Positions 1-64,000 of a stretch of DNA of 64,000 bases are shown in pieces. The stretch is from the human T2T-CHM13v2.0 reference genome, Homo sapiens: contig CP068257.2 of assembly GCA_009914755.4 (NCBI GenBank), positions 14,240,001 to 14,304,000 of the forward strand, read 5' to 3'. The position numbers were made by a program, and so were the translations under genes. The notes beneath the pieces were generated by a model. That model made no database searches and was not told the DNA's origin. It saw only the letters and a program-made list of their open reading frames with translations. Every line of letters starts with the position of its first letter. Positions within the stretch are counted from its first letter, which is position 1.

Positions 1-189
1 CTCCCAGCGAATAAAAATGTGGATGCTTGGGGAAGTGGAGGTGGATGGTAAATGGGAATACTCTTGTTTGAATTTTTAAAAATTTACATTGTAAATAACA
101 TTAAATACCATTTGTTGTGCCCATGATAACTTCATCCAAAATATATATATTAGTCTGCTAAGATATGCCATAACAAAATAACACAGGCT

Positions 190-545
190 TGGTGCCTTAA
201 ACAACAGAAATTTTTCTTCTGGTTCTGGAAGCTGGAAGTCTAAGATCAAGCTGTTGGTGGATTTGATTTCCCCTAAGGCCTCTCTCCTTGGCCTGCAGAC
301 CACCACCTTCTCTCTGTGTCCTCACCTAGCCTTTTCTCTGTGTCCTCACCTAGCCTTTTCTGTGTGCTGCATCCCTGGCCTCTCTTCCAGTTCTTATAAG
401 GACCCCAGTCACATTGGATTTGAGCCCCATCCTTATGAACTCACTTAACCTTAATTATCTCTTTAAGGGCCCTGTCTCCAAACACAGTCATGTTAGGGGG
501 TTAGGGCTTCAATTTATGAATCTGGGGGACAATTTAGTAAAAAAA
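190..545. mobile_element. ERVL-MaLR-type LTR fragment (MLT/MST-like); contains a 26-bp tandem duplication at ~305-356
   Basis: Characteristic MaLR LTR motifs are present, for example 'ttcttataaggaccccagtcacattggatt...ccttaattatctctttaagggccctgtctccaaacacagtcatgttagggggttagggcttcaatttatgaatctggggg'. I could not fix the orientation relative to the consensus from memory. Confidence 0.5.
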
Positions 546-1677
546 ATAGTATGTGACAGCCCAGTTTATATACCTGCTTTCCAGAAACAAGAATATGGTT
601 GTTAATGTCTTCTCTTTAGCCTCAAGATACAGTGCAAATATCTGTAGTTCCGTTCTTACGTAAGCTTTATTTTACTTTTTCTAAAAACTATATTGAAAGT
701 ATAGCAATCCGAGTTAGAAATTGCTTATAATGCATTCATCTAATCAGCTCAGTGTTCTTACTGAACAAACTTTTATTTCCATGTTTACTCATGTTTATTT
801 CATCAGTTTCACCTGACATTATACCATGAATATATTTCTGTTTTGCTAGTGTTTTTATTCTTACTGATCACATGTCCCTTTTTCGTCTTCCATACCACTC
901 CCAGCCTAGAGTTAATGACCACTAACCACCGTAGCCACATACTTTTCCATGTTTGGATAACCTTATGCAGCATATACACCTAAAGGGTGGTGGTTTTTTT
1001 AGGGGGTGGTGGTGGAAGGGGGGAGACGGTCATTGTTTTTACAAAAATTAAATTTCATCTATTTTACACATCCTTTCCCCTGTCTTCCCCTTGTACTTTC
1101 CAACCTTCAGTTTCTTCTTTTTCTAATTAGCTTTGTAGGAGTGACTTAAAATATAATAAAGTGAAATAACATAGCAGTGATAATAATAGAATAAAAATAA
1201 ACGAAACGTGATTGGAGAAACTGCACACATGCACACCAAGATTTCAGATATTCTTATTCCTTCCATGTACAGTTCTCAGTGGGTATTTCAGACCTTCACT
1301 CCCATCCTCAGCCTCTCCTATTCAGTGCCAGCTTCTGTAACGCTGGATGATCTTTTCTTTGCCTAACGAAGAAAACTGGAGATGTTAGGTATGATCCTCC
1401 TTTCAACTTTTGTGCCTCCTATCTAAATTAGTTGTTAACCAGCTTGTAATGAAGGGATAAACATTGATAACCCAATATTATTTAGAAAATAGAAATAGAA
1501 TCAGAATATACTATGAAATGAGCTTACAAATTTCAACAAGTGTCCACTATTTTGGGAGTGTGTTTGCTCTTCTCCAGCAGTAATCCAGAAAGCTCACTTT
1601 TTCCCCCGAGACTATCTCATACAACATGTTTGCCCTGTAGCAAACAGCTCCTTATTTTTTCAGTAATGTAGAGCTAG

Positions 1678-2018
<341 letters not shown>

Positions 2019-2404
2019 TAGACCCATATTCCTAACCTAGTTCGTCAAAAGCATATGAGGAACTTTTTTTTCTTTAAAGTGTCCAGATGTTATCTCTCAT
2101 GTGTATTACAGGGCTTCAAATGTGAGAATTGGAGTTTAGATAGTTGTTTTTCCAATTTTAATTTAAGATTTGCCTGTGGCCCTACTATGTGATTGAGCCT
2201 AGCTAAAGTAGTGTGGAGGAATTTGCTTTTTACAGTACTGTATGTCACATGAAAGGGCAGGGGTCTTCAGATTGCTGATGTTCCCTCAGCCATAGACCAT
2301 GCCCACTTTTGACGTGCTCTAGCCAAAGCTGCATGAAAATATTTTTCAGTCCCTACTGGATTTTTCTCTTATGAATGGTTAACAGTGCAGGTTCTGGAAC
2401 CAAA

Positions 2405-2560
2405 CTACCTGGATTCAGATTCTGGCTCTGCCGTTTATTCGCTGTGTGTTGACCTTGAATGAGTGATTTAACTTTTCCGTGCCTCAGATTCTTCATCTAT
2501 AAAATGGGCATTATGACATAACACACCTTAGAGGATTTTTTAAAAGATTAAATGGGTTTC
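2405..2560 (+). mobile_element. MIR SINE fragment
   Basis: 'ggctctgccgtttattcgctgtgtgttgaccttgaatgagtgatttaacttttccgtgcctcagattcttcatctataaaatgggcattat' matches the MIR core 'ggctctgccacttactagctgtgtgaccttgggcaagttacttaacctctctgtgcctcagtttcctcatctgtaaaatgggg'. Confidence 0.65.
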
Positions 2561-5500
2561 CAGATATAAAACGTTTAGAAACTGTCTGCCACATTAAGTA
2601 TTCAATAATTGTGAGCCCTTTTTATAGTTTGTCAGTATTGTTTACTCCTGTTCTGGTTTTGAGGATCTTTAGCTTCCATCCTCTACCTGCATTCCTAGTG
2701 TTTTTTTTTTTCTCCCTACTTCTTAAAGTTGTGCTCAAGGTTTGGTACTTGGCCCCTTCCTCATGCTTTTCACTTTTTCTGGTTGTGTCTGTTAGTTTGT
2801 CTTCTTATTCTGCCTCCATGAATCACAGGTCATTGTTTTCTAATCATACCCATGTGAGTTCTAAACCAATACATATTTGCAGTTGTCTTTTCATCACATA
2901 TACCTGGATGTTTCGCAGACACTTTCGACTTGGCACATCTGAATTCATCACTTTTTCCCAAATCTGATTGTCTCATACTCCCTTGATGAAATGATGTAAT
3001 AATCCCAAAATGAATTATTCTCAATTCTACTTTTACCTCCCATTGATTACCAAGTGTCAGCATGTCAGATTTTTTAATACTCCTTAGTACTATGGCTGAT
3101 GAGGTCCGTCATCTCTTAGTTTGACTGTTAGATTTGTCCCTGAGTAGCACTGTCTTTGATTTTGCCCCTGAAATTCATCTTCACACTGTTGACAGAATAA
3201 TCTTTTAAAGTGGTTTGTTTTACATGTCTGTCTTCCACTGCTGGACTGAGCTCTTAACAGGAGATTGTATCTCTTGTTTTTGTAATCCTAGCACCTGTTA
3301 AAATAACTAGCAACTTAGAGGTGCAGTCTTGCAGGTTTTCTGACCCTCCAGTCACCCTAGACCTGCACTGATACAGTTTTCGTTAGCCATTTAAATTTAA
3401 ATAAAATTGAACATTCTGTTAATTAGTAATACTAGCTATATTTCAAATGCTCATAGCCACATGTTACTGTTGACTACTATATTGGACAACATTTTAGAAC
3501 ATTTCGATTATCATAGGAAGTTTCATTGGACAGAGCTGCCCCAGCAGACCTTTGCTGATGTGGATGTCTTTCTGTATTAACATCCTTTTAACATTCAGAC
3601 ACCTCCCAAATGCTAACCTTAATAGATTGGCCTTCAGCATTTATGTCTCTCTATCTTGATCCTGCAATTGATGACTTTACTATGTCTGCTCTGCAGAGAG
3701 CACCACTACCAGCATGTGTCCAATCAGGAAAGCCGACACTACATATTTCAACAGAGGAGATGTGAGTACAGAGGCATTAGAGAGTAACCCGGGGATCACA
3801 ACTGTAGGATGCAGCTACTAGTCCTAAGGGTAAGAAAACAAATGGGAAAAAATTGGGGCTGCCAGAGCCTTAAAGCTCCAAAAAGGGTCATCATGGCATT
3901 AGTGCTCAGACCCCTGAGGAGGCTTACCACCTACCTGCTCATGGTAATTCTGAGGGGTAAAGTAACGACAGTTCTAGAAGTTTCGAAGTAGTTGAAGGCT
4001 GGAATTTGCTGCCGTTATTACAAAGCTGATAGGACTAGCCATCAGAGATGAACTAGATCTTTTTTCATCTTCCTGCCAACTTCCCTGTAGTACTTCCTAC
4101 TGGCAGAACCTAATAAGCAGCAGTCAGAGGGGTCAGAGAAGTGTAGTTTGCAGAGTCCCGGCCTCAGCACACAGAGCAGAGGACAGAAGGGTGGAATTGG
4201 AGCTGAGAAACAATAGATGAAGAACCAGCACACTGGTTTCCTTCAAAGACTCATTTTTATCTAAAGGTATTAGTCCCTAAAACGCCAGATACTCAGGAAT
4301 TTGTAGAGAAATTCTGGGCCCTCAAGAATAAGTGTACTAGTTCGAATTGAAATCTTGTTACTCTTTTCTGTTAAACGAGACTGTAATGCTGCTATATAGT
4401 GCTTAACTTTTAAAATTGACAGTGGATGAATCTGCATATTATAGTCAGGTGTTCATGTCCATCCATTCATTTATTGAGTGCCTACCACATGCCACACAAT
4501 CTATCAGGTGGTATGTATATAAAATAAAACTTAGATAATAAGACAAAAGTAATAATTCACCCAAATTCATCTATAAATCCAGACTTAGGGACTGTTGACA
4601 TTTTTGTGTTCGTGCCTGTGGACATCTTTCTGTGCATATGCATGTACACACATCACAATATCATAAAAAGTTTATAAATGCAGATGTTTCCAAGAAAGTG
4701 TGTATTCATCTACCTCTCTCCTGCTGTATAGTATTTGATTATAAGGAGAATGCTCCATTACTATTTACCTGTGGACATAGAGCATAGGCTGCTACATATG
4801 TCTCTATATACTTTATGCACTTTGTCTTTCCACTAAAATTTCTCAAGGTATAATTTCTGTCTGGGTCACTGAATATGTAGATTTAAAATTTTGAGCTACA
4901 TTTTTCAAACTGCCCTTCACCAAAGATGTTACAGTTTACACTGCCACCAATAGTACATGAGACTGTTCTTTCATACATTCAATAACAGAATATTATTGAC
5001 CTTTAATTTGTTTGATAGCCAAAAGTGTGTTCTTCGCATTTCAAAATTTTTAGTGAGAGCATATTCCAATATGTTAATTGACTATTTGTATTTCTTGTAT
5101 AGTTAACTACCTGTTTACATCCTTTACACTTTTTCTTTTGGGTGTTTATGTCTGTAACTTGGCAGTAGCTCATATTAGGAATCATTATTATACACGTTGC
5201 AAATATTTTTACAATTAGTTTATTTATTATTGCATTATAACCATGCTTACGTAGTGGTGCTCTACTATTTCTGCCTTAGGTATAATGTTTAGAATTTTCT
5301 CTGGTCAGGGTTATAAAAATACTCATGTTTCTCCTGATATTTTTATGATTTCATTTTTAGATCAGTCTTTAATGCAGTTGACAGTTACATTAAAGTAGTG
5401 AAATAGTCAACATTTTCTGTCAGTATTATCTGGTTGTCATAATACCATTTATAAAATAATTCCTGCTCTTCCTCATTGATCTAAAATGTAACTTCCACTA

Positions 5501-6763
5501 GATAATCATATTTATGTTTGATATTTACAAATACTATTCAGTTCTATTTTGTCTGTTCAGCTACTTTCACTGATTTAATTATTGTTGCTTCTTGTTTGAC
5601 TATATATTTAAAATATTTGTTTTATAACTAATACAAGGTTTCATACCTAATAGGTCAAGTATTACTTCCCAACACATACACCCTTATCTCTTTCATAATT
5701 CCATACTCTTTTACAGATAAACTGTAGAATTATTTAATCTTCCTTCAAATACAGGTTCTATTGGTATTCTGATTATAATACAGGATACATAGATACATAC
5801 GACATTGCATGGGTCACATAAATTGTGGCACCTTTTCAATATTAATATTCTTATTCATAAAGAATATTGTTTGTCCTATTAGGTTCATATGCCCCTCAGT
5901 AAAGTTTTTAGATTATTTTTCTTTAGTCAGGTATCTTAATGTGTTTTAATGTTCTTGTATTTATGAATGTGCTCCTTTTTTCTCCCCCTTTACAAAAATG
6001 TTTTCTAATTGAATATTTTCATTTTTTAAATCTCAGAACCTCTTCACACAAATTAGTAAGGGCCTCAGAGAACTTTTATGTTGGCAGGTATGTCTGCTAA
6101 TATTTACCACTTCAGAAATTAAAAATGTAATTGAAAAGTGACATGTCTATGTAACATTTATGTTAGCATAAATATTTTAAGTGAAAAATGGCTAAATTTT
6201 TTGCCTAGCCCTTCTTTTGGAGGCTTGTAGGGAAATAAAATACTGATTATATCTGTCCCTGTACTCACACTTCAAGAATAACACATAGAATTAACTTGGA
6301 ATTTGGACTAGCAAAGACTGAATTATTGATCATCTTAAAAATGGATGGAAATCATTTTTCATGGTAGTCGTATGATTTCTTGGCAATTAGCTAATTTCTC
6401 AGGAAAATTAAGGGTGACAGTGTGGAAGGTAGGCATCTCCGTCAGTGTGGAAATACCACCCTCTAAGACAACTGCTTTATGCGTGGGTTGTACTTCCCTT
6501 GCCGCATAGTTTGAAAATGTCTCCAGGAAGAAAGTTTACCGGGTGTGCTTTACTGCTCTCAAGTATTGCAGCCTTGTGCTATCCATTGTCCAGACACTGA
6601 AAAGAATTGCTTCATATATTTTTACCCAACTTTGATTATTAATGGCAGGAAAGTTATTCAGATACCAACTGTTCCATGATGGTTAAATCTCAGAAATCTA
6701 TAATTCTCATAGAAGATACCATAGGAGAGTATCTTTAAATCTTGGAATAACAATGGGTCTCTT

Positions 6764-6766
<3 letters not shown>

Positions 6767-6809
<43 letters not shown>
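6767..6809. repeat. (CA)n dinucleotide microsatellite, ~21 units
   Basis: An uninterrupted acacac... run is directly visible. Confidence 0.95.
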
Positions 6810-6811
<2 letters not shown>

Positions 6812-7290
6812 TTAAACATGGTGGAAATTTTTGACAAATTTAACCACATTAAATATTCTGTCCATTAAGATTCCCCAAAGATGGTGGAAAGATGGCAGGT
6901 TAGTGGGAGAAGATATTTGCAGCATGCAAGGCAAGATGACAATGCACTAATAACAAAATTTCATAAAACAATGGACTTGGGGCTTGGGAAAAATAATTAT
7001 GACATGCTTTCTGAAGTGTCCCCAGATAGTTTCATAAAAAATGGAGCAAATAGGCTAAAGAAAAACCCATAGACATCATGTTCAAAAGAACTGATGACAA
7101 GGCATGTTCATAACCCATAAAATACAAGTGGATGCAGCTAAATAACTGCAATACTTTTGAAAGAGTTTGGCAGGTTTCGAAGATGTGAGGAGCTACAAAG
7201 CAGATTAAAAAAAAAAAAAAACCTACCACACATACATTTAAATCAATACAAACATGCCTGATAATTAAAACAAAAAAGGCTTGAACAAGC

Positions 7291-7322
7291 ACTTTACCAA
7301 AAAAAAAAAAAAAAAAAAAAAC
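7291..7322. repeat. poly(A) tract (~30 A); a second shorter A-run lies at ~7211-7225
   Basis: Homopolymer runs are directly visible. They are probably tails of degraded retroposed fragments. Confidence 0.8.
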
Positions 7323-7324
7323 AA

Positions 7325-8100
7325 CGAAAAACTAATCAACGTGGAATGGTGTTCAGTCTTATTAGCAGCCAGGAAAATGCAAGTTAAGGCCACAAGGAGA
7401 TAACACCAAACACATGTAAAACTGAAAAAAAACATTTAGCCATCCTCACTAGCAAATGTTGGTGAAGATGTATCTGTAGTAGTGGGAACACTCATTATAC
7501 TGGTGTGTGTGTAATTCAGTCCAACCACTTTGGATTACTTTAAAAATCTGAAGTTATGAGTATATTCAGCAATTCCTAAGTATTTTTTCTAAAGATATCT
7601 AGATACATGCGTATCATTTTACATGTACAAAATGTTCCTGGAAGCGTAGTTTGTATTAGCAAAAACTGGAAACAAATATCCATCAACAGTAAGCACATAT
7701 TGCACTATATTCATATAATGGAATACTGTACTGCAATAGAGAGCAAACCACGGTGCATGTATCAACAGGAGTGAAATAGTATTGAATGAAATAAGACAAA
7801 AGCACATATAGTGTAATTTATTTAATGTTCCAAAAAACCTTAGGTAAACCCAAAACATACAAGAATGCACTCATGTATAGTAAAACGAAAAAGACAGAAG
7901 GATTGCCATGTAAGTTAGATTAATCATTACTTGTAGGAGGGAGGAAAGATGTATGGTTTGAAAGGGACATTTGGGAGTGGCTATACTTGCTTCTAATATT
8001 CGATTTTGTAATCTGTAAGTTTGCAATTGAAGTTATACACTTGGGATTTAGAGTAGGATTGTCCCTTGGAGATATAAAGTTAAATACAAATATAAATCAT
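7325..8100 (+). mobile_element. old L1 (L1M-type) ORF2 C-terminal / 3' fragment
   Basis: The + frame translation resembles the L1 ORF2p C-terminus. For example '...LLAARKMQVKATRR.H' is close to '[15 protein letters not shown]', and 'NWKQ..IHIMEYCTAIES' is close to 'KWKQPKCPS..WYIHTMEYYSAIK'. The copy is degenerate and its boundaries are uncertain. Confidence 0.45.
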
Positions 8101-11089
8101 CAGCTCTGAGATGCATTTATAGCCAAGGAAATTCATGATACCATGTAATGAAATGATAACGAAGAGAAGGGCCTACGACGAGTTCTGAGGAGCACTGAAA
8201 GGTTCTATGTTGGAGGGAAAATCTGCAAAGGAAATAGAGACGAATATTGAATGAAGTAGGAAAGTCTGTGTCTCTCAGGAGAATTCTTCCAAGCATAAGA
8301 AGTAGGCACCTGTGTGAAGTGCTTCAGAGTAAAATGAGGATAGATGAGTAGGCAATCTTGACAAGGGTTATTTCCGAATGATGGGGACCAAGGCTCGTCA
8401 GAGTGGCTTCAAGAGTTCAGTGGGGACTTCTTTTCCCAGAAGCATGCATCATACAGCTGGAAAACACTCCCGTTAACAAGACACAGGATTGAAAAAAGTA
8501 TTAATATTGAAACAGTTTTCATGCATTCCTCAGACTAAGAAGGAAGGAAACAATATTCTTAGTGGCCAAGAATCAAGGAAACCTGAAATCATTTTGACCA
8601 ACTGATCTAAAAGGAGGAATAAATTACTTTTCCAGTCTCCCCATAGGAAATTTTACAAAATTATTAATATGTGAAGGGGTGTGGCCCAAAATGAATAAAA
8701 TTACAGAGACTACTGGATTTAATGATATTTATTGGTATTTGTCATATTTTTGTAATTTTAATTTTCATCCTAAATAACTTTCTTCACAATTTTACATTTT
8801 AAAATTTAACAACTTGTCCTCCCAGTATAGATTGGATCGTTAGGCCATGAAACATAATTCTGGTGAGTAAGCAGGGGAAAAAAAAAAAAAGAGCCTAGGG
8901 CCCATGCAAAAGGCAAAATTATCAGGAAAAAGGGAGAAAACTTTCTCCCCCAAAAAAGACAAGAAAACAACTTGCGTTTTTTTATAATTTACTCTAGATG
9001 AAGGGAGCAATTCATACAAGCTGAGTATTTGGTTATGTGTGTTTGAGGCTAGAGTTGACATTGCATAGATTATCTGAAACATCTCAAAATGAGTACTTTC
9101 AAATGGCTCCAGGTTTGTAGTGATCCCAGGAACCTGGCAGTAACAAAATTAAATCCTTTGTGAGTTTAATTGTTAAGTGTTGGCTTTGAGGAACATAATA
9201 TTTTATTTTATTTGATATATATAAGCTGTGACCAAAAGGTAAATATAAACATTTGTAGAAATTTACCAAAAAAAAAAAAAATTATTTCAGATGTGGATGG
9301 TGTAAAAGAATTGACAGAAATAGCATGATAAATATAATCATGTTTATCAAATTAATCATCCCAAAAATGGGGCCTAAATTATCTTTAGAGCCTCTCTCTA
9401 ATTTCATGGTGAGTTGGTTTGGGAGAGGAATCTCCCAGATCCCCGTTCAAGGGAGCGTTTCCTGCTGGCACATCCTTCAGGGTCTACCTCAGCTGCAGAG
9501 GGTCACTAGAGGGCTTACTTTTCCTGCGGTCTCCCACATCTTGGGCCCATGGATGCATGAATAAGTGGTCAAGCCACTTTGGCCCAATGCAGGGCCACGT
9601 ATGCCCTAGAGTCCTTCACTGGGTTGACCATGCCATTGATCATCATAGTTGTACTTCTCTCTCTACCCAATCCTAACTTTCCTAATTCTGTCCACAGATG
9701 CTGATTGATCTAATCTCGGCTTGTGGAGGACGAACCTCTTGCATACACTTACCCAAATAATTTACTGTGATTAGGTTTCTTAGGTATACCGATGCAAAAA
9801 CAGAACGAAATTCATCTTGCAAGCAACTGTCTCTCATTATAGGTTAGTAAATGAGTGTTTTGTTTAATAAACATATCTATTAATTTTATTAATCCAAACT
9901 AGTTCACCTAATAGTACTCAAAATAGCAAAGATAAATGGTTAAGCTAGAGGCTTCCCTAACATGAAAATTGACTAATAATTTTGTTAAATGTCTCTATGC
10001 TGTCACCAGTGTGTATATATTGGCCATTCTTTTGATCACTTTATTGATATATTTTGCTTGCAGTTGAAAAAAAGATAGTTATACTTAGATAACTTGATTG
10101 CTGTCTTCTAAATTCCCAGTAGGTGGTGTCATAATACTGTATTTAGGGATTTTTTTTTATTTATTTAATAAAGTGGAAAAAGAAAGTGCAAATGTGTTTA
10201 CTTAAGTATATGTACTTGCATTTTAAAAGTGTTTTGGTTTTATTATGAGATGACACTGTTATAAACAACTTAATTCCTTATATGTTTCTTCAATTCACAT
10301 TTTTACTAGAAAATATGTACTGACAGTTTTATTCTTTTATTCTCTAGAATGATACAAAACTACCTAGTCAAAAGAACAAGATGGCCACAATGTTTACAGA
10401 AATATTTTCTCATGATCTTTTTTTACTCTCATATCTTAGACATATGAAAAAAAAAAAAACCGTACTTGTCTTGGAAGTCAAACCAGGATCTGTCATTATA
10501 ATTATTGTAACCTTATTTACACTCAAAATATTTTCTATTTTTGGCTACACTTTTCAAAAACTCTCTACATCATAAATAATTCACCTTTTTGGAATTTTGG
10601 CTATTTCTAGTTGAGTTGTAAGTAGTTCTAATTTTTCTACCTTACATTTTAGTAATCTTTATATGTTTACTTTCACAATACAACATGTGCTCAGATAGTT
10701 ACAACTCAGATAGTAGTGTGGCCTCTATGCAAGGATGACTCTCAACATTCCATGAAACATTCCATGTTTTTAATGTCTTCCCAGCTGGGTCATAAGCCTT
10801 TTGAGTGTGTGGCCCGCAAATTAGTAGGTTCTTTTGTTTTTTGTTTTGTAATCACCGAAATGCCTATATATAGTAGTGTTTGGTAAATACATATTGAATA
10901 AATGTGATGCTATGTAAGTTTAAATAATTCTCCTTGACTCTCCCTGTACTCCAGAGATTAGGTGACTTCAGTGTGAAATCTATTGTTTTGCTAATTTAAT
11001 GCTTGTGATACTTCAGTAGTCAAGAATCTGAAGATCTGTACTCTCCACGGGTTGATTTTTAATGGAATGATGTAAATTGTTTTGAGTAG

Positions 11090-14000
11090 AAAGTGAAACT
11101 AGGCTGAACTTGGCTGATGCCCACCTATGTTGGAAATATTTAAACCAGCCCTAGCCAGAGAGAAATTGCCCATCTGGTGGTCAGAACTTGAGTTCTGGCA
11201 AGACTCGCTGCCACAAGCTAAAGTGCTCTGGTGCCCTAAATTAACTTGAAAGGCAGTCTGGTCTAGGTGAATCCAGGTGCTGAACTGGCCTCAGAACCAC
11301 TGGACTTGGCGGTGGAGGGGGGCATGTAACTTACTGAGACACCAGCCAGGATGGCTAAGGGAGAGCTTGTGCCACCACCCCCCAAACCCCAGGCAGCACA
11401 GCTTGTGACTCCAAAAACCCCTTCCTTCCACTTGAGGAGAAGGGTGTGGGGCTGTAGTAAGGAGAGCTTTCTCCTGCATCTTGGATACCAGCTCAGCCAC
11501 AATAGGATAGGGCACTAGTTAGAGACATGAACCCTCATTTCCAGGCCCTAGCTCCTGGGTGACATTTCCAGACACAGATCAGAAGGGAGTCTGTTGCCTT
11601 GAAGGGAAGAGCCCAGTCTTGGCAGGATTCATCACCTACTAACTGAAGAATGCTTGGGCCCTGAATAACCAGCAGTAATACCCACGTAGTATGCTGTGGG
11701 CCTTGGGTGAGACTCTGAGACTTGGTGGCTTCAGGTACCAGCTTGGCCACAAGGGAGTAGTGCACCAAATGGGCTCTTGGAGATCTCTGATTTAGGCCTT
11801 GGCTTTTGGACAGAATGTTTGGACCTGCCCGTGAAAAGATAGGGAAGAGTGAGAAGAACTGCATCTCATTGTTTGAGTGCCAGCTCAGCTGCAGTAAAAT
11901 AGAATTCCAGGTAGATGTCTCAGATTTTTGACTCCAGTCCCTGGCTTCTGGATGGCACCTCTGGACATGCCCGAGGCCTAGGGAGCTCACTGCCCTAAAG
12001 GGAAGGACACATGCCTGGCTGGCTTTGCCATCACCTGATTTGTAGAGCCCCAGGGACTTGAGTGAACATAGGCAGTAGCCAGGTCGTGGTTACAGTGGAC
12101 CTTGCATGAGACACAGTGCTGTGCTGCCTTCAGGTCTAACCCAGGGCAGTCCCAATAGTAGTGGCGACAGGGGTGCTTGTGTCACCTCACCTCCAGGTGG
12201 CTCAGAATGGAGAAAGACTCTTTGTGAGAAAATAAGAGGACAAGAGTCGCTGTCTAGTAATTCAGAGAATTCTACCAGATCTTTTCCAAGACCACCAAAG
12301 TGCTACATCTACAAGTCTGCAAGAACCACAGCATTACTGGGCTTGGGGTGCCCCCTAATGCAGATATGAATTAGGTCACAACACCCAAGTCCTTTTGAAT
12401 GTCTGGAAAGCCTTCACAAGAAAAATGGGTAAACAACAAGCCCAGACTATGAAGACTATAATAAATACCTAACTCTTCAATGCTCAGACACAGATGAGCA
12501 TGCATAACCGTAAAGACCGTCCAGGAAAACAACCTTGCCAGATGAACTAAATCAGGCACCAGGGATCAATTCTGGAGAAACAGATATGTGACCTTTTGGA
12601 CAGATAATTCAAAATAGCTGTGTTGAGGAAGCTTAAAGAAATTCAAGATCACACAGAGAAGGAATTCAGAATTCTATCAAATTCAACAGAGACTGAAATA
12701 ATTAAAAGGAATCAAGCAGAAATACTGGAGTTGAGAAATACAATTGGCATACTGAAGAATGCATTAGTCTTGTAATAGCGAATTGATTAAGCAGAAGAAA
12801 GTGAGCTTGAAGAGAAGCTATTTGAAAATACACAGAGGAAGCAAAAGAAAAAAGAAAAACAACGAAGCACACCTACAGGATCTAGAAATAGCCCCAAAAG
12901 GGCAAATCTAAGAGTTATTGGCCTTAAAGAGGTGATAGAGAAAGAGATAAGGGTAGAAAGTTTATTCAAAGGGATAGTAGAGAGCTTTTCAAACCTAGAG
13001 GAATATATCAATATCCAAGTACAAGAAAGTTATAGAAAATCAAGCTGATTTAACCCGAAGAAGACTACTTCAAGGAATTTAATAAATCAAACTTCGAAAG
13101 ATCAGGGAAAAAGAAAGCATTCTAAAAGCAGCAAGAGAAAAGAAATAAATAACATTTAAAGAAGCTTCAGTACATCTGCCAGCAGACTTTTCAGGAGACA
13201 GTAGCATGATATTTGTAAAGTGCTGAAGGAAAAATTCTCTTACCTTAGAGTAATACATCCAGCAAAAATATCCTGTAAACATGCAGGAGAAATAAAGACT
13301 TTCACAGACAAACAAAAGCTGAGGGATTTCATTCACACTAGGCCTATCCTACAAGAAATGCTAAAGGGAGAACTTCAGAAAGAAAAAGACATTAATGAGC
13401 AACAAGAAATCATGTGAAAGTATAAAATTCACTGGTAATAGCAAGTACACAGAAAAACACAGAATATTATAACACTGTAACTGTGGTGTGTAAACCACTC
13501 TTAAGTAGAAAGACCAAAAGATGAATCAATCAAAAATAATAACTACAACAATTTCCAAAACATAGTACAATAAGATATAATTAGAAACAACAAAAAATTT
13601 AAAAGTGGGGAGACGAAATTCAGTTGTAGAGTTTTTATTTTCCTTTTTCCTGTTTGTTTATGTTGTTACATAACATAAACTTAACAGTGTTAAGTTGTTA
13701 CCAGCTTAAGATAATAGGTTATAAAATAGTATTAATATTTGCAAGCTTCACGGTTATCTCAAATCAAAAAACATAATGGATACACACGCATAAAAAAACA
13801 AGAAATTAAATTATACTACTAGAGAAAATCACCTTCACTAAAAGGAAGACAGGAAGGAAGAAAAGGAAGGGAAGACCACAAAACAACCAGAAAACAAATA
13901 ACAGCATGGAAGGAGTAAGTCCTTACTTATCAATAATAACATTGAATATAAATAAAGTTTCCAATCAAAAGTGGCTAAATGTATTTTTTTAAAAAAAGAT

Positions 14001-17000
14001 TCCATGATCCATTGCCTACAAGAAACTTCATCTCTAAAGATACACATATACTGAAAATAAAAGAATGGAAAAAGATATTCCATGACAATGCAAACCAAAA
14101 AAGAGCAGGAGTCACTATACTTCTCTCAGACAATTAGATTTCAAGACAAAAGCGATAAGGAGAGACAAAGATTGTCACTGTATAATGAAAAACGGGTCAA
14201 TTCAGCAAGAGGATATCACAATTTTAAATATATATGTACCTAATGCTGGAGCACCCAGATACATTAAGCGAGTAGAGGTAAAGAGAGCGATAGACTCCAA
14301 TACAGTAATAGCTGGAGACTTACCAACACTCCACTCTCAATATTGAACAGAGAATCCAAACAGAAAATCAGCAAAAATGCATCAGATTTAATTTGTACTG
14401 TAGGCCAAATGGACCTAATAGATATTTACAGAATATTTTATCCAATGGCTGCAGAATACACATTCTTCTCTTTGGCACATATATTATTCTCAAGGATAGA
14501 CCATAGGTTAGGTCACAAAACAAATCTTTTTTAAAAAATTTGTATTTTGGGTTTGGAGGTACATGTGAAGATTTGTTACATCGATAAACATGTGTCATGG
14601 GGGTTGTACATATTATTACATCACCCAGGTATTAAGCTCAGGATCCAATATTTCTCTTTTCTGTTCCTCTCCCTCCTTCCACCCTCCCCTCTCAAGTATA
14701 CCCCAGAGTCTATTGTTTTCTTCTTTGTGTTCATAAATTCTTACAATTTAGACAAAACAAGTCTGAAAGCATTAAAAAAAGAAATAACATCAAGCATCTT
14801 CTCTGACCATGATGGGATAGAACTAGAAATTAATAACAACAGAAATTTTGGAAACTACACAAATACATGGAAATTAAGCAATATGCTTCTGAATGAACAG
14901 TGGGTCAATGAAAAAAATTAAGAAGGAAATTGAAGAAATTAAGAAGGAAGCATATGTGCCTACATCGAAAAAGAAGAAAAACTTGAAATAAACAACTTAA
15001 CGATCCATCTTGAAGAACTAGAAAAGCAACAGCAAACCAAACCCAAAATGAGTAGAAGAAAAATAATAAAGATCAGAGCAGAAATAAATTTGAAATTAAA
15101 AAAACACAAAGGATCAATTAAACAAAAAAGTTTTTAAAAAGGTCAACAAAATTGGCAAACCTTTAGCTAGACTAAGAATAAAAGATTCAAATAAATAAAA
15201 TCAGAGATATACAAGGAGACATTACAACTGATAGCACAGAAATTTAAAGGATCATTAGTGGCTACTATGAGTAACTTATGCCAATAAATTGGAAAACATA
15301 AAATAAATGGACAAATTCCTAGACACATACAACCTACCAAGATTGAACCATGAGAAAATCCAAAATCTAAAGAGACCAATAACAAGTAAAAACAAAAGCC
15401 ATAATAAAAAGTCTCCCAGCAAAGAAAAGCCTGGGATTCAGTGGCTTCCCTGCTGAATCCTTCAAAACATTTAAAGAACGATCAATCCTACTCAAGCTAT
15501 TCCAAAAAAATACAGGAGGAGGGAATACTTCCAAACTTATTCTACAAGGTCAGTAATAACCCTGATATCAAAACCAGACAATAACATCAAAAAAGACAAC
15601 TATAGGCCAATATCACTGATGAATATTGATGCAAAAATCCTCAATAAAATACTAGCAAACCAAATTTAACAACATATTATAGATAATTCATTATGTCCAG
15701 GTTGGATTTATCCAAGGGATGCAAGAATGGCTCAACACATGCAAATAAATTAATGTGATACATCATATCAACAGAATAGAAAACAAAAACTATATGGTCA
15801 TTTCAACTGATGTGGAAAAAGCATTTGATAAACTTCAACATCTCTTCATGATTTAAAAAAACTCTCAAACAACTGGCTATAGAAGGAACATACCTCAACA
15901 TAATAAAAGGCATATATGACAGACTCATAGCTCTTATCATATTGAATGGGGTGAAACTGAAAAACCTGTCCTCTAAGATTGGGAACAAGATGAGGATGCC
16001 CACTTTCACCACTGTTATTACACATAGTACTGGAAGTCCTAGCTAGAACAATCAGACAAGGGAATGAAATAAAGGACATCAAAATTGGAAAGGAAGAAGT
16101 CAAACTATTCTTGTTTGAAAATAATATGATCTTATATTTAGGAAATCCTGAAGACTCCACCAAAAAACTATTAGAACTGATAAATTCAGTAAAATTGCAG
16201 GATACAAAATCACCATAGAAAAATCAGTGGCTTTTCTATATGCCAGCAGCAAACAATCTGAAAAAAAATTCAAGAAAATAATCTCATTTACAATAGCTAC
16301 AAATAAAATAAAATACCTGGGAATTAACCAAAGTAGTGAAAGATTTCTACAATGAAAACTATAAAACATTATGCAAGAAATTGAAGAGGATGCAAAAAAA
16401 TGGAAAGATACTTCATGTTGATGGATTGGAAGAATCAATATTGTTAAATGTTCATATTACCCAAAGGAATCTACAGACTTAAAGCAATCCCTATCAAAAT
16501 ACCAATGATGTTCTTCACAGAAATAGAAGAAAAAAATCATGATATTTATATGGAGCCACAAAAGACCCAGAATAGCCCAAGCTATCCTGAGCAAAAAGAA
16601 CAAAACTGGAGGAATCACATTACCTGACTTAAATTATGTTATGGAGCTATAGTAACCAAACAGCATGGAACTGGCATAAAAACAGACACATAAACCAATG
16701 GAACATAAGAGAGAACCCAGAGATAAATCTATACATCTACAGTGAACTCATTTTTGATAAAGGTGCTAAGAACATTCATTGGGGAAAGTCTCTTCAATAA
16801 ATGGTGCTGAAAAAACTGGGTATCTATATGAAGAAGAATGAAACTAGACCTCTATCTGTCACCATGTATAAAAATCAAAATGGATTAAAGACTTAAATCT
16901 AAGATCTCAAACTATGTAATTTCTATAAGAAAACATGAGGAAAACTCTCCAAAACATTGGTTTGGGCAAAACTTCTTGAGAAATACCCCATAAGCACAGG

Positions 17001-18178
17001 CAATCAAAGCAAAAATATACAAATACAATCAGGTCAAGTTAAAAATCTTCTGCACAGCAAAAGATGCAATCAACAAAGTGAAGAGACAGCCTACAGAATG
17101 TAAGAAAATACTTGCAAACTACCCTTCTGAAAAGGGATTAATAGCCAGAATCCATAAGAAGTTCAAATAACTCTTTAGGAAAAAAAGTCTAAAAATCCAA
17201 TCAAAAAATGGGCAAAAGATTTGAATAGACGTCACTCAAAAGAAGACATGGAAATAATAAATATAAAAATGTGCTCAACATCATCAATCATCAGCTAAAG
17301 TGCAACTCAAAACTACAATGAGAGATGTCTTCTCACCTCAGTTAAAATGGCTTGTATCAAAAAATCAGACAATAACAAAAGTTGACGAGGATGTGGAGAA
17401 AAGGGAAACCTGTACACGATAGGAATGTAAATTAGTACTACTATGGAAAACAGTTTGGAGATTCCTCAAACAACTAAAAATAGAGCTACCATACAATGCA
17501 GCAATCCCACATAACCCAAAATAAAAGAAATCATATATTGAAGAGTTATCTGCACTCTCATATTTATGGCAGTATTATTCACAATAGCCAAGATTTGGAA
17601 TCCACCTAAATGTTCATCAACAGATGAATGGATAAAGAAAATATGGTACATATACATAATGGAGTATTATTTGGCCACTTAAAAAGAATGAGATCCTGTC
17701 ATTTACAACAACATGGATGGAACTGGAGGTCATTATGCTAAATGAAATAAACCAGTCTCAGAAAGAAAAACTTCACATGTTCTCACTTATTTGTGGGAGA
17801 TAAATATAAAAAAAAAAAATGAACTCATGGAGATAGAGTAGAAGGATGGTTACCAGATGTTGGGAAGGGTATTAAGGAAGGTGGGGTTGGTGAAGTGGGG
17901 AGGGTTAATGTGTATAAAAAAAAATAGAATAAATAAGAACTAGTATTTGCTAGCCCAACGGGGTGACTGTAGTCAAAAATAATGTAATTGTATATTTTAA
18001 AATAATTAAAAGTGTATAACTGGATTGTTTGTAACACAGAGGATAAATGCTTGAGGTGATGGATAACCCATTTACCCTGATGTCATTATTATACATTGCA
18101 TGCATGTGTCAAAAGATCTCATGTAACCCATAAACATATACACCTACTATGTAGCCACAAAAATTAAAATTAAAAATT
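11090..18178 (+). mobile_element. near-full-length older primate L1 (L1P; L1PB/L1PA-old-like). The 5'UTR is at ~11090-12420, degenerate ORF1 at ~12425-13420 and degenerate ORF2 at ~13890-17800, with the 3'UTR running to ~18178.
   Basis: The ORF1 translation reads 'MGKQQAQTMKTIINT...ELRNTIGILKNAL...IKTFTDKQKLRDFIHTRPILQEMLKGELQ'. ORF2 begins with 'ITLNINKVSNQKWLN' and ends in 'MFSLICG'. The 3'UTR '...gatggttaccagatgttgggaagggtattaaggaaggtggggttggtgaagtggggagggttaatgtgtataaaaaaa...tgtattttaaaataattaaaagtgtataactggattgtttgtaacacagaggataaatgcttgaggtgatggataacccatttaccctgatgtcattatt' is typical of the L1PB/L1MA 3' end. Many frameshifts and stops are present. The 5' boundary is uncertain. Confidence 0.75.
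14528..14760 (-). mobile_element. short L1 3'-end fragment nested inside ORF2 of the L1P element
   Basis: 'ggaggtacatgtgaagatttgttacatcgataaacatgtgtcatgggggttgtacatattattacatcacccaggtattaagctcagg...ccctccttccaccctcccctctcaag' resembles the reverse complement of an L1P 3' end ('gggtacatgtgcaggtttgttacatag...cacccaggtattaagc'). Confidence 0.4.
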
Positions 18179-18194
18179 TAAAGAAAACTATATC

Positions 18195-19640
<1,446 letters not shown>

Positions 19641-21420
19641 TCTGATGAATGTTTATTCAAGAAAAGTTACTAAATCTAAGTAAGAAGAGCAAGCTTTGTG
19701 GGATTTTAATTTGCCTTATTTGCAGTCCCCTCTCCCAACTATATGGTAGCTCTGAAAACCATGGAGATAAAGATCCTTTCAGTCTAGCAACCACTGATGG
19801 AGTCAAAATGGATTTGGTGCTTCCCCAAAAGCTTCATCTCCAGATAATTGTTACTTTTTGACTCGTCTGTCAGTTCACAAGGAAAGTCCAATTCACAGTG
19901 TTTATCTTTATTGAACTGACTCAGAACATGTTCAGTGGGAAAGGTCCTGTTACAGTAGGACACACTGCGCATGCTCGCCTCCCAAGCGCAAGCCTGGAAC
20001 TGTGCACGCAGGCAGCTTACCCTAACGGAAAAATCAAGGGAAAGCCGGTGAAAGACACTGGAAGTGGGCCACCGTATAAAATCTTAGGTTCAAGGTCAAA
20101 CAGGGCACTTGACCTCCAAGATGCCTGCTTGGACCTCTTCCAAGTGTCCTTTCTTTTTTTTTCATTCCTGCTCTAAAGCTTTTTGATAAACTTCCTCTCC
20201 TGCTCTAAAACTTGCGTTGGTGTCCTTTTTCTGCCTTATGCCCCTCAGTCAAATCTTTGTTCTGAGAAGACAAGAATTGAGGTTGCTGCAGACTCATACG
20301 TATTCGCCACTGGTAACCCGGATAACTTCCACCGCTAATACTATGTCCAGGGCATTTGTGAAAACCAACAAACAAAAAACAAAACAAAACAAAAACAGCA
20401 GCAGTTATTTAACACCTAGCCGACTGAGCTGGCAATACTAGTTAGGGCAAATAAGAGACTGGCCAGAAAACATCAAAGGAAAATTTTGAGTGGAGTTTTT
20501 ATTTCTGGAAATGGTATAATCAGTTATTTCAGAGTAATACTCTGAAAAACAACAAAGACACAGGTGTACAAAATAAAGTGCATTTATCAATTTGAAGGCA
20601 TTAGAAAACTACCTAATTGGAGAATGAGATGTCCATATGGGGCTTATCAAAACCTCTGATATATACCGGGGGATCTACAAGACCATACACGTGGGTATGT
20701 CTGTGGCCCGACCAGGACAGACCTAAGCCCTTACTCTCTCACAGAAAGGAACACAAGCAGAGTGTGGTGGCCTTGTTAGCTTGAGAAGACAGAGATTAGA
20801 GCACAGAAGCTGAAGGGCTGGAGATTGTGCTGAAGAAAACTCGAGAGGAGGGAGCCATTATCATGTGTTCAGGAGTTAGAGATGTGGATATGGAGTTTTT
20901 TCTCTGGCTTCTTCCCTTTCAGGTTTTTTTTTTTTTTTTTTCCTACTTCAGTGGTATTTTTCTCGAACCAGTTTTCTGGTTCCTCAGGTAGAAACACAGT
21001 GGGATTTTTCACAATTACTTCCCACATTGCTGGGTGGCCTCAAAGACTAATTAACCCTAGGCTAAAAAGTCATGAAAAAATAGAGGTGCTTAATGTTTAC
21101 CACTCCACTGCCCTGCCTGGAGGGTGTATCCTCATCTGAGCCTGTCTGCTTTCATTCCTTCTTCAGTGCCTTTTGGTATTATGTCTAAATTTTAAAGTTG
21201 CTTCCTGATAAGTGAGTGAGTGCTCTGATAGGATCTTCCTCCATCATTAGTAGAATCTTTCTGACTGGTTAATCTCTAGAGTTGCGAAAAAAGTTGATAC
21301 TGATAAATACCTGTTAGAAACTTAATTTCTAAACATGTAACATCTGTTCTACAAATATTTACTTTAAATCTAAAGGCGATAATAAGTTTGATGTAAATAT
21401 GAACCAATAGAATGTAAGAT

Positions 21421-21559
21421 AGACTGGGTGCAGTGGTCTGTGCCTATAATCCCAAAACTTTGGAAGGCCAAGGTGGGAGAATCACTTGAGGCCAACGGTT
21501 CAAGACCAGCCTGGACAACATAGTGAGAACTAGTCTCTCAAAAACAACAATAAAAAAAT
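21421..21559 (+). mobile_element. free left Alu monomer (FLAM / AluJ-left-arm-like) with an A-rich tail, flanked by a perfect 10-bp TSD 'gaatgtaaga'
   Basis: 'agactgggtgcagtggtctgtgcctataatcccaaaactttggaaggccaaggtgggagaatcacttgaggccaacggttcaagaccagcctggacaacatagtgagaactagtctctcaaaaacaacaataaaaaaatt'. The sequence 'gaatgtaaga' appears at 21411-21420 and again at 21562-21571. Confidence 0.7.
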
Positions 21560-22152
21560 TGAATGTAAGACATATCAAATATGCTCCCATCTCTAGTTGG
21601 CATGTAATGCCTAGCCTGCCATTCCCTGGACAAGAACAACATTATAGTCTCTGCCTCTTTCTGGAGTACACTGATCTTGCTGGAAATAGTTAAGTGAAGT
21701 TACTGTGACCGCCTAACACAGGATGGGATAGAGAATTCTTGCGAACAAAGGGTCAGCTGGGAATAAACAACAACCTAAGGAAACAGAATGACCAAATAAT
21801 AGCATAAGGTAGGACATCCCATCCCTATCAGCTGTCATAGCTTGTTTGCTTAATTGATTGATTACTTAGCTTGTTGAATGAAAATAAATATATTTTATAA
21901 CAAAAGATTGTGTTCTTGGACATCTCATTTAATTGACATCCTCAACCAAGTCTTAATTGTAGCCCGAGGTAGAATCTAACTTAAAAATGTATGCTTACAT
22001 TTAATAACTGGCTGTTGCCTCAAATACAACAGTATTGCAACATATGTACTCTAGCCATCCAGTATTTTAGTTCCCTTATTTTTTTAACATCCAAAATTAG
22101 ATATTACTATTATTAACTTATACAAGCAACTTGTTTTATATTTATATATGTA

Positions 22153-22467
22153 TTTTATTTTACCTGAGACAGGGTCCCACTCTGTCACTCAGGCTGGAGT
22201 GAACTGGTATGTTCACTGGTATGTTCACGGCTCACTGCAGCCTTGACTTCCTTTGGCTCAGGTGACCCTCCCACCTCAGCCTCCGTAGTAGCTGGGACTA
22301 TAGGCACACGCCACCATGCCTGGCTAATTTTTAAAGTGTTTTTTTGTAAAGATTGGATTTTTCCATGTTGCCCAGGCTGGTCTGAAAACTCCTGGGCTGA
22401 AGTGATCTCCCTGCCTTGGCCTCCCAAAGTGCTGGGATTACAGGTGTGAGTCACAGTGCCTGGCCCA
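22153..22467 (-). mobile_element. Alu, full length, minus strand; carries an internal 12-bp tandem duplication (tggtatgttcac x2, ~22203-22226)
   Basis: 'cctgagacagggtcccactctgtcactcaggctggagtg...ggctcactgcagccttgacttcc...cctcccaaagtgctgggattacaggtgtgagtcacagtgcctggccc'. Confidence 0.9.
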
Positions 22468-22725
22468 TTTATTATTTTATTTGTTCAGTATTTCTTATGT
22501 CCCAGCTGTCTTCCTGTACTAAATTTTCTTTTCTGATGTACCTCTGAAGTTCATTTAGTTGAGATGATAAACTTTCAAAGGTTTGGTTTCTGAAAATGCC
22601 TTTACTTCACTCTTGTTCTAGAAATAGAGTTTGGCTATATACACAATTCTTGGGATATGTATTTTCTCTCAACACTTTAAGAGCTTTCCACTCTCCTCTT
22701 GCTTCCTTTGTTACTCTTGACATTC

Positions 22726-22873
22726 CTTTTTTTTTTTTTTTGAGTCAGGGTGTCGCCAATGGTGTGATCTTGGCTCACTGCAACCTCTGCTTCTGGGGTT
22801 CAAGTGATTCTCCTGCCTCAGCCTCGCAAGTAGCTGGGACAATAGTAGGTTCACCACCACACTCGGCTAAATT
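22726..22873 (-). mobile_element. 5'-truncated Alu (right arm plus tail), minus strand
   Basis: A poly-T run is followed by 'gagtcagggtgtcgccaatggtgtgatcttggctcactgcaacctctgcttctggggttcaagtgattctcctgcctcagcctcgcaagtagctgggac'. The left arm is absent. Confidence 0.8.
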
Positions 22874-23183
22874 CTGTCATCTGTCAATCATCAATCCATC
22901 ATTAATTACCTATTATGCCTTTATAGATGGTCTGTCTTTTGTAATGATTTTAAGATCCTCTTTACGGTAGTTCCTTGTTATCCATGGTGGGGATATGTTC
23001 CAAGACCCTAAGTGAATGCCTTAAACTGCAGACAGTACAGCACTCAGTTGCTGTCCATCAGAACACACTTCTGATCATCTTTTCTTCCACCTGCAAATTT
23101 AATTCCTTTTTCCATAACTAAACACTTATCATGCAGTGTGGTTGTAGTTTTTTGTTTGAGATGTGAGAGCAAAAATAGCATGA

Positions 23184-23647
<464 letters not shown>

Positions 23648-26182
23648 CAGCATCACTAATCTTGCCAAATAAGGTAGAGCCAAGTGAGGTTACTTGAACA
23701 CAAGCACTGGGATAAAACGACAGTCAGTCTGATAAGCAAGATGGCTGCTAATTGACTAGTAGGTGGGTGATGCAGTATAGTTACCCCGGACAAAGGGATG
23801 ATTCATGTTCAGAGTGAGACACAGGCAGATGATATGAATTTCATCATGCTACTCAGAAGAGTACACAGTTGGAATCTTATGAATTATTTCTGGAATTCTC
23901 CATTTAATATTTTCAGACTGTTTTTGGCTGTGGGTAACTGAAACTGTGGAAAGTAAAGCTCTGGATAAGGGATAACTATTATATTTCTTCAATGTTTCCA
24001 TTTTCACCAAAATGTTTCTAGATATATGTTTCTTTGTATTTGTCCTGTTTGGATATGTTTACAGATACCTTTTCTCCATGTAATTATTGACGGACTGTTT
24101 TATACAATTGTTAGAATCAAAATGAAGTCTCTGGTGTTAAAAACTCTGACAAATAGAGCCAGGGAAGGCCATGGAGTGAGTGTTCTTACACACAAATGCC
24201 TAACAAGGACTATCACAAAAGACAAGTCAAAATCTTCAGCCCAATATCTTGAGCAGTAATATAAGGTATCTCTAAAATGTTTCCCCACCTGCTTTGACTA
24301 GTCAAGCAAACCAAACTTGCAAACAAAATAGCAATTTGTTACTGAAAAATTCAAGGCTATTTGCAGACTTTCTTTTTATTCTACAATTCAGCCAATCTTA
24401 GCTAAAATGTAAATATTTGAATATTTAACTCTAAACTTTTTAAAAACTAAAAATGGAAAAAGGGGTAAAAGGAGCTTATTTCAAACTGCTATACTTTATT
24501 CAAAATTTTGGTCCACAGTTTTCATCAGATTACCTATTGGAACAAATAAAATGTTGTCATGTGAACAAGTCTCATTTTGTCAGAAATTTAACTTGGATCC
24601 AAGCATCCTTGTATAAACTAGTGAAGTTGTATTACCAGGTTATACTGTCTCATGACTAAAATTCTATAATGAAAGCTATCTTTATTTGTGTGTGTATTTA
24701 TGTGTGTGTTTATGCACGTTTTAAGTTGTGTCTACAAGGTAAAATCTAGCAAAGTTGGTTAGAAATCCCTTAAGAAATTTTATTCACATTGGCCTAGATA
24801 AATAAGTACTCATGAAATAAATAGCTGTTAAGCAGAATGACTTTTAGTTCCTGCGACTTAATAAATCTTTGATAATAATCTGGTTTTAAATTTGATAATA
24901 AAATACAAATAGAAATGTCTTCAAAATTGTCAGCATACATTTTTGCCTGGTTTTTATGGCCAGACAGTTTTATATTTGTCTCTGTTAGATATAAATGATT
25001 TAACTGGTTTAACTATAAACATAGCCTAAAAACAGAATAATCTTTGTGTAATAATATTAATATTGTTGGTTTAGTTAAAACAACTGTGTCTTCTGAGTTA
25101 TTGACAAAATACCCATATATTTAACTTTCTTACTTAGGAAAACACTTGATATTCACAGGCTGTCAAAGTGCTTAAAATTATGACTAATTTTGTCTAATAT
25201 CTCAGTTTTTATAAGTAATCTAGGTATAGTTAATAAAAATAAAAAATTAGACATTAAATTTCTTAAACGTTTATAAATAACTTTATGTAATTAAATATCT
25301 TAAATTTATGTTAAATTAAATGTTAGATACTCATTAAATGTCTGGGTCATTTTCAAATCAATAAAATGTTAAATATAAATTACTGAACATAAATATAACT
25401 GTGTCCTTGGCTTCTTAAATGTTATAAAAGGCTATATTTGGGTCAATTAACATGAAAAGTATGTTATAATAAACATGTTTCTAAAGTTATAAAGTGGTTC
25501 TGATATATAAATTATTGACATGTAATAAGCAATTCAAATTTCTTTGTTCTTATGTTTTTACTAAAATTAGAATTACTGAGAATTAAAAATTATAATTAAT
25601 ATATAATTCTGCATACAAAATGTAACAAAAACTAAAATGTTTTTGTTTAAAACATTATAAAAAGACAGATATATGTTTTTTGTTGAAAAATAGTTGTATC
25701 TAAATTCAGCAGTCCCTAAAGGTTGTTGCAAACTATGGAATTAGGAAAAAATAAAAACAATAAAAAAACAGTAAATAAGTGAGAGAGATGTTTAAATAGC
25801 TATACATAAAAAGATTTGTTTTTGATAAAGAATAAAAAAGGTTGAAAATTTTTGCATGAAAAAAATCTTCTATGATAAATTTTTGTCCCCAACTAAAATG
25901 ACTGGTTATTTTAAGAAAAATAAAATACAGGACACAACAAAAGGTCTAAGCATGCTGTGAAATGTCTAAGTAATAAAAAATTTTGTGAAAAATAAATTTG
26001 CAAACAAAATTTTGCATGTGATCAATTTGACTATAATTTAAAAAATTATTTGTCTTTTTAAAGATTAAGCTTTGGTAAATGTACATGCTGATTTAAAACT
26101 AAACATTTGGTCTCTATATTAGAACAACAAAGATTTCATAAAATATTTATTTGCTTGTAATAAAATTTACAAAAGGTTTTGA

Positions 26183-26513
<331 letters not shown>

Positions 26514-26632
26514 CTATTTTTTTAAATTTTCAATCATCCTCTGCATGGCAGCTTTACAATTTAGAGAAACGTTTTCCCCAAGTAAAATTTAATTCTGCAT
26601 ATTTAACTTTTCTTGTCTGAATCATTCTTTTC

Positions 26633-29882
<3,250 letters not shown>

Positions 29883-29981
29883 TTTTTTTTTATGGCTTAA
29901 CATATTTTTAATACGTTTAGGTGAAAATAGTGTTTCGTTTCTATGAGGCTGCATCTGTTTTTTGTTTTTGTTTTTGTTTTT
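29883..29981 (-). other. 3' flank of the young L1. It consists of a (TTTTTG)n-type A-tail (29958-29981), a 66-bp non-L1 segment (29892-29957) and a second T9 run (29883-29891). I read this as a candidate L1 3' transduction.
   Basis: On the minus strand the order is L1 3' end, then (CAAAAA)n, then 'cagatgcagcctcatagaaacgaaacactattttcacctaaacgtattaaaaatatgttaagccat', then A9, then the TSD. An ATTAAA polyadenylation hexamer lies ~15 nt upstream of the second A-run. Confidence 0.55.
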
Positions 29982-30198
29982 AATTTTATTATTATTATAC
30001 TTTAAGTTTTAGGGTACATGTGTACAATGTGCAGGTTAGTTACATATGTATACATGTGCCATGCTGGTGTGCTGCACCCATTAACTCATCATTTAGCATT
30101 AGGTATATCTCCTAATGCTATCCCTCCCCCGTCCCCCCACCCCACAACAGTCCCCAGAGTGTGATGTTCCCCTTCCTGTGTCCATGTGTTCTCATTGT

Positions 30199-33937
<3,739 letters not shown>

Positions 33938-34086
33938 TTTGCCAGTCTGTGTCTTTTAATTGGAGCATTTAGTCCATTTACATTTAAAGTTAATATTATT
34001 ATGTGTGAATTTGATCCTGTCATTATGATATTAGCTGGTTATTTTGCCAGTTGGTTGATGCAGTTTCTTCCTAGCCTCGATGGTCT

Positions 34087-34833
34087 TTACAATTTGACAT
34101 GATTTTGCAGTGGCTGGTACCGGTTTTTCCTTTCCATGTTTAGTGCTTCCTTCAGGAGCTCTTGTAGGGCAGGCCTGGTGGTGACAAAATCTGTCAGCAT
34201 TTGCTTGTCTGTAAAGGATTTTATTTCTCCTTCACTTATGAAGCTTAGTTTGGCTGGATATGAAATTCTGGGTTGAAAATTCTTTTCTTTAAGAATGTTG
34301 AATATTGGCCCCCACTCTCTTCTGGCTTGTAGAGTTTCTGCCGAGAGATCCACTGTTAGTCTGATGGGCTTCCCTTTATGGGTAACCCAACCTTTCTCTC
34401 TGGCTGCCCTTAACATTTTTTCCTTCATTTCAACTTTGGTGAATCTGACAATTATGTGTCTTGGAGTTGCTCTTCTCGAGGAGTATCTTTGTGGCGTTCT
34501 CTGTATTTCCTGAATCTGAATGTTGGCCTGCCTTGCTAGATTGGGGAAGTTCTCCTGGATAATATCCTGCAGAGTGTTTTCCAACTTGGTTCCATTCTCC
34601 CCGTCACTTTCATGTACACCAGTCAGACGTAGATTTGGTCTTTTCACATAGTCCCATATTTCTTGGAGGCTTTGTTCATTTCTTTTTATTCTTTTTTCTC
34701 TAAACTTCCCTTCTCGCTTCATTTCATTCATTTCATCTTCCATCACTGATACACTTTCTTCCAGTTGATTGCATCGGCTCCTGAGGCTTCTGCATTCTTC
34801 ACGTAGTTCTTGAGCCTTGGCTTTCAGCTCCAT
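34087..34833 (-). pseudogene. L1 ORF1 remnant; the N-terminal region is disrupted upstream
   Basis: The 248-aa ORF 'MELKAKAQELREECRSLRSRCNQLEE...RPNLRLTGVHESDGENGTKLENTLQDIIQENFPNLARQANIQIQEIQRTPQRYSSRRATPRHIIVRFTKVEMKEKMLRAAREKG...KLSFISEGEIKSFTDKQMLTDFVTTRPALQELLKEALNMERKNRYQPLQNHVKL' has the L1 ORF1p coiled-coil, RRM and CTD regions. The expected 'MGKKQNRKTG' start is not in frame. Confidence 0.9.
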
Positions 34834-36138
34834 CAGCTCCTTTAAGCACTTCTCTGTATTGGTTATTCTAGTTATACATTCGTCTTAATTTTTTTCAGTT
34901 TTCAACTTCTTTGCCTTTGGTTTGAATTTCCTCCTGTAGCTTGGAGTAGTTTGATCATCTGAAGCCTTCTTCTCTCAACTCATCGAAGTCATTCTCCGTC
35001 CAGCTTTGTTCCGTTGCTGGTGAGGAGCTGCGTTCCTTTGGAGGAGGAGAGGCACTCTGCTTTTTAGAGTTTCCAGTTTTTCTGTTCTGTTTTTTCCCCA
35101 TCTTGGTGGTTTTATCTACTTTTGGTCTTTGATGATGGTGATGTACAGATGGGTTTTTGGTGTGGATGTCCTTTCTGTTTGTTAGTTTTCCTTCTAACAG
35201 ACAGGACCCTCAGTTGCAGGTCTGTTGGAGTTTGCTAGAGGTCCACTCCAGACCCTGTTTGCCTGGGTACCAGCAGTGGTGGCTGCAGAACAGTGGATTT
35301 TCGTGAACCGCGAATGCTGCTGTCTGATCATTCCTCTGGAAGTTTTGTCTCAGAGGAGTACCCGGCAGTGTGAGACGTCAGTCTGCCCCTACTGGGGGGT
35401 GCCTCCCAGTTAGGCTGCTCAGGGGTCTGGGGTCAGGGACCCACTTGAGGAGGCAGTCTGCCCGTTCTCAGATCTCCAGCTGCATGCTGGGAGAACCACT
35501 GCTCTCTTCAAAGCTGTCAGACAGGGACATTTAAGTCTGCAGAGGTTACTGCTGTCTTTTTGTTTGTCTGTGCCCTGCCCCCAGAGGTGGTGCCTACTGA
35601 GGCAGGCAGGCCTCCTTGAGCTGTGGTGGGCTCCACCCAGTTCGAGCTTCCTGGCTGCTTTGTTTACCTAAGCAAGCCTGGGCAATGGCAGGCACCCCTC
35701 CCCCAGCCTCGCTGCCACCTTGCAGTTTGATCTCAGACTGCTGTTCTAGCAATCAGCGAGACTCCCTGGGCATAGGACCCTCTGAGCCAGGTGCGGGATA
35801 CAATCTCCTGGTGTGCCATTTTTTAAACCTGTTGGAAAAGCGCAGTATTGGGGTGGGAGTGACCTGATTTTCCAGGTGCCATCTGTCACCTCTTTCTTCG
35901 ACTAGGAAAGGGAACTCCCCGACCCCTTGTGCTTCCCGAGTGAGGCAATGCCTCGCCCTGCTTCAGCTTGCGCATGGTGCACTGCACCCACTGTCCTGAG
36001 CCCACTGTCTGGCACTCCCTAGTGAGATGAACCCCGTACCTCAGATGGAAATGCAGAAATCACCCATCTTCTGCGTCACTCACACTGGGAACTGTAGACC
36101 GGAGCTGTTCCTATTCGGCCATCTTGACTCCAGCCCCC

Positions 36139-37215
36139 ATAACTTATTTATTTCTGCTTTCATTTTGTTATTTACCCAGTAGTCATTCAGGAGCAGGTTG
36201 TTCAGTTTCCATGTAGTTGTGAGGTTTTGAGTGAGTTTCTGAATCCTGAATTCTAATTTGATTGCATTGTGGTCTGAGAGACAGTTTGTTGTGATTTCTG
36301 TTCTTTTACATTTGCTGAAGAGTGTTTTACTTCCAATTATGTGGTCAATTTTAGAATAAGTGCATTGTGGTGCTGAGAAGAATGTATATTCTGTTGATTT
36401 GGGGTGGAGAGTTCTGTAGATGTCTATTAGGTCTGCTTGCTGCAGAGCTGAGTTCAAATCCTGGATATCCTTGTTAACCTTCTGTTTCGTTGGTCTGTCT
36501 AATATTGACAATGAGGTGTTAAAGTGTCCCATTATTATTGTGTGGGACTCTAAGCCTCTTTGTAGGTCTCTAAGGACTTGCTTTATGAATCTGGGTGCTC
36601 CTGCATTTGGTACATATGTATTTAGGATAGTTAACTCTTCTTGTTGAATTGATCCCTTTACCATTACGTAATCGTCTTCTTTGTCTCTTTTGATCTTTGT
36701 GGGTTTAATGTCTGTTTTATCAGAGACTAGGATTGCAAACCTTGCTTTTTTTTTTTCTTTCCATTTGCTTGGTAGATCTTCCTCCATCCCTTTATCTTGG
36801 GCCTATATGAGTCTCTGCACGTGAGATGGGTCTCCTGAATACAACACACTGATGGGTCTTGACTGTTTATCTAATTTGTCAGTCTGTGTCTTTTAATTGG
36901 GGCATTTAGCCCATTTACATTTAAGGTTAATATTGTTATGTGTGAATTTGATCCTGTCATTATGATATTAGCTGGTTATTTTGCCAGTTAGTTGATGCAG
37001 TTTCTTTGTAGCATCGATGCTCTTTACAATTTGGCATGTTTTTGTAGTGGCTGGTACCGGTTGTTATTTTCCATGTGTAGTGCTTCCTTCAGGAGCTCTT
37101 GTAAGGCAGGCCTGGTGGTGACAAAATCTCTCAGCATTTGCTTGTCTGTAAAGGATTTTATTTCTCCTTCACTTATGAAGCTTAGTTTGGCTGGATATGA
37201 AATTCTGGGTCATTC
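36139..37215 (-). mobile_element. older L1PA, 5' portion (ORF2 N-terminus / inter-ORF / ORF1 C-terminus). This is part B of the split 5'-truncated L1 and continues part A at 26633-29882.
   Basis: The sequence resumes at exactly the L1 position where part A stops, with 'ataacttatttatttctgctttcattttgttatttacccagtagtcattcaggagcagg'. The minus-strand ORF 36080-36787 translates to the L1 EN domain. The element ends in ORF1 C-terminal sequence at ~37215. The outer flanks share 'tcattct', a possible TSD of the older element. Confidence 0.85.
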
Positions 37216-38564
37216 TATGTAACCAGGAAATTTCCTCTTATTTTACTAAGAACCATGACTTTCTCTGCTTAAGGTGTTACTTGTTTTTTCCCATAAAATA
37301 TGGTATACACTCATAATCTTGAATACGTGCTTTTCCTGTGTGATGAAATTCAAGTACCTTTTAATCAGCTTTGACTTCTAACTTATTTAAATTAGCTTCC
37401 CAGGAAGGGAAACAATAACACTGGAGAAACTTTTTTTTATCTTTGTGGTAAACGGCCTAAAAAACAAAGACTTTGCAGTTTTATCAGATAATTTCCTATG
37501 TTTCATGTTCTCTTTGTTGAGTTTTTTGATTAGTTAAGAAAACTGAGCTTTAAAAAGTTTAAGTCTTTTTTTTTTTAACATCTGTATAACTTTCCGTATT
37601 GCTTTTAAAGTATTTCATTATCACTTTGGGTAAAAAAATGACTATAATTTTACAGATACCTGTTATATTCTCTTGATAGGGTGTGTTTTAAACCTTTTGT
37701 AATCTTTGACAGGGTTTCTATGTATTAAAATAACTAAATTAAGTCTTTCTGCCTTAAAATTACTTTGGAATATTTCAGTTGGGCCCCTAGAGAGGATCAA
37801 TGGACATATCTCTCATCTTGTACAGATATTAAGTGATTAGGTTTATTTAGTAATTGTATAAAGAAAGTCAAATGATAAGTGATGTTAGATCTTTTAATTA
37901 CATTTACAGGTATGTTATTGATATGACGATCATAAAATTATATAATATTCTTAAAAATCTAGTATGTCATTAGTCATAATTCTGGTTATTATATTGAATG
38001 CCACAAAATAACCGAATTTCCTTGTCTACTGCTTCACTTCCATCAGATTTTTAACTATGGCTATTCTAAATCTCTGTCATCCATAGTTTTTACTTCCTTG
38101 AATGTACACATAGTTTATCATGGGACTCTTATTTCCATTGCAATGCCTTTTCCCAAATATTATTTTTTAAAGAAAGTCTTTATTTCTGGTTGTTATTTGG
38201 GTTGACAGTTTCATCCATTTTGTTGTATCTCTATGATTTCCTTTTCATATTATTAATACAGCCAGCACAAGGGAAAAGAGACTGTTGGGAAAGCACACTA
38301 GCCTCTTAAATTATTTGGCCCAATGTGACATACACCAATCATTTTCACTCACCTTTCATTAGACAAACACTAGTCACATGGCTACCTCTGGGAGCTAATG
38401 GGGCTAGGGAAATGTACAACCTGGTTGGGCAGCTGCTCTATAGCCAATCCTTTTATTTTCAGCCATAGAACACATTTGCCCTCTACTCAAGGAAAATAAT
38501 GCAAATTCTCATTCCCTTCTTATATCCAGAAAAACAGTCCAAGCTCTCTGGATGATGTTCAGTG

Positions 38565-39045
38565 TAGTAGGCTGAATAATGGTCACCCAAAGATATGACA
38601 TCCTAATTCCTGGGACCTATAAATGTTACTCCATAAGTAAAAAGCAACTCTACAGATGTGATTAAGGATCTTGACATTGGAGATTAGCCTGGATTAGCTG
38701 AGTGGACTTTAGATGCAATCACAAGTACCCTTAAAAGTGAAAGGCAGAAAGAAATTTGAGACAGAAGAGAAGACAGAAAAGGAGAAGGCCACGTGAAGAT
38801 GGATGCAGAGATTATAGGATTTGGATGCAGCAAAAGTATGCCATTTACCACCCAAACTGGATGAGATAAGGAATGGTCTTCCAGAGCCTCTGGAGGGAAC
38901 ACAGCCTTGCCAACACCTTGATTTCAGCCAAGGAAACTGATGTTGAACTTCTGACTCCAGACTATGAGAGAAAACATTTTTGTTATTTGAAGTCACCAAG
39001 TTTGTGATCATTTGTTACAGAGCCATAGGAAATGAATGACTGACA
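38565..39045. mobile_element. ERVL-MaLR LTR (MLT1-family-like), solo
   Basis: '...gatatgacatcctaattcctgggacctataaatgttactccataagtaaaaagcaactctacagatgtgattaaggatcttgacattggagattagcctggattagc...ttgatttcagccaaggaaactgatgttgaacttctgactccagactatgagagaaaacatttttgttatttgaagtcaccaagtttgtgatcatttgttacagagcc' matches canonical MLT1 motifs. Confidence 0.55.
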
Positions 39046-39916
39046 GTGACTCTTCATGATCATTTGAGCATGTTTTTGAGTGGTCCTAAGGACAGTTAAG
39101 CAATCAGTAGATCTTCTTTTTCCTTCTTGGAAGGGGAAAAGGACTTTTTAGCAGTGGATACCACATTATCATCTCTGATACTTTTGGTCTGATGAGATAA
39201 AGATTGATATTAGTTCACGGTGAGAAAAGCACTGGAAAACATACAAAGATGGTCTGCCTTTTCAGAATCTGCTTTGGTGTTTCCACAGTCCTCTTTTAAC
39301 ATAGATACACAAGAGACTATGTTTATCAGAATTTCACCCATTACAATCAATTACTGTTTGTGTGTATTCCTTCTGTGTGCCTTACCTGTTATCAGTGGTG
39401 CTTAAGGAATGAGAGACTTGACCTAAAATATTTTCGTGGTGACAAGATTTTTTGATCACCCTATATCTTTTCACCCCACTCCAGCTAATATCATCCTGAT
39501 TTCTATTGGGTTAGTTAACTCTCCCAATTTTTTAGATTAAAACTACAGTGCTCTTGTCTTCTCTAAGCAAGGAATAGGTATATGACCTAAGCTTCAGATA
39601 TTGGGCTTACCTTCCAAGGACTTTGACTTTTAAGCAGAAGAGTGGTAAAGACAGAGAGTGTTTGGATGTCATTACTTTCTGCAGTTATCTTTTGCAGGAT
39701 GATCAAGTTGTGCCTGCTGCCTGGAACTCTAGAACAACTCTTGATCCAGATTTTTCCTGAAGTTCTCTAGACTTTCTGTCAATCGTGTATGCTGCCCAAT
39801 AGCATCAAAATAAATTTTTTTCTAGTTTTTTTCTTTAAAAATTTTACTTAAAAATTTTCCCCCAATCATCAGAACCTATGAATAAAACAAATTTTATACT
39901 TGCTTAGGTTGGACAT

Positions 39917-39944
39917 TGATATGGTTTGGCTCTGTGTCTCCACC
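39917..39944 (+). mobile_element. 5' 28 bp of a THE1/MST-like MaLR solo LTR (host LTR, part 1) that is interrupted by a nested MaLR insertion
   Basis: 'tgatatggtttggctctgtgtctccacc' is the start of the THE1-type LTR consensus 'TGATATGGTTTGGCTGTGTCCCCACC'. It continues at 42234. Confidence 0.7.
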
Positions 39945-42233
39945 TGTATTAGTCCATTTTCATGCTGCTGATAAAGTCACACCTGAGACTGGGCAATTTA
40001 CAAAAGAAAGAGGTTTAATTGGACTCACAGTTCCATGTGGCTGGGGAGGCCTCAGAATCATGGCAGAAGGCAAGGAGGAACAAGTCACGTCTTGCATGGA
40101 TGACAGCAGGCAAAAAAAAAAGAAAGTTTGCTCAGGGAAACTCCCATTTCTAAAACCATCAGATCTCATAAGACGTATTCACTATCAAAAGAACAGCATG
40201 GGAAAGACCTGCCCCCATGATTTAATTACCTCCTACCAGGTCCCTTCCACAACACATGGGAATTCGAGATGAGATTTGGGTGGGGACACAGAGCCAAACC
40301 ATATCGTTCCGCCCCAGCCCCTCCCAAATCTCATGTCCTCACATTTCAAAACCAATCATGCCTTCCCAACAGTTTCCCAAAGTCTTAACTCATTTCAGCA
40401 TTAACTCAAAAGTCCACAGTCCAATGTCTCATCTGAGACAAGGAAAGCCCCTTCCACTTATGAGGTTGTAAAATCAAAAGCAAGTTAGTTACTTCCTAGA
40501 TATTATGAGGGTACAGGCATTGGGTAAATAGAGCCATTCCAATTGGGAGAAAATAGCCAAAACAAAGGGGCTGCAGGCCACATGCAAGTCCAAAATTCAG
40601 CGGGACAGTAAAATCTTAAAGCTCCAAAATCATATCCTTTGACTCCATGTCTCACATCCAGGTCACGCTGATGCAAGAGATGGGCTCCCTTGGACTTGGG
40701 CAGCTCTGCCCCTGTGGCTTTGCAGGGTATGCACCCCTTCCTGGCTGCTTTCATGGGCTGGCATTGAGTGTCTTTGGCTTTACCGGGTGCACAGTGAAAG
40801 CTGGCAGTGGATCTACCATTCTGGGGTCTGGAGGATGGTGGCCCTTTTCTCACAGCTCCACTAAGTGGTGCCTAAATAGGGACTCTGTGTAGGGGTTCTG
40901 ATCCCACATTTCCCTTCTGCACTGCCCTAACAGAAGTTCTCCATGAGGACCCTGCCCCTGCAGCAAACTTCTGCCTGGGCATCCAGGTATTTCCATACAT
41001 CTTTTAAATTCTAGGTGGAGGTTCTCAAACCTCAGTTCTTGACTTCTGTGCACCCATAGTCTCAACACCACATGGAAGCTGCCAAGGCTTGGGGCTTCCA
41101 ATCTCTGATGCCACAGCCCAAGCCGTAACTTGGCCCCTTTTAGTCACAGCTAGAGCTGCTGGGATTCAGGGCACCAAGTCCCTAGACTACACACAACATG
41201 GGGACCCTGGGCCTGGCCTTTCAAACCTTATTTTCCTCCTAGGTCTCTGGGCCTGTGATGGGAAGGGCTGCCATGAAGACTTCTGACATGCCGTGGAGAC
41301 ATTTTCCTTATCATCTTGAGGATTAATATTCAGCTCCTTGTCATATATGCAAATTTCTGCAGACGGCTTGAATTTCTCCTCAGAAAATGAGATTTTCTTT
41401 TCTATCATATTGTCAGGCTGTGAATTTTTCAAACTTTTATGCTCTGCTTCTATTATAAAAATGAATGCCTTTAAAAGCACCCAAGTCACATCTTGAATGC
41501 TTCTGCTTAGACATTTCTTCTGCTAGATACCCTAAATCATCTCTCTCAAGTTCAAAGTTCCACAAATTTCTAGGGCAGGGGCAAAATGCCACCAGTCTCT
41601 GCTAAATCATAACAAGAGTCACTTTTGCTCCAGTTCCCAGTAAGTTCCTCATTTACATCTGAGACCACCTCAGCCTAGATTTCATTGTCCATATGATTAT
41701 CAACGTTTTGGTCAAAGCCATTCAACAAGTCTCTAGGGAGTTCAAAGTTTCCCATGTTTTCCTGTGTACTTCTGAGCCCTCCAAACTGTTCCAACCTCTG
41801 CCTGTTACCCAGGTCCAAAGTTGCTTCCACATTTTTAAGTACCTTTTCAGCAATACCCCACTCTACTGGTACCAATTTACTGTATTAATCCAGTTTCATG
41901 CTGCTGATAAAAACATATCTGAGACTGGGCAATTTACAAAAGAAAGAGGTTTATTAGACTTACAGTTCCACATGGCTGGGGAGGCCTAACAATCATGTTG
42001 GAAGGCAAGGAAGAGCAAGTCACACCTTATGTGGATGGCAGAAGGCAAAAAAAAGAGCTTGTGTAGGGAAACTTCCATTTTTAAAACCATCAGATCTCAT
42101 GAGACTTAGTCACTCTCACGATAACAGCATGGGAAAGACCTGCCTTCATGATTCAATTACCTCACCAGGTTGTTCCCACAACACGTGGGAATTCAAGATG
42201 AGATTTGGGTGGGGACACAGCCAAACCATATCA
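39945..42233 (-). mobile_element. complete THE1/MST-like ERVL-MaLR element (LTR-internal-LTR, ~2.29 kb). The LTRs are at 39945-40305 and 41881-42233 and the internal region at 40306-41880. It is flanked by a 5-bp TSD 'ccacc'.
   Basis: Both LTRs begin 'tgtatta(g/a)tcc...catgctgctgataaa...gagactgggcaatttacaaaagaaagaggttta' and end '...gatttgggtggggacacag(ag)ccaaaccatatc(a)', which is the reverse complement of a THE1 LTR. 'ccacc' appears at 39940-39944 and at 42234-42238. The internal region is non-coding, as expected for MaLR. Confidence 0.75.
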
Positions 42234-42593
42234 CCACCCAAATCTCATGTTGAATTGTTATCTTCAGTGTTGGACAGGAGGCATGGTGGGAGGCAATTGT
42301 ATCATGGGACTTGATTTCCCTCTTGCTGTTCCTGTGATAGTGAGTGAGTTCTCATGAGATCTGGTTATTTAAAAGTGTGTAGCACTTTCCCTTCTCTCTC
42401 TCTCCTGCCACCATGTGAAGTCGTGCTTGCTTCCCCTTTGCCCTTCCTCCATGCCATGATTGTAAGTTTCCTGAGGCCTCCCCAGCCATGCTTCCTGCAC
42501 AGCCTATGGAACTGAGTAAATTAAACCTCTTTTCTTTATAAATTACCCAGTCTCAGGTAGTTATTTATAGCAATGTGAAAACTGACTAATACA
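42234..42593 (+). mobile_element. THE1/MST-like MaLR solo LTR, remainder (host LTR, part 2)
   Basis: 'ccacccaaatctcatgttgaattg...cctgtgatagtgagtgagttctcatgagatctggttatttaaaagtgtgtagcactttccc...ccatgattgtaagtttcctgaggcctccccagccatgcttcctgcacagcctatggaactgagtaaattaaacctcttttctttataaattacccagtctcaggtag...actgactaatacag' is collinear with the THE1 LTR consensus from ~position 25 to the end. Confidence 0.75.
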
Positions 42594-45500
42594 GACATCA
42601 TAAATGTCTGTTGTTTGCAACTAAATAATCTTAAATCTACAGGAAGTGATGAAAGTAAGTTCTGATATCTCGAGGGAATTTTCCACTTGGAAGAGAGGAA
42701 GGAATAGCACAGTTAAATGGATAATTTATAAAAAGAAGTGTTGACCTACATATTTATTTAGGTAATGGAAATACCTTAATATCTCTGAAAATTATCTAGT
42801 TATTTTGACCTATGTGCTTTTTAAAATGTCCATATTGATGATAAGGAGTGGCTTTTCATTCCGGTAAATTCATTCTGCTTTGAATTATGTAATTTAACAT
42901 GTATTCAAATTACTTCTATTTAAAAGTACACAAATTGATCTCATTTTCACTTGGCATTTTAATTTATCAATACCTGTGTGGATATTTCACAGTATTTTCA
43001 GTACAGGAAATTTCCTTCCAAACAGTAGAGATTAGATACATGTATTGTATAAGATGGTATATTTATATTGCCATAAATGGATACGTTAAAAATAATGTCT
43101 ACTTCAAGAAAGATTGTGGGACTTTATTTTGTTAAAGTAATATTTTGGATTTCCTACATTTTTATGTCATTATTTTGAAACAAATTTATATGCGTACCAT
43201 TAATTATTATTGAATTTAAAACTGCTTGAAGATGTATATCATTCTGGGATCAATTAGGATACAAGACCCACATTGTAATTTTAACAGAGAAAGTTTAATA
43301 TAAAAATTAATAACTATAACCTACCTACGTTACCAACCAAGTGAAAAAAGAACTCTAAACAATAGTGGAATTGTAGATATAGGAAACAGCCATTACCTGT
43401 GGGCCTAAGGCAAGAGCATCAAAGGAAGAAACAAATCTGGAGTAAGTACCCTTCTCTGCCATTTGAGAGGCTGGGGTCACGGCCATGGCCCATTGATTAG
43501 TGGAAAAGTTCTCTGAGGAATATTGCCAGCAGAAATTGCTAAGAAGTTGTCTTCTGGGATGCTTGGGAAACTATCCACAGGGGCAGTTGCTTCATGGAAT
43601 TTGCTAGTAAGCTGCTTGAAGGGAGGCTGCCCTCTGAAATGCCAGGGGAAGCTGCCCATGCAAAGGTGCCATGCAGCAGAGCTCACTGGAGGGTGGCCCT
43701 ACTGCATTTTCCGTGCCCTGCTATATGCTGTGTACCACAGGAGCAAGCAGAGAAAAACACTGGAAACAAGCCCTGTTTTCCTTCAGTGTTTCCTAGAGCC
43801 ATCTGCTGACAACACGAACATTGGGCATCTGACAGAGGAGAAATATTTATAAGGTTTAGCTCCAGTATCACAGGCAGAGCAATGGAGGATGGATTTGGAG
43901 CTGCAAGGCAATAAACTGGTAACTGAACAAAGTAAGTAGAATTGCTTTTTTTTTTCCTAAGTGAAAACAAGGGGTCTTGCAAGACTTGGAATTCACAGAT
44001 TTATCCAACAAGGGAAAACAGTAAAATTTTACATATGGCTTCATATAGTTGTTTAAACTTCATAAACAAGAATCTAGTTAATGTTTAGTTTTTGGAATAT
44101 TCCTTTGAAATATTTAAGTGCATTTATGCAGTGAAAGTGTCAGAATTCTCAGTTTTAGCCTGTGAATATGCTCTATTGGAGAATTTTTTTTTAAATAAAA
44201 GATACTGCCTGGTCATAAACAGTTCATTCCCTAGGGGGAATGTCTGTGGTTTCTTAAAAATTGAGTTGGGGTAGTATTTGCATGGTTCAAGCCAAGCTGA
44301 TTTTGGTGTATTGCTGAATCATCCAAGACACGGAGTTGTATTCCATTTAACCTGATTGGATAGAAATAAACATACCATGTGTTGAGGTTGCATCTACAAT
44401 ACATTGTAAATTGTAAAGTGCTATGTAAATCTACTCTAGAAGTATTTCTGTTTTGACTCTACTTTTTCTAATGTTATATAACTTTTATAACGTTTAAAAA
44501 ATTCTCTTTGTAAAATCATTCTTAACAGCTGTTGAAGTGATATCACAGAGCTCATCAGAGAGACCAATTCAAAATACTATTTATAACTCTCTGTGACTGT
44601 AGGAGTTTACTATAAAATAACAGCTTCTAGATGTCATCTAGAGGAAAACTAACTCTTTCCCAAGTGGGCCTGAACGTTATTAGAACTTCAGATAGCTGTC
44701 ACCCCTTAGGCATTTCTGCAGAAATACCGTCATTTCATATTACACTTGTAATGTTCTGAATCTTTATTGTCCAGAGTTTGTTTTGCAGTGGCTGTAGAAC
44801 CAATCAAAGAGGAATGAAATTGAAGTAATGGCTTGCTATTTCCCAGTGTATTCCACAGAAATATGATGAAATCCTATCATCAGAATGAATGTTTTATAAA
44901 ATTGAGTTTATTTTTGTGCTAAGATTTCTAGAGTTTACCTTCTAACATAAGGTTCCAGCATATCCCGAATTTAATTTTAAAAGGCTTGGGAGTTTCCAAA
45001 TATCATTACCATATTTTCCAATCATGCACAACCAATTTGTAATTTAAGCAGAAAAGAAAATAGAGCATGAGTAAGGCTGAAGTGTTTGCATCTGATACAC
45101 CTGCCTAAACTGTGTAGCTGAAAGAGTGGATATTTCAGATACCACAGGGTGGAGCATGGGCCACTCTGTAACTCTATTGTAGAAACTGCTTTTTAAGTTT
45201 TCTGGAGTAGAGTTGTTATTTAATTAAGTAATATAGATCCCCCTCTAAAAATTAGTCCCCTCCCAAATTCCTCATCTCTTAATTACTGTAAATACTGGTT
45301 TCATTTTGCTTGCAAGTAGTTTTCTGCTTCCTACATTTTTGAGGTTTACTAATTTGGAAAGAATTATAATTTGTGTACTCTACCTCATATAACTCGGTAA
45401 TACTACAGAGTCCATGGTAGAAAAGTTTCATTTTCCGTGTTTTGGTCAATTTTCAAGAACTCTTATTCATAACATAGTCAGTTTTATTTGCTTTATAAGA

Positions 45501-46460
45501 CAATAATTTCTTACAAATACAAGAATGTTAGAACTGCCATTTAAGAGAAAAAAGCTTCCTGTCTTCCTTTATTTAAATATTAAAATTAGAAAATCCCTTT
45601 TGCCTAACAACATTCATCCCTGAGATTCAGATACCTTCAAATAAAACCAATAAAGGTGGAAAGTGACACATTTATCCTTTTACATTTGATTTAATGGAAA
45701 AGTTAGTCATCCACAATTTTTTTTCTCTTGAAAATAAAAACCAGACGAAAAAATCATGTTAAGGCAAATGGCCACACAATTTCAGATATTCAATGGTTTT
45801 GAAATCTCAATGGAGTCTTTCAATTGTTGCTTTTAAGAGAGAAAGGTTTACAAGAACTTTTATAGTCTTATCTCACAGGGAAAAATATTCTATAAAAAGG
45901 CTTATATTGCTTTTGAATCATGCCATTATCTCATAAATAAAGACTCAATAAAAATTGACTAAAAAAGAGAGAGAAAAGAAACAGTATTTAAAGTGAGATG
46001 GTATATTAAAAATGATCAAATTCAATAAAACCTTTTTGGGCTTGTTTTTCAAATAACTAGATACTAAGAACTCATTAAGGAAGAAAGGTAGTTCAGAGCA
46101 ACTAGAAAATTAATTAACTATTTAACTTAAAGTTTGATGGGCACTTGTCTTTAAGGGTTCCATTCTCACAAATAATATTCATAATTATGTTTGACAATAT
46201 TTGAATAATCCTGATTTACAAGCAATTAGGTATATAGGCACTTGTAAATGATTATGGGATGTATGTACAGGGATTGTAAGGGATGGTGAAAGAAAATATG
46301 CAAATGATTGTGGACAAATGAACCCCAATCCATAACACAGCTGACAATAATTGGTATACATGGAGTAGAACACATACATTTTTGACCCTAATTCTTAAGT
46401 TTTTAACCTACATTCCAGTCTCATGTTGTAAAAAGCCATTATTAATTGCTGTCATTAACT

Positions 46461-46755
46461 TTTTTTTTTTTTTGAGATGGAGTCTCACTCTGTTGCCCAG
46501 GCTGGAGTGCATTGGTGCTATCTTGGCTCACTGCAACTTCCGCCTCACAGGTTCAAATGATTCTCCCACTTCAGCTGCCTGAGTAGCTGGGATTATGAGC
46601 GTGTACCACCATGCTTGGCTAATTTTTGTATTTATAGTGGAGACAGGGTTTTACTATGTTGGCCAGGCTGGTCTTCTAACTCCTGATCCCAAGTGATTCA
46701 CCTAACTCGGCCTCCCAAATTGCTGGGATTACAGGTGTGAGCACTGCATCTGGCC
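46461..46755 (-). mobile_element. Alu, full length, minus strand, with a 15-bp TSD 'tgctgtcattaactt'
   Basis: A poly-T run is followed by 'gagatggagtctcactctgttgcccaggctggagtgcattggtg...ctgggattacaggtgtgagcactgcatctggcc'. The TSD lies at 46446-46460 and at 46756-46770. Confidence 0.9.
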
Positions 46756-47099
46756 TGCTGTCATTAACTTCTTAGTGGTTGGTGCTGGGTGACCATTTGC
46801 ATAAATACATTTCATTAAATGGGAATTATAATTCATTAGCTATATTGAGCTGTCCCACTTCACCAACGTTTATAGTAAATCTGATACATAATAACGACTA
46901 TTAAATTCTTTGTCAGATAACTCCATCTGTGCCAGTTTGTTCTTGGCATCTATTGATTGTTTTTTACATCGTTCAAGTTGAGATTTTTCTGGTTCTTGGT
47001 AAAAGGATTCATTTGTGACTGTATCCTGGACATTTTGTGTGGTACGTTGTGAGACTGGATCTTATATAACTCTGTTCCACAGGTTCCTCTGAGGCTGGC

Positions 47100-47640
47100 A
47101 GGGGATGTGACAGGATCTCTTCATCACTGCCATGTGAAAACCAAATCCAGGTTCCCCACTAGGCCTCTGTAGACACCATGCTGGAGGGAGGTGGCAGGGA
47201 GGGGGTACCTCATTACTTCTGAGTAGGGTTGAGAATTTAGGCTTCCTATTCAACCTTTGCTGACACCTGCCTGGCTGGAATGCCTTCTTATTGCTTTCTT
47301 CACAGCTTCCACTGACACCACAGGGCAGGAGTGGAAGTGGCCTCACCCTTCTGCGGGCAGCGGGGAGAGTTTGGACTCTCCACTAGGCCTCCTCTGACGC
47401 CACTAAAGGGTGGAGGGGAAGATGCTTTAGTGCCACAGCATGAGGGTGTAAGTCCAGGCTCCCCATGTGCTCTTTGCTGACACCTGCAGAGTGGGGTGGG
47501 GTTTCTTATGTTTGATGGAGATGAACTTCCCAAATTCCCACACAGCCTTCTCTGACCACCCAGCAGGAGTGGAGTGTGCAGAGTGCCTGAGCAGCTGGGT
47601 CAGAGTGGAAATCTAGTCTTCCTACTCCACATTTGTTGAT
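47100..47640. repeat. unclassified diverged tandem-repeat block (~3 units of ~160-220 bp), GC-richer than its surroundings
   Basis: The motifs 'ccactaggcctc..tgac.cc' (at 47153, 47377 and 47538) and 'tttgctgacacctgc' (at 47257 and 47470) recur at spacings of roughly 160-220 bp. I could not assign a family. Confidence 0.4.
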
Positions 47641-49191
47641 CTAAGAGGGGGTGAGACCACAGTTTTTTCTGGCCTATTTGTTTGGATGTGAGCTGTTATT
47701 TTTTAGTTTCCTTTTTTCTTATCCTTTTGGTGGAGAAAAACAGGCTTTTGTAGAGCTCTACTGTTTGTGACCATTAGCATTTCCTGATTGCTGGCATCTT
47801 CAGTTTCCAATCTGGAAAATATGAGGCGGATCTATATAATATATGAGACTCAGGTGTCTCACCATAGCACCATTCTTTGGGTCCATAGTCCTTAGCTAGT
47901 CTGTCCTCTCTCTGCCTTTGAGAGCCTTCTTATTTTGATTTATATATGGTGTTGAAGATATTTAGCTTTACTTAGTGGGAGAAATAAGGAAAAGTGCCTC
48001 TCCATGTTTCTAAACTGAGAAAGAGTTTTCAGTGATCCATAGTAGAAATAATAAAAGAAAATAAAGCTTTAGCTATATGGGAATAGGATGGAAGAAAGGT
48101 ACCAAAAAAGGCAAAGACAAAACAAAAAAGGGGGAGGGGGATGGCCATTGATTTGACTGAATCTGGTTAAACTGCACTTTGGCAATGATAACAGCATGTT
48201 CCCACAACAGTATTTTCCAACCTCGGCCACACTGTCCTCAAATATGCAGACTTACCCCATGCTATCCCCCAGGATTGTGGCAGGCCAGGTTTCACTAACG
48301 CAGGCCTCCGTGACAACTGTTTCAGCACTGACTGAGTGGTTAAGTTAAATATTAAAAGCTAAAAAAGCCAGTGCCCTTATACAAAGGCTGGAATGTAACA
48401 AAAGCCCATTAAGAGTTTTTCCCAGACCTTTCCTGGGCCTTAAAGCGTGACAAAATAATGAAGGAATTCCTAACAGTACCCATTTAGGTTTAAACACGTT
48501 TTACTGGGGGTCTGAAGAAACTCCCCAAACCTCCGTGATTTAGCAGGAGACAAGATAAAGGTAATCACCCCAGCACCTGGACCCATTTAGACTAAATTTA
48601 CTGAGGCTCTAGAAGCAGGTCTTCAGGCCTCAGACCTTAGTTATAGATGAAAAGAAGTTAATCACTTATGTCTTTAGATGAATGCACACTTACACGTAGA
48701 CATATAGCTTAGAAGGTATATAAGCTCTGAAAAGCTTTGTAATTTTGAGTTGGTCTGGCGATCATTTCCAGGCCTTCTCCCTGTAACTGGTTACAGAAAT
48801 AAAAACTCTTCCTCCCCATTTCATCTGCATCTTGTTATTGGGCCCTGAAAAACAGCAGCCCGACCCTCAGCTTGGTCTGGAAACAGGATGATAGGACATG
48901 AATGCCCAAATCTTTGGGGACAAACTGGCTGAACGATTGACTGTGGCTCACCGAATCTTTCTCCAGCATTTTTGCATAAGTCCTGGGTGGATCTGGCTTG
49001 CAGTGTGACTGCCTGCTTTTATGGTTGTGTGATAAACAAACTTCATTTGTTTATTTTCTTTTTTCTCTACCCATGCGCAAACTTGGCTTCTCTCATTATG
49101 GTTTCAGGCAAAAGCAATGTAAAGCTTGGTGTCACCAGAAATTTCATTCAAGACAGAATTTTGTGGTTTGACTAGACTTGTGAGCTCTGAG

Positions 49192-49501
49192 ATTTTTTTT
49201 TCTTTTTTTTTTTTGAGACGGAGTCTCACTCTGTCACCCAGGCTGGAGCACAGTGGTGTGATCTTGGCTCACTGCAACCTCCGCCTCCCAGGTTCAAGTG
49301 ATTCTCCTTTCTCAGCCTCCTGAGTAGCTGGGACTACAGGAGCGCGCCACCACGCCCGGCTACCTTTTTTTTCTTGTATTTTTAGTAGAGATGGGGTTTC
49401 ACCATGTTAGCCAGGACGGTCTTGATCTCCTGACCTCGTGATCCACCCACCTCAGCCTCCCAAAGTGCTGGGATTACAGGCGTGAGCCACCGCGCCCGGC
49501 C
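49192..49501 (-). mobile_element. Alu (AluS/Y-like), full length, minus strand, with a 15-bp TSD 'gagctctgagatttt'
   Basis: A poly-T run is followed by 'gagacggagtctcactctgtcacccaggctggagcacagtggtgtgatcttggctcactgcaacctccgcc...gggattacaggcgtgagccaccgcgcccggcc'. The TSD lies at ~49178-49192 and at 49502-49516. Confidence 0.92.
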
Positions 49502-49520
49502 GAGCTCTGAGATTTTGTTA

Positions 49521-49899
<379 letters not shown>

Positions 49900-52800
49900 T
49901 CAAGAAATCTAAAAATCCCCTATCCTTCAACTTTCCGATGTTCTGGCATCAAAGTCACAATTCCCATATTTGTTACATTAGAATCATACCTGATATTCAT
50001 TTCATGCTCTCTCAATTTACCCAGCTGGGGTGAGACTTTGGGAAATAAGATTGATGTTTAAAAACAAGATAAAATCATGACAGAGAAACCAGTAAATACT
50101 TATTTTACAAAACTTAACACCCAACATACTACCTTGGATCAGTGTTGGAATTTACTCCGCATATTCAATCAGGAAACTATAGTTTATTCAACCATGTGCC
50201 AAGTCTATAGTTTCAATATGTGCTTTTTTGCTCCACTTTAAAAAGTGAGGCAGGCCCTGAAAGAGTTCGAGGCAATTTCATTCACTATCTGTGTCCTATA
50301 TCACAAAACCTTGTGAATACTCTCTGCAAAGGGTGCTGAGATAAGGGAAAGTATCTTAAGTCAAGATCTGGACTGGAAAGGCTCATGATATTAATTTATT
50401 TCTAGTAGCAATGCAAGGAGAACTACACTTATCTTTTCACATATGAGTTGGGGCACATCGGGAACTTCATGAGAACATTTGTGAACAACTTCAGAAGCTT
50501 GCAATGGTCTCTGTCTAGTTTTACCATCTCAGTAGGGGTCATGCTTGAAGGACGAGGGTTACCTCCATTGAGTATTTGCATTTTGGAAGAAAATAGAGAT
50601 AATTGGTATCTCATTACATTTTAACACCTGTATCAGTGATTCGCACATAGTAGGTATTCAGTAGCATTTGTGCATTGACTAAATGCCTCATTATAAAAAA
50701 TAATGGTCATTTTCAAGCATCACAGTCCCTAAAATACTAGATAGGACTCAAGCTGCTTACTGAGACCCTAAGAGATAACACAGCTCTTGGATATTTGGTC
50801 CAGTTGACAAACAACTGTAAAAGTCATGGGGTAATATTATGAAATATTAGAAGATGAGAGAGATTCCCTCATCGTTGCTTTTCTTTGTACTCTTTGCTTT
50901 TCACCCAATTAATCAACTACAATATTACTTATATCCTTACTTATTTCCCAAATATTAAATTACTGGCATTTTAGTCTCTTCCACATGTTTTTTTTAAAGA
51001 GTATTTTATGAGTAACACAAAACTGTCTGCCTGTCTATCAAAGTAATAAAGTTTCCTGGAGCTGAAGAAAAGAGATGAGTAAGATGGTGAAGCAACAAGT
51101 GAATAAATAGTGGGAGTCCCTTAGAGAAGGGAAACTTCACCTCTCCCGCATGAGGGATCATTCAGACACTCCAGATAGGTTTAGAGGATTGTAACAGAAG
51201 GAGTGCCTCATTTCCTTTCCTGTGTACAGCCCATGCAGGCATCAGTCTTACAGAATAGAAACCATTGTTTAACATACTTAATCAGATGGGTCTGTATATT
51301 ACTTATACTATACACTAGCCCATAATAACAGACCCAATCTAGTAATGGCTAGACAAAAAAGAGAAGTTTATTTCTTGATCAGCATCAGTCCTATTGGGTG
51401 TTCCAGAAGATGGCTTTCTAAATCATTCAGGAAGCAAGGTCCTTTCCAGCTTGTACAGCTTGTGTCTCTGCAACCTCGAGGGCTTTTCTTGTCTGTGTCA
51501 TGACAACAGAAGGGGAAATAACACAGAGTAGTGTGGGTCGGGGTGTGGGGCCAGGCCTGGAAGTGGTACCAGTTATTTCTGCTCATATCTCATTGGCTAA
51601 AACTCAGTTACCTGTCCACACCTCCCAACAAGGAAATATGGTATCTTTGTCCAGGAAAAAGACAAAATGGATTTAGATGGACAACTATCTCTGCTAAACG
51701 ATTTGGGCAACGATCTCTGCCAAACTTAAGATAACACGCTTTCCTCACATCCCAGCATGATACCTGAGAAGTACGAATATGCCCTGAAACTAAGAGGAGT
51801 AAGGAAACAGCGAGAGATTATAGATAGCCTCATCTTGTAAGTCTCTGGCTGTGTGATGAGGAACGGGAGGATGATCTCATGGGAGTCAGCACTGAGAGAG
51901 TGTACCTGAAGAAACCCTGTGAATGGGGGACCAATGACTTAGCAGTGACCTGTTTGGACAGAAATCTACAGACCAAAATGAATGGTGGATTTCTCAGCAG
52001 ATCTCAGGAGATGCAAGTACAGATTATGACATGAGGGCCAGATGCCCTGCTCCTCTCACCCACCCCAGCATTTGAAACCCAATGGTAAGGCCATTCAATG
52101 GATATCAAATTGTTGTGATCTAACTGCTTGGAAGCTGGTAATAGAAAACAAACTAAGTATAGAAAAATAAAATTGTATTATGTGCACATCTGAATTTTTA
52201 TACTGAGTTTTGCATCCACCACACGTATCTACTTATTATTTAAATCATATTGCAAAAGCAATTAAGGATCTCTTATGATTTACTGCTTTGAATACACTAG
52301 TCTTCTAAATGTCTTTATTAGTTTTTAAGAAATTTAGCTGCCATAAACATCCTTGAAATTGCATAAAGTAGTTATAGACCTTGATGTACAGATGTTCCTT
52401 ATTTCATAATGGATAAGGATAAAAGGCTCCCCACTTCCACTCAAGACTGATTCTTAGGCATATTATGTAATAACTTTGTGATTTGGGGTGAGTTACAATA
52501 TTTTTCTGTGCTCCAGTTTCCTTATCTGTACAATAGCAATATTGAACTACTTAATTCTTAGGATTAATGTGAGAATTAAATATGGGAATATATTAATGTG
52601 TGTTCTATTTGTAGCCTCAAATTACCACCTCTTACTCCTACTTCAGCCTTTCTTCCACCTGAAATTATTATATTTATTAATTCTCCATGAGAATATACCA
52701 TCTTCTTTTCAAAATGAGACAAACACTCTCTTGGCTTGTAAGTTTTGACAAAAATATATACCTGTACAAACACCAATCTTATCAAGATATAGAACATCAT

Positions 52801-53442
52801 CCACAAAAGTTCCCTTCTGTTCCTTTGCAGTTAATTCCTCCCCACCCACCCCAATACCAGGTAGTCACTAACTTGCTTTCTGTCACTGTAGATTTGTTTT
52901 GCTAATTATATAATCTCATGTGAATGGAATCATACAGTTCAAATACAAACATTCAGGCCATAGCATCTGTCTTATTAATCAATTTTATAGGTTGTATAGG
53001 GCTAGCTCATTAGAGTTTCAATTTGCATCATTTTGATGATTAATCATGTTGAGTATTTTTTTATGGGTTTATTAGGCCATTTATATATATTTATTTGTGA
53101 AGTATCTTTTCAAATTTTTACCTTTTAAAATATTTTACTTTACTATTGAATTATAAGTGTTCTTTATATATTCTGGATGCATGTGATTTGCTGGATATAT
53201 GTATTGCAGATTTTTTTCTCCTAGCCTGTGGCTTTCATATTTATTTTTATAATTGTATCTTTCTAGGAGAAAATGCTTTCAAATCTGATGCAGTCTTTTT
53301 ACGTTTATGTCTGTGATCCATTTTAAGTTCATTTTCCTGCATGGTATGAGATGAACATTGAGAATAATTTGTCCAAAACTGATATCCAGTTGTTTCGGCC
53401 CTGTTTATTGAAAGAACTATCCTTTCCATGTTGAATTACCAT

Positions 53443-53988
53443 ATGCATTAGTCAGGGTTCTCTAGAGGGACAGAACTAATAGGATAGATGTACATATGAA
53501 GGGGAGTTTATTAAGGAGTACTGACTCACATAATCACAAGGTGAAGTCCCACAATAGGCCATCTGCAAGCTGAGGTGCAGGAAAGACAGTCCAAGTCCCA
53601 AAACCTCAAAAGTAGGGAAGCTGACAGTATAGCCTTCAGTCTGTGGCTGAAGGCCCAAGAGCCCTTGGCAAACCACTGGTGTAAGTCCAAGAGTCCAAAG
53701 GCTGAAGAACTTGCAGTCTGATGTTCAAAGGCAGGAAGCATCCAGCACAGGAGAAAGATGAAGTCCAGAAGACTCAGCAAGTCACATCCTTCCAAGTTCT
53801 TCTGCCTAGTTTATTCTAGCTGCGCTGGCAGCTGATTAGATGGTGCCCACCCAGATTGAGGGTGGGTCTGCCTCTCCCAATCCACTAACTCAAGTGTTAT
53901 TCTCCTTTGGCAACACCCTCACAGACACACCCAGGAAGAATTCTTTGCATCCTTCAATCCAATCAAGTTGACAATATTAACCATCACA
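53443..53988 (-). mobile_element. ERVL-MaLR LTR (MLT1-family-like), solo
   Basis: 'gcattagtcagggttctctagagggacagaactaataggat...ggcccaagagcccttggcaaaccactggtgtaagtccaagagtccaaaggctgaagaacttgcagtctgatgttcaaaggcaggaagcatccagcacaggagaaagatg...gattagatggtgcccacccagattgagggtgggtctgcctctcccaatccactaactcaagtgttattctcctttggcaacaccctcacagacacacccaggaa...caagttgacaatattaaccatcaca' is the reverse complement of the MLT1 consensus 'TGTGATGGTTAAT...TCCTATTGGTTCTGTTTCTCTGGAGAACCCTGACTAATACA'. Confidence 0.65.
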
Positions 53989-54494
53989 CCTTGGTATATT
54001 TCTTGAAAATCAATTGATTATATGATATATGAATCTATTTTTAGACTTTCTATTTATCTGTTCTTTCAGTTCAACATTCTAACTATGGTAGTGTATTATA
54101 AGTTCTGAAATCAGGTATAAAACTCTTTCAATTTTGTTTCATTTAAAAAAATTGGTTTGGCTATTCTATGCCTTTTACATTTTAATACTAACTTTTGAGT
54201 CTTTTCAATTTCTGCTTTCCACCTCAAGTTATTTTCTATTTGGGATTATGTTGGATCTGTGTATTAATTTGAGGAGAATTGATGTTTAACAAGATTTATT
54301 CTTCTTATACACAAACATGCTATATAGCTCCACTTATTATTTAGGAAATCTTTAATTTCTCACGTCATAGTTTTATAGTTTTCAATGTTTGAATTTTGCT
54401 CACGTTATTAAATTTTTCCTGAAGTGTTTTTGTGATAAGTACTTCATAATACATTATTACTATTTTTGCTTTAACCAGTCAATTATCTTTTAAA

Positions 54495-54939
54495 CAATTT
54501 TAATTGTGATAAAATACACATAAAAGTATTCTGTGTTAACCATTTTTAAGTGTACAAGTCAGTAATGTTACATATATCACATTGTTGTGCAAAGAATATC
54601 CAGAATGTTTTTATCTTGCAAAACTGAAACTCTATACCCTTAAACAACAACTCCTGATTTTCCTCTCCCTTTAGCCCATGGCAATGACCATTCTAATTTT
54701 AATTTCTATACATTTGACTATTTTAGATATCTCATATGAGTGGAATCATACAGTATTTACCATGGCTGGCTTACTTCACTTTGCATAACGTCCTTAAGGT
54801 TCATCCATGTTGTAGCATGTGACAGGACTTCTTTCCTTTGAAAGACTGAATAATATCCCATTGTGTGTGAATATATATATATGTATGTATATATATATAT
54901 GTGTATATATATATGTATGTGTATATATATATGTATGTG

Positions 54940-54993
<54 letters not shown>

Positions 54994-55290
54994 TGTATGT
55001 ATATATAGTATGTGTATATATATGTATGTGTGTATATATATGTATGTGTATATATATATGTATGTGTGTGTGTATATATATATATATATATAACATTTTA
55101 TTTGTTCATTCATTCATTGATTGACATTTGAGTTGCTTATACCTCTTGACCTTTGTGGATAATGCTTCAATAAATGTGGGTATGCAAATATCCCTTCAAG
55201 ATCCTTCTTTCAATTCCTATGGATAAATACCTAGAACTGGGATTACTGGATCATAGTTGATAATTATCTTTTAAAGACATTTTTAAAATA
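54495..55290 (-). mobile_element. old L1 (L1M/L1P-type) 3'-end fragment, minus strand, with a microsatellite expanded inside it
   Basis: 'ttttaattgtgataaaatacacataaaagtattctgtgttaaccatttttaagtgtacaagtcagtaatgttacatatatcacattgttgtgcaaagaatatccagaatgtttttatcttgcaaaactgaaactctatacccttaaacaacaactcctgattttcctctccc...gagtggaatcatacagtatttaccatggctggcttacttcactttgcataacgtccttaaggttcatccatgttgtagcatgtgacagga' corresponds to the antisense L1 3' terminal region, the classic 'ttttaattgtggtaaaatacacataacataaaatttaccat...aaactgaaactctgtacccattaaaca' block. Confidence 0.55.
54866..55091. repeat. compound (TATATG)n/(TA)n/(TG)n microsatellite, ~225 bp
   Basis: A 'tatatatatgtatgtatatatatatatgtgtatatatat...' run is directly visible. 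It sits where the L1 copy normally has 'ccattgtatgtatataccacatttt'. Confidence 0.95.
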
Positions 55291-58200
55291 GTAAAAGAAA
55301 ATAAATTGTAATTATCTACATCTTTAGCATTTTTGGCAGCTTTTATTCCTTTGTATAAATTCTAGTTTTCATCTGATATTATTTTCCCTCTGCCTGAAGT
55401 AGTTCCTCTAATAATTCTCATTGTGTGTATCTGCTGGCAATGAATTCCCTAAACTTTTATTGTCTGAAATATTTAATTTTGTATTTATTTTTGAAATATA
55501 CTTTTGTATAGAGAATTCTAGGTTGATGTGTCTTTATTTTCTTCTTAGAATGAGATATCAGTGGCTATTTTGTTTCCCTGGTTAGCTCTATAAAATGTGG
55601 AAGAGTCCTACACAAGAATGTAAGTACCAGAGAATGAGATCTTTAGAAGTCATATTGGAGGTTGGCTACAAACAACTATCTTTTGGTTCCCAAAGAGCCA
55701 CATCCTCACCATATGCAAAATACAGTTGTGCCCTGCTAAAGCCTCCCAAACGTTTCATCCATTGCAACATTAGCTCAAAGTCCAGAATGTAACTATATAA
55801 ATCAGATCTAAGTGTGGATGTGTCCCTTAAGATGTTACTCCTTAAGAACAGCTCCTCTTGTACAGTTCCTCTTTATCTGAACTAAAGAGAAGTTACGTGA
55901 GCCAAATGTACCAAACATACTGTGGCTGGAAAGGCACAGAATATTTGCTATTGATCCTCCTGTTCAAAAAAAGGTGAAATTGGAGGCATATAGGGATTAC
56001 TAGTTATAGAATTTCTAAAATCCAGCATGGCAGTAGTTGACTGCTACTTAAGACTCAAGGCCTGGGAATAATATGCCATAGCTCTTAGATCCACATTCTT
56101 GGCTCTTGGTTGGCCTTCGGAATCATCCTTCCTATGCAGTAAAAGGTTTCTCATATTTTCAGCAGAGTAGTTTTTTCTGCCTGCTTTCTGCTTGTAGAAG
56201 TCTGGGAGTCCAAAAGCCTCTATTCGCTTTGTACTGTTTCTGTGTCTTTCAGTCCACACAAGCAGTGTTTGTCAATAAACATCTTAAATATTTTGTTCAT
56301 TAGATAAAAGCCACATCCAAAAATCTCTTTGAATTAGGCCATTCTCTACCTTGAGCTTCTGGTGAGATTGCTGAAGGACAATGCCCTTAAGATTTTTAGA
56401 CTTCCTGTTATCTGACTGAATGGTTCTTCAAGTCATAATCCTTAGGCTTCCTAAGGTCTTAATAAAGAATTTTACAGTTATACTTTGGCCTTGTCTTTTG
56501 ACCATATTTTATTGAGGGTGTCCTAGCTTTGGTCTTTACCTGGAAGCCTTTTCTTCATTTTATCATCATTTGTCCTCTGGATATTCATATGCAGCAATTC
56601 CAGGATCTTTTTTGTTTAATATTGTTTTCTTTAAATTATCTTTCTCCTCTCACATTTTAATTTTAGCAGTAGGAATAAAGAAGGTAACACTTTCCAAAAG
56701 AATCCAGTGATACCTTCAAGACTATCAAATAAGATTGTCACTTAATATTACTATCCAAAAACAATCAGCTATAATTATTGCTTAATTAAGGGAGAACCAT
56801 AATGCTCAATAATAATTTTGATGAATAAAGTAAATTGTTGAGCTTAGATAGAGATTTTTGAAGGGTTTGTTTTGGGATATACTGATGACAGAGGCAGGAA
56901 AAAGTTATCTTTAACATTAGCAGCTTGTTTTGTGCTGATTACAAAGGACTGATCATTAAAGTGAGGTTTCAGTCAGTGGTTAAACAGGTTTAAAACAAGT
57001 TCTAGAATATTTGTTATTATAGATTTTATTTTCAAACTATGTAAGCTCTAAAGCCTTTCAAAGTCATATTGTCAGTATTCTAACTTCCTTATTGTTAACA
57101 ATTTGATTTAAATCCCTTTACTATCGTACTGTTTCTTTTTAAACGTTTATCCTTTCCTTCATGCACCCAGGCAAATTTCTTTAAATTCATAATATCATTA
57201 GACTATTTTTATTCACTTTTCCCAGTTCTTTTTTTTTCCTACCACTCTTTATGAAACAAACAAAATCCATAGTAGGTCTTTCATTTATTTGGTTTCGAGC
57301 AGCTCAATCCATGATCCTTCTTCTTCAGCTCTGAAATAAGTTTAGATAGGTCTATGGGTCACCAGACTATATTTTCAAAGATGAACATCATGCTACGACA
57401 ATTTGCTTGAGAATAAAAATGTGATTCTATTAATCACATACTTCTAAAGTTTTCAATATGGATATAATACAGGCCAGAAAAACAATACAAAGAGACAAAA
57501 ACAGGGGTCACCAAACTTTCTGTAAAAGGCCAGATCATAAATATTTTAGACTTATAGGCCAAGGGAAAAAATCTAGGATATTATAAAAGCACTTATATAA
57601 CACTAAATAAAAATATTTATGAATTATTTCATTGATGAAATTTAAAATATAATAATGATTTAGCAAACAATTTTGTAATGTAAGTTTACTAATGGGAGGA
57701 ATTGAGTTTTTTTGTTAGGGGAGCCACCACTTCACTTAACTGAGTTTTGATGTTAGTGTTTCTGCCTTGAAAATTGATTGCAAATGTTCATCTGTTAATG
57801 CAGATATGTAATGACATTTTATGTATTTCATCTTTGGAAAGATCTTTTCAGACAGATAGTTACTACCAAATACAGATGTCAATCCACAAACATTATTTTA
57901 ATTGAGCATATTCATCATTTGGAATGCATTCAAAAAATTCTATTAGATTCTTCTCTTAATATTTACCTTTTAGCATGTCATTATAATTACTTCCAATTGA
58001 AGATGATATGGAAATTCCTCAATTGTACAGCTGGAGTTGGAAGTATGGAAATTACCTTTGCACAGATATTTAAGGTCAGAAAAACACTCCTGGAAATGTA
58101 GATTCAGTTTGGAAGTTATACATGTTGCAAATTTTTGTGTGCATGGAGGTCTCACTTTTTTTTTTTTTTTTACTTTTGGTAAATGTAAAAAACAGCTGGA

Positions 58201-59957
58201 CATTATTCGTGATTCAAACAAAGTTAGTTGTTATTAAAATAATTGTACCACACTATAAGTGTTTCATAGAAACACTGTAATTTTAGATTGAATTCATTAA
58301 GACACACTATGAAGTCTGCAGCAAAAGCTACTCTCCAAAGCATCCAGTATTTGCTAATGGTGGTTAAGGGTGGTCCTCCTCATTTAGAAATATTTCAATC
58401 TCAATCCTCACCTCAAAAATTCACAATAAAACTTTACCACCATGAAATTATCAAACTGATGTGTGGTAGGGAAATCGGGATATTCGGTTCCTGTTTGTGA
58501 CAAAAGTTCACAGAACCGATGATGGCTATGAAAGCAAATGAAGTTCACAATTGAAACTACTAGTCAGTAACATAGGATTGACTTCAACATCTTCTGCAAA
58601 TTACTGGCTGTTGACTAACACAGTACACATCCAGAGTCTTTAAGTACTATACATTTTCACAAGCTTTGTAAAATTTTCTTTCTCCACATATATTTTTACC
58701 AATGTTAGTGGGTAAAATTTGCAGATTCTGCTTCAGTTTGTACCAAGTTAATGTTTTCTCAAATTATTTGAAAATATCATTGCCAGTATTTGTTCCACAT
58801 AGACTATTTGTATAGGCTGTTCTTTAGTCACCTCAAAGTCAGCATGACTCATCCAGTGAACAAGGACTGGACGGTGTTCATAGTCTTTGCCCATTCATCA
58901 AGAGCCAAAGAAAGTCACTCAAAGTCATTTACATTGTTTTTAAACTCAGAATTGATATTGCTCCCAGTGTTCTTCACTCTTTGAGCAAATGTTCTCACCT
59001 AAAGTCTAATAGTCTTAATGTAAAACCATTTAATGGAAATGCCATTCTTAGCTCCCAGGCTGTACAATAATAGGTGATCTCTAGGCAAAAATATTTACCA
59101 AAGAAATCTCTTTTGATTAAAATGCAGCCAATTACCAGGTTCACAGTCCTGGAAGAATATAGTTTAGATCAATGTGACTAATCTTTTTTAAAAATAGTTA
59201 CATCTCTTTAAAGAAAGAAATACATTCACAATCTCTGAGAATTGATTTATAATGTTGTTTTCATGATGCTATTTATGTACAGTAATCAAGGGAGGCATAC
59301 ATTCTTACAGTTCTTCTATAATTATGAAATCCAAAATTTGGCTGGAAATTAAATGGAAACAATATGACAAAGCCAATGATATTCATATAAAATTAACTTA
59401 AAAGTGACAGACGATTTCTTTTCCTGAAACTAAAATGTTGCTTGTTATGAGAGTATAATTCTAACTCCTACAGTATATTAAAAAAATATTTAACATGTCT
59501 TCATTTCCATGATAAACAGATTCTCCCAAGGCCCTTCTCTCTTTTCAGAAAACTTAATTCATATGGTATAACTTGATATAATTTGGCTTTTACTTTGTGT
59601 GAATGCATCAGTTAAGTATTATATGGGTATCTGTTTTCTCATGAGCTTACACAAGTAAGGTGGTATCATTAGAGCTTCCATATAAAGAAATACAGACCAG
59701 AAACCAGTATTGGTGCTTATGCAACTGATGATTTTTAGATCATGATCAGTATGATAATAAAACAGTTAACAATCTAAAAACAATATTCAGAGCACACAGA
59801 GTCTCTGATGAAAAACTCATGTAGATTGCATTAGTGTCAATTATACATAGAACAATATAGACCATCATTTCAAAAGGTAGTTATCCATATTTGATGGTCA
59901 GTTTTTCCTTGTATTGAGGTGACTCTGAAATAGACCAATTGCTTGGTAAATCAACTA

Positions 59958-60909
59958 TTTTATTTTATTATTTTATTTTCCATAAGTTATTGGGGTACGG
60001 GTATATTTGGCTACATGAGTAAGTTCTTCAGTGGAGATTCATGAGATCCTGGTGCACCCATCATCCAAGCAGTATACACTGCATCATATTTGTTGTCTTT
60101 TATCCCTTGCTCCCCTCCCACTCTTCCCCCCAAGTTCCCGAAGTCCATTATATCATTTTTATGCCTTTGTGTCCTCATAGCTTAGCTCCCACATATCATT
60201 GACAACATATGATCTTTGGTTTTCCATTCTTGAGTTACCTCACTTAGAATAATAGTCTCCAATCTCAACCAGGTCATTGCAAATGCTATTAATTCATTCC
60301 TTTTTATGGCTGAGTAGTATTCCACAGTTTCTTTACCCACTCCTTGATCAATAGGCACTTGGGTTGGTTCCACAATTTTGCATTTGTGAATTGTGTTGCT
60401 ATAAACATGAGTGTGCAAGTATATTTTTCAAATAATGGCTTCTTTTCCTCTGGGTAGATACCCAGTAGTGGGATTGCTGGATCAAATGGTAGTTCTATTT
60501 TTAGTTCTTTAAGAAATCTCCACACTGTTTTCTGTGGTGGCTATACTAGCTTACAATCCCACCAGCAGTGTAGAAGTGTTCCCTCATCACTGCACCCACG
60601 CCAACATCTCCTATTTTTCTATTTTTTGATTATGGCCATTTTTGCAGGAGTACGATAATTTTTTGACTATGACTTTTTTGCAGGAATACAGTGGTATCAC
60701 TTTGTGGTTTTGATTTGCATCTCCCTGATCATTAGTGAAGTTGAGCATTTTTTCAAATGTTTGTTGACCGTTAGTTTATCTTCTTTTGAGAATTGTCTAT
60801 TCATGTCCTTAGCCCACTTTTTGATGGGATTGTTTTATTCTTATTGATTTGTTTGAGTTTGTCGTAGATTCTGGATATTAGTCCTTTGTCAGATGTATAG
60901 ATTATGAAG
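59958..60909 (-). mobile_element. 5'-truncated L1P (L1PB/L1MA-like) 3'-end insertion, ~0.95 kb, minus strand, with a 12-bp TSD 'gtaaatcaacta'
   Basis: 'ggggtacgggtatatttggctacatgagtaagttcttcagtggagattcatgagatcctggtgcacccatcatccaagcagtatacactgcatcatatttgttgtcttttatccc...ccccccaagttcccgaagtccattatatcatttttatgcctttgtgtcctcatagcttagctcccacatatcattgacaacatatgatctttggttttccattcttgagttacctcacttagaataatagtctccaatctcaaccaggtc' is the reverse complement of the L1PB-type 3' end. A T-rich tail lies at 59958-59982. The TSD lies at 59946-59957 and at ~60911-60922. Confidence 0.82.
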
Positions 60910-62811
60910 AGTAAATCAACTACTGACCCTTATTTAGGCAGTGTGGTTTATATTCTGAAAATGACTCACAGATTTTGAAAAAATTACATAAAATTTTTAT
61001 AATTTTATAATTTTATTTCCGTCACACTTTCTCTGCATTTTTGCCATAAAATTTTCTTAAACTAAATGAATTTGAATAACTGCCCTGTGATTTACTTAGG
61101 AAAATTGCTTGTGTATCTGTTTCCTCATTTGTAAAATAAAAATAACAAAACCTTGTTCTTAAGATTGTTTAAAGGACTCAGTGAGAAACATTTGAAAGTC
61201 CCTATAATCTGGCAGATGTCAGAAATATGAGTTTCCTTCCTTTCTTGACACCAGTGAGTGTAACAGAAAAGTAATAGAAATAATGCTTTAGTTAATTTTG
61301 GTTAGAAATAACCATGACTTTTGTCTCTACAGATCCTTGAATAGATGAGTTTTAAAGTCTGATTCATTCTTTAAAGTCTTTATTAATTCAATGGCATAAT
61401 AAAAACCTCACAGATAGAAGCCATCTTTTTATATCTCGCATTTTGATACCGTATCAAACCATTTTCCAGGTACCATTTAACTCACTCAATTGAGAAAGAC
61501 TGCATGCCTAGATTGCTGAAGACTTTTATTCCTTTCACAATCAGTTAACATTGGGAAGAAGTGCTTCGCAATAGTATACATGATGTAGTGTAAGGTAGAA
61601 TAGCACTTAACCATGGCATAAATTCAATTATAATGTGTCTTATATTATAAGGTATAACTAGGCAAAAATTAGATTCTAATTTTAGTTTATATAATTACTG
61701 TGATAAAAGATGTATTATAATGTTTAAGTACTGAGATTTTTTTTCTGGGTTTTTGCATTCCGATTCTCTATTATAGTTTTTTCTTCCCGTGGTGGTTTTC
61801 TGTCCTATCCTCCCTTTATAAAGTTGCAATACACATTTTAAAATGCAATTTCTGCATAGTTCCATTTTCTATGAAAGAGCAAACAGTTCAGCTAGGAAAA
61901 GAGAACAATATCAGCCTTTAGATAGTGTGGGCAAAACTGAGAGTCACTTCCCTTTCAGCTCAGCTTTGATTTCAAGTTACTTAAACTCTACCTGAAAACG
62001 CTTTTGTGTCATATACTTGTACGATGTAAATATCATCCAAATTAAAAATGTTAAAGCCTCAATGTCTTCTTTAAGTATTTATGAAAATAAAACAAGAAAC
62101 TATTTCTGATTATATTATCAATATTGAAAAGGAATGGTCAGTAAATATATGACATTTTATAGTCTTTGATCAAGAAAAGAGGAAGGTAATTTGAAAGTGT
62201 TTGTGTTGTATTTCTAACCTTATCTGCTGGAATTTATGTGTTATCTGTTGGAATTGCCAGCATATATAAGGCTATATGTTTTAAATAGCTGATTTGTTAA
62301 AGAGCCATCGAAAATATGAGTTTGAAAATAACAAAGGAATTTAATACTACTTAATAAATATTTTAGGGTTAAAAATAAGTGTTACATTTTCTTTAGTGGC
62401 ATATTTAAAAAGTTTCATCTCTTATTTATATCTCACAGTTTCAACACTTTACTGCAAACTTTAAATACTCATGGCAGGAACTTAGCATGAACAAAACAGT
62501 TTGCATGTCCTTATTTCCATGATAAACAAATTTTCCCAAGGCCCTTCTCTCTTTTCACAAAACTTAATTCATAGGGTATAACTTGATATCATTTGGCTTG
62601 ATATCATGTTCTATGTTTATCTTTTGTGAAGTTCCAGTCATATCTGAGTAAACATTTTCTCTCTTTTTAAAACCATTTGACAGAATTAAATGCACTGGGT
62701 TTTTATTCCTTCAATGTGTTATCACAATCTTTTTTTAAAAACTTATTCGATATCTAAGATCTGATGTACTTTAAGAAGTTCTTTTATTTGTGTTTTTGGT
62801 AATCTGTTTGT

Positions 62812-62842
62812 GTGTGTGCATGTGTTTTGTTTGTTTGTTTGT
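62812..62842. repeat. short (GTTT)n microsatellite, ~5 units, preceded by (TG)n
   Basis: 'gtgtgtgtgcatgtgttttgtttgtttgtttgtttt'. Confidence 0.6.
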
Positions 62843-64000
62843 TTTAGCAAAACCTAAAAACTTCTTTGACTAAAAGAAACTTGCCTTGACAATAAATAAA
62901 AGATTATTTAGCTCTTATTCAAATTTTAAAAAACAAGTTTTGAAGTCAGTCCTTTTTATTCTGTTATTTGGTAATTATAGTAATACATTAAATTAATTCA
63001 GTCTTTATTTAGATTTTAGAGGACTCTTAGAAGTATTCCTTTTTTAAAACATGCACACTTTTTATGGTCATTATGGCTATTTTGTAATAAAGAAATGAAA
63101 GTGTGACTTGTTTGTAGTTACATAGTCCTGATTAGTGGAAAACCGGTCCTCCGATTCTCAAATCACCTCTTTCCACAAGACTTCACTGCCACGTCTGACC
63201 TCCAACTTGTTTTTGTTGCAAAATTTCCTTTTCATGTCGCCGGGTAAGCAAGGGTAACATAGCTCTCTGTGTTTTTGCAGCTTAGGGAAGTGAAATGAAG
63301 GGGTCATCAGAGTCAAGATGACAGTGGGATACTTAGTGCTTTCCTCATCAGGCTGCAGGTTAGCCCTTTCAGCCCTGCTGCCTTTGAAAACACACTTGAA
63401 AGTAACCCCTTCCACTCCAAGTGTTCAAAGATGAGCAAATCTTGTGGCGTTTACTAAACATAAAGAGTCATCAGCTTTACATGATCAGTTTGCAAAGAGA
63501 AAAGGGTGTGTAAGAGAAAAGAGTGTGTGTTAATGTGTCTCTTATGGCTTTCAGAATGTGGTGAAAAAGAAAACATGTAATCACAAGTAATTAATAAATA
63601 TCTATGCAGATAAAGGAGATAACAAATGGATAAGGGGGTGATTAGTGGTTACCCTGTTTTCTTTTGTCTCAATTATTAAAAAAAGTTTTTTTCATAAATA
63701 AATGGAAGAGCATATTAAAATTTCTCCACAATTATTTTCAACCCTCAAACTGTATTGTTAGGAAAGTATTTTTATAAAACCAGTAAAGGCACTAGAACTT
63801 GTTTACAGAACTAACCTATTTAGAATGAATACTACAAAAACATGCAAAAGAAATGTGTATTGTTCTGAAACTAAAGCTCAGGAACAATATAAATGAAGAA
63901 ACATCAAAGTAAGAAATGTTATCTCAACCAAATATGAGTCACTTACCATAACTTTGCCTATTGGATTTTAAAACTAGGGTTCTCTCACGTGTGGGTAGCA

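What the first reader, a model, noticed from the sequence alone, without database searches (positions are those of the whole stretch)
29883..29981. Candidate L1 3' transduction: 66 bp of non-L1 sequence between two A-tails at the 3' end of the young full-length L1
Read on the L1 sense (minus) strand, the order is L1 3' end ('...taaaacttaaagtataataataataaaatta'), then a (CAAAAA)n A-tail, then 'cagatgcagcctcatagaaacgaaacactattttcacctaaacgtattaaaaatatgttaagccat', then A9, then the TSD. An ATTAAA poly(A) signal sits ~15 nt before the second A-run. This is the textbook layout of a read-through transcript polyadenylated at a downstream genomic signal. If real, the 66-mer is a tag copied from the 3' flank of the progenitor L1 and can be used to find the source locus.
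Basis: partly seen in the sequence, partly recalled or inferred. Interest (0 to 1): 0.6.

Follow-up and report, generated by a model that had tools for sequence, protein, structure and literature searches.

The report
Probable short L1 3' transduction
A full-length but dead primate L1 retrotransposon carries 66 extra non-L1 bases and a second poly(A) tail inside its target-site duplication, which is the ordinary signature of an L1 transcript that read through into its source locus's flank, though the source locus could not be looked up here.

Summary
On the minus strand the order is: L1 body (36138 to 29994), an A-rich first tail ending in (AAAAAC)3AAAAAA (29993-29958), a 66-nt unique segment (29957-29892), A9 (29891-29883), then flank.

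The L1 landed inside an older, 5'-truncated L1 that is collinear across the insertion. This reconstructs the empty site. A 17-nt target-site duplication (AGAAA[T/G]AAATAAGTTAT; 36155-36139 and 29883-29867) brackets the whole composite. The true TSD is therefore not next to the first tail, and the 66-mer is not target DNA.

The 66-mer resembles no L1 or other sequence in the window, and no Rfam family. It has ATTAAA exactly 15 nt before the A9 run (chance about 5-9%).

A partnered 3' transduction is the best explanation (about 0.8). The decisive test, a second copy of the tag just 3' of another L1, could not be run, because no collection available here holds primate genomic DNA. A later tiny retrocopy inserted into the L1 tail, or a template-switch chimera, would look identical.

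The L1 is not "young": both ORFs are broken. The phenomenon is common (about 25% of L1 insertions), so interest is low.

The parts
36139..36155 (-). Upstream (5') copy of the target-site duplication, AGAAATAAATAAGTTAT, part of the host L1 ORF2 sequence
   Evidence: It abuts the first G of the inserted L1 at 36138. Host-L1 alignments overlap by 15 nt in L1 coordinates.
29994..36138 (-). Full-length L1PA-type element, GGGGGCTGGAGTCAAGATGG... to ...CTTAAAGTATAAT, with disrupted ORF1 and ORF2
   Evidence: The C-terminal 522 aa of ORF2 match human LINE-1 ORF2p 8uw3 residues 754-1275 with 29 differences by my count (about 94% identity). The canonical end GTATAAT was set by comparison with the host L1 3' end.
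29958..29993 (-). First A-rich tail: AATAATAAAATT + (AAAAAC)3 + AAAAAA. It contains the L1's own weak AATAAA. Inferred to be the progenitor's genomically encoded tail.
   Evidence: TRF period 6, 3.8 copies, 100% matches at 29959-29981.
29892..29957 (-). 66-nt unique non-L1 segment (candidate transduced tag). ATTAAA poly(A) signal at 29907-29912, 15 nt before the A-run.
   Evidence: Exact match only to itself in the window. Smith-Waterman scores against all L1 copies do not exceed shuffles. No Rfam match with E below 3. A signal placed 10-30 nt upstream occurs by chance in 4.9-8.5% of controls.
29883..29891 (-). Second (terminal) poly(A) tail, A9. The last A is shared or ambiguous with the TSD.
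29867..29883 (-). Downstream (3') copy of the target-site duplication, AGAAAGAAATAAGTTAT, followed by host L1 ORF2 sequence TTGAAACAAATGAGAAC...
36139..37210 (-). 5' part of the host: an older 5'-truncated L1, 91% identical to the insert
   Evidence: (insert positions 1868-2934).
26628..29883 (-). 3' part of the host L1 (90% identical to the insert), running to its own 3' end and A-tail
   Evidence: (insert positions 2920-6175).

Best explanation
This is a partnered L1 3' transduction. A full-length L1PA progenitor elsewhere in the genome was transcribed from its 5' UTR promoter. RNA polymerase II ignored the weak L1 AATAAA and read through the progenitor's genomically encoded A-rich tail into 66 nt of flanking DNA. 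The transcript was cleaved and polyadenylated about 15 nt after an ATTAAA in that flank. L1 ORF2p then nicked a T-rich site inside an older L1 copy (bottom strand 5'-...TTATTTCT/GC), primed on the new poly(A), and reverse-transcribed the whole RNA. The result is L1 + old tail + 66-nt tag + new A-tail, flanked by a 17-nt target-site duplication. Shown here: the layout, the TSD bracketing the composite, the reconstructed empty site, the non-L1 nature of the tag, and the placement of the poly(A) signal. Inferred: that the tag comes from the 3' flank of the progenitor, and that everything was inserted in one event.
For: (1) The strings and order are exactly as described. (2) The host older L1 is collinear across the insertion. 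Insert-L1 coordinates 1868-2934 map to 37210-36141 and 2920-6175 map to 29883-26628, a 15-nt overlap that equals the TSD. Direct alignment shows the 17-nt duplication with 1 mismatch abutting the L1 5' G-run on one side and the A9 on the other. (3) The 66-mer is neither host nor L1 sequence. The best local score against any L1 copy is 9-12, against shuffle means of 10.9-13.3. Against the rest of the window the score is 17, against a shuffle mean of 15.3 and maximum of 19. BLAST finds only 9-10-mers. (4) ATTAAA lies 15 nt upstream of the terminal A-run, which occurs in only 4.9-8.5% of control 66-mers. (5) No known structured RNA matches, which argues against a snRNA-type chimera. (6) Priors from the literature (PMC13009371): about 25% of L1 insertions carry a 3' transduction, 71% of transductions found by long reads were under 100 bp, 72% of partnered ones had two poly(A) tails, and 79% ended 10-30 bp after a poly(A) signal.
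Against: No second copy of the tag next to another L1 was found, because none of the searchable collections contains primate genomic DNA. The source is therefore unverified. The layout alone cannot exclude a second, independent event inside the first tail. A9 is short for a fresh tail, although tails shorten with age. The inferred nick site TTTCT/G is only a loose match to the TTTT/A consensus.
Confidence: 0.8

Rival explanations
1. Two events. The L1 inserted normally with one long A-tail. Later a severely 5'-truncated retrocopy, consisting of the last 66 nt of some polyadenylated Pol II transcript plus its tail, was inserted by L1 machinery into that A-tail. The second event's TSD would be made only of A's and would be invisible.
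For: A-tails are favoured L1 endonuclease targets (established knowledge). The 66-mer ends like an mRNA 3' end, with ATTAAA 15 nt before the A-run. It is flanked by pure A on both sides (AAAAAA before, A9 after), which could hide a poly-A TSD.
Against: It needs two independent events at one target of about 30 nt, so the prior is far below the roughly 25% rate of transduction (rate argument is inference). The A9 would have to hold the new tail, a TSD copy and the remnant of the old tail.
Confidence: 0.08
2. A template-switch chimera. Target-primed reverse transcription began on an unrelated polyadenylated RNA and copied its last 66 nt. The reverse transcriptase then jumped onto the poly(A) tail of an L1 RNA and copied it to full length.
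For: L1-mediated chimeric retrocopies formed by template switching are documented (my own knowledge: the U6/L1 and similar chimeras of Buzdin and colleagues). The layout would be identical, with a single TSD.
Against: Known chimeras usually have a small nuclear RNA as the 5' partner and lack an internal A-tail. Rfam finds no small RNA here. The scenario requires trans-use of a cellular mRNA followed by a full 6.1-kb copy, and both are rare (inference).
Confidence: 0.05
3. The 66-mer is a fragment of another interspersed repeat family, or locally rearranged DNA, so it is not a usable unique tag.
For: The 66-mer could not be compared with a repeat library (Dfam/Repbase), and it is AT-rich (67% A+T).
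Against: It shows no similarity to any of the L1, Alu or other sequences in 64 kb of surrounding DNA on either strand. It lies inside the TSD, so it is not target DNA. It is not a tandem or low-complexity repeat (one search reports only the tail).
Confidence: 0.05

Closest known systems
Partnered L1 3' transduction. From my own knowledge: Moran et al. 1999; genome surveys by Goodier et al. 2000, Pickeral et al. 2000 and Szak et al. 2003. Short-transduction survey: PMC13009371.
   Same: L1 3' end, then an internal A-rich tail, then unique non-L1 DNA, then a poly(A) signal 10-30 nt before a terminal A-tail, with one TSD around the whole unit. The 66-nt length falls in the under-100-bp class that made up 71% of transductions in PMC13009371.
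   Different: The source locus and any sibling insertions are not identified here. The element is an old, fixed-looking, inactivated L1PA rather than an active L1HS.
L1-mediated chimeric retrocopies formed by RT template switching (U6/L1 and similar; my own knowledge)
   Same: Two different RNA-derived segments lie within one TSD, ending in a poly(A).
   Different: In those chimeras the L1 or mRNA is the 3' partner and a small RNA is the 5' partner, usually with no A-tail between them. Here the full-length L1 with a tail is the 5' partner, and no small RNA is detected.
Nested retroelement insertion into an existing poly(A) tail
   Same: A short poly(A)-terminated segment sits in an A-rich tract.
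   Different: That case would require a second event with its own A-only TSD. Nothing in the sequence demands one.

Membership tests
L1 3' transduction (partnered) | A sense-oriented L1 3' end directly upstream of the extra segment, usually with the progenitor's A-rich tail between them | tested here: met
   ...CTTAAAGTATAAT followed by a 36-nt A-rich tail at 29993-29958. The canonical end was fixed by comparison with the host L1 3' end.
L1 3' transduction (partnered) | The extra segment is non-L1, non-repetitive sequence | tested here: met
   Tested only against the sequences in the window and against Rfam: no similarity above shuffles. Not tested against Dfam/Repbase.
L1 3' transduction (partnered) | A poly(A) signal 10-30 nt upstream of the terminal poly(A) | tested here: met
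   ATTAAA with 15 nt to the A9. Chance frequency is 4.9% in random window 66-mers and 8.5% in shuffles.
L1 3' transduction (partnered) | A single target-site duplication flanks L1 + extra segment + terminal tail, and the empty site lacks the segment | tested here: met
   A 17-nt TSD with 1 mismatch at 36155-36139 and 29883-29867. The host L1 is collinear across the insertion with a 15-nt overlap.
L1 3' transduction (partnered) | An L1 endonuclease-type target (T-rich / purine nick site on the bottom strand) | tested here: inconclusive
   The bottom strand reads 5'-TTATTTCT/GC-3'. This is a pyrimidine run followed by a purine, but not the TTTT/AA consensus (read; the consensus is from my own knowledge).
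L1 3' transduction (partnered) | The same segment is present in the genome immediately 3' of the progenitor L1 (and/or in sibling insertions) | not testable with these tools
   Scans of metagenome, bacterial-genome and viral collections gave only 18-21-nt chance matches. The viral collection holds no L1PA 3' end at all. The locus's own ORFs are not on record in the assembly index.
Template-switch chimeric retrocopy / retrocopy inserted into the tail | The segment maps to the 3' end of a transcript that is not adjacent to an L1 | not testable with these tools
   No primate genome or transcript collection is available. Rfam shows no small-RNA origin.
Young / retrotransposition-competent L1 | Intact ORF1 (about 338 aa) and ORF2 (about 1275 aa) | tested here: not met
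   The longest ORFs are 248 aa in the ORF1 region and 347, 134, 158 and 522 aa in the ORF2 region. The ORF2 C-terminal 522 aa are about 94% identical to human ORF2p.

The most novel reading that the evidence does not exclude
The 66-mer may not be progenitor flank. It could instead be the 3' end of an unrelated cellular transcript joined to a full-length L1 cDNA by template switching, giving a full-length L1/mRNA chimera. Alternatively, if it is a true tag, it may mark a family of sibling L1PA insertions that identifies one long-lived 'master' source locus active in ancestral primates.
Probability: 0.1. Interest if true: 0.25.

Novelty: already known. Interest (0 to 1): 0.1.

Why it matters
If the tag maps next to another L1PA, it links this copy to its source locus and to any siblings. 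That helps in reconstructing which L1PA loci were active in ancestral primates. It is also a clean worked example, because the nesting in an older L1 allows the empty site to be reconstructed without a comparative genome. It changes nothing about how L1 is understood to work. About a quarter of L1 insertions carry such tags, and most tags are under 100 bp (PMC13009371).

Tried and rejected
**Searches for a second copy of the tag**
- A second copy of the 66-mer was sought in the window (blastn-short, word size 7). There was none, only 9-10-mers.
- The first 20 nt of the tag were scanned against metagenome contigs and genome contigs. Each gave one hit, both in microbial contigs, with identity ending after 20-21 nt, so both are chance matches.
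- Two other tag sub-strings were scanned against viral contigs. They gave 0 hits and 4 chance hits of 18-19 nt.
- A control scan with the L1PA 3' end 27-mer found nothing in viral contigs. That collection therefore cannot speak to the question.
- Exact-protein look-ups of the 40-aa ORF spanning the tag and of the 522-aa ORF2 fragment found no record. The assembly index gives no route to this or related primate loci.
- For that reason I ran no further search on the tag's 21 to 22 codons.

**Other origins for the 66-mer**
- Rfam search of 29700-30200 at E up to 10 gave only noise: E of 3.3 or more, and 9.5-12.7 bits against gathering scores of 45-61.
- The idea that the 66-mer is rearranged L1, for example from twin priming or an inversion, is rejected by local alignment against both strands of all five L1 segments in the window.
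- The idea that the true TSD abuts the first tail is rejected. The 66-mer start shares nothing with the 5' flank, and the host L1 collinearity places the junctions at 36139 and 29883.

Full report
**Observation**

On the minus strand (the L1 sense strand) the region reads as follows:

...CCCTAAAACTTAAAGTATAAT | AATAATAAAATTAAAAACAAAAACAAAAACAAAAAA | CAGATGCAGCCTCATAGAAACGAAACACTATTTTCACCTAAACGTATTAAAAATATGTTAAGCCAT | AAAAAAAAA | GAAAGAAATAAGTTAT TTGAAACAAATGAGAAC...

The coordinates are:
- first A-rich tail: 29993-29958
- 66-mer: 29957-29892
- A9: 29891-29883

Tandem Repeats Finder reports the hexamer array at 29959-29981 (period 6, 3.8 copies, 100% matches). The only canonical poly(A) hexamer in the 66-mer is ATTAAA, and it lies 15 nt before the A9 run.

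**The L1**

The element starts at 36138 with GGGGGCTGGAGTCAAGATGGCCGAATAGGAACAGCTCC. It runs about 6.15 kb to the GTATAAT end, so it is full length.

It is not young in the functional sense:
- The longest ORF in the ORF1 region is 248 aa.
- ORF2 is broken into pieces of 347, 134, 158 and 522 aa.
- The C-terminal 522 aa match human LINE-1 ORF2p (PDB 8uw3, residues 754-1275) with 29 substitutions by my count, about 94% identity.

From my own knowledge of L1PA diagnostic 3' UTR positions, it looks like a mid-aged L1PA, roughly L1PA3-5. No repeat library was available to confirm this.

**Target site and empty-site reconstruction**

The sequence on both sides of the insertion is itself L1 ORF2 sequence from an older, 5'-truncated copy in the same orientation. 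BLAST of the inserted element against the window gives two host segments:
- insert positions 1868-2934 align to 37210-36141 (91% identity)
- insert positions 2920-6175 align to 29883-26628 (90% identity)

The host is therefore collinear across the insertion, and the 15-nt overlap is the duplicated target.

Direct comparison gives AGAAATAAATAAGTTAT (36155-36139), abutting the first G of the new L1. The other copy is AGAAAGAAATAAGTTAT (29883-29867), abutting the A9. This is 17 nt with one mismatch, 11 nt exact.

Three points follow:
- The TSD brackets the whole composite: L1, tail 1, 66-mer and A9.
- The TSD is not adjacent to the first tail.
- The 66-mer is not part of the target DNA.

The inferred bottom-strand nick site, 5'-TTATTTCT/GC, is a pyrimidine run followed by a purine. 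That is only a loose match to the TTTT/A consensus for the L1 endonuclease.

**Nature of the 66-mer**

- Composition is 27 A, 17 T, 14 C and 8 G. It is not a tandem repeat.
- It has no second copy in the 64-kb window.
- Local alignment against both strands of the inserted L1, both halves of the host L1 and two much older L1 fragments scores 9-12. Shuffled versions average 10.9-13.3.
- Against the rest of the window it scores 17, with a shuffle mean of 15.3 and a maximum of 19. It is therefore not L1-derived and does not match any other repeat present in the window.
- Rfam gives only noise, with E of 3.3 or more. A snRNA, tRNA or rRNA origin is unlikely.
- A poly(A) hexamer placed 10-30 nt from the end occurs in 4.9% of random 66-mers from the window and in 8.5% of shuffles. 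This is modest but real support.

**Search for the source**

None of the available collections contains primate genomic DNA.
- The first 20 nt of the tag gave one hit each in the metagenome and bacterial-genome collections. Both are microbial contigs that match for only 20-21 nt.
- Two other sub-strings gave no hits, or 18-19-nt chance hits, in viral contigs.
- A control scan with the L1PA 3' end found nothing in the viral collection.
- Exact look-ups of two ORFs from this locus were not on record.

The decisive prediction, a second copy of the tag immediately 3' of another L1, remains untested.

**Interpretation**

The layout meets every criterion for a partnered 3' transduction that the sequence itself can test. 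A recent long-read survey (PMC13009371) supplies the priors:
- About 25% of L1 insertions carry a transduction.
- 71% of detected transductions were under 100 bp.
- 72% of partnered ones had two poly(A) tails.
- 79% ended 10-30 bp after a poly(A) signal.

The most likely history is as follows. A progenitor L1PA was transcribed through its own weak AATAAA and its genomically encoded A-rich tail, now (AAAAAC)n. Transcription continued 66 nt into the flank, and the RNA was polyadenylated after the ATTAAA. The RNA was then inserted by target-primed reverse transcription into an older L1. I put this at about 0.8.

Two rivals would give an identical layout:
- A later, severely 5'-truncated retrocopy inserted into the L1's A-tail, with an invisible all-A TSD (about 0.08).
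- A template-switch chimera, in which reverse transcription started on another polyadenylated RNA and then jumped to the L1 RNA's tail (about 0.05).

Both need rarer events. A repeat-fragment origin (about 0.05) could not be excluded against Dfam.

**Verdict**

The phenomenon is textbook and common. The instance is an old, inactivated L1PA. Interest is low (0.1) and the novelty category is "already known".

Noticed in passing
window 26628-29883 and 36139-37210 (minus strand): The insertion host is an older 5'-truncated L1 (about 4.3 kb, 90-91% identical to the insert), split in two by the full-length L1. Its 5' junction reads ...ACATAGAATG|ACCCAGAATTTC, and its 3' end reads ...GTATAATAAAAAAATAAAAGTACAAAAAAAAGAAAAGAATG|ATTCAG. 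This suggests a short host TSD around AGAATG.
   Followed up: partly
window 13257-17798 (+) and 60168-60908 (-): Much older L1 fragments, about 69% identical to the inserted L1. They were used only as extra negative controls for the 66-mer.
   Followed up: no
window ~26480-26514 (minus strand): An Alu-like 5' end (GGCCTGGCACGGTTGCTCACGCCTGTAATCCCAAC) begins about 110 nt 3' of the host L1's tail.
   Followed up: no
window 29832-29954 (minus strand): A 40-aa ATG ORF (MQPHRNETLF...) starts inside the 66-mer and runs through the A9 and TSD into the host L1. It is almost certainly fortuitous and is not on record in the assembly index.
   Followed up: yes
window 29892-29957: The AT-rich 66-mer keeps two CpG dinucleotides (AACGAA, AACGTA), whereas the L1 5' UTR shows many CpG-to-TpG changes relative to the L1 consensus as I remember it. 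This may be chance and its significance was not assessed.
   Followed up: no
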